Source: an uncultured bacterium (GTDB lineage Bacteria; Hydrothermota; Tepidihabitantia; Tepidihabitantales; DTDR01). Taken from it: a stretch of 64,000 nt of DNA. Under the pieces are notes generated by a model. It had not been told where the DNA came from, did not search any database, and saw nothing but the letters and a program-made list of their open reading frames with translations. Position numbers and translations under genes: made by a program. Of this stretch, positions 1 to 64,000 are shown piece after piece (within the stretch, counting starts at the first letter, position 1; each line of letters begins with the position of its first letter). The stretch is taken from contig CALHQW010000025.1 in the NCBI GenBank assembly GCA_938040315.1, positions 7,929 to 71,928 on the forward strand, read 5' to 3'.

Positions 1-370
1 AGTTGATATCCTCCATTGGTAAAACCTGACTATAACCTCCACCAGTAGCACCACCTTTTATGCCAAAGACCGGTCCTAAAGAAGGCTCGCGTAATGCCAC
101 AATTGATTTTTTACCAATTCGCCAGAAAGCCATTGAAAGACCAATAGCAGTTGTGGTCTTTCCTTCGCCATAAGGAGTAGGATTAATAGCAGTAATCAAG
201 ATTAATTTACCATTAGGGTTATTTTTTATTTTTTCATAAAATTTTAAAGAGATTTTTGCTTTAAAATTACCCGAAGGTAAAAGAAATTCTTGGGGAATAT
301 TTATTTTTTCGGCAATTTCATAAATAGAATATAAAGGTGTTTTACGAGCAATTTCTAAATCAGAAAGCAT
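1..370 (-). CDS. fhs: formate--tetrahydrofolate ligase, N-terminal part (runs off window)
   Basis: Manual translation of minus strand from ATG at 370: MLSDLEIA...[15 protein letters not shown]...[32 protein letters not shown], the Fhs signature. Not in ORF track. Confidence 0.95.
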
Positions 371-378
371 TTAATAAT

Positions 379-412
379 TATTTCTATTCTTCTTCTATTT
401 CTATTCTTCTTC
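379..412. repeat. 17-bp tandem duplication (TATTTCTATTCTTCTTC x2) covering the ferredoxin stop
   Basis: Read directly: 379-395 and 396-412 are identical. Confidence 0.85.
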
Positions 413-592
413 AATAATAATTGCGCTAACTGGACAATCTTCAGCAGCCTGTCTTACACAATCCTCGGCTGCTTCGGGAACCACCTCCACTTTTACGCCA
501 GCAGTATCACCCTGCATTTCAAAAACATCTGGACAGGTATTACAACAAAGTTCACAACCGGTACAAAGTTCTTTATCGATTTTTGCTTTCAT
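401..592 (-). CDS. single-cluster ferredoxin
   Basis: CTGCELC...CPDVF...CPVSAI pattern; GGAGG SD upstream of ATG at 592. Confidence 0.92.
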   Translation of the reverse strand: MKAKIDKELCTGCELCCNTCPDVFEMQGDTAGVKVEVVPEAAEDCVRQAAEDCPVSAIIIEEE

Positions 593-616
593 CAATTCCT
601 CCCTTTTTAAAAATAA

Positions 617-658
617 ATTATATAATAAACTTGAAAAAAATCAACAATTTTTTAAAAT
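617..658. promoter_or_regulatory. overlapping divergent sigma-70 promoters (ferredoxin-fhs and HAD operon)
   Basis: Plus: TTGAAA(631)-N16-TAAAAT(653). Minus: TTGATT(644)-N16-TATAAT(622). Confidence 0.55.
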
Positions 659-663
659 TAGTT

Positions 664-1473
664 ATGAAGAAAAAAATTGAAAAAAGAAAGATTAAAAAGA
701 AATTTTTATTTGCTACCGATTTTGACCAAACCCTTTCTTTTGATGATACCGGAGTTTTAATCTCTTTAGAATTAGGAATTCCGCCAGAAAAATTTTTAAA
801 CAAAGTAAAAGAAATAAGAAATAGAAATATTACCCAATTAGGTGGTGAACTTGCTTATCTTTTATCTTATGATCCGGAATATAAAAATCGGGTGACAAAG
901 GATTTTTTATTAAAAATTGGCGAAAAGGTGAGACTAAAAGCCGATGTTGATATTCTTTTTAAAACTCTCGAAGAAGGGATTGAGGATTGTGAATTTGTTT
1001 GTTATGTTATTTCTGCTTGTCCTGATTTGATTATTAAAAAATCAATGAATAAAATTTTAAAAGAAGAGAATATTTTCGGCACCGAATTTAAATATGATGA
1101 AAACGGCAGAATAGTTGAGATTTTAAAAACTGCTGCTGGTCATGGCAAGGCAGCAATTATTGATTATCTTGTTGAGAAGGAGCATATACCAAAAGAGAAT
1201 ATAATTTATATTGGCGATGGTTCTTCGGATATTCACGTGATGCTTCATGTAAATGTCTATGGTGGTTTTACAATTGCTGTCTCGCCGTCTCCCTATTTGG
1301 GGCATATATCAAAAAGGACTGTTTTGTCTGAAAATGCCTTATCCGTTCTCTGTCCGATCTTAGAAGATTTATTTGGTTATAGGGAAGAGGAGATAAAAGA
1401 TTTTTATGCTAAATTGGGTCATCCGATTTATGAATGGAATCGGGCAAAATTGGAATGGCTTACTATCGCCTAA
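664..1473 (+). CDS. HAD-superfamily hydrolase
   Basis: DFDQT motif I and GDGSSD motif IV. Start moved to ATG 664 to avoid overlap with ferredoxin. Confidence 0.85.
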   Translation: MKKKIEKRKIKKKFLFATDFDQTLSFDDTGVLISLELGIPPEKFLNKVKEIRNRNITQLGGELAYLLSYDPEYKNRVTKDFLLKIGEKVRLKADVDILFKTLEEGIEDCEFVCYVISACPDLIIKKSMNKILKEENIFGTEFKYDENGRIVEILKTAAGHGKAAIIDYLVEKEHIPKENIIYIGDGSSDIHVMLHVNVYGGFTIAVSPSPYLGHISKRTVLSENALSVLCPILEDLFGYREEEIKDFYAKLGHPIYEWNRAKLEWLTIA

Positions 1474-2360
1474 TTCTTTTCTTTTTATTCTTTCTTTTTT
1501 GTGAAAAAGAGATTCCAATAGAAAAAAGCGATATTGCCTTTGGTAGTTATTTTAAGATAAAAATTTTTACTAAAAATAAAGAAGAGAGTAAAAAATACCT
1601 TGATTCAATATTTATTTTGATTAAATATTATGATTCGCTTTTTTCTTATTTTAATAAGAATAGTGCGCTTACTTTTATTAATAGAAATAAAAAAGGCGAA
1701 CTCTCCCCAAATTTAAAAGAGATTGTTTTAATATCAGAAGAAATAAAGAATAAAACTTTTGGTTATTTTGATATTAGTGTTGCTTCTTTAATGGAACTTT
1801 GGGGATTTTATGATAAAAATTATAGAAGACCAAAAGAAGTAGAAATAAAAGAGATAAAGAAATTTGTTGGTGATAATGCTTATTTAATAAGAGGAGATTC
1901 TATCTTTTTAAAAGAAAAGGCAAAGATTGATTTAGGAGGAATTGCAGTTGGTTATATTCTTGATAAACTTGTTTTGTTTTTAAAAAGGAAAAATATTAAA
2001 AAAGGGCTCATTGATGCCGGTGGCGATATCATTGTTTTTGGCGATTATAAGGCAAGGATTGGAATAAAAAATCCAGAAAAAGAAGGAGTGATTGAGACGG
2101 TTGAGATAAAAGAGGGTGCCTGTTCTACTTCCGGTGGTTATTATAATTATTTTAAAATCGGTGATACAATCTTTTTTCATATTATAAACCCAATAAGTGG
2201 TGAAGCAGAAAGAAGTTTAAATAAATTTCGGCAGGTAACAGTAATTGGTAAAAAGGCGGTTATTTGTGATGCGCTATCTACTGCTTTGTTAGTAATTCCT
2301 GATTCTTTAAGAAATAAAGTATTAGAAAATTTTAAAGATTATAAAGTAATTTTTTATTAA
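1455..2360 (+). CDS. apbE: FAD:protein FMN transferase (ApbE family lipoprotein)
   Basis: DLGGIAVG, DAGGDI, STSG, HIINP and DALSTA motifs; hydrophobic leader ending in Cys. Confidence 0.9.
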   Translation: MAYYRLILFFLFFLFCEKEIPIEKSDIAFGSYFKIKIFTKNKEESKKYLDSIFILIKYYDSLFSYFNKNSALTFINRNKKGELSPNLKEIVLISEEIKNKTFGYFDISVASLMELWGFYDKNYRRPKEVEIKEIKKFVGDNAYLIRGDSIFLKEKAKIDLGGIAVGYILDKLVLFLKRKNIKKGLIDAGGDIIVFGDYKARIGIKNPEKEGVIETVEIKEGACSTSGGYYNYFKIGDTIFFHIINPISGEAERSLNKFRQVTVIGKKAVICDALSTALLVIPDSLRNKVLENFKDYKVIFY

Positions 2361-3346
2361 TGGTTGAAGCCAGATATTATAAAAAATTAGAAGATAATAA
2401 GGTTCAATGTGAACTCTGTCCCAATTACTGTGTTATTAGTGATAATAAATATGGTCGTTGTTTAGGAAGAAAAAATATTGATGGAAAACTTTATGCCCTA
2501 AATTATGGAGAAGTTGTTTCTTATGCGATTGATCCGATGGAGAAAAAACCTTTATATCATTTTTATCCAGGAAAAGAGATATTTTCCGTTGCTACTTATG
2601 GTTGTAATTTACTCTGTCCCTTTTGTCAGAATTGGGAAATCTCCCAGAACCGAGTAAAAGGAATCTATTTATCACCCGAAGATTTGATAAAAATTGTTGA
2701 AAGGGAAAGATGCGAATTTATTGCTTATACCTATACTGAACCTCTTATCTGGTTTGAATATCTTTTGGATGTGATGAAATTAGCAAAAGAGAAAAATATC
2801 AAAAATGTTTTAGTCACCAATGGAATGATTAATGAAGAGCCTTTAAAAGAACTTTTGCCTTATATTTCGGCAATGAATATTGACCTAAAATCAATCAAAG
2901 AAGATTTTTATAAAAATTTTATCAAAGGCGATTTGAAGACGGTATTAAGGACAATTGAGATAAGCAAAGATTTTTGTCATATTGAGATAACCAATCTTTT
3001 AATACCAACAAAGAACGATACCGAAGAAGAGATAAAAGAACTGGTTTTATTTGTGAGCAATTTAAAGAAAAGTATTCCTTTACATTTTTCAAGATATTTT
3101 CCCCATTATAAATGCTCCTTTCCACCGACACCGGTAGAGACACTGATAAAAGCCTATAATATCGCCAAGGAGAAACTTTATTATGTTTATTTAGGAAATG
3201 TTTTTGGTCTAGAAATTGGTCAGGATACCTTTTGTCCGGACTGTGGAAATCTATTAATTGAAAGAAATTATTATCATATTAAAATTATTGGTTTAAAAGA
3301 TAAAAGATGTAATAAATGTGAAAGGAAGATTGAAATAGTTTTTTGA
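2360..3346 (+). CDS. amrS: AmmeMemoRadiSam system radical SAM enzyme
   Basis: CELCPNYC, DPMEKKPLYHF, CNLLCPFCQNWEISQ, YTYTEP, C-terminal Zn ribbon. Confidence 0.9.
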   Translation: MVEARYYKKLEDNKVQCELCPNYCVISDNKYGRCLGRKNIDGKLYALNYGEVVSYAIDPMEKKPLYHFYPGKEIFSVATYGCNLLCPFCQNWEISQNRVKGIYLSPEDLIKIVERERCEFIAYTYTEPLIWFEYLLDVMKLAKEKNIKNVLVTNGMINEEPLKELLPYISAMNIDLKSIKEDFYKNFIKGDLKTVLRTIEISKDFCHIEITNLLIPTKNDTEEEIKELVLFVSNLKKSIPLHFSRYFPHYKCSFPPTPVETLIKAYNIAKEKLYYVYLGNVFGLEIGQDTFCPDCGNLLIERNYYHIKIIGLKDKRCNKCERKIEIVF

Positions 3347-3356
3347 AGGAGGTAAA

Positions 3357-3617
3357 ATGGGAAAGAAAACAATTCCTTTTGTGATTATTATCATTTTAAT
3401 TGGTGGTGTCTTAGGCAGTGCCTTTTCTTTATATCTTTCTGGTTTATTTCCCGAAGGGCAAGTAAAAAAATTTTTCTTTGAGGCAATAAAATTTGGTATT
3501 CCTCAGTTTACTTTAAATCTTGGTTTTTTAGAAATTACTTTTGGTTTCTCTTTGGCCATTACCGCCTTTACCGCCCTTTTTATTATCTTTCTCACTTATT
3601 TGATAATGAAATTATAA
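3357..3617 (+). CDS. small membrane protein (DUF4321-like)
   Basis: Two hydrophobic segments with LNLGFLEITFGF; strong GGAGG SD. Confidence 0.7.
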   Translation: MGKKTIPFVIIIILIGGVLGSAFSLYLSGLFPEGQVKKFFFEAIKFGIPQFTLNLGFLEITFGFSLAITAFTALFIIFLTYLIMKL

Positions 3618-3620
3618 AAA

Positions 3621-3648
3621 TTGACTTTTTCAACTTAATTAATATAAT
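3621..3648 (+). promoter_or_regulatory. sigma-70 promoter of valS
   Basis: TTGACT-N16-TATAAT, 8 nt before ATG, no SD. Confidence 0.7.
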
Positions 3649-3656
3649 AGTTTTTT

Positions 3657-6260
3657 ATGGAGATAAAAAAGATTTACGAACCCAAGGAGATAGAAAAAAA
3701 ATGGTATTCCTTTTGGGAAGAAAAGGAGTATTATAAAGCAAATCCTGATTCAGAAAAACTAAAATTTTCAATTGTTATTCCGCCACCTAATATTACTGGT
3801 CCCCTTCATATCGGTCATGCTTTGAATAATACTATTCAGGATATTTTGTCAAGGTATAAAAGAATGGCTGGCTATGAAGTTCTTTGGTTACCAGGTATTG
3901 ATCATGCTAGTATTGCGACTCATAATCAAATTGAAAAGGAATTAAAAAAAGAGGGAAAAACAAGGTTTGATATTGGCAAAGAAGAGTTTTTAAAAAGGGC
4001 TTGGGCTTGGAAAGAGAAGCACCATCATTTGATTGTTTCCCAATTAAAAGGGCTTGGTTGTCTTTGTGATTGGTCAAGGTTTCGTTTCACTATGGATGAG
4101 GAGTATTCTTATACGGTAAAATATGCCTTTGTTTATTATTATAAAAAGGGTCTGATTTATCGGGATAATAGAATTATTAATTGGTGTCCCAGATGTCGGA
4201 CAGCCCTTTCGGATTTAGAAGTAAAGCATAAAGAGATAGATGGTTATTTGTATTATATAAAATATCCTTTAAAGGATAGTAGTAATTATATCGTTGTGGC
4301 GACTACTAGACCGGAGACGATGCTTGGTGATACCGCCGTAGCAGTAAATCCTTTTGATGAACGATATAAAGATTATATTTCAAAAACCTTGCTCTTACCA
4401 TTACAAGAAAGGGAAATAAAAATTATCGCTGATGAAATGGTAGATATTCAATTTGGTACTGGTGCAGTAAAAGTTACTCCTTCCCATGATCCAAATGATT
4501 TTATCATTGCTAAGAAACATAATTTAGAATTTGTGAAAGTGATTGATGAAGATGGTAAGATAATTCCGCCGGCAAAGGAAAAGTATTGTGGATTGGATAG
4601 ATTTGATGCGCGAGAGTTGATTGTTAAAGATTTAAAAGAAAAGGGATTTTTAGAGAAGATTGAGAATTATAAAGTACCGGTTGGTTTGTGTGCCCGTTGT
4701 GAGACAATTATTGAGCCCTTAATTTCTAAACAATGGTTTTTAAAGATGGATGAATTAGCAAAAAAGGCAATTGAGGTAGTGGAGAAGGGAGAAATAAAAT
4801 TTGTCCCTAAAAGATGGGAGAAGGTGTATTTAGATTGGTTATATAATATTAAAGATTGGTGTCTATCAAGACAATTATGGTGGGGTCATCAGATACCAGT
4901 ATATTATTGTTTAGATTGCGAAGAAATTATGGTAGCGATGGAAAAACCAGAAAAATGTAGCAAGTGTGATAGTAAAAATATCAAAGAGGAGGAGGATGTT
5001 TTGGATACTTGGTTTTCTTCGGCTCTCTGGCCCTTTGCGACAATGGGTTATCCAAAAGAGACAAAAGAGTTAGAAGTTTTTTATCCAACCGATGTTTTGG
5101 TTACGGACCCGGAGATTATCTTTTTATGGGTAGCAAGGATGGTTTTTTCCAGTTTAGAGTTTCTTAATAAGATTCCTTTTAGATATGTCTATATCCATTC
5201 AACCGTTTTAAATGAGCGTGGCGAAAGAATGTCAAGGACAAAAGGGATTGGTATTGATCCGCAGGAGATTGTGGAAGAATATGGTGCCGATGCTTTAAGA
5301 TTTACTTTAACTTATTTAGAAAGTCAGTCCCAATCTTTCCGGTTAAGTAAGGATAGATTTATCATTGGTAGAAATTTTGCTAATAAGATTTGGAATGCGG
5401 GAAGGTTGCTTTTTTCTTATTATTTGGAAAAAGAGAGTTTTGTGGAAGAAGGGAAAGAGAAGATTTATGATTATTGGATTAAAGAACTTTTTAACGAACT
5501 TTTGAGGAAATATGATTATTATTTAAAAAATTATTATTTTTCTCTTTTGGCACAAAGTCTTTACAGTTTCTTTTGGAATAATTATTGTGATTGGTATTTA
5601 GAATTAAACAAAGAGAGATTTAGAAAGAGAGAAAGAAAGGCATTAAATATAAGTTTAGAGATTTTCTATAACTTCTTAAAACTTTTGCATCCCATTATGC
5701 CTTTTATCACGGAAGAGATTTGGCATCTTTTTAAAAAAGAAGAAAAATCGATAATGGAAGAAAAAATCCCTGGGCCTTTTCTTACTCCCGAAGAAAAAAT
5801 TAAAGAGATTTTCTTTTGCGAGGAATTAATTAATTTAATAAAAAGTATTAGAAATATTAGAGCAAATTTTACAATTCCTAAAAATATTGAGTTAAAAGGA
5901 TATCTTAAAACGAATAATCAAAGACTTTTTAATTTCCTAGAAGAAGAAAAGGAGATAATTAAGAAAATGGTAAATGTTATAATTTTGCCATGGGAAGAGA
6001 AATTGGAAAAAGGATTTTCTAAGATTATTTTAAAGGAAGGTGATTTTTATTTAGAGGTTGGCAATTTCTTTAATTTGGAAAAAGAGAGGAAAAGATACGA
6101 GAGAGAGATTAAGGAGTTAGAGAAGATTTATGAAGAGATTAAAGCGAATCTTAATAATGAAGATTTTCTGACAAAGGCAAGAAAGGAGATCATTGAGAGT
6201 GAACTTTCTAAGAAAAAAGAAATTGAAGAGCGATTAAAAAGATTAAAGGAGATGCTATGA
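3657..6260 (+). CDS. valS: valine--tRNA ligase
   Basis: PPPNITG.LHIGH, VATTRPETMLGD, DWCLSRQLWWGH, DTWFSS, C-terminal coiled coil. KMSKS is present as RMSRT. Confidence 0.97.
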   Translation: MEIKKIYEPKEIEKKWYSFWEEKEYYKANPDSEKLKFSIVIPPPNITGPLHIGHALNNTIQDILSRYKRMAGYEVLWLPGIDHASIATHNQIEKELKKEGKTRFDIGKEEFLKRAWAWKEKHHHLIVSQLKGLGCLCDWSRFRFTMDEEYSYTVKYAFVYYYKKGLIYRDNRIINWCPRCRTALSDLEVKHKEIDGYLYYIKYPLKDSSNYIVVATTRPETMLGDTAVAVNPFDERYKDYISKTLLLPLQEREIKIIADEMVDIQFGTGAVKVTPSHDPNDFIIAKKHNLEFVKVIDEDGKIIPPAKEKYCGLDRFDARELIVKDLKEKGFLEKIENYKVPVGLCARCETIIEPLISKQWFLKMDELAKKAIEVVEKGEIKFVPKRWEKVYLDWLYNIKDWCLSRQLWWGHQIPVYYCLDCEEIMVAMEKPEKCSKCDSKNIKEEEDVLDTWFSSALWPFATMGYPKETKELEVFYPTDVLVTDPEIIFLWVARMVFSSLEFLNKIPFRYVYIHSTVLNERGERMSRTKGIGIDPQEIVEEYGADALRFTLTYLESQSQSFRLSKDRFIIGRNFANKIWNAGRLLFSYYLEKESFVEEGKEKIYDYWIKELFNELLRKYDYYLKNYYFSLLAQSLYSFFWNNYCDWYLELNKERFRKRERKALNISLEIFYNFLKLLHPIMPFITEEIWHLFKKEEKSIMEEKIPGPFLTPEEKIKEIFFCEELINLIKSIRNIRANFTIPKNIELKGYLKTNNQRLFNFLEEEKEIIKKMVNVIILPWEEKLEKGFSKIILKEGDFYLEVGNFFNLEKERKRYEREIKELEKIYEEIKANLNNEDFLTKARKEIIESELSKKKEIEERLKRLKEML

Positions 6261-6772
6261 AGTATTTTTATCTTGCTTTATTTTTGATTACCTTAGGTAT
6301 TTTTCTAATTTTTTATAATTTTAAATACCTTCCCTTAGAAGAAAGAATTATGAAAATTAGTGATGAAAATCTATTGTGGCAAAAGGAAATTCAAGATTTA
6401 AAAGAAAAATTAAGTGAATATGAAGGTGGTAAAGATAGATTAATTTATTCTTTTGAGTTTAAGGAACTTTTTTTAACGGAGACTTCTGATAGTCTTAGTC
6501 CGGTGGGAGAAGCAAAATTGAAGGCAATAATTCCCAGTTTAAAAGAGAGTAATAAGAAAGTGGCAATTATCTTTTATGGTGAAGATATTGAACTTCCTAT
6601 CCAGATTAAAAAGAGATATTTAACCGCTTATCATTATGGTTTTCAAAAGGCATTGGCGGTTTTTAATTATTTAATAAATATGGGTTTTTTAAAAGATAAA
6701 CTTTTGATAATTAATGATTGTGAAAAGAAAAATAAGAAAAATATCTTGGAGTTACAAACTATTAATTATTAG
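6257..6772 (+). CDS. membrane-anchored protein with degenerate OmpA/MotB-like domain
   Basis: N-terminal TM, coiled coil, LF...SDSLSPVGEAKL and KALAVFNYLINMG resemble OmpA_C. Confidence 0.5.
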   Translation: MKYFYLALFLITLGIFLIFYNFKYLPLEERIMKISDENLLWQKEIQDLKEKLSEYEGGKDRLIYSFEFKELFLTETSDSLSPVGEAKLKAIIPSLKESNKKVAIIFYGEDIELPIQIKKRYLTAYHYGFQKALAVFNYLINMGFLKDKLLIINDCEKKNKKNILELQTINY

Positions 6773-7094
6773 TTTTCTTTTTACCTTTTTATTAGGAAAA
6801 GAAAATTATAAATCACCTAATAAGGCATTATTTTACTCTTTGCTCTTTCCTGGTGCAGGACAGTTTTATACTAAAAATTATTTAAAAGGTTCTTTATTTC
6901 TTATTGCCGAAGGTACTCTTTGTTATTTTCTTTATAAGGCAAATAAAAATAATGAGAAAGAAAAATTTTCTGATTTATTATGGATACTGGTCGGTGTTCA
7001 TGTTTATAATATGGCTGATGCCTATATCTCTGCCCATTTTTATCGTTTTAAAGAAGAGACAAGATTAACTTTAAACATAAATTATGCTTACTAA
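6714..7094 (+). CDS. DUF5683-like membrane protein
   Basis: KSPNKALFYSLLFPGAGQFY...DAYISAH; start uncertain. Confidence 0.7.
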   Translation: MIVKRKIRKISWSYKLLIISFLFTFLLGKENYKSPNKALFYSLLFPGAGQFYTKNYLKGSLFLIAEGTLCYFLYKANKNNEKEKFSDLLWILVGVHVYNMADAYISAHFYRFKEETRLTLNINYAY

Positions 7095-7623
7095 AAGTGC
7101 GATACTTATTAAAGAAGAGATAAAAGAGATAATTCTTATTTTATTATTTTCTTTCTTTACTGCTGTTTCCTCTAAGATAAAAGTTGAAATTGGTGTTGTG
7201 CCGATAACTTTTCAAACCTTTGCTGTTTTTCTTTCTGGTATTATTTTAGGAAGTAAAAGAGGTGCTTTATCACAGGTAACTTATTTAATTCTTGGACTTT
7301 TGGGTTTTCCTTTCTTTTCCCGTGGCGGTGGAATACATTATCTTTTCTCACCTACTTTCGGCTATATTATCGGTTTTATCTTTGCTTCTTATATTAGTGG
7401 ATTTATAAAAGAATATAAATTGAACTTTTTTCTCTCTTTGTTAGTTTTAATTTTTGCTAATCTTACAATTTATATCTTTGGACTTTTATATCTTCTAAAT
7501 TTTATTCCTAAAGAAAAATTATTACCAATTGGCCTATATCCTTTTATTATTGGTGACCTATATAAAATTTTCTTAATTCTTCTATTTACCACCACCCTTC
7601 CGCAAGTCCAATTGATTAAGTAA
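7084..7623 (+). CDS. bioY: biotin transporter BioY
   Basis: VPITFQT, YLILGLLGFPFFSRG, PTFGYIIGF, PFIIGD. Confidence 0.9.
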   Translation: MLTKSAILIKEEIKEIILILLFSFFTAVSSKIKVEIGVVPITFQTFAVFLSGIILGSKRGALSQVTYLILGLLGFPFFSRGGGIHYLFSPTFGYIIGFIFASYISGFIKEYKLNFFLSLLVLIFANLTIYIFGLLYLLNFIPKEKLLPIGLYPFIIGDLYKIFLILLFTTTLPQVQLIK

Positions 7624-7852
7624 TATATTTTTTGTGCCAAAATAGATAAAAAATTAATTATTAAGTTTATAAATTTTATACACTTAAAAATTGAAATTTA
7701 AAGATTTTTATAAAAATATAGAAAGAAAAATTGAGACAAAAAACTATCTTTTTTATCTAAGTTTTTGTAATTAAAAGATTTTTTTGTAATGCGACAGATT
7801 TATTGAATTCGGTTTATTTTTTATTATTCTTATATTTTTAAAAGGAGGAATT

Positions 7853-8842
7853 ATGAAGAACCTTTTCTTTCTTTTACTTTTAATCAACATTACTTTAGCC
7901 TTTAATTTTCAACAGGATAAATATAAGATATCTTTAAATTCTTTATTTATTTTTAATTATGATTATGCCCAAAGAAAAAGGGATAACAAAATTTTTAGGT
8001 CAAACTCCTTTTACTTTTCAAAAATATATTTAGATATAATAAAGGAATATCAAGAATTTTTTCTTTTAAAATTTCTTTTAGATATTAGCGATTTAGAAGG
8101 CAAACCTTCTTATGAATTATGTGGCGAAATAAAACTAAAAAAAGAAATGAAAATTATTTTAGGAAAATTTAAACAGCCTTTAGGTTACGAAGTTTCTATG
8201 TTGCCAAAAGAGAGTTATCTTTTTGAGCCCTCTTTTATTTATTATTGGAAAGAGCCTTTTATTTATGACTTAGGTATTGGGCTCTTTTATCTTTTTAATA
8301 ATTTAGAAACAAATATTAATTTAGTAAACGGAAGTGGTAGAATATCTAATTGGGATAAGGACGAATGGAAAAATATTTCTGGAAGAATTTTATATAAACC
8401 AACTAAAGATTTATTTGTAGGTATTAATTTTTATTATTTGGGTAATAATTTCTATTATTGGAAAATCAGCAAGAAAATAGATGATTTATTATCTTCTTTT
8501 CAATTGGGTTGGGAGTTTGGTTATTTAAAACCTTCTAATCTATTTATTTTTGAATACTTTTTTGGTCAAGATAAAGATGTGGTATATAATAAATATCAAA
8601 AACAGGGTTTTTATTTTATTTTTGGTTATCAAATTGACAAACTTTTACCGGTTATTCGCATTGATTTTAAAAAAGAGAAAAGTGAAGTGAGAGAACTAAT
8701 AAAAGATGTTGGTTTTACTCTGGGATTAAATTACTATTTAAAAGAAAGAAATTTTAAAATTGCTCCTAATTTCTGTTTTTATCGTTATAGTAAAACTCAT
8801 TATTTAGTAAAGTTTGTCCTTCAATTTAAAGGATATATTTGA
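7853..8842 (+). CDS. outer-membrane beta-barrel (OprO/OprP-like porin)
   Basis: Signal peptide, GKFKQPLGYE, NGSG motif, aromatic amphipathic strands; AGGAGG SD. Confidence 0.65.
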   Translation: MKNLFFLLLLINITLAFNFQQDKYKISLNSLFIFNYDYAQRKRDNKIFRSNSFYFSKIYLDIIKEYQEFFLLKFLLDISDLEGKPSYELCGEIKLKKEMKIILGKFKQPLGYEVSMLPKESYLFEPSFIYYWKEPFIYDLGIGLFYLFNNLETNINLVNGSGRISNWDKDEWKNISGRILYKPTKDLFVGINFYYLGNNFYYWKISKKIDDLLSSFQLGWEFGYLKPSNLFIFEYFFGQDKDVVYNKYQKQGFYFIFGYQIDKLLPVIRIDFKKEKSEVRELIKDVGFTLGLNYYLKERNFKIAPNFCFYRYSKTHYLVKFVLQFKGYI

Positions 8843-8914
8843 TTTATTGACAAAATAAAAATTTTTGTTTAAATTTTTTTATTCCTGTTAATTAAAAACA
8901 GGAAGGGAGGAATT

Positions 8915-9343
8915 ATGAATGTATCTAAAATAAAAACGATTAGTGAGGCAGATGGAAAGGTATTTTTAGATATGACAATCAAATTAGAATATTCGCCAGC
9001 CGAAGCCTTAGTTATCCAAGAGGCATTAAGAAATCTTCCGGAAAATATCAAGAGTAATGAGACATTAGAAATTATCACTAATGAGCGAATGACCCAAATG
9101 CATTTTACTGTTGATACTAAAGAGATTTCGGAAACTACAATTAACCAATTAGTTAATTCTTGGTTGACGGAATTGAATATTTCTTTAGAGGAGAAAAAGC
9201 ATTTATTACCTTTGATGGATGAGATATTAAAACTTAAAAAAGAAATCAACGAAATAAGCAAACGGATTAAAAATTTAGAAGATGAAAATTTGTTGATTAA
9301 AGAGGCATTAATTAAGAAAAAAATTATTAAAGAAGAATTTTAA
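8915..9343 (+). CDS. hypothetical protein with C-terminal coiled coil
   Basis: GGAGG SD and TTGACA at 8847; no family recognised. Confidence 0.75.
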   Translation: MNVSKIKTISEADGKVFLDMTIKLEYSPAEALVIQEALRNLPENIKSNETLEIITNERMTQMHFTVDTKEISETTINQLVNSWLTELNISLEEKKHLLPLMDEILKLKKEINEISKRIKNLEDENLLIKEALIKKKIIKEEF

Positions 9344-9354
9344 TTTCCATCTAT

Positions 9355-9382
9355 TTGACTTATCTTTTAGAAATTATATAAT
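9355..9382 (+). promoter_or_regulatory. sigma-70 promoter of tolQ operon
   Basis: TTGACT-N16-TATAAT, 6 nt before GTG start. Confidence 0.65.
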
Positions 9383-9388
9383 AATTTA

Positions 9389-9979
9389 GTGATAAATCTT
9401 TTTTTAAATTTAGGTTTTTTTGCTAAAATTATTGTTTTTATTCTTATTCTTTTTTCCATTATTTCTTGGGGAATAATTTTTTCTAAATTGCGTCTTTTTA
9501 GAAGATTAAAAAAAGAGAACGAAGAGATAAGAAGAAAATTATATTATTTTAAAAATTTGGATGAGTTGAGGGGGTATTATAATTTTAAAGAAAAAAATTA
9601 TTTCTCTTTATTAATTTCGGCTTTGGAAGGAGGAAAAAGGGATTATCAAATAAAAGAAACTATAGATGATTTAGTTGATAAAGCCGGTAAGAATTTGCCC
9701 TTTTTAGCCACCGCTAGCAGTGTCTCACCCTTTTTAGGTTTATTAGGAACGGTTTGGGGAATTACCAAAGTTTTTTTTGATGTTAAGGATTTACCAATGA
9801 TAACATTACAAGCAATTGCTCCCGGCATGGCAGATGCTTTAATTACAACTATCGCCGGACTTTTAGTTGCTATTCCGGCGGTTGTTTCTTATAATTATTT
9901 TATAATAAAATTAGAAGAGTTTAGAAAAAATTTAGAGAAGATAACAGATTATTTAATGGAGATAAGAAATAAAAAATGA
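9389..9979 (+). CDS. MotA/TolQ/ExbB proton channel protein
   Basis: SPFLGLLGTVWGI, APGMADALITTIAGLLVAIPA. Confidence 0.92.
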   Translation: MINLFLNLGFFAKIIVFILILFSIISWGIIFSKLRLFRRLKKENEEIRRKLYYFKNLDELRGYYNFKEKNYFSLLISALEGGKRDYQIKETIDDLVDKAGKNLPFLATASSVSPFLGLLGTVWGITKVFFDVKDLPMITLQAIAPGMADALITTIAGLLVAIPAVVSYNYFIIKLEEFRKNLEKITDYLMEIRNKK

Positions 9980-10386
9980 GAAATATTTATCAAAAATTAA
10001 TCGCCTTTATTAATATAACCTCTTTAGCAGATATTTCTATTACTTTGATGATCATCTTTTTGATCGCCGGGATTACTGCTGCTTTTTCTCGGGTCGGTCT
10101 TTCTGTGAGATTACCTCAAAGTGCCTATTTACGACCCCAAATAAAAGAAGGAATTTTGATAACAATAAATGAAAAGGGAAAAATATTTGTTGAAGAAGAA
10201 GAGGTAGATAAAAAAGATTTAATTAAAACAATTTATAAATATATGGAAAAAATGGGAAGTGACCGAGTTTATTTACAAGCGGATAAAGATTTACCTTATG
10301 GTCAAATTATTGAAATTTTAGGAGAGATTAAGAATGCCGGTATTGGGGATATTGGACTTTTAGCAACCCAAGTTAAAAAGCGATAA
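9976..10386 (+). CDS. ExbD/TolR family protein
   Basis: INITSLADISITLMIIF, LQADKDLPYG. Confidence 0.9.
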   Translation: MRNIYQKLIAFINITSLADISITLMIIFLIAGITAAFSRVGLSVRLPQSAYLRPQIKEGILITINEKGKIFVEEEEVDKKDLIKTIYKYMEKMGSDRVYLQADKDLPYGQIIEILGEIKNAGIGDIGLLATQVKKR

Positions 10387-10387
10387 A

Positions 10388-10981
10388 ATGGATGGCAATT
10401 TTAAAGGTTATTTTTACTCCTTTCTTTTCCATTTCTTTTTTTTTGTTCTTTTTTCCTTAATGCCAACATTCAAAAAAACGAAAAATATCGAATATCCGAT
10501 AGTTTTTGAAGTGAGTATTGCATCAAAGATTAGCGAGGAGAAAATTGAAAAAAAGAGCGATATAGCAATTCAAAAAGAAGGAATAAAAGAAATAAAGAAG
10601 AAGGAAGAAAAAAAAGATACTTTTAAAGCGAAAAGTGGCGAAAAGAAGGAAGGGATAATAAAATCAAAAAATGGCGTTAGTTTAAAAACAGAAGGTGGCG
10701 TTGTTTCATCGTTTTATTTAAACATTGTTTTGAATAAAATTGCAGAAAATTGGTATAATCCTTATCAGAATACCAATTTAAATTTAAGGGCCCTTATCTT
10801 TTTTAAAATTACTCGGGATGGAAAAATTGAAGAAGTAAAGGTAGAAAAAAGTTCAGGGAAGGAAGACTATGATGAATATTGTAAGCGAGCAGTGTTGTTA
10901 ACTAAAAATTTACCACCACTGCCTGATGAGTTTAAAGCCGACATGTTAAAAATTCATTTAGAATTTGAATATAAACCTTAA
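10388..10981 (+). CDS. TonB/TolA family energy transducer
   Basis: N-terminal TM with His, Lys/Glu-rich linker, C-terminal KSSG...D...RAV...LPPLP. Confidence 0.85.
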   Translation: MDGNFKGYFYSFLFHFFFFVLFSLMPTFKKTKNIEYPIVFEVSIASKISEEKIEKKSDIAIQKEGIKEIKKKEEKKDTFKAKSGEKKEGIIKSKNGVSLKTEGGVVSSFYLNIVLNKIAENWYNPYQNTNLNLRALIFFKITRDGKIEEVKVEKSSGKEDYDEYCKRAVLLTKNLPPLPDEFKADMLKIHLEFEYKP

Positions 10982-10985
10982 AATT

Positions 10986-13900
10986 ATGGAATTTGTTCAT
11001 CTTCATAATCATACTGAATACAGTTTATTAGACGGTGCGAATAAAATTACTAATTTAGTTTTAAAGGCAAAGAAAGAAAATATGAAAGCCTTGGCCATTA
11101 CTGATCATGGTAATCTCTTTGGAGCCATTGAATTTTATAATGAATGTCTTAAAGAAGGAATAAAACCAATAATCGGTATGGAAACTTATGTGGCAGTTGG
11201 CAGACGGGATGAGAAAAAACCTCATCCTACTATCCAAGAATCAAGTTTTCATCTTACTTTATTGGCAATAGACTTAGAAGGTTATCATAATCTTTTAAAA
11301 TTGGCTTCCTACGCTTACTTAGAAGGATTCTATTATAAGCCGAGGGTTGATAAAGAACTTTTAAAGAAGTATCATAAAGGGATAATCGCGCTTTCTGGTT
11401 GTCAAAAGGGAGAAATAAATTATTATTTAAAAATTGGCGATTATGAGAACGCTAAAAAGGCTCTTTTTGATTATTTAGATATTTTTGGTAAAGAAAATTT
11501 CTTTTTAGAAATAATGAAAGTTGGTATAGAAAAGGAAGACGAAATAATTTTACAAGTTATTAAGTTAGCAAAAGATAACAAAGTGAAATTGGTAGCCACT
11601 AACGACTGCCATTACTTATCAAAAGAAGATTATTATGTTCATGATATTTTATTATGTATTCAGACCAATAAAAAAATAACCGACCCTAAAAGATTAAAAT
11701 TTGAATCAAAGGAACTCTATTTTAAATCTAGAGAAGAAATGTTAGAAGTTTTTAAAGAAGTAGAAGAGGCTTTAAAAAATACCTGGGAAATTGCTGAAAG
11801 AGCCACTCTTTATTTAGATACCTCGGGAAAAAAATTTCATTTGCCAAGATTTCAAAAACCAGAAGATTTTGAAAATAATTATCAATATTTAATTTATTTA
11901 GTAAAGGAAGGATTAAAGAACTTAAAAGAAAAAAATTCAGAAATTAAAAATAATTTTGATAGATATCTCTCTCGACTTAATTACGAACTATCTTTAATAG
12001 AAAAAATTGGCTTTACCGATTATTTTTTAATTGTAAAAGATATTATTGATTTTGCTAAAAAGGAGAATATTCCAGTTGGTCCCGGAAGAGGCAGTGCGGT
12101 TGGTAGTTTAGTTTTATATGCTTTGGGAATTACTAATATTGATCCATTAAAATATGGGCTGATGTTTGAAAGGTTTATTAACCCAGAAAGGATAACAATG
12201 CCGGATATTGATATTGATTTCTCTGATGAAGAAAGAGATAAGGTAATAAATTATTTAAGAAAAAAATATGGAGAAGAAAACGTTGCACAAATAATTACTT
12301 TTGGTCGAATGATGGCAAGAGGTGTAATTAGAGATGTTGGTCGAGTGATGGGAATTCCTTTAGAGGAAGTTGATATGATTGCTAAGACTTTACCCGGAAA
12401 TATAGAATTGACAGAGGCTTATGAAAAGGTATCCGAATTCAGAGAATTAATTAATAGCAAAGAGGAATACAAAAAACTTTATGAAAACGCTATAAAATTA
12501 GAGGGTGTGGCTCGCCATGCTTCTATTCACGCTTCGGGAATTGTAATTGCTCCGGGAAGATTAATTGATTATGTACCTTTATATAAAACTCCTGATGGAG
12601 ATATTTGTACCCAATATGACATGGATTCTTTAGCAGCCGTTGGTCTTTTAAAAATGGATATCTTAGGATTGAAAACTTTACGAGTAATTGAAGAGACTTA
12701 TCAGTTGCTCTTAAATAGTGGCAAAGAAATAAAAAGGGAAGTTACCTTTGATGATAAAAAGACTTATGCACTCTTAGGAGAAGGAAAAACTTTAGGAGTA
12801 TTCCAATTAGAAAGTGTTGGTATGAGAGAAATTTTAAAAAAATTGAATCCCACAAGTTTGGAAGATTTAATTGCTGTTTTGGCCCTTTATCGGCCTGGTC
12901 CCCTTTTAAGCGGTGATGTTGATAGATTTATAAAAAGAAAAAAAGGAAAGGAAGAAATCACCTATCCCCATCCTTTGTTAGAAGAAGTGTTAAAAGAGAC
13001 TTATGGAATGATTCTTTATCAAGAGCAGGTTATGCAAATTGCTGCTAAGATTGCCGATTTTACTTTAGGAGAGGCTGATATTCTAAGAAGAGCAATGGGT
13101 AAAAAAATCCCCGAATTGATGACTGAAATGAAAGAGAGATTTATTTTAAAAGCAAAGAATAAAGGAATTAATGAAGAAGAAGCTGCGCAAATTTTTGAAT
13201 TACTTATTCCCTTTGCTGGTTATGGTTTTAATAAATCTCATGCTGCCGGTTATGCTTATTTAAGTTATTTAACAGCCTATTTAAAAGCTAATTATCCAAA
13301 AGAATTTCTTTGCGCCACATTGACCAGCGAAATAAATTCTCCGGAAAAGATTGAAGAGATTATTAAAGAGGCAAAATCTTTTGGTATTGAAATTCTTCCG
13401 CCAGATATTAACAAAAGTTATTATGAATTTGTTATTGAAGAGTCCGGTATTCGTTATGGCTTAGGAGCTTTAAAGGGAATTGGCAAAAGTTTTTGCGACG
13501 CCTTAGTAAAAGAAAGGAAAAGAAGGGAATTTAGTTCTTTTGAGGATTTCCTTACGCGGACAAAATCCTTTGGTAATAAAAAAGCTTATGAAGTCTTAAT
13601 TAAAGCGGGTTGTTTTGACTGTTTTAATATAAAAAGAGAAGTGTTGTTAGCAAGATTGCCGGAATATCAAAAAGGTAATAAAGAAAAAATAGAAGTTTTG
13701 CAATTCTCTTTGTTTGAAGATAAAAAGAAAAAGTTAATGGAAAAGAAGGAGATAAAAGAAACACCCAATTTTGAATACGAAAAGGAAGTTTTTGGTTTTT
13801 ATTTTTCCTACCATCCTTTGAAAGAATATCAAGAACTTTATCAAGTAATGGAAATAAAAAATTTCGAGGAATTAGAATATTTAGATAAGAACGAAGACTA

Positions 13901-14381
13901 TTATTTTTTAGGAGTCCTTACCGAACGAAAAACAAAATATGATAAAAATGGACGGAATTTTGCTATTTTAGGATTAGAAGATTTAGATAAAAAAATAATC
14001 GGTTTTCTTTTTAATGAACTTTATGAAAGAAAATATAAAGATTTGAAAAAAGAAAAAGTTTATTTAATTAAAGGTAAGGTAAGAAGTAATAAAGAGTTAA
14101 GTATTGTGATAAAAGATATTTCTCCAATTGAAAGATTATGGGAAAGTGTTAAAAGGATAAATATTGAATTAAAAGAAAATGTTGAGTTAAAAAGTATTCC
14201 AATTTTAAAAACTATTTTGATGGAACATCCCGGAGAAGCCGAAATAATAATTACTTATTATGAAGAAGGTGAAAAGAAAATCGGCAAACTTACTAAATTA
14301 AAAATAAAACCAAATATTGAACTTCTAAGAAGATTAAAAGAATTACCAATAATAAAAAGTGTAAAATTTCATTTTGTTTAA
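10986..14381 (+). CDS. dnaE: DNA polymerase III alpha subunit
   Basis: PHP motif HLHNHTEYSLLDG, GPGRGSAVGS, MPDIDIDF, GFNKSH. Start set at ATG 10986. Confidence 0.97.
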   Translation: MEFVHLHNHTEYSLLDGANKITNLVLKAKKENMKALAITDHGNLFGAIEFYNECLKEGIKPIIGMETYVAVGRRDEKKPHPTIQESSFHLTLLAIDLEGYHNLLKLASYAYLEGFYYKPRVDKELLKKYHKGIIALSGCQKGEINYYLKIGDYENAKKALFDYLDIFGKENFFLEIMKVGIEKEDEIILQVIKLAKDNKVKLVATNDCHYLSKEDYYVHDILLCIQTNKKITDPKRLKFESKELYFKSREEMLEVFKEVEEALKNTWEIAERATLYLDTSGKKFHLPRFQKPEDFENNYQYLIYLVKEGLKNLKEKNSEIKNNFDRYLSRLNYELSLIEKIGFTDYFLIVKDIIDFAKKENIPVGPGRGSAVGSLVLYALGITNIDPLKYGLMFERFINPERITMPDIDIDFSDEERDKVINYLRKKYGEENVAQIITFGRMMARGVIRDVGRVMGIPLEEVDMIAKTLPGNIELTEAYEKVSEFRELINSKEEYKKLYENAIKLEGVARHASIHASGIVIAPGRLIDYVPLYKTPDGDICTQYDMDSLAAVGLLKMDILGLKTLRVIEETYQLLLNSGKEIKREVTFDDKKTYALLGEGKTLGVFQLESVGMREILKKLNPTSLEDLIAVLALYRPGPLLSGDVDRFIKRKKGKEEITYPHPLLEEVLKETYGMILYQEQVMQIAAKIADFTLGEADILRRAMGKKIPELMTEMKERFILKAKNKGINEEEAAQIFELLIPFAGYGFNKSHAAGYAYLSYLTAYLKANYPKEFLCATLTSEINSPEKIEEIIKEAKSFGIEILPPDINKSYYEFVIEESGIRYGLGALKGIGKSFCDALVKERKRREFSSFEDFLTRTKSFGNKKAYEVLIKAGCFDCFNIKREVLLARLPEYQKGNKEKIEVLQFSLFEDKKKKLMEKKEIKETPNFEYEKEVFGFYFSYHPLKEYQELYQVMEIKNFEELEYLDKNEDYYFLGVLTERKTKYDKNGRNFAILGLEDLDKKIIGFLFNELYERKYKDLKKEKVYLIKGKVRSNKELSIVIKDISPIERLWESVKRINIELKENVELKSIPILKTILMEHPGEAEIIITYYEEGEKKIGKLTKLKIKPNIELLRRLKELPIIKSVKFHFV

Positions 14382-14487
14382 TAATTTTTAAATAAAAAGA
14401 CAAAATTCCCTTGACAAAAGGATATTTTTTGACTATATTTATATAGTTATAAATTATAAAAAGGTTAGGTAGATATGGATAAGGAAG

Positions 14488-14859
14488 ATGGCCGAGGTGT
14501 ATATAAAACCAAAAAAGACGGTCCATATTGTGGCCGATTTTTATGGAATAGATGGAAAATTTATTTCTTGTGTAAAGGAGGTAAGGAAAGTATTAAAGAA
14601 AGCGATAGAAAAAGCAAAATTATCAGTAGTGGGTTCAAAATTTTTTCAGTTTGATCCTCACGGGGTAACGGGCATATTTTTATTAAAAGAATCTCATATT
14701 AGTGTCCATACTTGGCCAGAATACGGTTATATCGCTGTTGATATTTTCACCTGTAAAGATGATGGGAGTGCTTTTATTGCTTATAATTATTTATTAGAAA
14801 AATTAAAACCTAAAAAAGTAAAAAAAAGAATAATAATTAGGGAAGTATGGAAAAAATAA
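14488..14859 (+). CDS. speD: S-adenosylmethionine decarboxylase proenzyme
   Basis: HIVADFYG, GVTG..LLKESHISVHTWPE, VDIFTC; adjacent to an aminopropyltransferase. Confidence 0.88.
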   Translation: MAEVYIKPKKTVHIVADFYGIDGKFISCVKEVRKVLKKAIEKAKLSVVGSKFFQFDPHGVTGIFLLKESHISVHTWPEYGYIAVDIFTCKDDGSAFIAYNYLLEKLKPKKVKKRIIIREVWKK

Positions 14860-15881
14860 TTTCACAAATAATTAATTTTATCGGTGAAAAAAAGAGAATT
14901 TTATTTCCAGAACTTTTAGAATATTTGGCTGATTATTATCCACTAAAAGAGATAATGAAAACTTTGAACAAATTAGCAAAGGATGAGATAATTAGTAATG
15001 AAGATTCTTATTTAATTTTAACCAAAAAAGGTAAGGAATTATATTTAAGAACGAGAGCACCTTTTAAAATTAGTTTTTGTGAAACTTGTTTCGGAAAAAG
15101 AATAACTATTAATGAAGATTTTCAGCCAATTTTAGAAAGGTTTAAAGAAATTGTAAAAGAAAGACCTCAACCAATAGTAGAATATATTCAAGGTTATATG
15201 AATGAAGAAGATGTTATAAGAAGAATTATTTTTATGCATTCTTATAATGATTTAAAAGAGAAAGATATTATTATTATTGGTGATGACGATTTGTTGAGCA
15301 TTGCCTTGGCATTAACAAAATTGCCAAAGCGAATTGTGGTATTAGATATTGATGAAAGATTAGTTAAGTTTTTAGAAGAGACAAATAAAAGATGTAATTT
15401 CCCTATTGAAGTTTTTGAATATAATATAAGCGATCCTTTACCCAAAAAATTAAGAAACAAATTTGATGTTTTTTCTTGTGAACCTTTAGAAACCTATAGT
15501 GGTTTAAAATTGTTTATTGGTCGAGGTATAAATGCTTTAAAGAAAAAGGGAGTAGGTTATTTTGGTTTAACAATTCAAGAGGCTTCTTATCCTAAATGGC
15601 AATATATTCAAAAATTTATAAATCGGTCAAATGGTGTGATTACCGACATAATTAAAGGCTTCTCTTCTTATCCCGTTAATAGTTATGAAACTTTTAATTG
15701 TGAAGAAGTTTTATTAAAAAGATTAAAAATGGTAATTAAACCTTCCCAAAAAGAGATCTCCTGGTATAAATCCACTTTGATTCGTTTTGAAATTCTTGGT
15801 GAAGCAAAAAAATTAATTAAACCAGAAAAGAAATATAAATTAATTTTTAAAGATAAGGAAGAGGATATCACTATTCCTTAA
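14847..15881 (+). CDS. bpsA: N4-bis(aminopropyl)spermidine synthase (branched-chain polyamine synthase, DUF43)
   Basis: CETCFGK, QG, IGDDDLLSIAL, LDIDERL, FDVF..EPLET motifs. Confidence 0.85.
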   Translation: MEKIISQIINFIGEKKRILFPELLEYLADYYPLKEIMKTLNKLAKDEIISNEDSYLILTKKGKELYLRTRAPFKISFCETCFGKRITINEDFQPILERFKEIVKERPQPIVEYIQGYMNEEDVIRRIIFMHSYNDLKEKDIIIIGDDDLLSIALALTKLPKRIVVLDIDERLVKFLEETNKRCNFPIEVFEYNISDPLPKKLRNKFDVFSCEPLETYSGLKLFIGRGINALKKKGVGYFGLTIQEASYPKWQYIQKFINRSNGVITDIIKGFSSYPVNSYETFNCEEVLLKRLKMVIKPSQKEISWYKSTLIRFEILGEAKKLIKPEKKYKLIFKDKEEDITIP

Positions 15882-15895
15882 ATTTATTATTTTTA

Positions 15896-15923
15896 TTGAC
15901 TTTAAAAATTTTTTTATTATAAT
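15896..15923 (+). promoter_or_regulatory. sigma-70 promoter of oxidative-stress operon
   Basis: TTGACT-N16-TATAAT, 6 nt before ATG. Confidence 0.7.
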
Positions 15924-15925
15924 TT

Positions 15926-15938
15926 TGTAATGATTACA
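15926..15938. promoter_or_regulatory. putative PerR/Fur operator TGTAAT-G-ATTACA
   Basis: Perfect 6-1-6 palindrome overlapping the start codon of the Fur-family gene. Confidence 0.6.
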
Positions 15939-16346
15939 GATTTGGATAGAATTAAAGAAATTCTTCAAAAAGCAAAGATTAAACCGACTTATTTAAGAAT
16001 GCGCCTTTTAAAATATTTATTAGAGAAGAAAGAGCACCCAACCGGTAAAATGATTTATCAAGTATTAAAGAAAGAATTACCAACGATTTCTTTAACTTCA
16101 ATTTATAATAATTTAGAACTTTTTGCTCAAAAGGGTTTAGTAAAAATTATTTTACTCGATCCGAAGGAAATAAGATTTAATGGTAAAAAGGGTCACCATC
16201 ATTTTTTTTGTGAGAAATGTCAAAGGATAATTGATTTGACGATTAATTGTCCTTTAATTAAAAAGAAGAAAATTTATGGCCATTTAATAAAAGATTGGGA
16301 TGGTTATTTTTTTGGAATTTGTAAAGATTGTCAAAAAGATGGATAA
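15930..16346 (+). CDS. Fur-family regulator (PerR-like)
   Basis: EHPT, ISLTSIYNNL, HHHFFCEKC, C-terminal CKDC; heads a peroxide-defence operon. Confidence 0.88.
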   Translation: MITDLDRIKEILQKAKIKPTYLRMRLLKYLLEKKEHPTGKMIYQVLKKELPTISLTSIYNNLELFAQKGLVKIILLDPKEIRFNGKKGHHHFFCEKCQRIIDLTINCPLIKKKKIYGHLIKDWDGYFFGICKDCQKDG

Positions 16347-16617
16347 AAATCTATTAGAAAAAATAAAAGAAGAATTTAATTCCTTACGTAAACCGGAGTG
16401 TTATGCCGAAATAAAAGAAATTGGTGAGGATTACCTGGTGTTAGAATTTTTTGGAACAAAGATTAATTCGGCTTGTTGTTTTGATGAGAATTTTATTGAT
16501 TATCAATACTATTTAAAAGATTTTGGTAATTTAGAATTTTTAATTGATGAGATAAAAAGAGAAGGAGATAAATTTATTGTAAAATATATTAAAAAGGAGG
16601 AAAAATGCGATCAATAA
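16339..16617 (+). CDS. small hypothetical protein (EFFG...SACC)
   Basis: Overlaps flanking genes; start set at ATG 16339; weak resemblance to NifU-C/Nfu fold. Confidence 0.65.
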
Positions 16618-17180
16618 AAGGAACAAAGACAGAGAGAAATTTATTAATTGCTTTTGCTGGTGAAAGTCAGGCAAGGAATCGTTATACCTTTTTTAGTGAA
16701 CAGGCAAAAAAGGAAGGTTATCATCAAATTGCCGAAATATTTTTAGAAACAGCGGAGAATGAAAAAGAGCATGCTCAGAGATTATTTGGTTTTTTAGAAG
16801 GTGGTTCGGTAGAAATTATTAGTTCTTTTCCAGCGGGTAAAATTGGTACTACGGAGGAGAATTTAAAAGCAGCGGCAGAAGGTGAGAATTATGAATATAC
16901 TCAAATGTATCCGAGTTTTGCTAAAATTGCTGAAGAGGAGGGGTTTAATGAAATTGCTATTGTTTTGAGGGCGATTGCAGTGGCTGAACGACAGCATGAA
17001 AAAAGATACCTTGCTCTTTTAGAAAATTTAAAAAAGGATAAGGTATTTAAAAAAGATAAAGAAGTAATTTGGAAATGTCGGAGATGTGGGTACCTTCATA
17101 TTGGCAAAGAGGCACCCAATATTTGTCCTTCTTGTGGTTATTCTAAAAATTATTTTGAATTATTATGTGAAAATTGGTAA
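16605..17180 (+). CDS. rbr: rubrerythrin
   Basis: [19 protein letters not shown]-terminal CRRC...CPSC rubredoxin domain. Confidence 0.95.
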
Positions 17181-17201
17181 AATATTAAAAAGGAGGAGAA
17201 A

Positions 17202-17873
17202 ATGAATAAGGAAGAAAAAAAAGGTATTCCCCTTTTAGGGGAGGATTTTCCCGAAATAAATGTTTTAACAACTCATGGTTTAATCAGTTTACCCCAAGCC
17301 TACAAAGGAAAATGGTTTGTATTATTCAGTCATCCTGCTGATTTTACACCAGTTTGTACTACTGAATTTTATGCCTTTCAAGTTCGGTATCCACAATTTC
17401 GGAAATTAAATTGTGAACTCATTGGATTAAGTGTTGACCAAGTTTTTTCCCATATCAAATGGACAGAATGGATAAAAGAAAAACTAAATGTTGAAATTGA
17501 GTTTCCAATAATTGCTGATACTGGGGAGGTAGCAGAAAAACTGGGTTTAATCCATCCGAAAAAAGGAACAAATACAGTAAGAGCAGTTTTTGTTGTTGAT
17601 CCAGAAGGAAAGATTAGAGTAATTTTATATTATCCGCAAGAATTGGGAAGAAATATTGATGAAATATTAAGAATTATTGAAGGTATTCAAATTAGTGATA
17701 AAAATAAGGTTGCCTTGCCTGCGAATTGGCCCAATAATGAATTGATAAAAGATAAAGTAATAATCCCCCCGGCAACCTATATTAAATTGGCAAAGGAGCG
17801 TTTAGAAAAAGCCAAGAGCGGTGAATTCGAATGTTATGATTGGTGGTTTTGTTATAAAAAATTAGAAAGATAA
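17202..17873 (+). CDS. peroxiredoxin (Prx6, archaeal-like)
   Basis: [13 protein letters not shown] and C-terminal CYDWWFC. Confidence 0.95.
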
Positions 17874-17875
17874 AA

Positions 17876-18550
17876 ATGAGTGTGTTACAAGAGAATGTTA
17901 AAGAGCAAGTAAGAGAAATTTTTAAGGATTTAAAAAATATAGTTAAGTTAGTTGTTTTTACTCAGGAGAGTTTAGTTACCCTACCAACTTTTGAATGTGA
18001 GACCTGTCGAGATAACCGAATTTTAATGGAAGAACTTGCTTCCCTTTCGGATAAAATAAGTATTGAGGTTTATGATTTCTTAAAGGATGAAGAAAAGAAA
18101 AATCATTATGGAATTGATAAAATACCGGCAACTGCAATAATTGGTGAAAAGGATTATGGAATTAGATTTTATGGGCTACCAGCAGGTTATGAATTTTCGA
18201 CAATTATTCACGCAATAAAATTAGTATCAGAAGGCGAAAGTAAAATAAGCGAGGTAAACAAAGGGAAATTGGCTACTTTTACTAAACCAATACACATTCA
18301 AGTTTTTGTTACTTTGACCTGTCCTTATTGTCCCCAGGCTGGTTATCTTGCTTATCAATTAGCAATGGCAAGTGATTTAATAAAAGCCGATGTGATAAAC
18401 GCTGGTGAATTTCCCCAACTGGCACAAAGATATAATGTCTTTGCTGTACCAAAAATTGTGATTAATGAGAGTATCCAATTTGAAGGCGCCTTACCAGAAG
18501 ATGCTTTTGTAGAAAAAATAATTATGGCTCATAATACTCAAATTGAATGA
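17876..18550 (+). CDS. protein disulfide oxidoreductase (double thioredoxin fold, AhpF-NTD-like)
   Basis: CETC and CPYC, GLPAGYEF, FEGALPE. Confidence 0.9.
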   Translation: MSVLQENVKEQVREIFKDLKNIVKLVVFTQESLVTLPTFECETCRDNRILMEELASLSDKISIEVYDFLKDEEKKNHYGIDKIPATAIIGEKDYGIRFYGLPAGYEFSTIIHAIKLVSEGESKISEVNKGKLATFTKPIHIQVFVTLTCPYCPQAGYLAYQLAMASDLIKADVINAGEFPQLAQRYNVFAVPKIVINESIQFEGALPEDAFVEKIIMAHNTQIE

Positions 18551-18882
18551 TTTTCCAAAGATATTAAAATTTCTCTGCCGTTGGGGGAATAGTCTACCAG
18601 ATAGTCTAGGAGAAAGAAGTCTTCTTAAAAGTTAATTTTATCTTGATAAAAAATATAAATTTTAAAAAGGAGGATTTTAAGGATTTCCAAAGAGTAATAA
18701 ATATAGATTTTAATGAATAATTTCTGCTAATTTTAGAAAGAAGTTTATTTAGGATTCTTAAAAAGGAGTTAGCAAAATAGGAGGAAGATAAGGATAAAAT
18801 ACCCATTTTCTTATATTTATCTTTCCTTATCTTAGGGAGTATTAAGCCCATAACTATGGTATTACTTATCTATTTTTACAAC

Positions 18883-18910
18883 TTGATTTTTTAATCCAAT
18901 TTTTTATAAT
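18883..18910 (+). promoter_or_regulatory. sigma-70 promoter
   Basis: TTGATT-N16-TATAAT, 9 nt before ATG. Confidence 0.6.
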
Positions 18911-18919
18911 CAAGTAAAA

Positions 18920-21061
18920 ATGATTTTTCTACTTTTATTTCTTCTAAGTAAGAATTTCTTAGAAGTTAATAAAATAGATAGAGTTTTTATTGATGGAATA
19001 GAAGAAGAAGTTTGGCAATTAGCAGATTCCCTAATTATTAATAAACAATTTTCTCCTTATTATGATTCTCTTGCAAGTTATCAAACAGTTGTAAAGGTTT
19101 TACAAGATAGAAATAATTTGTATTTTCTTATTAAAACTAATTTCCAAAAGGATAGACCAAATACTTCTTTAAGTGGTGATTTAGATCGTTATTATATTTA
19201 TCTTGATCCAACCCTTTCTAAATTGAATGCTTATTGTTTCTCAATTAATGGAGTTAATAAGCGAACCACAAGATTAATATTAGATGATGGAAGAAGAGAA
19301 GAAATCTGGGAAGGGGTATTTGAAAGCAAGGCAAAAATTCATAAAGATATCAATAATAATTATATATTGGTTTGTGAACTTAAAATCCCCTTTAAAAATT
19401 TTCGCTATAAAAAAGATATAAATGAATGGGGGTTTCAAATAAAAGTATATTATCAAAAGAAAAAAGAGACTTGCTTTTTTCTTTTGCCTGAACAAATAGA
19501 AGGTATGAGGGTATCAAAATTTGCTACTTTAAGAAAGGTTTTTCCCCATTCCGAAGGAGTTGGTATGGAAATCTATCCGGTTGGAGTTTTAAAGAATGAG
19601 TATTATATTCCTCGTGATAAAGAGAGATTAGGAAAAATTTTGCCCTGGGCTGGTTTAGATATTGCTTATAAAAAAGAAGATAAACAGATAAATTTAACCT
19701 TTTTACCCGATTTTGCGGAAATTGAATCTGATCCCTTCACAATGACTTTAGGAAAATATGAAATTTTTTATCCAGAAAGAAGACATTTTTTCATTGAAGG
19801 TAAAAATTATTTTGAACCAGCAACAATGGAGATGGAGTTATATACACCGATTAATGTTTTTTATTCAAGAAGGATTGGCAGAAAAATGCGTGATTTTTTT
19901 GATGGAAGAATAATTTATTCATCGGAAGTACCAATATTGAGTGGTTTGAAATTTATTGGAAAAATAAAAAGATATGAGATTGGCTTCTTGAATTCTTTAA
20001 CCGGCAAAGAGGCTACTTCATTAGATACTGCTTTTTATACCAATTGGAATGTTTTCAGAATAAAAAGATATTTCTTTACCAATTCAGAGATTGGTTTTCT
20101 TTTCACCAATAAATATGATATAGAAAAAAGAGGATATTTCTCTAATTTTGATAATGATGGTGCTTTAAGATTTGGCAAAAATCAATTTTTATGGCAGATA
20201 GTTGGTAATAAAAATAGAAATGAAAATTTAGGATATGCTATCCAAAATGGTGGAATTTACTATTTAACAAAAAATCTCGTTACTTTTTATAGTATGCGAT
20301 ATGTAAATAAAAATTTTAATATTGATTCAACCGGCTATGCTAATCTCTCTCCTGGTGACAAAAATGGAAGTTTAGGAATGAGTTTTGTTGGGTTTCCTCA
20401 AAGTAGAAAAATTAGTGAATATAGTTTTACCACTTCTTGCTGGATAGGAAAAGAGATTAGTGATATTGATTGGTCAAGCACCAGTGGAATAGCATTTAAT
20501 ATTAACTTTGCACAACCACTTCTTTCTTATTATAACTATTTTGCCTATGGGAAATGTTTTAAAGGCACAGTTAAATATCATTATATTGGAATAAATAATA
20601 ATCTATCCTTTTGGATTGGACAGGTAAATTTTTGGTTAGGGAGTTGGATCGGAAGGTCTTATAATTATTTAAGAAATTTTGTTTCTTGGCAAGCATACTC
20701 TTGGTTTAATTTTCAATTACCTTTTTTAAATAGGTTTTATTTAGATCTAATTATTAATAGTTGGTCAGAGTTTGATACCTTAAATAAATTTTTATCAACC
20801 ACTTTAAGTCCCACTTTTTATCTTGGATATAAATTTAGTCCTTATACAGAAATTGTATTTTATTCTAACCCTCCTTTAAGTTATCAACCTTCTCAATTTA
20901 ATATCTTTCAAACAAGAATTGCCTTGTATTATCATTGGGAAATAAAACCAAAATCGAAGATTTATTTTATAATAAATGAACTTTTTATAAAAAAGGATAA
21001 TAAATGGCAGGAGAACGAAAGGATATTAGCCATTAAAATAAAATATTTTTACTGGTTTTAA
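18920..21061 (+). CDS. DUF5916-like outer-membrane protein with CBM9-like N-terminal domain
   Basis: IDG..EEVW, PDFAEIESD, ERRHFFIEG, FYSRRIG; C-terminal aromatic beta-signal KYFYWF. Confidence 0.75.
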   Translation: MIFLLLFLLSKNFLEVNKIDRVFIDGIEEEVWQLADSLIINKQFSPYYDSLASYQTVVKVLQDRNNLYFLIKTNFQKDRPNTSLSGDLDRYYIYLDPTLSKLNAYCFSINGVNKRTTRLILDDGRREEIWEGVFESKAKIHKDINNNYILVCELKIPFKNFRYKKDINEWGFQIKVYYQKKKETCFFLLPEQIEGMRVSKFATLRKVFPHSEGVGMEIYPVGVLKNEYYIPRDKERLGKILPWAGLDIAYKKEDKQINLTFLPDFAEIESDPFTMTLGKYEIFYPERRHFFIEGKNYFEPATMEMELYTPINVFYSRRIGRKMRDFFDGRIIYSSEVPILSGLKFIGKIKRYEIGFLNSLTGKEATSLDTAFYTNWNVFRIKRYFFTNSEIGFLFTNKYDIEKRGYFSNFDNDGALRFGKNQFLWQIVGNKNRNENLGYAIQNGGIYYLTKNLVTFYSMRYVNKNFNIDSTGYANLSPGDKNGSLGMSFVGFPQSRKISEYSFTTSCWIGKEISDIDWSSTSGIAFNINFAQPLLSYYNYFAYGKCFKGTVKYHYIGINNNLSFWIGQVNFWLGSWIGRSYNYLRNFVSWQAYSWFNFQLPFLNRFYLDLIINSWSEFDTLNKFLSTTLSPTFYLGYKFSPYTEIVFYSNPPLSYQPSQFNIFQTRIALYYHWEIKPKSKIYFIINELFIKKDNKWQENERILAIKIKYFYWF

Positions 21062-21090
21062 TTGACTTTTAAACAATTTTAGGTTAAAAT
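21062..21090 (+). promoter_or_regulatory. sigma-70 promoter of clpC
   Basis: TTGACT-N17-TAAAAT, 5 nt before ATG. Confidence 0.65.
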
Positions 21091-21095
21091 AAAGT

Positions 21096-23528
21096 ATGCA
21101 GGATAGATTTACCAATCGTTTAAGAAAGGTTATTAATATTGCCCGCCAAGAAGCAATCAGAATGCATCATGATTATATCGGTTCTGAACATTTACTTTTA
21201 GGTATTGTAAAAGAGGGCGAAGGAGTTGCCGCATTAGTTTTATCCAATTTAGGGATTGAAAAGGATGAATTGATTTCGGCAATTGAGAATGCAATAAGTT
21301 ATGGTAAAACACCTATAATTCTTGGAGAAATTCCTTTAAATCAGGAGGCAAGGAGGATTTTAAATTATGCGATGGAAGAGGCAAGGAGGATGAATCATTC
21401 TTATATTGGTACCGAGCATCTTTTATTAGGAATATTAAGAGAAGAACAATCGGTAGCCGCTCAAGTTTTATTTTCCTTAGGAATTGATATTGATATTGTT
21501 CGTAGCGAAATAATGAAAGTTTTAGAAGGCGAGGCAGTTGGTCAATCTATTCCGAGAGGTAAATCTAAAACACCCGCCTTAGATTATTTTTCAAGAGATT
21601 TAACCCAATTGGCAAGAGAAGATAAACTTGACCCAATTATTGGTAGAGAGAAAGAGATTGAGCGGGTTATCCAAATACTGGTGAGAAGAAAAAAGAATAA
21701 TCCGGTTTTGATTGGTGAAGCGGGTGTTGGTAAAACCGCAATTGTTGAAGGACTTGCCCAGAGAATTGTTGAAGGAAGAGTTCCTTCTTTATTAAAAAAT
21801 AAAAGAGTTTTGGCATTAGATTTACCAGCGCTGATTGCGGGCACAAAATATCGGGGACAATTTGAAGAGAGAATGAAGACAGTGCTTAATGAGATAACCA
21901 AATCCGGCGATGTTATTCTTTTTATTGATGAGTTACACACAATTGTTGGTGCTGGTGCAGCCGAAGGAGCGATTGATGCTTCTAATATATTAAAACCAGC
22001 ATTAGCCAGAGGAGAAATTCAATGTATTGGTGCCACTACTTTTGAAGAATATCGAAAGTATATTGAGAAACATTCAGCATTGGAAAGAAGATTCCAACCG
22101 ATCATTGTTGAGCCACCTTCTGTTGCCGAAACGATAAAAATTTTACAAGGTTTAAAAGAAAAATACGAATTACATCACGGTGTGATTTATACTGATGAAG
22201 CCTTAGAGGCTTGTGCTTATCTTGCAGATCGATATATTACTGACCGCTATTTGCCCGATAAGGCAATTGATGTGATGGATGAAGCAGGTGCCCGAGTAAA
22301 ATTGTTAAGACCTGTCTTCAATCCAGAGATTGAAGAATTGGAAAGAAGAATTGAAAGAGTAAAAAAATTAAAAGAAGAAGCAGTGAAGAAGCAGGAATTT
22401 GAAAAAGCAGCAGAAATTAGGGATGAACAGCGAAGATTAACAGAAATTTTAAAGAAAAAGAGAAAGGAAATTGAAAAGAAGGGCGGTTTTCCAGTGGTTG
22501 TTCCCGAGGATATTGCCCAGGTTGTTTCTATGTGGTCAGGAATTCCTTTACAAAGAATTGAAGAGAGTGAGCAACAGCGCCTTTTAAAAATGGAGGAGGA
22601 GTTAAAGAAGAGGATTGTTGGTCAAGATCATGCAATTGAAGCAGTAGCTCAGGCAACAAGAAGAAGTCGGGCAGGAATAAAAGATCCAAGAAGACCAATT
22701 GGTTCCTTTATCTTCTTAGGTCCAACAGGTGTTGGTAAAACTGAATTGGCAAGGGTTTTGGCCAAGTTTCTTTTTGGGCATGAAGATGCTTTGGTGAGGC
22801 TTGATATGTCAGAATATATGGAAAAATTTAATGTTTCCCGATTAATTGGTGCACCACCTGGTTATGTTGGTTATGAAGAAGGAGGCCAATTAACTGAAAA
22901 AGTAAGAAGAAAACCTTATTCAGTGGTTTTATTTGATGAGATTGAAAAAGCCCATCCTGATGTTTTTAATATTTTATTACAAATTTTGGAAGATGGCCAA
23001 TTAACTGATGCTTTTGGTCGCAGAGTTAATTTTAGAAACTGTGTAATTATTATGACCTCTAACATTGGTACAGCAGAAATAAGAAAATCAAGTGGTTTTG
23101 GTTTTGCTTCCGGTAGTCCAGAAGAGAGTTATGAAAAGATGAAAGAGAGAATTTTGATGGAAGTGAAAAAAGTTTTTCGACCAGAATTTATTAACCGGGT
23201 AGATGAAATTATTGTGTTTAGACCATTAGGAAAAGAAGAGATGGAAAAGATTGTCGATATTCAGATTAACGATATTAATGAAAGGTTAAAAGAAAAGGGT
23301 TTAAGATTAGTTTTATCACCGGAAGCAAAAGAGGTTCTTGTAGAGCAGGGTTTTGATCCAGAATATGGTGCTCGACCATTAAAGCGGGCAATAAGAAGAT
23401 TGATTGAAGACCCCTTAGCCGAAGAGATTCTAAGAGGAAAATTTAAAGAAAGTTCCATTGTCTATATTGAAAGGGAAGGAAACGAATTGCGTTTTGTGGC
23501 CAAAAAACCAGAAGAATTAAAAGTTTAA
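21096..23528 (+). CDS. clpC: ATP-dependent Clp protease ATP-binding subunit ClpC
   Basis: Clp-N repeats, GEAGVGKT and GPTGVGKT Walker A motifs, UVR domain, GFGF ClpP-binding loop. Confidence 0.97.
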
Positions 23529-23537
23529 ACAAAATCG

Positions 23538-25739
23538 GTGTTTAAAAAATCTTTATTTTTCTTTCTTTTCTCTTTTCTTTTTTCACAAGTAATTTATCAA
23601 GTCCGCGCAAAAACTGAATTTGTTGATACCTTAACCATTCTCAATTTATGTGGAATAAAACCAAAGGAAAATTTCTCTTCGGAAAAAGTGGCCCAAGCAA
23701 TTAAAAAGATTTACAAAAGTGGTCTTTTTAGTGAAATTAAAGTGGAAACAACAATTACTAATAAAGGGATAATTTTAATTTTCAATACCAAAGATAATCC
23801 TTTGTTAAGAGATATTCTTTTTTCAGGCAATCAAAAAGTTAAAACTAAAGAGTTAAAAGAAAAAATTAAATATAAAAAGGGCGAAGTAATTAGTGAATAT
23901 AAAATATTTAATTATCGAAAGGAAATCCTTAATCTTTATAAAGAAAAAGGGTTTGTGGCACCAAAAGTTTTTTATACTAAATCGGAGAGAGATTCTCAAA
24001 ATATGATAACCATTACTTTCCATATTGAAGAAGGTAAAAAATACAAAATAAAAAAGATAAATCTGATTGGTGTTAGAAATTTAAAAGAAAATAAGATAAA
24101 AAGGAAATTGGTTAATAAAGAAAAGAGATGGTATCGGAAAGGAATTTTTAAAGATGAGGAGTTTAAAAAGGATTTGACAAGAATAATTGATTATTATAAA
24201 GAGAATGGTTTTTTACAAGCCAAGATTGTTAATTATGAATTAAAAAGCGAAGGCGATTGGCTCGAAATTAATATTCATTTAGAAGAAGGAAAAAGGTTTT
24301 ATGTAGGAAAGATTAATTTTAGTGGCAATAATTTCTTTAGCGTGGAGAATTTAAGAAAAACAATAAAATTGAAAGAAGGCGATTATTATAATGTAAAAAA
24401 GATGAATTTAAGTTTGCAGGAATTATATAATCTTTATCAAGAAGAAGGTTTTTTATATTGTCAGATTAATCCGATTGAAGAGATTAGAAATGATACAGTT
24501 GATGTTAATTATGAGATAAAAGAAGGAAAATTAGTTAAAATCCGATTGGTTAATATTGAAGGTAACGAACGGACAAAAGACAAAGTTATCAGAAGAGAGA
24601 TTGTTACTTTACCCGGTGATTTGTTTAAGAAATCGTTATTAATAAGAAGCCAAAGAAATATTTTCAACTTGGGATTTTTTGAAGATGTGAGTGTGGATTT
24701 TACACCAGTAGATAGTGAAAATATTGATTTAAATTATAAAGTGAAAGAGAAAGTGACCTTTGGGCAAGTAAGTGCTAGTATTTCTTATTCTCAGAAAGAA
24801 AAGATTGTTGGTGGTTTTGAAATCTCTCAGCCCAATCTTTTTGGTAATGGTCAAAAGATTTATTTAAAATTAGAAAAGGGTGGCGCAATTACTAATTTTC
24901 AAATAGGTTTTGAAGAGCCCTACCTCTTTGATATTCCTTTTTCTTCTGGTTTCAATTTGTTATACTATTCCTATTCTTATGATTATTATGATAAACTTGA
25001 TCGAAATCTTTCTTTTAATTTTTCCTTCCCAATATTTTTGGATTATACAAAAATTTATTGGGGATTGAAATTGGGGAGTAGTTATATTCCACCAAAAAGT
25101 ATTAAAGATACGAAAGTGCCAAAAGAAATTTATCGGGATACAATAAAAAAAGTTTATCTTTTGCCCAATTTTTCTATTGTAAGGGATGCACGGGATTATA
25201 TTTTTAATCCGAGTGCTGGTTCTTATTATTTATATTCTTTGGATATTTCAACTTTAAAGATTAATTTTTTAAGGCAAGTATTTGATGTGCGCATTTATTT
25301 TCCATTGTTTTGGAAGTTTTCCTTAATGGCAAGAACAAGGATTGGTTATCTTACTGAATTAAGAAAAAATGATACGGTGCCGTTATATGAAAGATTTTAT
25401 TTAGGCGGAGTTGGTGAGGAAGGTATTCGGGGTTATCCCGACCGTTCAATTTCACCAATAAAAGAGGGTTATTTAGTAGGTGGTAAGGCAATGACCATTT
25501 TTAATTTGGAATATAAGTTGAAATTAGCCTATTACCTTTCTTTTATTGCTTTCTTTGATTGCGGAAATTGTTTTGAAGATTTAAATAAGATAAATTTTGG
25601 AACCTTTAAAAGAGGAATTGGTGTTGGTGTGCGAGTAGAAGTACCAATGTTAGGATTGATTGGTTTTGATTTAGGATACGGATTTGACCGTGAAGGAAAT
25701 AAATTAGAACCCCATTTCCAATTTGGCAAAACTTTCTAA
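23538..25739 (+). CDS. bamA: outer membrane protein assembly factor BamA
   Basis: POTRA repeats, GNERTKDKVIRRE, IRGY loop, C-terminal FQFGKTF. Confidence 0.95.
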   Translation: MFKKSLFFFLFSFLFSQVIYQVRAKTEFVDTLTILNLCGIKPKENFSSEKVAQAIKKIYKSGLFSEIKVETTITNKGIILIFNTKDNPLLRDILFSGNQKVKTKELKEKIKYKKGEVISEYKIFNYRKEILNLYKEKGFVAPKVFYTKSERDSQNMITITFHIEEGKKYKIKKINLIGVRNLKENKIKRKLVNKEKRWYRKGIFKDEEFKKDLTRIIDYYKENGFLQAKIVNYELKSEGDWLEINIHLEEGKRFYVGKINFSGNNFFSVENLRKTIKLKEGDYYNVKKMNLSLQELYNLYQEEGFLYCQINPIEEIRNDTVDVNYEIKEGKLVKIRLVNIEGNERTKDKVIRREIVTLPGDLFKKSLLIRSQRNIFNLGFFEDVSVDFTPVDSENIDLNYKVKEKVTFGQVSASISYSQKEKIVGGFEISQPNLFGNGQKIYLKLEKGGAITNFQIGFEEPYLFDIPFSSGFNLLYYSYSYDYYDKLDRNLSFNFSFPIFLDYTKIYWGLKLGSSYIPPKSIKDTKVPKEIYRDTIKKVYLLPNFSIVRDARDYIFNPSAGSYYLYSLDISTLKINFLRQVFDVRIYFPLFWKFSLMARTRIGYLTELRKNDTVPLYERFYLGGVGEEGIRGYPDRSISPIKEGYLVGGKAMTIFNLEYKLKLAYYLSFIAFFDCGNCFEDLNKINFGTFKRGIGVGVRVEVPMLGLIGFDLGYGFDREGNKLEPHFQFGKTF

Positions 25740-26359
25740 ATTATTTTTATTCTCCATTTTTTACGAATTATCGGCAGGCAATTATTATAATATTTTTTTA
25801 AAAATTCTATTGTTTTCTTATCGCCCGGATAACCCGAACCGAAATCACCGTATTTCTTTTTTAAATTTTTTATAATTCTCTCTCTTTCTACTTTGGCAAT
25901 TATTGAGGCAGCGCTCACTACCGCATATTTTTTATCCGCCTTATTTTCTCCAATAATTTTACCAAAGAAGTTCTTTTCTTTTAATAAATTTTTTAAATCT
26001 TGGCAATATTTTTTTATTCCCTTTTGATTTACTGGACAATCAAAATATAAAATAGTTGGTCTTAATTTCTCAATAATTTTTGCCATATTTTTAAGTTCTA
26101 AAAAATTAAGATTATATTTATCAATAATTTTTGGTGGTATTCTCTTTATAATTATTCTCTTAGCAATCTCTTTTATTTTTTTTGCTAATTTCTCTCTTTT
26201 ATTAGGTTTAAGTAGTTTTGAGTCCTTTACTCCAATTTCTTTTAATTTTAGAATATCTTTTTCTTCTATTAATACTCCACAAAGGACCATTGGTCCAATT
26301 ATACATCCTCTACCGGCTTCATCAATACCTAAAATATAATTTTCTTTATTCAACTTCAA
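25736..26359 (-). CDS. rnhB: ribonuclease HII (archaeal-like)
   Basis: GIDEAGRG, DSK, SAASIIAKV, GDFGSGYP. Confidence 0.93.
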   Translation of the reverse strand: MKLNKENYILGIDEAGRGCIIGPMVLCGVLIEEKDILKLKEIGVKDSKLLKPNKREKLAKKIKEIAKRIIIKRIPPKIIDKYNLNFLELKNMAKIIEKLRPTILYFDCPVNQKGIKKYCQDLKNLLKEKNFFGKIIGENKADKKYAVVSAASIIAKVERERIIKNLKKKYGDFGSGYPGDKKTIEFLKKYYNNCLPIIRKKWRIKII

Positions 26360-27305
26360 AGGTTTTTAGAATTACCTCTAATTGAAGTAGATTGTTTAAT
26401 TTTTTTTCACCGGGATAAAATAAAGTGCCATCAATCAAATAAAATTTATCCTTATAATTAAAGGCGTAAGAGATAAAAGGACCACCAATAATATCTTTAT
26501 CATTCTGCCACACTCCCATAATTTTCAAAGATAATTGATTTAAAAAATAAGTGGTCTCATAATAAGTATACTCCCTTAAAATATAATCACCATTATAAAA
26601 TTTTATCGTTAAACTATCTCTTAAATCAGCAATCTTTTTGGGTATTAATTCTCTTTTTTTATTATCAAAATAGATAAAGATGGATCTATCCGGATAGTGG
26701 GTAAAAAGATAGATAAAATTCTCCTTTTTATACTCTTCTTTTAAGAAATATCTTTTAGGAACCTTAAAAGCGAAAGAGTAATTTTCTTTTAAATATTTTA
26801 TTTTTTCTTTGTCAATACCAATGGAATAAGTGTAGAGATGGATAAGATGATAAAGATGCTCTAAAAGAGAATAAAAGATACGCTTTTCATATCTTTTTAA
26901 ACCCTCTTTTAATAAATTTTTATCATTACTAACAAAAATAAATATCTGCTGATTTTTGCCGTATAACTCTTTTAGACGAAAGAAGCCAAAGGTATCTTTT
27001 TTAACAATTTCAATTTTATCGCCAATCAAATCAGAGATAAATTCATCAGATATTGTACCGATTAAAAAGAGAGTAGAGAAATCTTTTAATAAAGGAAAAC
27101 TTGCTAAATTTTTATATCTAATAGTAAAATAAGACTCGGGTTGAGGAGTATAAACTTTCTTTTCTAATATCTTAGAAATTATGTCTCTTATTTCATTTTC
27201 ATATTCGGTAAAAATAATTACTTCTCTTAATTTACCAATTGTCGGTGGTAAAGGAGAACAAGAAAATAAAAAAAGAATAAAAATTAATAATTTTATTATA
27301 TTCAT
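26346..27305 (-). CDS. DUF4837-like lipoprotein
   Basis: Lipobox LFSC, TPQPE, GGPFISY, C-terminal QLEVILKTF. Confidence 0.7.
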   Translation of the reverse strand: MNIIKLLIFILFLFSCSPLPPTIGKLREVIIFTEYENEIRDIISKILEKKVYTPQPESYFTIRYKNLASFPLLKDFSTLFLIGTISDEFISDLIGDKIEIVKKDTFGFFRLKELYGKNQQIFIFVSNDKNLLKEGLKRYEKRIFYSLLEHLYHLIHLYTYSIGIDKEKIKYLKENYSFAFKVPKRYFLKEEYKKENFIYLFTHYPDRSIFIYFDNKKRELIPKKIADLRDSLTIKFYNGDYILREYTYYETTYFLNQLSLKIMGVWQNDKDIIGGPFISYAFNYKDKFYLIDGTLFYPGEKKLNNLLQLEVILKTFEVE

Positions 27306-29164
27306 TATAATACAGTGACACTTTTTGCTAAATGTCTTGGTTTATCAACGTCACAACCCCGCAGGCAGGCGATGTGATAGGCAAAAAGTTGGAGAGGAAG
27401 GGCAACCAAAATCGGTGTTAAAAATTCAATTGTTTCTGGAAGATAAAAGACATCTTCGGAGATTTCTTTCAATCTTTTATCATTCTCATTACCGATAGCA
27501 ATAATTCTTCCACCTCTTGCTTTTGCTTCCATTATATTAGAAATCATTTTTTCGTAAGTGGAATCTTTTACACAGATAGAGATAACCGGTGTCTCTTCGT
27601 TGATAACTGAAATTGGTCCGTGTTTCATTTCACCGGCTGGATAACCAGCAGCGTGGATATAAGAAATTTCTTTTAACTTTAAGGCACCTTCTAAGGCGCT
27701 CGGATAATTTATTCCTCTGCCTAAAAAGACAAAATGGGGTGAATTATAATATTTTTTGGCTACCTTTTTAATTATCCCATCTAAAAGTAAGGCTTTTTTA
27801 ATCTTTTCCGGTATGAATTTTAACTCTTTTAAATAACTTTCTAATTTCTCTTTATTAATCTTTTCTCTTATTAAGGCGAAATATAATGCCAAAATAAATA
27901 GATTAAAAATTTGAGCGGTGTATGCCTTGGTAGAAGCCACACCAATCTCCGGACCAGCATTAATAAAAATAACACTATCCGCTTCTCTATCCATCGATGA
28001 CCTTTTCACATTTAAAATCGCCAAATTTTTTATCTTTCTCTCTTTTGCCTCTCGCAAAGCCATTAAAGTATCAGCAGTTTCGCCCGATTGAGAAATGGCA
28101 ATCATTAAGGTGTTGGTGTTAAATAAGAAAGGTCTTGATAAAAGTTCTGAGGCTATCTCAACAGTTGTTGGTATTTCACTTATTCTTTCAAAATAATCCC
28201 GACCAACTAAACCAGCATGATAAGAAGTTCCACATGCCTGAATTACGATATTGCTAATATTTTTTATATCCTCGGGATAAAGATGGAAACTTTCACCAAA
28301 AAGAATCTCTTTCTCATATATCCGTTTTTCTAAATTCTCTTTTAAAATTTTTGGTTGTTCAAAAATCTCTTTGCGCATAAAATGGCGAAATCTGCCTTTA
28401 CTTACTTCTTTTGCCTTTAAGTCAATTTTTATACTTTCCTTTTCAATTTTTTCACCTTCTTCATTATAAAAACTTACTCCCTCTTTTTTTAAAAAGCAGA
28501 TTTCACCATCATCTAGAATATAAACTTTTTTACAGATCCCAACTAATGCCAAAATATCAGAGGCAATCATGCCTTCATTTTTACCAATTCCACAAAGAAG
28601 GGGGCTTCCTTTTTTTATGCCAATAAGAAAATCAAATAAAGGAGAAATAAGACAGAGAGCAAAACTTCCTTTTAATTCCTTCAAGGTTTCTGATAAGGCT
28701 TTTAGAACATCTTTTTCGGTTAATTCTTTTTCTTTTATCTTTTCTTCTAAAAGATGGACAATTACTTCGGTATCAGTTTCGCTCTCGAATTTATGGCCAT
28801 TATTAATAAGTTTCTCTTTTAACTCCTGAAAGTTTTCTATTATACCATTATGGACAATTGCCCAAAGTTTTTGACAATCTAAAAAGGGGTGGGCATTTTC
28901 ATCGCTCACTTTACCATGAGTTGCCCAACGGGTATGACCGATCCCAATTAAAGTCTCTCCCTCTTTATAAGAAAATAATGGCTGAGAGTTTAAAAGTTCT
29001 TTTAATTTAAATAATCTTCCAGCAGTCTTTTTAATAAAAATTTTCCCTTGATAATTAACAGCAACGCCACAAGAATCATATCCTCGATATTCTAACCTTT
29101 CTAAGGCAACTAAAAGAACCGAAATAATATCCCGAAAACCAATATAACCAACAATTCCACACAT
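27305..29164 (-). CDS. glmS: glutamine--fructose-6-phosphate aminotransferase
   Basis: MCGIVG, GHTRWATHG, SQSGETAD, PRHLAKSVTV. Confidence 0.97.
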   Translation of the reverse strand: MCGIVGYIGFRDIISVLLVALERLEYRGYDSCGVAVNYQGKIFIKKTAGRLFKLKELLNSQPLFSYKEGETLIGIGHTRWATHGKVSDENAHPFLDCQKLWAIVHNGIIENFQELKEKLINNGHKFESETDTEVIVHLLEEKIKEKELTEKDVLKALSETLKELKGSFALCLISPLFDFLIGIKKGSPLLCGIGKNEGMIASDILALVGICKKVYILDDGEICFLKKEGVSFYNEEGEKIEKESIKIDLKAKEVSKGRFRHFMRKEIFEQPKILKENLEKRIYEKEILFGESFHLYPEDIKNISNIVIQACGTSYHAGLVGRDYFERISEIPTTVEIASELLSRPFLFNTNTLMIAISQSGETADTLMALREAKERKIKNLAILNVKRSSMDREADSVIFINAGPEIGVASTKAYTAQIFNLFILALYFALIREKINKEKLESYLKELKFIPEKIKKALLLDGIIKKVAKKYYNSPHFVFLGRGINYPSALEGALKLKEISYIHAAGYPAGEMKHGPISVINEETPVISICVKDSTYEKMISNIMEAKARGGRIIAIGNENDKRLKEISEDVFYLPETIEFLTPILVALPLQLFAYHIACLRGCDVDKPRHLAKSVTVL

Positions 29165-29167
29165 CTT

Positions 29168-30520
29168 TTATTCTAAAATCTCAAAAACTCTATTAACCAT
29201 CTTTTCATCATCCGCATTGATTATCAGCCTTAAAAAATTTTCGGTATTAGAAGGTCTTAAATGAAATAAGAAATTTCTTTTAAAAAAGAAAAAGCCATCT
29301 TCTTCATTGATAATATAAGGTTTTTTAAATAACTTAATAAAATTATTTTTTATTCTTTTTTTTATCTTTAAAAATTTTTTAATATCAAAAGCCATTTTCT
29401 CTTTAATAATTATGTAATCATTAAAATTCTTTTTCAATATTGATAAAGGTTTATTCTTTTCTTTGATTAATGATAAAATAGTATAAAAGGCAACAAAGCC
29501 ATCTCTTGTTAAATTGATATCTTTAATAATCACGCCGCCATTACCTTCACCACCAATCAAACTTTTTTTTATAAGCATTTGATAAACCACATTGCTTTCG
29601 CCAACTTTTGTTCGGTATAAAGGAACATTAAACTTTTCACAGACATCATTAACTAAAAGACTGGTAGAGAAATTACAGACAACCGGTGTTTTTTGCTTTT
29701 CTAAGAAATATAAGAGCACCAAGGGAAGAGTATATTCTTCACTCAAAATTTTGCCATCCTCACAAACAAAAGTAACTCGATCACCATCTGGATCAAAGCC
29801 AATCCCCAAATTTAAATTTTCTTTTCTAACAAGATTGGCTAATTTTTTAAGAGAATCCTTTTTTGGTTCCGGAGGTCTGGGAAAATCTTTTTTAATAGAT
29901 AACTTACAGAATAAAAACCTTGCCTTTAAGTTTAAAAAATCACAAAAATAATTAATTTCCGAACTAGTTGAACCATTAACACAGTCAATGCCAACTTTTA
30001 AATCTTTAAAAGAGAGATTTTTAAAGATTTTATATTTACTAATTTTTAAGAAATGTTTTTGATAAATAGATTTTTTATCTATCTTTTTAATTTGTGGTAA
30101 ATTCTCGCTTTTTAAATTTCTAATCTCAAGGAGATCATTGCGCCAGTTTTTAATTTTAGTAATTTCTCTTTCAAAAGGAAATCGACCATTTCTTAAAACA
30201 AACTTTAAGCCATTTTCATCAATAGGATTATGGGAAGCGGTGATAACTATTCCTGGTAATTTTAATATCCGAGAAGCAAAAACCAAAGTAGGCGTGGGGA
30301 TGATTTCTAAATCAATCACATTTTTATTTGCTTGCAAGATTCCTGACAAAACAGGTAGATAAAAAATCTGAGAACTTGGGCGGGTGTCATAACCAACCAA
30401 GATTTTCTCCTCTTTTTGATTTTTGGCAAAATGATAGGCAAATATAAAAAAATCATAAGGAAAAATATTTAAAAATATCTTTCCTCTTAATCCCGAAACA
30501 CTAAATTTATATTTATCCAT
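29168..30520 (-). CDS. phosphohexomutase (GlmM/PMM family)
   Basis: TASHNP, DPDGDR, GGEGNGG, RPSNTE; upstream of glmS. Confidence 0.9.
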   Translation of the reverse strand: MDKYKFSVSGLRGKIFLNIFPYDFFIFAYHFAKNQKEEKILVGYDTRPSSQIFYLPVLSGILQANKNVIDLEIIPTPTLVFASRILKLPGIVITASHNPIDENGLKFVLRNGRFPFEREITKIKNWRNDLLEIRNLKSENLPQIKKIDKKSIYQKHFLKISKYKIFKNLSFKDLKVGIDCVNGSTSSEINYFCDFLNLKARFLFCKLSIKKDFPRPPEPKKDSLKKLANLVRKENLNLGIGFDPDGDRVTFVCEDGKILSEEYTLPLVLLYFLEKQKTPVVCNFSTSLLVNDVCEKFNVPLYRTKVGESNVVYQMLIKKSLIGGEGNGGVIIKDINLTRDGFVAFYTILSLIKEKNKPLSILKKNFNDYIIIKEKMAFDIKKFLKIKKRIKNNFIKLFKKPYIINEEDGFFFFKRNFLFHLRPSNTENFLRLIINADDEKMVNRVFEILE

Positions 30521-30538
30521 TTGCTATTAGTATAATTT

Positions 30539-30597
30539 AGTATAAAACAAAATAAAATAATGTCAAATTTTGACTTTTATTAATAATTTGTTATAAT
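30539..30597. promoter_or_regulatory. back-to-back divergent sigma-70 promoters (mutase-glmS and gcv operons)
   Basis: Minus: TTGACA(30566)-N16-TATACT(30544). Plus: TTGACT(30570)-N16-TATAAT(30592). Confidence 0.7.
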
Positions 30598-30610
30598 TTA
30601 AAATTAAAAA

Positions 30611-31732
30611 ATGGTAAAAAAGACACCCTTTTATAAAAAACATTTAGAATATAATGCCAAAATGATTAATTTTTTTTCTTATTTAATGCCAATTTCTTAT
30701 CGGTCAATCAAAGAGGAGGTATTAGCGGTAAGGAATAATTGTGGTCTTTTTGATGTCTCCCATATGGGAAGGATTGAGATTTCTAAGAAAAATTATAAAG
30801 AATTTGTGAATTATTTGATAACTAATGATGTTTTTTCTTTAAAAGAAAATCAGGCTTGTTATGCTTGTATGTTAAATGAAGATGGTGGTATTGTGGATGA
30901 TTTGGTCGTATATAATCTAAAAGAAAGAATTTTATTGGTGGTAAATTGTGCCAATTTGGAGAAGGATTATAACCATATTCTTTTAATAAATAAAAAATTT
31001 AATTGTCAAGTGAAAAATATTTCGGAGGAGATAGCTCAATTAGCCTTGCAAGGTAAAAAGGCTTATGAGTTTCTTTCTTTTCTTACTGATGATAATCTGT
31101 CAGAAATTGGTTTTTACTTTTCTAAAGAGACAAAGATTTTAGATATTCCCGTCTTGATTTCCCGAACTGGTTATACTGGTGAAGATGGTTTTGAAATCTA
31201 TTTTGATAAAAATTATGCGGAAAGAATATGGGATTTTCTTTTTGAAAAGAATCCTTCTCTTTTACCTTGTGGATTGGGTGCTCGGGATATGTTAAGATTG
31301 GAGATGGGCTATTGTCTTTATGGTCAAGATATTGATGAAGATAAAGATCCTTTATCCGCAAATCTCTCTTTTATTGTAAAATTTAATAAAGATTTTATTG
31401 GCAAATCTGCCTTGTTAAAAATAAAAGAAAAAGGTTTGAAAAGAAAATTGGTCGGAATAAAATTTTCTGATAAAATTATTCCGCGACCAAAGATGAATTT
31501 GTATGATAGTAATAATTCTTTGATTGGTTTTATTACAAGTGGAACTTTTTCTTTTAGTTTAAATTGTGGAATTGCCTTAGGTTATGTAGATATAAATTAT
31601 GCTCAAGTGGGTTTTAAAGTTTATTTAGAAGATAAAAATTTAGAAAATAAAAAGGAAGGTGAGATTGTAAAACTGCCTTTTTATCAATTTGGTAGTATTA
31701 AAAAAATTAAGAAATCAGAAAAGGAGGTTTAA
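30611..31732 (+). CDS. gcvT: glycine cleavage system T protein
   Basis: FDVSHMG, SRTGYTGEDGFE, GLGARDMLRLEMG. Confidence 0.96.
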   Translation: MVKKTPFYKKHLEYNAKMINFFSYLMPISYRSIKEEVLAVRNNCGLFDVSHMGRIEISKKNYKEFVNYLITNDVFSLKENQACYACMLNEDGGIVDDLVVYNLKERILLVVNCANLEKDYNHILLINKKFNCQVKNISEEIAQLALQGKKAYEFLSFLTDDNLSEIGFYFSKETKILDIPVLISRTGYTGEDGFEIYFDKNYAERIWDFLFEKNPSLLPCGLGARDMLRLEMGYCLYGQDIDEDKDPLSANLSFIVKFNKDFIGKSALLKIKEKGLKRKLVGIKFSDKIIPRPKMNLYDSNNSLIGFITSGTFSFSLNCGIALGYVDINYAQVGFKVYLEDKNLENKKEGEIVKLPFYQFGSIKKIKKSEKEV

Positions 31733-32122
31733 ATGAGTTTGGTGTTAGAGAATTTATATTATACAAAAACTCACGAGTGGATTAGAGTTGAGGAAGATAT
31801 CGGAATCGTTGGAATAACAGATTTTGCTCAGAAGGAGTTACAGGATATTGTTTATTTTGGGATTGATGAGAGTATTATTAAAAAAGAGTTAAAAGCAGGT
31901 GAGAAATTTGGTTATGTGGAAGCGGTAAAGACAGCGGCAGATTTATATTTGCCGGTTAGTGGCGAGGTTTTAGAGATAAATAAAGAGTTAATTAGTAATC
32001 CAGCAATTGCTAATCAAGATCCTTATGGAAAAGGTTGGATATTAAAAATTAAAATAAAAGATAAAGAGGAATTAAAAAGTTTATTAAATAGCGAGGATTA
32101 TAAAAAACATATTGGAGAATAA
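31733..32122 (+). CDS. gcvH: glycine cleavage system H protein
   Basis: HEW, GITDFAQ, EAVK lipoyl lysine, DPYGKGW. Confidence 0.96.
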   Translation: MSLVLENLYYTKTHEWIRVEEDIGIVGITDFAQKELQDIVYFGIDESIIKKELKAGEKFGYVEAVKTAADLYLPVSGEVLEINKELISNPAIANQDPYGKGWILKIKIKDKEELKSLLNSEDYKKHIGE

Positions 32123-32124
32123 AC

Positions 32125-33471
32125 ATGTTTATACCCCATAGTGAAGAAGAGATAAAGGAAATGCTTTCTTATCTTGGGCTAAAGAGTTTAGAGGACCTTT
32201 TTACAGTTATTCCCGAAGAGTTAAAAGTGAAATCCGATGAGGAAAAGATTAAAGTCTTAAAAGAATTAGCGATAAGGGAAGAATTAAAAAAACTTTCTCA
32301 AGAGAATAAAACAATTTCTTCTTATATTTCTTTTTTAGGTGGTGGAATTTATGACCATTATATCCCTTCTTGTATTGACCAACTTGTTTCAAGAAGTGAA
32401 TTTTATACTGCCTATACTCCCTATCAGCCAGAAGTCTCTCAAGGAACTTTACAAGCAATGTTTGAATTTCAATCGCTAATAGGTGATCTATTCAAAATGG
32501 ATGTCTCTACTGCTTCTCATTACGATGGTGCCACTGCCTTAGCAGAAGCCATTTATGTTTTAAAAAAGAAAGGTTATAAAAATTGTCTTATCTCCTCTTC
32601 GCTTTCTCCTTTTTATTGGGAAGTTATTAAAACTTATTTTTTAGGTCAAGATATAAATTTTTTAAAAATTCCTTTAAAAGAGTTTATCACCGATATTTTC
32701 TATTTAGAAAAAAAGGCAAAGGAATTGGAAAATAATTTCTTTTTTGTCTTTCAAACACCAAACTTTTTTGGTTTCTTAGAAGAGGTAGATGCGATTTCTG
32801 AGATTGTTCAAAGATATAAAGGTAAATTGGTTGTTTCTTGTGATCCAATTTCTTTGGCGATCTTAAAACCACCGGGTGAGTATGGTGCTGATTTGGCAAC
32901 TGCTGAAGGTCAATCCTTAGGTCTTTATCCTTCTTTTGGTGGTCCTCTCTTAGGAATTTTAACAAGTAAAAAAGAGTATATTAGAGATTTACCGGGAAGA
33001 ATTTGTGGCAAGACCGTTGATAAAGAAGGAAAAGTTGGTTATGTTACTGTTTTACAAACAAGAGAGCAACATATCAGAAGAGAAAAAGCCACTTCCAATA
33101 TCTGCACTAATCAGCAACTTTGTGCCTTACGGGTAACTATCTATCTATCCTTAATGGGAAGGGAAGGACTTAAAAAAGTCGCCAATTTTTGCCTTCAGAA
33201 AAGTTATTATCTTTATGAAAATCTTTTATCACTACCAATTTTTGAAAAAGTATCTAATAAACCCTTCTTTAAAGAATTTACAATAAAAAGTAAAGTCCCA
33301 ATTAAAGAATTGCTCAATAAATGTGAAAAAGAGAAAATTTATGCTGGTATTGATTTATATGAAATAACTAGAGATGAGAGTTTAAAAGATACTTTACTTA
33401 TTTGTGTGACTGAGAAAAGGAAAAAAGAAGAGATTGATTATTTTGTAAAATTTTTAAAAAGGAGTTTCTAA
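32125..33471 (+). CDS. gcvPA: glycine dehydrogenase subunit 1
   Basis: TAYTPYQPEVSQG, LQTREQHIRREKATSNICTNQ. Confidence 0.96.
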   Translation: MFIPHSEEEIKEMLSYLGLKSLEDLFTVIPEELKVKSDEEKIKVLKELAIREELKKLSQENKTISSYISFLGGGIYDHYIPSCIDQLVSRSEFYTAYTPYQPEVSQGTLQAMFEFQSLIGDLFKMDVSTASHYDGATALAEAIYVLKKKGYKNCLISSSLSPFYWEVIKTYFLGQDINFLKIPLKEFITDIFYLEKKAKELENNFFFVFQTPNFFGFLEEVDAISEIVQRYKGKLVVSCDPISLAILKPPGEYGADLATAEGQSLGLYPSFGGPLLGILTSKKEYIRDLPGRICGKTVDKEGKVGYVTVLQTREQHIRREKATSNICTNQQLCALRVTIYLSLMGREGLKKVANFCLQKSYYLYENLLSLPIFEKVSNKPFFKEFTIKSKVPIKELLNKCEKEKIYAGIDLYEITRDESLKDTLLICVTEKRKKEEIDYFVKFLKRSF

Positions 33472-33665
33472 TGGAGTGCAATATTAAAAGAAATTTAAGT
33501 TTTTGTAATTGTTCTTATCCTGGTTGTGAGAAGAAGGGAAAGTGTTGTGAATGTCTTCATTATCATTTAAAAAGAAAAGAGGTTCCGGCTTGTTTCTTCT
33601 CCAAAGAAGTAGAAAAGAGTTATGATCGTTCAATAGAGAATTTTATAAGAAATTATAAGGGATAA
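33471..33665 (+). CDS. small Cys-rich protein (DUF6485-like)
   Basis: CNCSY..C.KKGKCCEC..YH...PACFF...YDRS; TAATG-coupled to gcvPA. Confidence 0.75.
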   Translation: MECNIKRNLSFCNCSYPGCEKKGKCCECLHYHLKRKEVPACFFSKEVEKSYDRSIENFIRNYKG

Positions 33666-33669
33666 GAAT

Positions 33670-35109
33670 ATGCTTGAAAAATTGCTTAAAGAATATTCTA
33701 AAAGAGGTAAGTTTAATGATTATTTAGGCGAGATTGATGTTGAAAAGAAAGATATTGAAAAAATTATTCCCCAAAATCTTTTAAGAAAAGATTTTGAATT
33801 TATTGAGGTTTCGGAAATCGAAGTTATCAGACATTTTATTCGTCTTTCTAACTTGAATTATCACTTAGATAAAGGGATATATCCTTTGGGCAGTTGCACA
33901 ATGAAGCATAATCCGAAGGTAAATGAAGAGGTTTCAAGTTATGAAGGTTTTATTTTTCTTCATCCCTTACAAAAAGAGGAAGATATTCAAGGTGCCTTAA
34001 AATTGATGTATGAACTTATTTATTTCTTAAAAGAGATTTCGGGAATGGATTATGTTTCTTTACAACCGCCGGCTGGTGCCAGTGGTGAATTGACTTCGAT
34101 GTTGGTTATCAAAAAGTATTTTATGGATAAAAAAGAGGATAGAAAAATTGTTTTAATTCCTGATTCAGCCCATGGCACAAATCCGGCAAGTGTTACAATG
34201 GCGGGGTTTATTTGCCAAACGATTAAATCTAATAGCGAAGGAATGGTTGATTTGGACGATTTGAAAAAGAATTTAAGTGAGCAAGTGGCTTGCCTAATGA
34301 TTACTAATCCTAATACTTTAGGAATTTTTGAAAAGAATATTAAAATTATTATTGAAGAACTTCATAGGTATGGTGCTTTGGTATATTTAGATGGTGCTAA
34401 TTTGAATGCCTATTGTGGAATCCATCGGCCGGGTGATGTTGGTGTAGATATTATGCATTTTAATCTTCACAAAACTTTTTCAACTCCTCATGGTGGTGGT
34501 GGTCCAGGAGCAGGTCCGGTTGGTGCGAAAAGTTTTTTAGTGCCCTATTTACCCAATCCCAAGATTGAAAAAGAAGGCGAAAGATACTATTTTAAATATG
34601 ATAAAGAATCAATTGGTAAAACTGCCAGTTTTTATGGTAATTTCAATGTTTTTATTAAAGCCTATACTTATTTAAGAATGAACGGAATAAAAGGTTTAAA
34701 AAAAATGTCCCAAATTGCGGTTTTGAATGCCAATTATTTAAGAAAGAGATTAGAAGAGATTGGTTTTTCCTGCGAATATAAAACAAGTACTTTACACGAA
34801 TTTGTTTTGACCTTAAAGGATTTTAAAAGAAAAGATATTAGAGCCTTGGATATTGCCAAAAGATTGTTAGATTATGATTGTCATGCTCCAACAATCTATT
34901 TTCCATTAATTGTGCCTGAAGCCTTTATGATTGAGCCAACCGAAACCGAACCAAAAGAAGAACTGGATAGATTTATTTCGGTAATGAAGAAAATAAAAGA
35001 AGAGATTGAAGAAAATCCTAATTTAGTAAAAGAGGCGCCTCATAATACACCAGTGAAAAGATTAGATGAAGGAAAGGCAGGAAGGGAATTAGTAGTAAAA
35101 TGGGATTAA
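33670..35109 (+). CDS. gcvPB: glycine dehydrogenase subunit 2
   Basis: PLGSCTMK, SAHGTNPAS, NLHKTFSTPHGGGGPG. Confidence 0.96.
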   Translation: MLEKLLKEYSKRGKFNDYLGEIDVEKKDIEKIIPQNLLRKDFEFIEVSEIEVIRHFIRLSNLNYHLDKGIYPLGSCTMKHNPKVNEEVSSYEGFIFLHPLQKEEDIQGALKLMYELIYFLKEISGMDYVSLQPPAGASGELTSMLVIKKYFMDKKEDRKIVLIPDSAHGTNPASVTMAGFICQTIKSNSEGMVDLDDLKKNLSEQVACLMITNPNTLGIFEKNIKIIIEELHRYGALVYLDGANLNAYCGIHRPGDVGVDIMHFNLHKTFSTPHGGGGPGAGPVGAKSFLVPYLPNPKIEKEGERYYFKYDKESIGKTASFYGNFNVFIKAYTYLRMNGIKGLKKMSQIAVLNANYLRKRLEEIGFSCEYKTSTLHEFVLTLKDFKRKDIRALDIAKRLLDYDCHAPTIYFPLIVPEAFMIEPTETEPKEELDRFISVMKKIKEEIEENPNLVKEAPHNTPVKRLDEGKAGRELVVKWD

Positions 35110-35405
35110 CTGATTTAGAAAAAGAAGAATTAATAAAAAAGATTGCTGAAAGGGTAGTTTCTTTGAGGTTAACACCAGTAGCAATTGTTTTATTAGAATC
35201 AGCTAAACCATTATCTTTTGCTTTTAATCAACTTTTAGTATTTTTTCAGCCAATTGTTACTTCCGTTGTTAATCCTTTACCTTATGAGAAATTAGTTTCA
35301 TTATTTGAAGAGCGAGATAATATTGAATTATTAATTAAAGAGATTGAGAAAAGAGAGGATGAATATGAAAGAGAAAGAAGAAATAAAAAGAATATTAGCC
35401 ACTGA
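35100..35405 (+). CDS. conserved-looking hypothetical protein
   Basis: PVAIVLLESAKPLS...FEERDNIELLI; overlaps gcvPB and the next gene. Confidence 0.75.
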   Translation: MGLTDLEKEELIKKIAERVVSLRLTPVAIVLLESAKPLSFAFNQLLVFFQPIVTSVVNPLPYEKLVSLFEERDNIELLIKEIEKREDEYERERRNKKNISH

Positions 35406-37191
35406 TTGTGGTAGCACAACAACGAAGGCAATTTTGATTGAAAAAAGAGGGGAGGAGTATCGTTTAATTGTTCGGGGTGAGGCACCAACAACTGTTGAAG
35501 CACCTTTTGAAGATGTGACGAGAGGTGTTTTAAATGCGGTAAGAGAGGTAGAGGAACTTAGCGGTGTAAAAATTTTAGAAGGAGAGAGGATAATTAAGCC
35601 TTACAGAAATGAGAAAGAGGGAGTTGATATCTATGTCTCAACAAGTTCTGCTGGTGGCGGATTGCAGATGATGGTTGCGGGTGTTGTTTTGACAATGACT
35701 GCGGAAAGTGCCCAAAGGGCAGCATTAGGAGCCGGCGCAATTGTAATGGATGTGATTGCTTCCAATGATGGAAGATTACCTCATGAAAAGATTGAAAGGA
35801 TAAGAAATCTAAGGCCAGATATGATTTTACTTTCTGGCGGTGTTGATGGCGGAACAATTTCTCACGTAGTAGAACTTGCTGAATTAATTAGGGCATCCGA
35901 ACCAAAACCAAGGTTTGGGATTGGTTATAAATTGCCGGTAATTTATGCGGGCAATAAAGATGCCCGAGAATATATTTTGAAAATTTTAAAAGAGCATACC
36001 GCCTTAGAGATTGTTGAAAATATTAGACCAGTTTTAGAAAGGGAAAATCTCCAACCTGCTAGACATAAGATTCACGATTTATTTATGGAACATGTGATGG
36101 CTCATGCACCAGGATATAAAAAACTTATGGAGTGGACCGATGTTCCGATTATGCCGACACCAGGAGCAGTTGGCCTTTTAATTGAACAAGTAGGTAGAAG
36201 TGAGAATATTGAAGATTTAGGAGTGGATATTGGTGGAGCAACGACCGACATCTTCTCTTGTTTTCGGGATAGAAGAGGAGAGAAAGAAGAATTAGTTTTT
36301 AATAGAACCGTGAGCGCTAATTTAGGAATGTCTTATAGTATCAGCAATGTTTTAAAAGAGGCAGGTATTGAAAATATTATCCGTTGGATTTCTTTTAAAA
36401 TTAATGAAGGAGAGTTAAGAAATCGAATAAGAAATAAAATGATAAGACCAACCACAATACCCCATACTTTGGAAGAATTAAAGATTGAGCAGGCGATTGC
36501 CCGGGAGGCATTGAGATTGGCTTTAGAACAACATAAATCAATGGCGGTCGGCTTAAAGGGAATTCAACAAGAAAGAACAATTTCTGATGCCTTTGCCCAG
36601 GCATTGACTGGCGAGACGTTAGTTAATATGATGAGTTTAAATTTAATTATTGGTTCTGGTGGAATTTTATCTCATGCTCCAAGAAGGGTACAGTCAGCGA
36701 TGATGATGATTGATGGTTTTTTGCCCGAAGGAATAACCAGGTTGGCAGTTGATAGTATTTTTATGATGCCCCATTTAGGTGTTCTTTCTACTGTTCATCC
36801 AATTGCGGCTAAACAGGTATTTGATAAAGATTGTCTGATTAGGTTGGGCACTTGTATTGCTCCGGTTGGTGAAGGTAAAGAGGGAATAAAGGTGATGAGG
36901 ATAAAAATTTATAAAAAGGATGGCGAAATAATTGAGAAAGATTGCTATTATTCCGAAATTTATTTGATTCCTTTAAAAGAGAATGAAAAGGCAAAGGTGG
37001 AGATTATTCCGGAAAGGGGTTTTGATGTTGGTGCTGGTCGCGGTAAGCGATTAGAAGCAGAAATTGAGGGTGGAGTTGTTGGAATTATTATTGATTGTCG
37101 GGGAAGACCATTAAATTTGCCAAAAGAAGAGAATAAAAGAATAGAATTACTTAATAAATGGGCATCAGCAGTTAACCTCTATCCCCAATAA
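35365..37191 (+). CDS. glutamate mutase L (GlmL/MutL)-family ASKHA ATPase
   Basis: DCGSTTTK, SSAGGGL, GGVDGG, MPTP, DIGGATTD, RTVSANLG. Start set at ATG 35365. Confidence 0.8.
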   Translation: MKEKEEIKRILATDCGSTTTKAILIEKRGEEYRLIVRGEAPTTVEAPFEDVTRGVLNAVREVEELSGVKILEGERIIKPYRNEKEGVDIYVSTSSAGGGLQMMVAGVVLTMTAESAQRAALGAGAIVMDVIASNDGRLPHEKIERIRNLRPDMILLSGGVDGGTISHVVELAELIRASEPKPRFGIGYKLPVIYAGNKDAREYILKILKEHTALEIVENIRPVLERENLQPARHKIHDLFMEHVMAHAPGYKKLMEWTDVPIMPTPGAVGLLIEQVGRSENIEDLGVDIGGATTDIFSCFRDRRGEKEELVFNRTVSANLGMSYSISNVLKEAGIENIIRWISFKINEGELRNRIRNKMIRPTTIPHTLEELKIEQAIAREALRLALEQHKSMAVGLKGIQQERTISDAFAQALTGETLVNMMSLNLIIGSGGILSHAPRRVQSAMMMIDGFLPEGITRLAVDSIFMMPHLGVLSTVHPIAAKQVFDKDCLIRLGTCIAPVGEGKEGIKVMRIKIYKKDGEIIEKDCYYSEIYLIPLKENEKAKVEIIPERGFDVGAGRGKRLEAEIEGGVVGIIIDCRGRPLNLPKEENKRIELLNKWASAVNLYPQ

Positions 37192-37565
37192 TGGAAGAAT
37201 TAGAAAAGGCAAAAAAGGCAAAAGAAGAACTAAAAAAGATTAAAAACGAATTTGAAGGTAGAAATTATATTATTCAATTACAGAATGAAGAACTAACCGC
37301 CCTTTGCCCTTTTACCACTAATCCTGATTTTTATGAGATAAAATTAACCTATCAACCTGATAAGGAACTTATTGAACTCAAAAGTCTAAAATTATATTTA
37401 CAAAAATTTCGGGATATAAAAATAACTCACGAGTCTTTATTAAATATTATCTTTGAAGATATTGACTCCTTAATCGCTCCCAAGTATCTTAAAGTTGAAT
37501 TGAATGTAAATATTCGGGGTGGAATAAAAACCACGGTTATTAGAGAAAAGGGAAGTTTAAAATAA
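37191..37565 (+). CDS. queF: NADPH-dependent 7-cyano-7-deazaguanine reductase (type I QueF)
   Basis: LCPFTTNPDF, QueF motif ELKSLKLY, HE, RGGI. Confidence 0.9.
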   Translation: MEELEKAKKAKEELKKIKNEFEGRNYIIQLQNEELTALCPFTTNPDFYEIKLTYQPDKELIELKSLKLYLQKFRDIKITHESLLNIIFEDIDSLIAPKYLKVELNVNIRGGIKTTVIREKGSLK

Positions 37566-37571
37566 TTCAAA

Positions 37572-38258
37572 TTGATTGTTTATCTTTATTGGTTAATCAG
37601 TTTAACAATTGTTACTTATTTTAGTGCCTATTTTGTTAAAAAATTTAAAGAGGCTGGTTATGCTTTTTTGGTTGGTTTTTATGTTATTTATCTGGCTGCT
37701 TCCCAGATTTTTGCTACGCGAACAATAAAATTTGATTTAGGTTTTCATATTTTTTATGCTCCCGCTGCGGTTTTTATATATCCCTTTATTGCTCAAGCCT
37801 TAGATATGATTAATGAGGTTTATGGAAGAGAAAAGACCTATTTAGCAATCTTAATTGCCTTTCTTACCCAAGTTTTATTAGTCCTTTTTATTTTAATGGT
37901 AAGTAGTTTAAAACCGGCACCCTTTTTCTTATACGAAGAGGTTTGGAGAAATATTTTCAAATTGGGAATAAGAATAACAATTGCTTCTTGGATTTCCTTT
38001 CTTATCTGTCAATATATTGATGCTACAATCTTTGCCTTTTTAAAGAAAAGATATGAAAAGAAGGTTTTATTAAGAAGCATAACTTCTGATGTGATTGATT
38101 TAACTTTAGATAGTTTAATCTTTATTACCATAGCCTTTTTAGGAGTGATGCCAATAATCCCCTTAATTATTGGTCAAATAGTAAGTAAAAATATAATCGG
38201 TTTTATTGACACTCCCTTTTTTCTTTGGTATAAGAGATTAATTAAAAAAGAAGGATGA
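37572..38258 (+). CDS. queuosine precursor transporter (YhhQ/VUT family)
   Basis: Multi-TM; DMINEVYG, RITIASW, DSLIFITIAF, IDTPF; follows queF. Confidence 0.88.
   Translation: MIVYLYWLISLTIVTYFSAYFVKKFKEAGYAFLVGFYVIYLAASQIFATRTIKFDLGFHIFYAPAAVFIYPFIAQALDMINEVYGREKTYLAILIAFLTQVLLVLFILMVSSLKPAPFFLYEEVWRNIFKLGIRITIASWISFLICQYIDATIFAFLKKRYEKKVLLRSITSDVIDLTLDSLIFITIAFLGVMPIIPLIIGQIVSKNIIGFIDTPFFLWYKRLIKKEG
37951..38240 (+). repeat. direct repeat copy 1 (3' end of yhhQ-like gene)
   Basis: Near-identical to 40255-40526 by direct comparison. Confidence 0.95.
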
Positions 38259-38344
38259 ATAAAAAAGAGGTAAAATTAGTTGCTTATTGTGGGATTGCTG
38301 ATTTGGTGGAGAATTATAAAGATCTATATGAGAGAAAGTATTAA
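38255..38344 (+). pseudogene. truncated relic resembling a DUF3795 N-terminus
   Basis: MNKKEVKLVAYCGI... then loses similarity; ATG overlaps the yhhQ stop. Confidence 0.4.
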
Positions 38345-39287
38345 AAAATTGGCAAGTTTTATTTTAATTGTAATCTTTTTAATTACTTTTTTATTCTTTA
38401 TTAGTTGCTTTCGTAGACCTTATATCTCTTTGAGGGATGTAAATGATTTTTTGTATCAACTTCAAAATATTGATTTAGATGCAATTGGAAATACGAAATT
38501 TGATATGGTGGTAATTGATTATTCGCGAGATGGTAGTGAGGAGGGTAGATTTAGTGCTGAGGAGATAGAGAAACTGAAAAATAGTCCAGGTGGTCCTAAA
38601 ATTGTGCTTGCCTATATGAGTATTGGGGAAGCAGAGAATTATCGTTGGTATTGGAATGATAGTTGGGATAAAGATGGAGATGGTATTCCGGATGAGGAAG
38701 CACCTTCTTGGCTTGGGCCTGTTAATCCGGATTGGCCGGGATGTTATAAAGTGAAATATTGGGAATCAGGTTGGCAATCTATTATTTATAGTTATGTTGA
38801 TAAAATTATTGAGGCAGGATTTGATGGAGTTTATCTTGATGTTATTGATGCTTATGAATATTGGGGACCTGGCGGAGAAAGTGGTTTAGAAAGAAAAACA
38901 GCAGAAAAAGATATGGTTAATTTTGTAAAAGAGATTGCTAATTATTCTCGGATAAGAAAAGGAAAGAGTAATTTTTTAATTTTTCCAAATAATGGCGAAG
39001 GGCTTTCTAAATATCCTGATTATGTGGAAATAGTTTCTGGTATTGGAAGGGAGGATGTTTGGTATGAAGATAATACACCTCAACTGCCAGAATATACGGA
39101 AGAAGTTATTGCTAATTTAGATATTTTTAAGGAAGCGGGCAAAGTTGTTTTGGTAATAGATTACGTTACTCAAAAGGATTTGATAGACGATTTTTATTTA
39201 AAAGCGAAATCAAAAGGTTATATTCCTTATGCAACAGTAAGGGAATTAGACCAACTTACAATAAATCCTGGGCATGAACCTGATTAA
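38328..39287 (+). CDS. MJ1477/TM1410-family putative glycoside hydrolase lipoprotein (endo-alpha-1,4-polygalactosaminidase-like)
   Basis: YQLQN, AYMSIGEAENYRWYW, GFDGVYLD; lipoprotein-like leader ending FISC. Start set at ATG 38328. Confidence 0.82.
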   Translation: MRESIKKLASFILIVIFLITFLFFISCFRRPYISLRDVNDFLYQLQNIDLDAIGNTKFDMVVIDYSRDGSEEGRFSAEEIEKLKNSPGGPKIVLAYMSIGEAENYRWYWNDSWDKDGDGIPDEEAPSWLGPVNPDWPGCYKVKYWESGWQSIIYSYVDKIIEAGFDGVYLDVIDAYEYWGPGGESGLERKTAEKDMVNFVKEIANYSRIRKGKSNFLIFPNNGEGLSKYPDYVEIVSGIGREDVWYEDNTPQLPEYTEEVIANLDIFKEAGKVVLVIDYVTQKDLIDDFYLKAKSKGYIPYATVRELDQLTINPGHEPD

Positions 39288-39363
39288 TTATTAATTAAGA
39301 AAAAGAATCTTATCTAATCCTAAATTGCCTTTAACAACCTTTTATTATGTAAATATGAGAAAA

Positions 39364-39392
39364 TTGACTTTTTAAAAAAAAGTTATTATAAT
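39364..39392 (+). promoter_or_regulatory. sigma-70 promoter
   Basis: TTGACT-N17-TATAAT upstream of AGGAGG SD. Confidence 0.6.
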
Positions 39393-39424
39393 AAAAAGGT
39401 TAACATTTATAAAAGGAGGATATT

Positions 39425-39907
39425 ATGAATGGTGAGGAAAGAATATTATTAGGATTAGCCGCTGAATATGCTGTTGCAAGTGAACTTTGTAGAAGAGGCA
39501 TTTACGCTCAATTGACATTTGGTTTACCTGAACGCACTGACCTTTTAGTTGCAAATGCAACTGGGAATAAAATGTTAAGAATCCAAGTTAAAAGCAAGCA
39601 AGGACGTGAGTGGCCAAATGTTAAAGGAATATATGGAGAGAACATGATACTTGTTTTGGTGGATTTTGAAAATAAAGGGGAAAATCAGAGGCCTGATTTT
39701 TATATTCTTACTGTTGAAGATTGGAGAGCCTTATTATTTAATAGATTGAGAGATAAAATTGAGAGTGGAGAAGTAGTGATTGATGAAACAAATACGCCTA
39801 TATGGACGAAGCAAAACAATGTTAGAGGTATGGGAGTATTGCCTGAATGGATTACAGACCATCGAGAAAGGTGGAATAGAATAACAGATAGAGTTATGGA
39901 CGACTAA
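39425..39907 (+). CDS. putative PD-(D/E)XK endonuclease-fold protein
   Basis: GLAAEYAVASELCRRG...TDLLV...IQVKS motif arrangement. Confidence 0.7.
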   Translation: MNGEERILLGLAAEYAVASELCRRGIYAQLTFGLPERTDLLVANATGNKMLRIQVKSKQGREWPNVKGIYGENMILVLVDFENKGENQRPDFYILTVEDWRALLFNRLRDKIESGEVVIDETNTPIWTKQNNVRGMGVLPEWITDHRERWNRITDRVMDD

Positions 39908-39936
39908 GAATGCTACAAAAAGTACAAGGAAAGGTC

Positions 39937-40027
39937 CTCTAACACAGCATAAAAGTTTCATATCTCACGGTACTAATCTAAATCCTTCACCAACGCTCAG
40001 GATTTTTTTATGTTGGAAACATTGGGC
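39937..40027 (+). mobile_element. degenerate integron attC-like recombination site
   Basis: CTCTAAC (R'') - CAGCATAAAA ... TTTTATGTTG - GAAAC - ATTGGGC (R' with GTT>ATT); ~90 bp imperfect inverted repeat between two ORFs. Confidence 0.55.
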
Positions 40028-40049
40028 AAAATTTTATGAGAGAAGAGAT

Positions 40050-40175
40050 ATGAAGATTGAAATTATTAACCTTACCGAGGAAAATTTATTAGATACTCTA
40101 GAGTGGTAGACTCATCCATTTAACTGTAAGTAATTGCATCTACTGGGAATTCACCAAGAATGGTAATAATAGCTA
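40050..40175 (+). pseudogene. disrupted gene relic (GNAT-acetyltransferase-like N-terminus)
   Basis: MKIEIINLTEENLLDTLEW*THPFNCK, then a +1 frameshift gives (Y)CIYWEF. Family call is from recall only. Confidence 0.5.
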
Positions 40176-40254
40176 AAAAAGTAAAGTGAAAAGAATAGGA
40201 ATATGTATGGGCATCATTTAATAGCGGATAAAAGGTTTATAGTTACACAAATTG

Positions 40255-40535
40255 ATATTTTCAAATTGGGAATAAGAATAACGATTGCTTCTTGAATTTC
40301 CTTTCTTATCTGCCAATATATTGATGCTAAGAAAAGATATGAAAAGAAGGTTTTATTAAGAAGCATAATTTCTGATGTGATTGATTTAACTTTAGATAGT
40401 TTAATCTTTATTACCATAGCCTTTTTAGGAGTGATGCCAATAATTCCCTTAATTATTGGTCAAATAGTAAGTAAAAATATAATCGGTTTTATTGACACTC
40501 CCTTTTTTCTTTGGTATAAGAGATTGATAAAATAA
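40255..40535 (+). pseudogene. second, decayed copy of the yhhQ 3' end (direct repeat copy 2)
   Basis: Matches 37951-38240 with TGG>TGA stop, an 18-bp deletion and a few substitutions. Confidence 0.92.
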
Positions 40536-40556
40536 AATAGAAATTCCTCTTTTCTC

Positions 40557-40579
40557 AGTTTCCTCTACGGAAACTTTTT
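40557..40579 (+). terminator. putative intrinsic terminator
   Basis: GTTTCC-TCTAC-GGAAAC hairpin followed by TTTTT, downstream of the repeat copy. Confidence 0.5.
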
Positions 40580-40764
40580 ATTTGATGAAAAATTTATATA
40601 AATTATTGAAATTTAATAACTTATTTATATTATCCTTAAAAATAGGGGAGCGTTCCCCCAATAGTATAGGATATGGTATCAGGAGTATTTTCTATTTCTT
40701 TTATCATACATTCTTCTATACATTTACTTAGAGATTTTCTTAGAGAAATAAAGGAAAATTAATT

Positions 40765-41304
40765 TTAGGTAGGAAGAAGTTCTTTTAATTTATTTTGGTA
40801 AATATTATAGGCTTCTTTATCAAATAAAACAAATCTTATTCTCTTTACCTTCTTTAATTGGGGAATTATTTCTAAGCAGGTTTTTAAAGCGACCTCAGTG
40901 GCTTCCTCTATTGGGTAGCCAAAAAACCCCGTCGAAATGGCAGGAAAGGCAATTGAACTTATCTCTTTCTCTTCGCAGATTTTTAAGGCATTCTTATAAC
41001 ATAAAGAAAGGAATTTATCTTCCGGCCTATCTTTACCATAGACAGGTCCTAAACAATGGATTACATATTTATTGGGTAATTTATAGCCCTTGGTAATTAC
41101 TGCTTCACCTGGTTTTATTGGTGCATATTTTTCACATTCTTTTTCTAATTCTGGTCCGGCTGCCCGATGAATTGCACCAGCAACTCCGCCACCCCTTCTT
41201 AAATAGGCATTGGCAGCATTCACTATCGCCTCAATATCCGGTTGCTTTGTTATATCTCCTTGCACAATCTCAATTATCACACCTTTATAATTTATACTCA
41301 CCAT
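40765..41304 (-). CDS. macro domain protein (YmdB-like ADP-ribose hydrolase)
   Basis: GDIT, NAAN...GGGVAGAIH, PAISTGFFGYP. Confidence 0.93.
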   Translation of the reverse strand: MVSINYKGVIIEIVQGDITKQPDIEAIVNAANAYLRRGGGVAGAIHRAAGPELEKECEKYAPIKPGEAVITKGYKLPNKYVIHCLGPVYGKDRPEDKFLSLCYKNALKICEEKEISSIAFPAISTGFFGYPIEEATEVALKTCLEIIPQLKKVKRIRFVLFDKEAYNIYQNKLKELLPT

Positions 41305-41750
41305 TTTAAATAAATGGTATCACCAATCTTTATTCCTTTTTCCTCAAAATATCCCTGATTTACCTCTAAAGCATATAAGAATGGTTTAAGAGGTTGATAA
41401 GTTTTTTTATCATCTAAGGGTGTCATCCTTTGAATATCAATAATTATATTATCTTTGGAAATAAAAGCAATATCCAAAGGAATAAAGGTATTCCTCATCC
41501 AAAAAGGATAAATCCCTTCTTTTTCAAAGATAAAGAGCATACCTTCATTCGGCAATAAGTTTTTTCTAAAAGCAAGACCAATCGCCCGCTCTTCTGGATT
41601 ATCAGCAATTTCCACATATAAAGTCTCCTTTCTTATTAACAAAGCCTTTTTCTCTTTTTCAATTATTATCTCCCCTTTTGGTGCTTTAATTAAATAAAAG
41701 ATTAATAAAAGAAAAAATATGATGGCAACAAAAAGGGTTAGATAACGCAT
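41298..41750 (-). CDS. DUF192 family protein
   Basis: VEIADNPEERAIGL, GMLFIF, FWMRNTFIPLDIAF, ALEVNQG. Confidence 0.9.
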   Translation of the reverse strand: MRYLTLFVAIIFFLLLIFYLIKAPKGEIIIEKEKKALLIRKETLYVEIADNPEERAIGLAFRKNLLPNEGMLFIFEKEGIYPFWMRNTFIPLDIAFISKDNIIIDIQRMTPLDDKKTYQPLKPFLYALEVNQGYFEEKGIKIGDTIYLKW

Positions 41751-43795
41751 TCCGAAAAATCACAATATTTATCAAAAATATCTTTTAGCGATTTTAAAAT
41801 TTTTAAGCGGTTATTTCTAATATCCAAATTCTCATCCATTACAAAGACATTGTCAAAAAATTTATCAATGTAAGGTCTTAAAGATAGAAGATAATTTAAC
41901 GCTTTCTCATAATCTTCCTTATTTAAGGCTTCTTCGTAATCTTTTGCTATTTCCTTGCGATATTTCAAAAGTTCTCTCTCCTCTTCCTTTATCAAAAGAT
42001 TTTCATTAATATCCAAATTTTCTAAATTTACTTCCTTTAAAATATTTCTTACCCTTTTTTGACCAATCACAATCTTTTCGTAATCTTCTTTTTTCTCGGC
42101 TTTTAATCTCTTTAAATATTCACATCTTTTTACGGCGCTTTTTGGATTCCACCAGATAATTTTAGTAATCGCTCGGGCAATATCGTAAGAATAACCTTTT
42201 TCTTGGATATAAAGTTCTAACCTCTCTTTAAAGAAAGAAGATACCTCTCTTTCAATTTTTTCAATATCAAAATTGACCTTCAATTGCCAAAAAAGTTCTA
42301 AATCAGCATTAATTAAATTTTTTAAGTTAATATCAAGATTATGATAAACGATAGTGTTGATAATATTATCCGCTTGTTTTTTTAATCCAAAGGGATCATA
42401 AGAGCCTTTGGGAATTTCGCCCTTTATAAAACTGGCATTAATATTATCAATTCGATCAACAATTGTTAAATAGGCACCATAGATAGTTTTTGGTAAATCT
42501 TCATATTGTTCATATAAAGCATCACAAATTATTTGAGGATAATTAAAATACTTTCCGTAAATTCCGCCCATCTTCCCTTGTAAAGAGGTAAACTCCTTTT
42601 CCCTCACCATATTTGTTAATAAATCCGTTTTGCTTAAATAGGCAATTTTCTTTAAATCTTCATCCTCTTTAATTATTTTGGTTAAAGCGACCAGTCTTTC
42701 GGTTTTATCATAAAGGCTTCCTAAATCTTCAATCCAAATTACCTTCTTCTCTTCCTCTATTAACTCTTCTAAGGGTTTTTTTAAATCTTCATTAAAGTAA
42801 TACTTGGCATCTTCCAATCTTGCCTCACAAGCCTTTTCATACCAATTTTTTATCTCATTAATTGCTTTTTTATCTTTCAAAAAGGGTTTATTAATAACGA
42901 CAATAAAATAGGGAAGTAGTTTGTTATCTTTGAAAACTGCTAAGGAATGGAGATAGTTTTTTAGACCAGTAATTATTATTTCTTTCGGTAAAGAGAGATA
43001 ATCCTTTTTAAACTCGCAAAGAATTAAGGAAGGATATTCACAGATATTTAGCATTTCAAAAATTAATTCTTTTTCCTCAATAATTTGGGCATCAATTTTC
43101 TTTAATATCTTCTTTAAATTTTGGTAAAAGATTTTTTCTCTCTCTTCATAAAGAGCAATGACACCATTTTTTCTTAATATATCAAAATATTCTTTGGCAT
43201 TCTTTATTTTTATTTTCTTAAAAGATTTATCTCTGTGGGGATAAGTAAAATTGCTACTTTTTATATTATCAATCTTAAATTTAATAATTTGGTTATTAAA
43301 AAGCAAGCAAATAGAATGGATTGGTCTGGCAAAGGTTAAATTTTCGGAGATTTTCATTCTCTTAGGAAAAGGGATATTTCTTATTATATTAGGTAAAAAT
43401 TGGGAAATAAGTTTTTTTAAACTTTCGCCGCCAATTTTTTTCTTTACAAAAATATATTCTTTCTCATTAATTTTTTTAATTATAATATCCTTTTCTTTTG
43501 CCTTATTTGCTTTTAAAAATCCTTTACCTTGTTCGCTTAAAATACCTTCTTTTAAAAAGGCGATATTTTTTGGCGGTCCTTGAATTTCAATAAATTTTAC
43601 CTTTCTTTTTTCTGGAAGACCATTAATAAAAATACCAATTCTTCTTGGTGTGAAAAACTCTTTTATCTCATTAAATTCAATCTCATTCTCTTTTAAAAAA
43701 TTTATAAAATTATCTTTTAAAAATAGAACGGCTGGCTTAATATAACTAACTGGTAATTCTTCGGTTAAAATTTCTAACAAAAAATAGTTTTTCAT
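41738..43795 (-). CDS. glyS: glycine--tRNA ligase beta subunit
   Basis: LLEILTEELP, TPRR, FPKRM, DPFGL, FFDNVFVM...RNNRL. Confidence 0.93.
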   Translation of the reverse strand: MKNYFLLEILTEELPVSYIKPAVLFLKDNFINFLKENEIEFNEIKEFFTPRRIGIFINGLPEKRKVKFIEIQGPPKNIAFLKEGILSEQGKGFLKANKAKEKDIIIKKINEKEYIFVKKKIGGESLKKLISQFLPNIIRNIPFPKRMKISENLTFARPIHSICLLFNNQIIKFKIDNIKSSNFTYPHRDKSFKKIKIKNAKEYFDILRKNGVIALYEEREKIFYQNLKKILKKIDAQIIEEKELIFEMLNICEYPSLILCEFKKDYLSLPKEIIITGLKNYLHSLAVFKDNKLLPYFIVVINKPFLKDKKAINEIKNWYEKACEARLEDAKYYFNEDLKKPLEELIEEEKKVIWIEDLGSLYDKTERLVALTKIIKEDEDLKKIAYLSKTDLLTNMVREKEFTSLQGKMGGIYGKYFNYPQIICDALYEQYEDLPKTIYGAYLTIVDRIDNINASFIKGEIPKGSYDPFGLKKQADNIINTIVYHNLDINLKNLINADLELFWQLKVNFDIEKIEREVSSFFKERLELYIQEKGYSYDIARAITKIIWWNPKSAVKRCEYLKRLKAEKKEDYEKIVIGQKRVRNILKEVNLENLDINENLLIKEEERELLKYRKEIAKDYEEALNKEDYEKALNYLLSLRPYIDKFFDNVFVMDENLDIRNNRLKILKSLKDIFDKYCDFSECVI

Positions 43796-44255
43796 AATAA
43801 AAGGAAGTTTTAATAAGAGTTTTTCTTGGTCTTAACCAATAAAGGGTAATTCTTTTAGCAATTTTTGATTTTTCATAATATTTTTTTAAGGAAGGAAAGA
43901 AAAAGAGGGAAAGATGAATAAGAAAGGCAATGGTAATAAAAGTAGCAAAAACCCCCCAAAAACCACCAGCCAATTTATCTAACCAAGAGAGAAAGATAAT
44001 TTTTAAGATTTGGGAGACAATATTTCCGAAGAATTTAAAGATAAAAAAGACCAAAAGAAAGATAATAATAAAAGAGATAACCCTTATAATTCTTGTATCT
44101 CCAAAATATTTTGATAGTTCGGGATAGAAACGATTAGCAATGAATATTCCCAAAATAAAACCAAAAAAATTAGCAGCACTTTTAAGCAAACCCATCCTTA
44201 ACCCTTGAAGAAAGCCAAAAATTAAAATAATAATAATCAAAATATCTAAAAACAT
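43746..44255 (-). CDS. cvpA: CvpA family protein
   Basis: LDILII...GLRMG, LDKLAGGFWG. Confidence 0.85.
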   Translation of the reverse strand: MFLDILIIIILIFGFLQGLRMGLLKSAANFFGFILGIFIANRFYPELSKYFGDTRIIRVISFIIIFLLVFFIFKFFGNIVSQILKIIFLSWLDKLAGGFWGVFATFITIAFLIHLSLFFFPSLKKYYEKSKIAKRITLYWLRPRKTLIKTSFYYEKLFFVRNFNRRITS

Positions 44256-44261
44256 ATATTA

Positions 44262-44290
44262 AAAATAACGAAATATTTTTATATTGTCAA
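44262..44290 (-). promoter_or_regulatory. sigma-70 promoter of cvpA-glyS
   Basis: TTGACA-N17-TATTTT, 6 nt before ATG. Confidence 0.5.
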
Positions 44291-44305
44291 AAAGAAATTT
44301 TAAGA

Positions 44306-44641
44306 TTAATAAACTTCCTTTCTTCTTGTTTTATAGATATAGACAATAATCCGCCAAACGATAAAAACCGAAAGGGTAATAACAATTCCCAAGGCGATAT
44401 CTTTTAATGGTTCTTCACTGATTAAGAAAATTTCGCCATTCCATAAATGGTCAACAACACCAAAGATTACTGCGCCAAGAAGTAAAAGATAAAGCCATCC
44501 TTTTTCCGGTTCCTTGATTTTTACTTTTTTATTAATAATTGAAAGGAAAATAAGCACTGCCGTTGGAATAATATAACAAAGACCAAAAGAAAATAAAAAA
44601 TAGGTCAATAATAAATTAGTTTTTGTTGCTATTAAATACAT
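44306..44641 (-). CDS. hypothetical membrane protein
   Basis: Three TM segments with GVVDHLWNGE; AGGAGG SD. Confidence 0.75.
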   Translation of the reverse strand: MYLIATKTNLLLTYFLFSFGLCYIIPTAVLIFLSIINKKVKIKEPEKGWLYLLLLGAVIFGVVDHLWNGEIFLISEEPLKDIALGIVITLSVFIVWRIIVYIYKTRRKEVY

Positions 44642-44690
44642 CTTTCCTCCTTTTTATTTTTTTAAACATTAATTATAATAAAAATAATTT

Positions 44691-46484
44691 TTAAGACAAG
44701 TTATTTAAATATTGGATAATTTTTTGGGCAATATTTTTCGGAATACCAATTTTTATTATCTCTTCAATTTTTGCCCTTTTTATATCTTCAATACTACCAA
44801 AGGTATTTAAAAGAAGCAATTTTCTTTTCTTACCGATACCGGGAATTTCGTCCAATACTGATTTTTTTATACTTTTCTTTCTTAAAGTTTTATGGTAAGT
44901 AATAGCAAATCGATGGGCTTCATCTCTGATTCTTTTTAATAGTTTTAAAGCGGGTGAATAAGCGGGTATTGAGACAATTTTACCATCTTCAAAATATAAG
45001 GTATCGCTCTTTTTCGCAAAGGCTAAGATGGGGATATCTTTATTAAATTCTTTATAAACCTTATTGGCAACTTGTAAATGTCCTTTGCCACCATCTACTA
45101 ATACTAAATCCGGGAGAGGTTTATTTTCTTCAATTATTCTTCTTAATCTTCTTTTTAAAACCTCTTCCATCATTCCGTAATCATCTTGACCACTAATTGT
45201 TTTTATTTTGAATTTCCGATATTCACTCTTTTTTGGTTTTATTCCTTCAAAAACAACGATTGCGCCACAGGCATATTTACCAAAAAGATTAGAAATATCA
45301 ACTCCTTCAATCCTCATTGGTGTTTTTTCTAAGGATAGATAATTAGCAAGTTCAATATTAGCCTTTGGTAAATGGGGAGTGGGTAAGATTTCCAACAATT
45401 TTATCTCGGCATTTTTTTGAGCAAGATTAAGGAGTTTTTTCTTTTCTCCCCTTTTTGGAACAGTAATTTTAATTTTTATATTTTTTTTCTTTTCAATCGT
45501 TTCAATAAAGGTTTGGATTTCGGGAATTTCTTTTGGCAGAATTATTTCGTTAGGAATGTCATAACTATGGAGATAGACTGAGGATAAAAGGGTTTCTAAA
45601 ATCTCTTCTTCATTATTGGTTAAAGGAAGATGAAAAGGATATTCTTCTTTACTTATTAATTTTCCCTCTCTAATTTTAAGAATGAGAGCGATTGCCAAAT
45701 TTTTCTCTTTTTTAACACCAATCACATCCATTGATTTTTTATCTTTTAAGATTACCTCATGTTTTTTTCTTAATTCTTGGAGAGCGAATAGTTGGTTTCT
45801 TAAAATTGCTGCTTTTTCAAATTCCTCTTTTTGTGCTGCTTCCCACATTTTCTCTTCAATCTCCTTTATTAACTTTTCTGATTTTCCCATTAGAAATTCA
45901 ATTGTCTCCCTTACTCTTTCTTTATAAACTTCTTTATCAACCTTATTTTGGCAAGGTCCTAAACAGAGATTTAACCGGTAATTTAAACAAGGTTTTTCGG
46001 AAAGGGTTAACGGTAATTTTTTATTACAGGTTCTTATCTTAAAAATTTTTTTTACCAATCTTAATGCCTGTCTTAAATTTTTTGCTGAAGTATAAGGACC
46101 AAAGAGAATTGAGCCATCTTCTTTGAGATTTCTTGTTGGAAAAATCCTTGGATATTCTTCATTAATAGTAATTTTTAAATAAGGAAATTTTTTATCATCC
46201 TTTAAACGGATATTATATTTTGGCTTGTGGATTTTTATTAGATTATCTTCTAAGATTAGGGCATCGCTTTCCGAAGAGGTAACAATAATGTCCAATTCAA
46301 AGATTTCTTTTATTAAATTTGTTCTTCTAATATCAAACTGGGGTTGAAGATAATATTTTAATCTTTCTTTTAAATTTCTTGCCTTACCAATATAGATAAT
46401 TTTTCCTTCCCGATTTTTAAAAAGATAAACACCGGGTGAAGAAGGAGCATTGTTTATTTTATCTTCTAAGGAAGTGTTTGGCAT
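44691..46484 (-). CDS. uvrC: excinuclease ABC subunit C
   Basis: GIY-YIG (GVY...YIGKA), UVR, DISN, DGGKG, RDEAHRFA, HhH. Confidence 0.96.
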   Translation of the reverse strand: MPNTSLEDKINNAPSSPGVYLFKNREGKIIYIGKARNLKERLKYYLQPQFDIRRTNLIKEIFELDIIVTSSESDALILEDNLIKIHKPKYNIRLKDDKKFPYLKITINEEYPRIFPTRNLKEDGSILFGPYTSAKNLRQALRLVKKIFKIRTCNKKLPLTLSEKPCLNYRLNLCLGPCQNKVDKEVYKERVRETIEFLMGKSEKLIKEIEEKMWEAAQKEEFEKAAILRNQLFALQELRKKHEVILKDKKSMDVIGVKKEKNLAIALILKIREGKLISKEEYPFHLPLTNNEEEILETLLSSVYLHSYDIPNEIILPKEIPEIQTFIETIEKKKNIKIKITVPKRGEKKKLLNLAQKNAEIKLLEILPTPHLPKANIELANYLSLEKTPMRIEGVDISNLFGKYACGAIVVFEGIKPKKSEYRKFKIKTISGQDDYGMMEEVLKRRLRRIIEENKPLPDLVLVDGGKGHLQVANKVYKEFNKDIPILAFAKKSDTLYFEDGKIVSIPAYSPALKLLKRIRDEAHRFAITYHKTLRKKSIKKSVLDEIPGIGKKRKLLLLNTFGSIEDIKRAKIEEIIKIGIPKNIAQKIIQYLNNLS

Positions 46485-47944
46485 TAACCTTTAACAACAC
46501 CGAGAGGCCGCATCTTACAGACTCTTTTTGATATACCGGCATTATGACAGACATCAACAACCACATCAACATCTTTGTAGGCATCAGGCACTTCTTCTCT
46601 TAAAACCTCTTTACTTGCTGCCATTACAATAATATTTTTCCCTCTCAATTCCTGAGCAATATCTCGATTTCTGGTTTCGCGCAAAGCCCTTTCTCTTGAC
46701 CAAACTCTTCCTGCACCATGGCAGGTAGAACCAAAGGTTTCATAAAAGGCTCTTTCCGTACCAACAAGTAAATAAGAATTTGTTCCCATATCACCGGGGA
46801 TGATTACTGGTTGACCAATTTTCTTATATTCTTCTGGAATTTGAGGATGATTTGGTGGAAAGGCTCTCGTTGCTCCTTTTCGGTGGACACAAACGGTCTT
46901 TCTCTCACCATCAATTATATGCTCTTCAAATTTAGCAATATTATGGGCGACATCATAAATCAAATCCATTCCTAATTCTTCTACTGGTTTCTTTAATACC
47001 TGACTAAAGGCCTCTCTTACCCAATGGGTGATACATTGGCGATTTGCCCAAGCATAATTAGCAGCGCAAACCATCACACTATAATATTCTTTTCCCTCAG
47101 GTGATTCAATTGGTGCGCAAGCAAGTTGTTGATCAGGTAGTTTGATACCATATTTTTGCACTGCCTTTCTTAAATTTCTGATTGCGTCATCACAGATTTG
47201 ATAACCAAGCCCACGAGAACCGGTATGAATCATTACTGTTATCATCCCCTTTTCTAAACCAAAAACTTTAGCACATTCTTCATCATAAATAGTTTCAATA
47301 ACTTGGATTTCTAAGAAATGGTTTCCGGCACCAAGAGTACCAAGTTGGGGTGTTCCTCTTTCTAATGCCCTTTGAGATACCAAATCTGGTCTGGCACCTT
47401 TCATTTGGCCATTTTCTTCGGTAAATTTCAAATCTCTTTCTGTGCCAAATCCTTTTTCATAAGCCCATCTCGCGCCTTTTTCTAATACTTCCTTTACCTC
47501 TCGTTGGGAAATTCTTATTTTACCAGTAGAACCAACACCAGAAGGAACATTATGAAAAATACTTCTTACCAATTGCTCTAAAAGATTCTGTTTTAAATCT
47601 TTGATAGTTAGATTGGTTTTTAATAATCTAACACCACAATTAATATCATAACCCACACCACCGGGCGAGATCACTCCTTCTTTTAAATCAAAAGCAGCAA
47701 CACCGCCAATCGCGAATCCATAACCCCAATGGATATCAGGCATTGCCAGAGAATACTTTAATATTCCTGGTAAAGTTGCCACATTGGCTACTTGCTCTAA
47801 AGCCATCTCCTGTTTGATATGGGTTAAAAGTCTTTCATCCGCATAGACAACACCATCAACCCGCATCTCTCCTTTATAACTTTTTGGTACTTTGTAACGC
47901 CAATCATCAATTTTTATTAACGGTCCCTTCCAGCCATTTGACAT
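46484..47944 (-). CDS. rtcB: RNA-splicing ligase RtcB
   Basis: MPDIHWGYGFAIGG, DINCG, GNHFLE, HRKGAT, CHGAGR. Confidence 0.96.
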   Translation of the reverse strand: MSNGWKGPLIKIDDWRYKVPKSYKGEMRVDGVVYADERLLTHIKQEMALEQVANVATLPGILKYSLAMPDIHWGYGFAIGGVAAFDLKEGVISPGGVGYDINCGVRLLKTNLTIKDLKQNLLEQLVRSIFHNVPSGVGSTGKIRISQREVKEVLEKGARWAYEKGFGTERDLKFTEENGQMKGARPDLVSQRALERGTPQLGTLGAGNHFLEIQVIETIYDEECAKVFGLEKGMITVMIHTGSRGLGYQICDDAIRNLRKAVQKYGIKLPDQQLACAPIESPEGKEYYSVMVCAANYAWANRQCITHWVREAFSQVLKKPVEELGMDLIYDVAHNIAKFEEHIIDGERKTVCVHRKGATRAFPPNHPQIPEEYKKIGQPVIIPGDMGTNSYLLVGTERAFYETFGSTCHGAGRVWSRERALRETRNRDIAQELRGKNIIVMAASKEVLREEVPDAYKDVDVVVDVCHNAGISKRVCKMRPLGVVKG

Positions 47945-47964
47945 AATTAACCTCCAATTATATA

Positions 47965-48024
47965 ATTATATAAAAATAAAAAAATTTAGTCAATTATTGA
48001 TTTTTTTAAAATTTTAGATATTTT
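47965..48024. promoter_or_regulatory. divergent sigma-70 promoters (rtcB and speB)
   Basis: Minus: TTGACT(47993)-N17-TATAAT(47970). Plus: TTGATT(47997)-N16-TATTTT(48019). Confidence 0.55.
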
Positions 48025-48030
48025 TTTTCA

Positions 48031-48855
48031 ATGAGTTTTTATTTTGCCAATGCTAATTTAAAAGAAGCCAATATTTTAATTTTGGGTATTGGATATGATA
48101 AAACCTCTTCTTTTATTTCTGGTTCTCGGTTTGCTCCTAATTTAATTCGGGAAGGAGCGGAAAATATTGAGACTTATAGCCCTTATCAAAGGCGGGATTT
48201 AACAGAAATTAAGATTTGTGATTTAGGAAATTTCATCTTTCAAAAGGAAAAACCCGAAGATTTCATAAAAGAGGTAAGGCAAGTTATAAAAGATTATTTA
48301 AAAGATAAAAAGAAAATAGTAATTCTTGGTGGTGAACACACAATCACCTATCCAATTGTGATGGCTTTTCAGGAGTATTATAAAAATTTAGCAGTAATTA
48401 TCTTTGATGCCCATTCAGATTTGAGAGATGATTTTATGGGTGAAAAAATTTGTCACGCCACAGTGGCAAAAAGAATTTTGGAAGTTGTGGGAAAAGAAAA
48501 TCTTTATCAATTTGGAATCCGCTCTTTAACGAAAGATTGTTTAAAGAAAAATCCTAACCTTTTTCTTTTTGAAGTTTTTAAGCCATTAAAAAAAGTTATT
48601 TCTTCCTTGAAAAATAAAAAAATTTATTTATCTTTAGATTTAGATGTTTTAGATATGAGTTTGTTGCCCGTGGTTCAGACGCCAGTTCCTGGTGGAATTA
48701 GTTTTTTAGAATTGGTTACTTCTTTTAAGTTATTAAAAAATTTAGAAATTGTTGGTGTTGATATCGTAGAATTTTCTCCCCTTTTAAATAATCCTTTAAC
48801 CTATGCTTCCCTTTGTGCTGAAATTCTGCGGGAAGTTCTTCTCCTAATAAAATAA
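48031..48855 (+). CDS. speB: agmatinase (ureohydrolase)
   Basis: GGEHTIT, DAHSDLR, SLDLDVLD, TPVPGG, DIVE. Confidence 0.88.
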   Translation: MSFYFANANLKEANILILGIGYDKTSSFISGSRFAPNLIREGAENIETYSPYQRRDLTEIKICDLGNFIFQKEKPEDFIKEVRQVIKDYLKDKKKIVILGGEHTITYPIVMAFQEYYKNLAVIIFDAHSDLRDDFMGEKICHATVAKRILEVVGKENLYQFGIRSLTKDCLKKNPNLFLFEVFKPLKKVISSLKNKKIYLSLDLDVLDMSLLPVVQTPVPGGISFLELVTSFKLLKNLEIVGVDIVEFSPLLNNPLTYASLCAEILREVLLLIK

Positions 48856-48856
48856 G

Positions 48857-49012
48857 ATGTGTTGCCAAGTATGTAATCTTTTTAACTTTTGTAAAAATAA
48901 GAATGAGAGTTGTTGTGAGAAATGTAAATATTTTGATTCTTGCATGGCGATGACTAAGGAGGATAAAAGAGAAAAGATGATTTATAATAAGAAATTAAAA
49001 AAAAGGAAATAA
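48857..49012 (+). CDS. small basic Cys-rich protein, 51 aa, 2x CCxxCx5C
   Basis: Manual translation MCCQVCNLFNFCKNKNESCCEKCKYFDSCMAMTKEDKREKMIYNKKLKKRK; ATG 1 nt after the speB stop; below ORF-track cutoff. Confidence 0.8.
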   Translation: MCCQVCNLFNFCKNKNESCCEKCKYFDSCMAMTKEDKREKMIYNKKLKKRK

Positions 49013-49024
49013 AAGGAGGAGAAG

Positions 49025-49201
49025 ATGTGCTGTGGAATCTGCCCAGAATACGATGATTGTGAAAAGTTAGAAAGATTAAAGAACTACTGTTGTGAAGAAT
49101 GTCCGGATTATGAAGAATGTATAGGCGGAGCAAGAGAAGATTTTTATGATTTTAAATATGATTTTAAAGAGGATTACGATAGTGAGGAGGAAGATTTTTA
49201 G
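49025..49201 (+). CDS. small acidic Cys-rich protein, 58 aa, 2x CCxxCx5C
   Basis: Manual translation MCCGICPEYDDCEKLERLKNYCCEECPDYEECIGGAREDFYDFKYDFKEDYDSEEEDF; AAGGAGG SD; below ORF-track cutoff. Confidence 0.88.
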   Translation: MCCGICPEYDDCEKLERLKNYCCEECPDYEECIGGAREDFYDFKYDFKEDYDSEEEDF

Positions 49202-49213
49202 TTTTTCCATTTA

Positions 49214-49242
49214 TTGACTTTAATTTTAAATTTTTTTATTAT
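49214..49242 (+). promoter_or_regulatory. sigma-70 promoter of PPIase operon
   Basis: TTGACT-N17-TATTAT. Confidence 0.55.
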
Positions 49243-49274
49243 TGATTAAGGTTTTAATTTAAAAGGAGTGGAAA

Positions 49275-50069
49275 ATGAAGAGAGTGATCACTTTTTTCTT
49301 ACTTTTGTGTGGATTTTTCTCTTGTCAGGAAGAGAAACCAGTAATAAAAATTGGTAATAAAAAGATTACTAAGGATGAAATTCTTGCGCAAATTCCCCAG
49401 GAGGTTAATTTAAATGAACAAAATTTGATGTCAATCTTAGAAAGAATTGTAAATAGTGAACTTATTTATCTGGCTGCTCAAAAAAGGGGGTTAACTAAGG
49501 ATAAGAGGTTACAAATGAAATTAAAAGCCTTAGAAAGGGATTTCTTCGCTAACGCCCTCATTGAAGAAGAAGCAAAAAAGATTTCCATCTCGCAGAAAGA
49601 AATAGTTGACTATTATAATCAACATAAAGAAGATTTTCTTTCGGAGATTAAAATTAGAAGGATCGTTGTTTATGATGATGATTTGGCAAATAGAATTTAT
49701 GAGGAGTTAAAAGGTGGAAGAGATTTTGTTTCCTTAGCAAAGGAATACTCTCAAGACCAACTTTTGCCAAGAGGAGAAGAATCTAAATATTTTCCAAGAG
49801 GATTTTTAACCGATCCTATCTTGGAAGAGGAGATTTTTTCTTTGAAAATTAATGAGTTTACTTCACCAATAAAATCACAAGAAGGATATCAGATTATTCA
49901 ATTAGTGGATAAAAAGAAAGTGAAGAAAGATATTTCCTTACAGGAAGTAGAAGATTATATTAAACAGATATTACAATATAAAAAAGGTTATGAAATGTTG
50001 AATAAAATGCTTTTAGATTTGAGAGAAAAATACAAAGTGAGTTATTATCCGGAAAATTTCTTTAAATGA
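49275..50069 (+). CDS. parvulin-type peptidyl-prolyl isomerase lipoprotein (PrsA/PpiC-like)
   Basis: Lipobox FFSC, FVSLAKEYSQD, SPIKSQEGYQII. Confidence 0.85.
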   Translation: MKRVITFFLLLCGFFSCQEEKPVIKIGNKKITKDEILAQIPQEVNLNEQNLMSILERIVNSELIYLAAQKRGLTKDKRLQMKLKALERDFFANALIEEEAKKISISQKEIVDYYNQHKEDFLSEIKIRRIVVYDDDLANRIYEELKGGRDFVSLAKEYSQDQLLPRGEESKYFPRGFLTDPILEEEIFSLKINEFTSPIKSQEGYQIIQLVDKKKVKKDISLQEVEDYIKQILQYKKGYEMLNKMLLDLREKYKVSYYPENFFK

Positions 50070-51280
50070 TATATTTTTTAATATTTTTTCTTTTCTCCTC
50101 CTTTTCTTACGATTATATTGTTGCTTATGTGGATGATGAGATTATTCTTTATTCCGAATTTCAAAAAAACTATTTTTTACTAAAAGAATTTTCCTCTCCC
50201 CTTATTGATACCAATCTTTTAAAAGATTCTTTATTAAATAGTTTGATTAATGGAAAAATTATTCTGAAAGAAGCGGAAAAAGAAACAATTGAGATAAAGG
50301 AAAAGGAATTGGAGAATATTTGGAAAGAAAGGTTAGAAAAGATAAAAGAAAATTTTTTAACCGACGAGACTTTATTAGAAAAGGCAAGAGAATTTATTAT
50401 AAATAATCTTCGTCAGGAATTGTTAATTCAAAAATTGTTGGCAAAAAAAAATCGTTTAAATATTACGATTAATCCTTGGGAATTAAAAGAGTTTTATGAA
50501 GAGATAAAAGATTCTTTGGCAAAAAAACCGGCAGTTTGTGAGATTGCTCATATCTTTTTGCCAATTTTACCCAGTGAAGAGAAAGAAAGGAAGGCTCAAA
50601 GAAGGATCAGCGAGATTTACGAAATCTTACTTAGAGGTGGCGATTTTGAAGAGCTTTGTAAGAGTTTTTCTGATGATAAAAAGACAAAAACGAAAGGAGG
50701 TTATTTGGGTGAATTTTTAATTGATAGTTTATCTTTAGAATTTCAAAAGGCTTTGAAGGAGTTAAAAGTTGGCGAATTTTCTCCTCCTCTGAGAAGTGAA
50801 AAGGGATATCATATTGTGAAAAAATTGGGTGAGACAAAAAACCGAGTTAAAATTGCTCACCTTTTTGTAGAAGTACCGATAGATAAAGAAGATACTTTAC
50901 AGACAAAAAAATTAATTCTAAAAATAAGAGAAAAAGCCATCAAAGGTGAGGATTTTGGAATTTTGGCAAAAGAATATTCTTATGATTTAGAAACCAAAGA
51001 AAAGGGAGGCTACCTCGGAGAATTTGTTATTACCTTTCTTTTTTCACCCTTTAAAGAAGTCTGTGAAAAACTGGATAGCGGTGAAATCTCTGAACCAGTT
51101 TTATCAAAAGAAGGTTTCCATTTAATAAAAATGTTGAGAAAAGAGAAAGAAAGGATTTTGTCTTTTTTGGAGATTCAAGAGGATTTGAGAAATTTTCTCT
51201 ATCAAAAGAAATTGATAGCAATTATTAATGAATATTTAAGAGAAGTAAAGGAAAATCATTTTATAAAAGTGAATTTTTGA
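50066..51280 (+). CDS. SurA-like chaperone with two parvulin domains
   Basis: IVAYVDDEII N-domain; two F..L.K.[FY]S.D...KGGYLG domains. Confidence 0.88.
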   Translation: MIYFLIFFLFSSFSYDYIVAYVDDEIILYSEFQKNYFLLKEFSSPLIDTNLLKDSLLNSLINGKIILKEAEKETIEIKEKELENIWKERLEKIKENFLTDETLLEKAREFIINNLRQELLIQKLLAKKNRLNITINPWELKEFYEEIKDSLAKKPAVCEIAHIFLPILPSEEKERKAQRRISEIYEILLRGGDFEELCKSFSDDKKTKTKGGYLGEFLIDSLSLEFQKALKELKVGEFSPPLRSEKGYHIVKKLGETKNRVKIAHLFVEVPIDKEDTLQTKKLILKIREKAIKGEDFGILAKEYSYDLETKEKGGYLGEFVITFLFSPFKEVCEKLDSGEISEPVLSKEGFHLIKMLRKEKERILSFLEIQEDLRNFLYQKKLIAIINEYLREVKENHFIKVNF

Positions 51281-52614
51281 TGTTAGTAATTCTTCTTTTT
51301 CTCTTTTTTAGTAATTTGCCGGTTGATTCTTTTAGTTATTCCCTTTGGGGTGATAAGGAAATTCCAATTTTTATATATTTTAAATTTAAAAATATTCCGG
51401 CAACTTTAAAAATTGATTGGGGCGACGGTAAAATTGAGAGTTTAGAAGTAAAATGGGTAATTTATGAAGCAGAACATAAATACGAAAAACCGGGCAAATA
51501 TATAATTAAAATAAAAATTGATAAAGATTATTTTATGACTACTGATACGGTTACTATTTTTGAAGAGATTTTTATTGGAAGAGTAAATTTAGCAGATAGG
51601 GTTTATAGCAGTTGTGCAATTGATAAAGAAGAGAATATTTATCTTGGCGATGTCAAAGGAAATTTTTATTCCTTTAATTTATTAGGTCAAATGAGATTTA
51701 ATTTTCTTGCCAGTGGCAAAATTTATAGTAGTCCCTTAATTGTTGATACTTTGATCTATTTTGGTGCCGATTCTTTTTTATACTGTTTAACTAAAAATGG
51801 AAAATTGGTTTTCCAAAATAAATTATCAGGTGAAATTTATAACACTCCCACTTTCTTGCCACCGGATAAAGTGGTTATCTCTTCTGATGATGGTAACCTT
51901 TATATTTTTAATCTTTTTGGTAAGAAGATAAAGGAGATAAAATTTCCTGCGGAATTGAGTGATATTTCAGTTGATGAAAAAAATAATTTGATTTTTTCTT
52001 CTGGTTCCCAAGTTTATTCTTTAAATTCTAAAGGGAAAATTAACTTTAAATTTAATTCCTTAGAAGATGATGAATTTTTTCCAGCACCAACAATTACTAA
52101 AGATTATCTTTTGTGTGGTTGTGAAGATGGTTATTTATATTTGTTAGATAAGAAAAAGGGTAAATTAATAAAAAGAATTGCTACTTTTGATGAAGATGCA
52201 ATCAAGACTGAAGTGATTATTGATGAAGAAGGAAAGTTTTATTTTGGTGACGACGGTGGAAAATTATATGTTTACGATGGTAAATTGATTTCTCTTTTTG
52301 AAGCGGAGGATGCGATTATTTCTACTCCTTTAATTATTAAAAGGGATGGTAAAAAAATAATTTTTATTTTGGATGAAATGGGCTATCTTTATGCCTTAAA
52401 TGAAAAGGGAAAAATATTATTTAAAATGGAAATCTGTTCAAGCGAGAAAGATTTATACCAAACTCCCTCTTTTCTTTTTGTTCAGGATAAATTAATTATT
52501 CCATCTTGGGATGGTTATTTATATGCTTTTCGAATAGAAGGGGAGGTTATAAAAAGTGAATGGTTCACTTATCGGGCTAACTTTTCTCGTAATGGCAAAA
52601 TAAATAAAAAATGA
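51280..52614 (+). CDS. PKD domain plus PQQ-like beta-propeller protein
   Basis: DWGDG...HKYEKPGKY, repeated YSSP/IYFG/DGYLY blades. Confidence 0.78.
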   Translation: MLVILLFLFFSNLPVDSFSYSLWGDKEIPIFIYFKFKNIPATLKIDWGDGKIESLEVKWVIYEAEHKYEKPGKYIIKIKIDKDYFMTTDTVTIFEEIFIGRVNLADRVYSSCAIDKEENIYLGDVKGNFYSFNLLGQMRFNFLASGKIYSSPLIVDTLIYFGADSFLYCLTKNGKLVFQNKLSGEIYNTPTFLPPDKVVISSDDGNLYIFNLFGKKIKEIKFPAELSDISVDEKNNLIFSSGSQVYSLNSKGKINFKFNSLEDDEFFPAPTITKDYLLCGCEDGYLYLLDKKKGKLIKRIATFDEDAIKTEVIIDEEGKFYFGDDGGKLYVYDGKLISLFEAEDAIISTPLIIKRDGKKIIFILDEMGYLYALNEKGKILFKMEICSSEKDLYQTPSFLFVQDKLIIPSWDGYLYAFRIEGEVIKSEWFTYRANFSRNGKINKK

Positions 52615-53822
52615 TAATTATTTTGCCGTTACTTTTTTCTTACTTTTCTCAAGCCAATATTTATGGAGAATTCATTTTGACCAATGAGATTGGTTCTTTT
52701 ATTCTTCCTAAATTCTCTTTCTCTTCGCCTTTGGAGAGAAAAAAAAGTTTACTTTTTTTAGAAAATTATAATAAAATTATCCTCTATTCGGAAGGAGTCT
52801 TTAAACCATTAATTTTTGATATTAAAGGAAATTATTTAGGTTATTTGGAGACCGTCTTTTATTATGCTCAGAAGGTTGAGTATCAAAAGAAAGAAATGGT
52901 TGTTCTTCCGAAAGGTAATATATTAGGATTTTATACTTTAAAAAATAAAAATCTTAATCTTTATCGTAAATTATTGATAAATGAATATATCGAAAGTTTT
53001 GATTTTCTTACAAATCACGATTCTCTTTTTATTGTTTTAAGTTGTAGTGATAAAAAAGAGAACAAAATAAAAATTTATAATCAAAATTTTAAATTAATCA
53101 CCGAAAGGGTAATTGATGAAAAATTTTTTATCAAAAATCTTGATACTTTCCTTTTGGCAATTGGAAAGGATTTAAAAAGAATAATGCTCTTAAATAGAAA
53201 TTTACAAATCCTTTGGGAATTTAATTTAAAAGATTTATTTATTAATGATTTTGCCCTTTGGGAAAGTCTTTTAATTTTAGTTTGTGGTAATTTAAACCAG
53301 GATAAAGGAAGGCTTTATTTTTTATCGTTTAAAAAGGGTAAAATTTTAGAAACCTTCCCCTTTGATTATTTTTATCCCCTTGCTTTTAATAGTATAAAGG
53401 TTGCTGATATTGATAACGATACCGAAAAGGAAATTGTGGTGACCGCTTCCGGCAGAAAGGGAGAAATAATTATTTTTAAAATAATAAAAGATAAATTAAT
53501 CTTAAAGAAAAAAAGAACCTTTTCTTCTTTTACCTCCTTAGTAAATATGGTTAATGTCCAGATTTTAGGTGTTGATGATTTTATTTATGATAAAAATAAT
53601 AATAAAGAGTTAATTTTATTAATTACTTATGAAGAAAAAAAAGATGTTTTTTTATTGAATAATTTTAATTCTGGCGAAATTCTGCTTTTAGATAATAAAT
53701 TTAAAGATATTGCTGATTTAGATCTGGATTTTCCTCTTAGCGATTTTTTAATCCTTAATCAAAAAAATAAGAAAAGAACAGTTTTAGTTGTCCTTACGGA
53801 AAAATTAAAATTTTATGAATAG
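52611..53822 (+). CDS. secreted hypothetical protein, probable beta-propeller
   Basis: Signal peptide, one DIDNDTEKEIVV (FG-GAP-like) motif; ATGA-coupled. Confidence 0.65.
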   Translation: MIIILPLLFSYFSQANIYGEFILTNEIGSFILPKFSFSSPLERKKSLLFLENYNKIILYSEGVFKPLIFDIKGNYLGYLETVFYYAQKVEYQKKEMVVLPKGNILGFYTLKNKNLNLYRKLLINEYIESFDFLTNHDSLFIVLSCSDKKENKIKIYNQNFKLITERVIDEKFFIKNLDTFLLAIGKDLKRIMLLNRNLQILWEFNLKDLFINDFALWESLLILVCGNLNQDKGRLYFLSFKKGKILETFPFDYFYPLAFNSIKVADIDNDTEKEIVVTASGRKGEIIIFKIIKDKLILKKKRTFSSFTSLVNMVNVQILGVDDFIYDKNNNKELILLITYEEKKDVFLLNNFNSGEILLLDNKFKDIADLDLDFPLSDFLILNQKNKKRTVLVVLTEKLKFYE

Positions 53823-55797
53823 CCTATTTCTTCTTTTTATCCTTAATCTTTCCTCTTATTTCATTTTTTTAAAAGGAGAAAAAGGGAGAAAAATTGATGA
53901 ACGAAAAATCAAGAAAAATTTGGTAAAACAGTATATTTCCCAAAAGGATTGGAAAATTTTTTCCCAGATGGAAGATATTGTTTATCAAAAAGATATTGAA
54001 AACTTTCTTTATGGATTTTTGAAAAATAAAGTTTATCAAATTAAAAAAAGGGAGCCAGTAAATTTATATTTCCGAATTAAAAAGTTGGCCTTAATGGAAG
54101 GTAAAAAAGAAATTTACCTTATTTTGATTGGTGAAAGGGAGTTTACGGTATTAAATAAAAATTTAGATATTCTTTATTATAGAGACTTTGGTGAAAAGAT
54201 AGAAAATTCTATTTTGGAAGATCGAAATTTTAATAATGAAGAGGAAGTTTATCTGATTTTTAAAAATAAAATCTTTTATTTTTCTTTTGAAAAAGAAATG
54301 TTTTGGGAATTAAATAATAATTGGATAAATCCTCAATGGTTGGTCAGCGACGGGCATTCATTATTTCTTGTCTTCGCTGATTCAATAGTTATCCTGGAGG
54401 AAAAATTAGAAACCAAAAAAATTTATCCTAAAAAAAATGAGAAATTTATTTTACTCACTTTAAAAAAGGATGGTTTTTTAATCCTCAGTAAGTTAGAAAA
54501 TCGTTCGGTTGTTGCCTATGATAAAAATAAAAGAATAGAAATCTTTGGTAATTTTGATAAAATAGAAGGAAAAATTTTTAAAGATGGTTTTTTAATTAAA
54601 GCGGATAATAATCTTTTTTTTATTAACCGTTCTCTTTCTTATTTTGAAAAGATTATTGAACACTCTCAAATAAAGGAAATTAAAGATTATAAAATCTTTG
54701 ATTTAAATGGCGATGGAAAAGAAGACCTTATTATAAGTGATGGTAATTATCTTTTTTACTTTTTAAACAATTCCTTAATCTTAGAAGAGGAACAAAGAAA
54801 TTATTATCAAAGATTAATTAATCGGGTAAGAATAGGAAATTTATATGGTTATCAAGATTTGCTTATAACCCTTTTAAATCTTAGTGCGCAAGTAGGGTTA
54901 CCTTTTTTAGAAATTGAGAAAAAAATTGAAAAGGCAGTTAGAAAATATTATGTTGCAAAAATCCAACAACAATTATTTTTAAGTAGTTTTTTATCGGTCT
55001 TTTTTGTTCTTTTTATTATGCTATTTATTAGGCCAATTTTTCTCAAAGTTAAAAATAAAAAATGGCGATTGGAAAACCGTTCTTTGCCTCAGTTGATTAA
55101 GATTATTGGCGATTTAGTTGCTTTAAATCATAACTATTTAATGAAAGGTAATTTTTTAGGAGCCCAGAATCGAATTAAAAAAATTAGCGAAGATTTTAAA
55201 TTAGTAGAAGAAGAAGTTTTATATCTAAAAGAAACCTTGGAACCCAAATTTTTTATGGAAAATTATTTATCCCTTTTAAAGAAAATTTTTGATAACAAAA
55301 ATATTGTTAATTTAATTACCTATCTAAAAGAGATAAACAAAAGTTTAGAGAAAAAAATGGTTTTTCAAAAGGTTAATTCTTTTGAGATAGAGGAGTATCT
55401 TAAAAAAGAAGGATATTATTTACTACAAGTTTACGACCCTTTTATTGGTGAAGATAATGAGAGTTATAAAGTTTTTTTAGATAAAAAAATAGAAAATTTT
55501 TTGATCCACTTGATAACCGATCATTTAAAATATGCTGGAAAAAAGGCGGTTATTATTTTAGAGAAGAAAGTTATTACTGATTGGCAGAAGAAGATTATCT
55601 TACATTTTTATTCCGATGCGGAAAGTGAGATTGATTTAGAAAAAGGTCATTTAGCAGAAGAGATAAGGGAGATAAAAAATAATTATTTTGAATATTTAAA
55701 TATTAATAAGGGTTTTCAATTAGAAGAAAAGTTAGTTCTTATTTTTTCGGATTTAATTGGTATTATTGAAGGAATAATTAAAAGGAGTAAAATTTAA
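53815..55797 (+). CDS. membrane protein with extracytoplasmic FG-GAP-like region and degenerate histidine-kinase-like tail
   Basis: DLNGDGKEDLII, TM at about residues 388-410, then LNHN and LITDHLKYA resembling H-box and N-box. Confidence 0.6.
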   Translation: MNSLFLLFILNLSSYFIFLKGEKGRKIDERKIKKNLVKQYISQKDWKIFSQMEDIVYQKDIENFLYGFLKNKVYQIKKREPVNLYFRIKKLALMEGKKEIYLILIGEREFTVLNKNLDILYYRDFGEKIENSILEDRNFNNEEEVYLIFKNKIFYFSFEKEMFWELNNNWINPQWLVSDGHSLFLVFADSIVILEEKLETKKIYPKKNEKFILLTLKKDGFLILSKLENRSVVAYDKNKRIEIFGNFDKIEGKIFKDGFLIKADNNLFFINRSLSYFEKIIEHSQIKEIKDYKIFDLNGDGKEDLIISDGNYLFYFLNNSLILEEEQRNYYQRLINRVRIGNLYGYQDLLITLLNLSAQVGLPFLEIEKKIEKAVRKYYVAKIQQQLFLSSFLSVFFVLFIMLFIRPIFLKVKNKKWRLENRSLPQLIKIIGDLVALNHNYLMKGNFLGAQNRIKKISEDFKLVEEEVLYLKETLEPKFFMENYLSLLKKIFDNKNIVNLITYLKEINKSLEKKMVFQKVNSFEIEEYLKKEGYYLLQVYDPFIGEDNESYKVFLDKKIENFLIHLITDHLKYAGKKAVIILEKKVITDWQKKIILHFYSDAESEIDLEKGHLAEEIREIKNNYFEYLNINKGFQLEEKLVLIFSDLIGIIEGIIKRSKI

Positions 55798-55800
55798 TAA

Positions 55801-57372
55801 ATGGAAAAGCCTTTAATTTTAGTAGTTGATGATTTAGAGGAGGCATATTGGGGATTGATAAATTTCATTAAAGAGAAGGAGGAAAAGATTTATCAAAATT
55901 TTGAATTTCTTTATTTTCAAGATTATTTTCAATTAAAGGAGTGGTATTCGAAGAATCGGGGGAAATTTGTTTCTTTAATTATTCAAGATGTTGATTATAC
56001 TCATCTAAAAGATAAGAATAGACTTTTAAAGCAGAAAGATGGGCAATTTTTCCATTTAGAATTTTTTGATGAAGTGGCTTTACAGGGTTTTCTTATCTAT
56101 TTAAAAATTCGGGAAGAATTGGATAGAATCGTGCCGGTTCTCTTTGTCTCTTTAAGAGTCGGTCTTGATTATACCAAAGAGTTTACTCAATTTTTAGTTT
56201 ATCCTGGTTATGGAAGATGTTCTTTCGTTCCTACGGAAGTAACAGGAAGTGAATATTATCCGGTCATTACTCGAAATATTGAAAATATGGCACTTCTACC
56301 GATAGATAAAGAGAAGAAAGAGTTATGGAAAAAATATCATAAAATGGTTATCGGTAATTCAAGAAGTATGGCTCATTTGGTAAAAGAGATCGAAAGAATT
56401 GCCATAAGTGATGCTACTTGTGTTTTGCTTGGTTCCAGCGGTGTCGGAAAGGAATTAGTGGCTAATGCTTTACACCGATTAAGTTATCGTTACGATCCTG
56501 AGGTGGTTCACAAAAGAGCTCCTTTAACCGTAAATATTCATGCCTTAGATTTTAATTTAATTGAAGATGAACTTTTTGGTCATGAGAAAGGTGCCTTTAC
56601 TGGTGCAATAAGTATGCGGGAAGGAATATTTGAAGCGGCAAATAATTCAACAATTTTTTTAGACGAGATTGGTGAGTTACCTAACGAGATTCAGATAAAA
56701 CTATTAAGAGCATTAGAATATAAAAAAATAAAAAGAATCGGTGCGTCTCACGAAATAGAGGTTGATGTGAGGATAATTGCTGCTACCAATCGGACAGTAG
56801 AAGAGTTAAGGGAGCGGTTAAGACCCGATTTTTATTCACGACTTATTCAGCATTGTATCTTTGTTCCTTCTTTAAAAGAAAGATATCAGAATGAAAATGT
56901 TGAAGTGATTGAAAAAGATGTGAAAGAACTTTCCGAATTCTTTATTAATGAAATGAATAAAAAAGAAAATCGAAATATTATAATTTCTCCCATTGCTTTA
57001 AAATTTTTAACTAAATTAGTTTATGAATATGTGAATAATCAAAATAATATTTTTGAAAGTAATATCCGCACTTTTCGTAATATTGTAGAAAGAGCTTATG
57101 AACGGGCATTAAGCGATGGTGCCTTAGAGATTGATTTAGGGCATATAATTTCCACAATTGGAATGATGAGATTTTTGCAAACCAAAAAAGAAGAAAAAGA
57201 GGAAGAAATATCGATAGAAAGAATTTTCAATACATTAAATCTTTCGGAAATTGAGAAAAAGGTAATAAAGGAAGCGCTTAAAAAAAGTAATGGTAACATT
57301 TCTCAAGCAGCTCGTTTACTTGGTATTCATCGGGATACTTTGAGAAGAAAAATTCAAGAACATAATCTCTAA
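55801..57372 (+). CDS. sigma-54-dependent activator (atypical receiver, AAA+, Fis HTH)
   Basis: LVVDD, GSSGVGKE, GAFTGA, FLDEIGE, IIAATNR, NISQAARLLGI. Confidence 0.92.
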   Translation: MEKPLILVVDDLEEAYWGLINFIKEKEEKIYQNFEFLYFQDYFQLKEWYSKNRGKFVSLIIQDVDYTHLKDKNRLLKQKDGQFFHLEFFDEVALQGFLIYLKIREELDRIVPVLFVSLRVGLDYTKEFTQFLVYPGYGRCSFVPTEVTGSEYYPVITRNIENMALLPIDKEKKELWKKYHKMVIGNSRSMAHLVKEIERIAISDATCVLLGSSGVGKELVANALHRLSYRYDPEVVHKRAPLTVNIHALDFNLIEDELFGHEKGAFTGAISMREGIFEAANNSTIFLDEIGELPNEIQIKLLRALEYKKIKRIGASHEIEVDVRIIAATNRTVEELRERLRPDFYSRLIQHCIFVPSLKERYQNENVEVIEKDVKELSEFFINEMNKKENRNIIISPIALKFLTKLVYEYVNNQNNIFESNIRTFRNIVERAYERALSDGALEIDLGHIISTIGMMRFLQTKKEEKEEEISIERIFNTLNLSEIEKKVIKEALKKSNGNISQAARLLGIHRDTLRRKIQEHNL

Positions 57373-57653
57373 AAGTAAAACCAAGGAATAGGCGCTGCTT
57401 TTTGTTTGAATATCTTTTCGGTTATCAATATAAATAAAAAGTTTTATTAGTTATAATATAGAATTTAGAAAAGGTAAAAATGCGTATGACTTCGGTGGCC
57501 TCTTTTAAAAACTATACAGGAGACCGTTATAGAGTTATCCCTATACCCAAAAAATCTTTAATTTATAAGAACCAAAAAGCATATACCCCCTCTTCCTATC
57601 AATTTTTTTCTCTATATATTATTGATTTTTAAATATTTTTATTATAATTAAGT

Positions 57654-59309
57654 ATGGTACCTTTTTTGATATTAATTTTATCTATTTTTAATTTAGAATA
57701 TCAAGAATCTTCCAACGGCTTAATTCCGCCAACCTTAGAAGGAGGAAGATTAGAGATCGAAATGGTAGATATTAATCAAGATGGTAATTTGGATTTAATT
57801 TCTATCGGCGACCATGGTTCTCCTTATATTAATACTGACCAACATGGAATAATGGTTTGGTTTGGCGATGGAAGAGGAAATTGGCAGGTTTATATGAACG
57901 GCAATTTTGGATACGGTGGTATCGCTTACGGTGATGTGAATAATGATGGTTTTTTAGATGTTGGCTATGGAATGCATCATAATTATTCCAATAACGATTT
58001 TGGTGATCAATTATTAGAAGTTGCTTTGGGCGATGGTACTGGTAGAAATTGGGTTCCTTGGGATGATAGTTTAGCAATGGATGGACAGGATTGGGGAATG
58101 TTTTGTACCGATTTTGCTGATGTTAACAATGATGGACTTTTAGATATTGGTTCAAATGCTTTTGGTTATGATGATGGAATTCATATTTATTTAAATTTGG
58201 GTAATGGAGCCTGGCGAAGAAGTTTTGGTTTTATTGGTGGCAATTCTAATATGGATTTTGTTTTTGGCGATATTAATAAAGACGGCAATGTAGATTTCGC
58301 TGTTGCTCATCAATTTGGCAGTGTTTATTTTGGAGACGGAACTGGCAATTTCATTTTAGCCCACAGAAATTTACCACCTCCAGGTAATTTTTATTATCTT
58401 AGTGTTTCCTTAAATGATGTAGACAATGATGGTGGTATGGATTTAGGTTTTATTAATCCCCAAGGTGGAATTGAAGTTTGGATTTTTAATGAAGAAGGAG
58501 ATAGTTGGGAAAATTTTTCAGGCAATTTACCATCTACCGGTTCTTACCAAAGGATACAACTTTTTGATATGAATCTTGATGGATTTATTGATGTTGTTGC
58601 CCAAGGAAATGGTGTTTTAAAAATTTATTTAGGTAACGGTAGGGGCAGTTGGCAGGAAGTGGTAACGATTAATACACCGTCACCAGGAAGCGGAAGAGAA
58701 TTAAAAGTTGGTGGAGATTGTGACCATAATGGTTATCCTGATATTATTTTGGTAGTTAATGAAGGTAGTTGGCCTAATTATCGGAATCGCGCACGGTTTT
58801 TTAAAGAAACATCAATACCATCAAATTTAAATATCTTTCCAGTTTTTCCGAGAGGTTATGAAAGATTTGAACCTAATTCGGTGAATTTCATTAAATGGAT
58901 TTCGGCAGTACCTAATCATCCCCAAAATCTTTCTTTTATAAAAATTGAATTTTCTTCAACCGGACCTAACGGACCATTTATCACTATTGTTGATTCTTTC
59001 CCTAATACTGGATTTTTCCAATGGCGGATACCTAATGTTATAAGTGATAATTGTTACTTGAAACTAACTATTTTTACTTATCATGATACTGTTTCCGTTT
59101 TAACTCCGCATCCTTTTGCAATTGGCATGGCTAGCGCTTTAGAAAATAAAAAAGAAAATAAAAATGTTAAAGAGAAAATAAGGCCTAATTTTGAAATAGA
59201 TAAAATCTTTGATTTAAGTGGTAGAGAAATTAAAAAAAAGGAATTTAAAAAGGGTATCTACTTTATCAGAAAGAAAGACAAAATTGAGAAATTGGTAATT
59301 TATCAATAA
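57654..59309 (+). CDS. FG-GAP/VCBS repeat protein with T9SS-like C-terminal sorting domain
   Basis: Several D.N.DG..D repeats; C-terminus IFDLSGREI...KGIYFI...KLVI. Confidence 0.85.
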   Translation: MVPFLILILSIFNLEYQESSNGLIPPTLEGGRLEIEMVDINQDGNLDLISIGDHGSPYINTDQHGIMVWFGDGRGNWQVYMNGNFGYGGIAYGDVNNDGFLDVGYGMHHNYSNNDFGDQLLEVALGDGTGRNWVPWDDSLAMDGQDWGMFCTDFADVNNDGLLDIGSNAFGYDDGIHIYLNLGNGAWRRSFGFIGGNSNMDFVFGDINKDGNVDFAVAHQFGSVYFGDGTGNFILAHRNLPPPGNFYYLSVSLNDVDNDGGMDLGFINPQGGIEVWIFNEEGDSWENFSGNLPSTGSYQRIQLFDMNLDGFIDVVAQGNGVLKIYLGNGRGSWQEVVTINTPSPGSGRELKVGGDCDHNGYPDIILVVNEGSWPNYRNRARFFKETSIPSNLNIFPVFPRGYERFEPNSVNFIKWISAVPNHPQNLSFIKIEFSSTGPNGPFITIVDSFPNTGFFQWRIPNVISDNCYLKLTIFTYHDTVSVLTPHPFAIGMASALENKKENKNVKEKIRPNFEIDKIFDLSGREIKKKEFKKGIYFIRKKDKIEKLVIYQ

Positions 59310-59345
59310 AGATAACATAAAATTAGATTAATTTATTTGTTTTAC

Positions 59346-59373
59346 TTGATTTTTATCTAACTTTTATTATAAT
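59346..59373 (+). promoter_or_regulatory. sigma-70 promoter of tRNA-Lys
   Basis: TTGATT-N16-TATAAT, 8 nt before the tRNA. Confidence 0.7.
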
Positions 59374-59381
59374 TCAAAAAA

Positions 59382-59455
59382 GGGTCGTTAGCTCAGGCTG
59401 GTAGAGCACCTGATTTTTAATCAGGTGGCCGCAGGTTCGAGTCCTGCACGACCCA
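59382..59455 (+). tRNA. tRNA-Lys(UUU), CCA not encoded
   Basis: GGGTCGT/ACGACCC acceptor stem, CCTGA-TTTTTAA-TCAGG anticodon arm, GGTTCGAGTCC T-arm. Confidence 0.96.
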
Positions 59456-59473
59456 TTTTTATTTCTCTTTTTT

Positions 59474-60595
59474 ATGCCGAAAATTCTCTTAATTAATTGG
59501 CGATGTCCTAAAAATCCGCTTGCTGGTGGAGCAGAAATTTATGCTTATGAGATTTTTAGAAGAATAAAAGATTATGAAATAACCTATTTAGCCGAAAGAT
59601 TTCCCGAAAGTAAAGAAGAAGAAGAGATGGATGGAATAAAAATTTTAAGACTTGGTAATAAATGGACCTTTAATTTCTCTGTTTATAAAAATATTAACGA
59701 AATTGTTGTGAAAAATAATTTTGATTTGGTGATTGATGATTTGAATAAAATTCCTTTTTATTCTCCCTACTTTTTAAAAAAGAAAGTACCGGTTTTGGCT
59801 TTAGTAATGCATCTTTTTCGTAAAGCGATATTTTCCGAAACAAATATTTTTTTTGGTTCTTATGTCTATCTTACTGAATCTTTGATACCTTTAATTTATA
59901 AGAATAACTATTTTAGTTGTTTATCCCAAAGCACAAAAGAAGATTTATTGAAACTTTTTAAAAGTAAAGAGATAGAAGAAAGAATTTGTATTATTCCACC
60001 GGGCATAGATTTAAATAAATACAAACCCGATTTTTCTAAAAAGAAAGAAAGGATTATTTGTCATGTTGGTCGACTCAAAAAATACAAGTCAATTCACCAT
60101 CTTATCTTGGCGGTTAAAGTATTAAAAGAAAAAAATATCGATAATTTTAAGGTTTTAATTGTTGGTGAAGGAGATGATAAAGAGAGATTAATGAAATTGG
60201 TTAAAAAATTAAATTTAACAAAAATAATTGAGTTTACTGGTTATGTATCAGAAGAAGAAAAGATTGATATCTATCAACGTTCATTATTTTTGGTAGAAAA
60301 CTCAATAAAAGAAGGTTGGGGTTTAATTGTGATGGAGGCGAATGCTTGTGGTACACCAGTGGTGTCAGCCAAAACTCCTGGTTTAAAGGAAACAGTAATT
60401 GATGGTGAAACCGGCTTTTTCTATTCCTACGGCGATATTAATGATTTAGCAGAAAAGATGAAAATTTTATTAGAAAAGGATAATTTAAGAGAAGAGATGG
60501 GTAAAAAGGCAATAAATTGGGCAAAAAATTTTACTTGGGAGAAATCAGCCAATTTAATGAAAGATTGGATTGAAAGGGTATTAAAATATGAATAA
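59474..60595 (+). CDS. glycosyltransferase family 4
   Basis: AGGAE, VGRLKKYK, EGWGLIVMEANACGTPVV. Confidence 0.92.
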   Translation: MPKILLINWRCPKNPLAGGAEIYAYEIFRRIKDYEITYLAERFPESKEEEEMDGIKILRLGNKWTFNFSVYKNINEIVVKNNFDLVIDDLNKIPFYSPYFLKKKVPVLALVMHLFRKAIFSETNIFFGSYVYLTESLIPLIYKNNYFSCLSQSTKEDLLKLFKSKEIEERICIIPPGIDLNKYKPDFSKKKERIICHVGRLKKYKSIHHLILAVKVLKEKNIDNFKVLIVGEGDDKERLMKLVKKLNLTKIIEFTGYVSEEEKIDIYQRSLFLVENSIKEGWGLIVMEANACGTPVVSAKTPGLKETVIDGETGFFYSYGDINDLAEKMKILLEKDNLREEMGKKAINWAKNFTWEKSANLMKDWIERVLKYE

Positions 60596-61604
60596 AGCAA
60601 TTGAAGTAATTGGCGTAACAAAAAAGTTTAAAAGAAGAACTTCCTTTTTTAGATACCTTTTTAAAAAAGAAAAAAAAGAAAAGATTGCTTTAGATAATGT
60701 CTCTTTAACAATTTATGAAGGAGAATTATTTGGTTTACTTGGTCCTAACGGCGCGGGAAAAACAACTTTAGTAAGATGTATTGCTACCTTATTAATTCCT
60801 GATAAAGGCGAGATAAAAATCTTTGGAAAAGAGATTTCTAAAAATTCTAATTTTGCCCGTCAGAATATTGGTTTATTAACTAGTGGCGAAAGGACTCTGT
60901 ATTGGAAGTTATCAGCAATTGATAATCTGCGATTCTTTGCTGCTCTTTATGGTCTTTCCGGAAAAACAAGGGATAAAAGAATTGACTACCTTTTAGAACT
61001 TTTGGAATTGAAAGAGGTGGCCGATGAGCGGGTAGAAAAATATTCCTCGGGAATGAAACAAAAATTATCTTTGGCAAGGGCATTATTACATGATCCAAAA
61101 ATATTACTTTTAGATGAACCAACCTTAGGATTAGACCCTGCCTTTGCCCGATTTATCAGAAATTTTATTAAAGAGGAATTGGTAAAGAAAGGAAAGAAAA
61201 CAATTTTATTGACTACTCATTATATGGATGAGGCTGATGAACTTTGCTCTCGGATTGCCTTTATCCATAATGGAAAGATTATTGATGTAAAGACACCAGA
61301 AGAGTTTAAAGAATCAATACCTCATAAAGATGTATTGGAGATAAGATTTTTAGGTTTTATTGAAAAGGAAGATTTTACAAAAATTTCTGGTGTTGAAAAT
61401 TTTACTCTCTTTAGTGAAAATGGTATCTGGACAGCAAAATTTATTTGTAAAAATACCGAAGCCATTTTGAACGATGTTTTATCAATATTAAATAGTAAAA
61501 AGTGTAAAATTTTATCGGTTATTAATTTAGAACCTACCTTAGAAGATGTCTTTATCTATCATACCGGAAAATCTCTAAAAGAGGATACTAGGGAAGAGAC
61601 TTGA
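60588..61604 (+). CDS. ABC transporter ATP-binding protein (DrrA-like)
   Basis: GPNGAGKTT, YSSGMKQ, LLDEPT, TTHYMDEA, PTLEDVF. Confidence 0.93.
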   Translation: MNKAIEVIGVTKKFKRRTSFFRYLFKKEKKEKIALDNVSLTIYEGELFGLLGPNGAGKTTLVRCIATLLIPDKGEIKIFGKEISKNSNFARQNIGLLTSGERTLYWKLSAIDNLRFFAALYGLSGKTRDKRIDYLLELLELKEVADERVEKYSSGMKQKLSLARALLHDPKILLLDEPTLGLDPAFARFIRNFIKEELVKKGKKTILLTTHYMDEADELCSRIAFIHNGKIIDVKTPEEFKESIPHKDVLEIRFLGFIEKEDFTKISGVENFTLFSENGIWTAKFICKNTEAILNDVLSILNSKKCKILSVINLEPTLEDVFIYHTGKSLKEDTREET

Positions 61605-61628
61605 TTTTTAATAATCCTTGATTAAAAT
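61601..61628 (+). promoter_or_regulatory. sigma-70 promoter of htrA-purB
   Basis: TTGATT-N16-TAAAAT, 6 nt before ATG. Confidence 0.55.
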
Positions 61629-61634
61629 TTAACT

Positions 61635-62819
61635 ATGAAAAAAATTCTTTATTTTATATTTCTTTTGTCTGGTTTTATTTTGGGCATTTTAATCAGTTTT
61701 TCCTATCGCCATTTTTTTACCCCAAAAAATTTATTAGATTTATCAAAAGAAAGATTGGTTTTAATTAGCCAATTAGAGGAGAAGATTTCTAATCAAAGGG
61801 TAAACGCAATTGTTTTAAGTGCCAACAAAGTAAGTCCAGCGGTTGTTTCCATTGCAGTCACCCAGACAAGGATTGTTACTTATTCACCTTTCTCTTCGCC
61901 TTTCTTTGATGATTTCTGGCGAGATTTTTTTAGAGATTTCTTGCCAAAAAGAAGATATAAACAGGAGATAAAAGGTTTAGGAAGTGGTGTAATTATTGAT
62001 CCAAACGGTTACATTGTTACTAATGCCCATGTAGTAGAAATGGCAACAGAAATAAAAGTTTCTCTTTGTGATGGCCGTTCCTTTGATGCAGAAATTATTG
62101 ATATTGATAGTGAAGAAGACCTGGCATTATTAAAGATAAATGGAAAAGATTTACCGTATGCTAAATTAGGGAATTCTGATGATTTATTAATTGGTGAATG
62201 GGTAATTGCTTTGGGTAATCCCTTTGGTTTTTTGATTGAAGATACAAAACCAACAGTCACTGTTGGCGTTATCTCGGCAGTAAATAGGGAAATAAGGGCT
62301 TCCCAAACTGGTCGGGAGTATAAAAATATGATCCAAACTGACGCAGCAATTAATCCTGGTAATTCTGGCGGTCCTTTGGTTAATGTTTTAGGAGAAGTGA
62401 TTGGCATAAATACTTTTATTCTTTCCCATGCTGGCGGTAGCGAAGGTGTTGGTTTTGCTATTCCTATTAATCGAGTAAAAGAGTTTATTGAAAAAGCAAA
62501 GAAACAAGTAAAAGAGAAGAAAGAAGTGATAAAAGTGAAAATTGAAAAATGGGGAATAGAGGTTAGTGATGTGGATAATTATTTTAAAAAGAAATATTCT
62601 TTACAGACAAATTACGGAGCGATTATTTTAAAAGTGAAAGAAAATAGTTTTGCTGAAGCCTTAGGTTTAGATATTGGCGATGCAATTTTAAGTTTTCAAG
62701 ATGAAAAGGTTATAAGTGCTGAGGATTTGAAAAAGAAAATTGAAAGTTTCAGAGGGAATAGTATAAAACTTATCATTGAAAGAAGGGGTGAAAAGATAAG
62801 AATTTATTATCGGTTTTAA
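61635..62819 (+). CDS. HtrA/DegP-family serine protease with PDZ domain
   Basis: TNAHVV, DLAL, AINPGNSGGPL triad; C-terminal PDZ. Confidence 0.93.
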   Translation: MKKILYFIFLLSGFILGILISFSYRHFFTPKNLLDLSKERLVLISQLEEKISNQRVNAIVLSANKVSPAVVSIAVTQTRIVTYSPFSSPFFDDFWRDFFRDFLPKRRYKQEIKGLGSGVIIDPNGYIVTNAHVVEMATEIKVSLCDGRSFDAEIIDIDSEEDLALLKINGKDLPYAKLGNSDDLLIGEWVIALGNPFGFLIEDTKPTVTVGVISAVNREIRASQTGREYKNMIQTDAAINPGNSGGPLVNVLGEVIGINTFILSHAGGSEGVGFAIPINRVKEFIEKAKKQVKEKKEVIKVKIEKWGIEVSDVDNYFKKKYSLQTNYGAIILKVKENSFAEALGLDIGDAILSFQDEKVISAEDLKKKIESFRGNSIKLIIERRGEKIRIYYRF

Positions 62820-62820
62820 T

Positions 62821-64000
62821 ATGATTGAAAGGTATTTAACAAAAGAAATGGCGCAATTATGGAAAGAAGAGAAACGTTTTGAATACTGGTTATTAGTAGA
62901 AAAAACTGTTGCGGAAGTTCAAGGAGAAATGGGAATAATTCCCAAAGAATGTGCCGAGGAGATAAAGAAGGCAAATTTTTCTTTGTCCGAAATAAAAGAA
63001 TTGGAAAAAGAAACTGGTCATGATGTAATTGCTTTTTTGAAGTCTATTGAAAATCATCTAAAAGATGAAAAAGCAAAAAGTTATTTACATTACGGATTAA
63101 CTTCTTATGATATTGTTGATACTGCCTGGGCATTACAATTAAGAGAAGGAATAGAAATAATCATTAACTCTTTAAGAAAATTAAAAGAGATAATTAAAAA
63201 TTTGGCATTAAAATATGAAGATTTGGTAATGATGGGAAGAACCCACGGCATTTTTGCTGAGCCAATAACCTTTGGTTTAAAACTCCTTTCTTTTTATTGT
63301 GAGATTGATCGAAATATCACAAGATTAGAAAGGGCGAAGGAGGAAATTTCTTATGGTAAGATCTCAGGTGCAGTCGGTATCTATTCAACTTTAAATCCCA
63401 AAATAGAAAAGGAGGTTTTAAAAAGATTAAATTTAAAAGTTGAGCCAGTCTCTACCCAAATTGTCCCTCGGGATAGATATGCCTATCTGATTGCTATCTT
63501 CACTATTCTGGCTTCTTCTTTTGAGAGGATTGCTACCGAAATTAGAAATTTACAAAGAAGTGAGATTGATGAGTTAAATGAGCCCTTTTTAGAAAAACAG
63601 AAAGGTTCCTCAGCAATGCCTCATAAAAGAAATCCCATTTTATGCGAAAGGATAGTCAGTTTGGCAAGGTATTTAAGAGGTTTAATCTTTCCTGCCTTAG
63701 AGAATATTTCTTTATGGCATGAGAGGGATTTGACAAATTCAGCAAATGAAAGATTGGTCTTTCCTCATACTTTAATTCTTTTACATTATATTACTGAAAA
63801 AATGATATTTATTTTCAGTAATTTAAAAATAAATGAAGATAAAATGAAAGAAAATATTTTAAAAGCCAAAGAGTTATATTATTCCTCTCTTTTATTAATT
63901 TTATTAATGAAAAAAGGATTAAAAAGAAGTTTCGCCTATGATTTGGTGCAAAAACTCTCTTTTTTGGCAATGGAGAAGGATAAGAGTTTTTTAGAAATAA
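62821..64000 (+). CDS. purB: adenylosuccinate lyase (runs off window)
   Basis: Manual translation MIERY...HDVIAF...HYGLTSYD...GRTHG...KGSSAMPHKRNPI. Not in ORF track. Confidence 0.95.
   Translation, partial: MIERYLTKEMAQLWKEEKRFEYWLLVEKTVAEVQGEMGIIPKECAEEIKKANFSLSEIKELEKETGHDVIAFLKSIENHLKDEKAKSYLHYGLTSYDIVDTAWALQLREGIEIIINSLRKLKEIIKNLALKYEDLVMMGRTHGIFAEPITFGLKLLSFYCEIDRNITRLERAKEEISYGKISGAVGIYSTLNPKIEKEVLKRLNLKVEPVSTQIVPRDRYAYLIAIFTILASSFERIATEIRNLQRSEIDELNEPFLEKQKGSSAMPHKRNPILCERIVSLARYLRGLIFPALENISLWHERDLTNSANERLVFPHTLILLHYITEKMIFIFSNLKINEDKMKENILKAKELYYSSLLLILLMKKGLKRSFAYDLVQKLSFLAMEKDKSFLEI

Follow-up and report, generated by a model that had tools for sequence, protein, structure and literature searches.

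In the Wbl (WhiB-like) proteins, the spacing Cys-X2-Cys-X5-Cys gives three of the four ligands of the [4Fe-4S] cluster (PMC5462746), and the same arrangement of three ligands is reported for endonuclease III/MutY (PMC11138216). Here, we describe two small proteins, A and B, that carry this spacing twice and are encoded behind the agmatinase gene speB of an uncultured bacterium of the phylum WOR-3. Like the Wbl proteins, they are small and have a charged C-terminal tail. However, their fourth Cys is vicinal (CC) and the unit is doubled, whereas the fourth Cys of Wbl lies 14-22 residues upstream; phylum and gene context also differ from those of actinobacterial Wbl. The cluster loop of endonuclease III/MutY, Cys-X6-Cys-X2-Cys-X5-Cys, has the same CxxCx5C spacing but is a sub-domain of a large glycosylase, whereas in A and B two copies of it make up the entire protein. 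PDB and Pfam searches revealed no sequence homology of the A/B family to endonuclease III/MutY.

The clostridial 2[4Fe-4S] ferredoxins resemble the family in format, with about 55 residues, eight Cys in two sets of four and, as in B, an acidic character. The hallmark of these ferredoxins is two CxxCxxCxxxCP motifs. This motif is absent from A and B, no ferredoxin model of Pfam matched any of the 40 members of the family at E values up to 1, and the assignment was rejected. Typical metallothioneins have few aromatic residues, whereas such residues are abundant in the A/B family. Bacterial metallothioneins (SmtA/BmtA) were rejected as relatives, with no Pfam or NCBIfam match in 40 members and with strictly fixed Cys positions, and so were SCIFF and other Cys-rich RiPP precursors, with no NCBIfam match and, in the loci read, no maturase gene conserved next to them. 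Archaeal zinc-finger micro-proteins are, like A and B, some 40-60 residues long and contain little beyond Cys4 metal sites. Examples are the C(P)XCG proteins of Haloferax and the CxxC-x17-CxxC proteins of Methanosarcina, many with unknown partners, and small ferredoxin-like proteins are described in the same source (PMC12704099). A and B differ from the zinc-finger micro-proteins in the vicinal CC, the x5 spacing, the lack of CPxCG, their bacterial origin and their fixed position behind an enzyme gene.

Small genes next to a ureohydrolase gene are also known: the Ni-dependent ureohydrolases GdmH, MefH and DmgH require the adjacent hypA/hypB chaperones (PMC11399263). This is a functional analogy for an accessory role of A and B. 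However, the hypA/hypB genes are upstream of Ni enzymes, whereas A and B are downstream of an ordinary agmatinase equivalog, SpeB. Homology to HypA/HypB was rejected, since neither these nor any other known chaperone gave a Pfam or NCBIfam match for the A/B family.

Two small Cys-rich genes behind speB

The features of the locus are collected in Table 1; positions are those of the window, by which we mean the whole stretch of 64,000 nucleotides that was analysed. A preliminary description of this DNA had claimed two small open reading frames behind speB, each starting with MCC and carrying eight Cys in two exact CCxxCx5C units, and both are indeed found (A, MCCQVCNLFNFC...CCEKCKYFDSC...KKLKKRK; B, MCCGICPEYDDC...CCEECPDYEEC...DYDSEEEDF). 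The opposite charges given there are correct: A has a net charge of +8 and B one of -15, counted as K+R minus D+E. The tail of A is first acidic and then basic, and the acidic, aromatic tail of B ends in EDF. The coordinates also bear out the start of A 1 nt past the TAA stop of speB and the Shine-Dalgarno sequence of B. The gap between A and B is 12 nt. In the window, no GGAGG lies ahead of A, but its start is coupled to the speB stop.

Table 1. Features of the speB-A-B locus in the window.
Feature	Position	Strand	Basis or remark
speB promoter-like site, TTGACA-17-TATAAT	47938..47966	+	12/12 consensus positions; putative, consensus scan only
speB, agmatinase (ureohydrolase family), 274 aa	48031..48855	+	TIGR01230, PF00491
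Gene A, A-type mini-protein, 51 aa	48857..49012	+	ORF and family alignment
Shine-Dalgarno sequence of gene B, AAGGAGG	49013..49019	+	5 nt ahead of the ATG of B
Gene B, acidic B-type mini-protein, 58 aa	49025..49201	+	ORF and family alignment
Promoter-like site of the next gene, TTGACT-17-TATTAT	49214..49242	+	consensus scan, putative
PPIase gene, next gene after B	49275-50069

The promoter-like site ahead of speB is likely the start of a speB-A-B transcription unit, and the one behind B would mark its 3' boundary. An Rfam scan of positions 47700-49500 gave no match at E values up to 1, and no obvious operator was found in this region either. Among the sequencing runs listed, no RNA run contains the sequence; the only one that does is of DNA and may be the source sample itself.

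The upstream gene had been called speB, and this identification stands: its product reaches 229.4 bits with TIGR01230, above the curated equivalog cut-off of 174.3, and matches Pfam Arginase (PF00491) with an E value of 2.2e-61. The motifs GGEH, DAHxD and LDxD are kept in 16/16 aligned WOR-3 SpeB proteins, in all of which H103, D126, H128, D130, D203 and D205 are invariant. The residues of GGEH, DAHxD and xDxDxxD are the dimetal ligands of agmatinase, and the enzyme looks catalytically intact. An Fe(II)-dependent agmatinase is reported from Methanocaldococcus jannaschii but is not part of the evidence here. The genome also encodes PvlArgDC (pyruvoyl arginine decarboxylase), an AdoMet decarboxylase and a spermine-synthase domain.

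That the four motif copies are not due to chance, as argued in the preliminary description, was confirmed by shuffling. The DNA pattern for CCxxCx5C occurs four times in the window compared to a mean of 0.01 in 100 shuffles, and chance is therefore excluded. In the whole genome (1.49 Mb, 98% complete) it occurs five times; four of these are the units of A and B, and the fifth holds a stop codon.

A profile search brought up homologs with conserved Cys spacing, and the view that A and B are paralogs was confirmed by alignments of 21 A-type, 19 B-type and 40 joint sequences. Across the 40 aligned proteins, whose identity to A ranges from 24 to 92%, M1 and all eight Cys are invariant. The A-type signature is MCC..C.....C...CC.[QK]C.YF.SCM, with F26, S28 and M30 (YFDSCM) invariant in 21/21 sequences in addition to the Cys. 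The B-type signature is MCC..CP.Y..C...CC..CP.Y..C; a Pro follows the third Cys of each unit (CPxY), and both, P7 and P27, are invariant together with the Cys in 19/19 sequences. Tail motifs are KKR[YF]xKK in the A-type and a C-terminal [DE][DE][FY] in the B-type. At their end, A-type tails have a basic stretch that includes an aromatic residue (KKRY/KRRF), and they keep their acidic-then-basic layout with or without a B gene in the same genome. The charge of +8 is special to the genus of the window; other A-type proteins carry about -2 to +6 (counted by eye), and the net charge of B-type proteins ranges from -9 to -23.

The nucleotide sequences have the character of coding DNA under selection. 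Counted by eye, 31 of the 42 variable columns of the A gene in six congeners are third codon positions, as are 20 of the 36 variable columns of the B core, and Cys codons switch between TGT and TGC among congeners but never leave Cys. A GGAGG is present 5-10 nt ahead of the MCC start in 10/12 family genes, distant genomes included, and one of the 12 has GGGGAG instead. Small, AT-rich genomes have retained the family just as GC-rich genomes have. The invariance of the eight Cys, the third-position bias, the GGAGG sites and the motif excess thus establish, at the level of sequence, that A and B are real and conserved genes, in all likelihood translated, and they are paralogs of one undescribed family.

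Relation to known families and folds

The preliminary description had recognised no family, and this still applies: none of Pfam, NCBIfam or the PDB offers a family that fits, metallothioneins included. Pfam and NCBIfam gave no significant model for 40 members scanned at E values up to 1, and a sequence profile search of the PDB gave only chance-level matches to CHCH-type subunits of complex I (E 0.95 and 1.3). The only Pfam model touching the family is DUF2769 (PF10967), like the A/B family Cys-rich and with no assigned function; residues 23-41 of B align with its profile positions 3-21. It matches 3/40 members, with a best E value of 0.083, and A is not among them. Membership was rejected, since B scores 13.9 bits (E 0.083) compared to a gathering threshold of 22.8. 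Membership in the WhiB-like family (PF02467) was rejected as well, with a match in 1/40 members at an E value of 0.28.

AlphaFold2 gave models of middling confidence, with a mean pLDDT of 65.3 (A) and 62.2 (B) and a pTM of 0.33 and 0.36, in which short helices surround the Cys units and the tails are disordered. With these models, Foldseek found 0 matches for A in the PDB, and in a wide VIA-align search Z reached 2.5 at most for A, and nothing with Z of at least 2 came up for B. Because of the middling confidence of the models, the fold searches say little. In the ESM Atlas, the clusters nearest to B are unnamed (0.85-0.86) and the nearest named cluster to an A-type protein is 'Ral' (0.75), both below lead level. 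No helix-turn-helix or other known DNA-binding fold was found in the family. Full-text searches of the literature, covering main texts, did not retrieve the CCxxCx5C pattern as such for a protein family, nor anything on agmatinase of WOR-3, nor anything relevant on a Cys-rich small protein linked to agmatinase or on polyamines of WOR-3.

Distribution and gene order

We sampled 61 genomes of the order to which the window belongs and 251 genomes of the phylum WOR-3. With B as query, a match was obtained in 48/61 genomes of the order (E up to 1). A profile of both paralogs matched in 52/251 genomes of the phylum and gave no match in the other 199/251. The matches are restricted to the order and two further families of the same class (f1, 4/4 genomes; f2, 28/37; f3, 2/2; f4, 4/4; f5, 10/10; f10, 2/2; f11, 1/1), with none in the remaining families of the phylum, e.g., 0/22 in f6, 0/13 in f7 and 0/20 in f21.

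Altogether, 51/61 genomes of the order carry the mini-protein family, and in 51/51 of them the gene follows the speB match on the same strand, at a distance of up to ~250 nt; in one (G017) a contig end falls at the junction, and the last SpeB residues can still be seen there. The three carriers outside the order (G215, G193, G233) have the gene in the same position. Conserved synteny with speB, the subject of an earlier claim, is thus seen in 54/54 WOR-3 carriers, with the mini-protein gene directly downstream of speB. The genes upstream of speB vary from genome to genome (RtcB, LpxB-like, an epimerase-like gene, membrane proteins), and the slot behind speB is occupied irrespective of which paralog is present, A, B or both. 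Several families also share a convergent propeller gene downstream; part of the speB adjacency may be plain inheritance.

The number of copies differs. The layout speB-A-B was found in 17/61 genomes of the order, speB with a single copy in 32/61 (A-type in 7/7 read) and speB-B in 2/61 (G025, G027). Outside the order, G215 has overlapping A and B genes and G193 and G233 have only B. One locus carries the label Latescibacterota and likewise shows speB-A-B. The congener G005 of the window genome has an intact A, whereas its B is a remnant that has lost the start codon and 54 nt by deletion; the promoter-like sequence that belongs to the next gene has nevertheless been conserved.

The enzyme itself is more widespread than its small neighbours. 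An agmatinase HMM found it in 60/61 genomes of the order, in 59/61 above the TIGR01230 cut-off. No family match was obtained in 10/61 genomes; one of these, G045, also has no detectable speB, and the other nine have speB without the family (G032, G035, G038, G041, G046, G048, G049, G050, G059). The contig of G041 ends 186 nt after speB, too short to judge the absence of a mini-protein gene. In G038 and G049 a convergent downstream gene abuts speB, so that there is no room for A. Since speB is found without the family in these nine genomes (G041 undecided), agmatinase does not need the mini-proteins. An alignment of SpeB from eight carriers and eight non-carriers, inspected by eye, contained no residue that separates the two groups.

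To look beyond WOR-3, 1.84 billion representative proteins were searched exhaustively with an HMM, which gave only 66 clusters at E values up to 1e-3. Their members are 39-91 residues long, nearly all start at MCC, and they are named 'hypothetical protein' or not named at all in the source databases; no fused or multidomain form is among them. By eye, about 11 clusters are A-like and about 55 acidic and B-like. The acidic type is thus the wider family. The exact sequence of A is absent from a collection of 15 billion proteins. A metagenome scan with divergent B-like queries gave 18 loci. Five of these had enough flank to be read (L076, L077, L085, L088, L091, the last with a B-like stretch that matches only partly, with one motif match), and neither speB nor an A-type gene lies beside the B-like gene in any of the five. 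The acidic B-like gene has an unrelated small basic protein encoded ahead of it in two metagenomic loci. The occurrence of B-like genes without speB indicates that the family is not intrinsically an agmatinase partner; the A-type and the linkage to speB are specialities of a WOR-3 clade.

Possible function and alternative explanations

The A/B family probably binds metal, judging from its eight invariant Cys and the analogies given above. No signal peptide is apparent by eye in A or B, and the proteins would be cytoplasmic. For the core, a [4Fe-4S] cluster is favoured over Zn, because the clusters of endonuclease III/MutY and WhiB take three ligands from the signature Cys-X2-Cys-X5-Cys; four Cys per unit, doubled, would provide the eight ligands that two clusters need. 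WOR-3 bacteria are probably anaerobes. The first 32-33 residues of A and B, with the eight Cys in the twin CCxxCx5C, would fold around the metal and form two Cys4 sites, in which [4Fe-4S] clusters would sit; the main alternative is Zn(Cys)4. After this core would come a charged, disordered tail, which in A changes from acidic to basic and in B is acidic and aromatic and closes with D/E-F/Y.

What these proteins do is a matter of weighing. We tentatively propose that they are metal-thiolate mini-proteins expressed together with agmatinase, and that they act as an accessory, though a dispensable one, to SpeB or polyamine synthesis. The slot behind speB is filled by either paralog, which suggests that their common core works for agmatinase or polyamine synthesis, and ureohydrolases with neighbouring metallochaperones are a precedent (PMC11399263). 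In this one clade of WOR-3, selection would keep at least one member co-transcribed directly behind agmatinase. The mini-proteins might deliver or protect the metal centre of SpeB, or tune SpeB to the redox or metal state. Either paralog would supply the core function, and the tails would set partner specificity. A complex prediction with SpeB, A, 2 Mn and 2 Zn, run with no controls, gave scores of 0.01 and 0.00 compared to a mark of 0.32, which speak neither for nor against binding. Strict dependence of SpeB is disfavoured by the genomes with speB and without the family, in the order and across the rest of the phylum, by the lack of a SpeB residue that tracks it and by the unlinked B-like genes. 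For these reasons the accessory role is held only tentatively.

For the same reasons, some weight, though less, goes to a free-standing mini-ferredoxin or metal buffer, an electron carrier or metallothionein-like store with no specific action on SpeB, which we consider rather unlikely. The adjacency to speB would then be an inherited operon arrangement that merely gives expression. The B-like relatives without speB in 5/5 metagenomic loci read, the order genomes with speB only (nine, G041 undecided) and the equally syntenic propeller gene are in line with such a carrier, as are the size, the eight Cys and the acidity of B, which recall the clostridial 2[4Fe-4S] ferredoxins. However, it would not be expected that 54/54 WOR-3 carriers have the gene behind speB although the upstream neighbours change, or that the slot is preserved with either of the two paralogs in it. 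The absence of CxxCxxCxxxCP and of any ferredoxin or metallothionein Pfam match in 40/40 members also speaks against it, and so do, for a metallothionein-like store, the abundant aromatic residues, unlike in typical metallothioneins.

It is unlikely that A is a Wbl-like redox or iron sensor that binds DNA or RNA through a [4Fe-4S] core together with the basic C terminus and regulates the operon or polyamine-dependent targets, with B as an acidic decoy. B contains CxxCP, as do Wbl and MutY. The A-type tails end basic and aromatic, one of 40 members gives the weak WhiB match in Pfam, and the small basic protein ahead of the B-like gene in two metagenomic loci would fit as well. The CxxCx5C spacing is common to WhiB and DNA glycosylases (PMC5462746, PMC11138216). 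However, the charge of A-type proteins beyond the genus of the window is only about -2 to +6, B stands alone behind speB in four genomes, and 32 genomes have a single copy (A-type in 7/7 read). Further points against a sensor are the lack of a helix-turn-helix or known DNA-binding fold, a WhiB HMM score far below significance and the lack of an Rfam element or obvious operator at the locus. The pair of a nucleic-acid binder and its acidic antagonist put forward in the preliminary description finds no support, as worded there, in view of A alone, B alone and B-like genes without A.

It is tempting to speculate that A and B belong to a new class of Fe-S or metal mini-chaperones of about 50 residues, dedicated to a ureohydrolase and coupling polyamine synthesis to metal or redox state, but we regard this as decidedly unlikely. 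With the free (M)CC at its N terminus, the twin core would hold metal and hand it, be it iron or another, to the dimetal centre of agmatinase or protect that centre against redox damage, and B would be a release or competition factor acting through its acidic tail with the aromatic end. Binding of polyamines by the acidic tail of B is pure speculation.

An obligate electrostatic heterodimer, in which the paralogs work only as an oppositely charged pair, is very improbable. The preliminary description had proposed an electrostatic heterodimer and a check for a conserved basic-plus-acidic pair. The pair does exist, as adjacent paralogs with opposite tails in 17/61 genomes of the order and in G215, tightly spaced (12 nt in the window, overlapping in G215) and with tails that look complementary (KKR[YF]xKK and the C-terminal [DE][DE][FY]). 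It is not general, however: single-copy layouts dominate, with 32 genomes (A-type in 7/7 read) and B alone in 2 + 2, and the occurrence of speB-A-B, speB-A and speB-B makes an obligate heterodimer unlikely. In addition, B decayed in the congener G005 while A stayed in the 90% class of conservation, B-like proteins occur elsewhere without A, and A tails look the same in genomes that have B and in those that lack it; the obligate model is thereby weakened. A facultative contact of A and B is conceivable in view of the complementary tails and the basic protein before the B-like gene in two loci.

Finally, chance open reading frames, Cys-rich leader peptides or RiPP precursors can practically be dismissed: the frames are short and under the usual gene-calling cut-offs, the exact A sequence is missing from the protein collection and short peptides rich in Cys are typical of RiPP precursors, but conservation, codon-position bias and Shine-Dalgarno sites argue against all of these, A and B lie downstream of speB and not, as a leader peptide would, upstream of a regulated gene, their conserved N terminus and variable tail are the reverse of the leader-core order, and neither a maturase or exporter among the conserved neighbours in the loci read nor a SCIFF or other NCBIfam match was found.

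What is new here is the undescribed family with its Cys pattern; the class of Cys-rich, presumably metal-binding micro-proteins as such is known (cf. PMC12704099). Small proteins under gene-calling cut-offs are systematically missed, and A is absent even from a collection of 15 billion proteins. With only 66 clusters among 1.84 billion representatives, A and B represent a clean, conserved and unnamed family, and as charge-inverted paralogs they are a rare natural experiment. The linkage of such genes to a central enzyme of polyamine metabolism, in an uncultured phylum, is unusually strict. If the accessory role of A and B proves false, the core would still be a compact new, putatively metal-binding scaffold of about 32 residues that is easily made and studied. 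If they do bind Fe-S clusters or metal and act on agmatinase, they would be a new kind of enzyme accessory, by which polyamine synthesis would be linked to the metal or redox state in anaerobes.

Gene calling and decay

In the collection of 15 billion proteins the acidic protein B was found and the exact protein A was absent; gene A of the window genome appears to have been passed over by gene callers. Two A-type library proteins of 76-77 aa, P0007 and P0010, carry 20 extra N-terminal residues ahead of MCC. As GGAGG is conserved before MCC elsewhere, the extensions probably reflect wrongly called starts in GC-rich genomes. In G005, a genome of the window's genus, gene B is decayed: the start is gone and 54 nt are deleted. 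The next gene's promoter-like TTGACT..TATTAT is still conserved, as is gene A.

Flanks of the speB unit

An RtcB RNA ligase gene lies divergent from speB, and the 86-nt spacer between them holds two back-to-back −35/−10 sites, both perfect or near-perfect. An AdoMet decarboxylase gene is located ~33 kb 5′ of speB; the polyamine genes are dispersed rather than clustered.

In several WOR-3 families a convergent, repeat-rich protein of ~700 aa, probably a β-propeller, is encoded 3′ of speB-A-(B). It ends in a YPNP[CF] tail, which we take to be a T9SS-type sorting signal. The window's genus has two PPIase/SurA-like genes at this position instead.

Neighbours of stand-alone acidic genes

Just 5′ of the stand-alone acidic B-like gene, four metagenomic loci encode acidic signal-peptide proteins that are homologous to each other, one broken into two ORFs; DUF5666 matches were weak (E 6.9e-06 and 0.0035, both under the cut-off). 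Two of these loci (L088, L076) also encode, immediately 5′ of the B-like gene, a basic protein of 45-68 aa (..KYIRRQK..) that lacks the Cys motif and had no Pfam match. Possibly the acidic B-like type has an unrelated basic partner in this protein.

Coordinates of features around family genes
Feature	Location	Strand	Match
RtcB	window 46484-47944	−	PF01139, E 9.1e-182
−35/−10 site	window 47938-47966	+	
−35/−10 site	window 47993-47965	−	
AdoMet decarboxylase	window ~14524-14841 (G000:C25:22452-22769)	+	PF02675, E 2.3e-35
Two PPIase/SurA-like genes	window 49275-51280		
Decayed B	L074 2091-2297		
Convergent protein	L036 2790-4919		
Convergent protein	L037 5252-7441		
Convergent protein	L042 2738-4903		
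Convergent protein	L043 2801-4945		
Convergent protein	L028 5700-7835		
Convergent protein	L070 4105-6252		
Convergent protein	L059 4392-6500		
Signal-peptide protein	L085 4587-4955		
Signal-peptide protein	L091 1641-2015		
Signal-peptide protein	L088 940-1356		
Signal-peptide protein (broken)	L076 3353-3750		
Basic protein	L088 1386-1523		
Basic protein	L076 3976-4182
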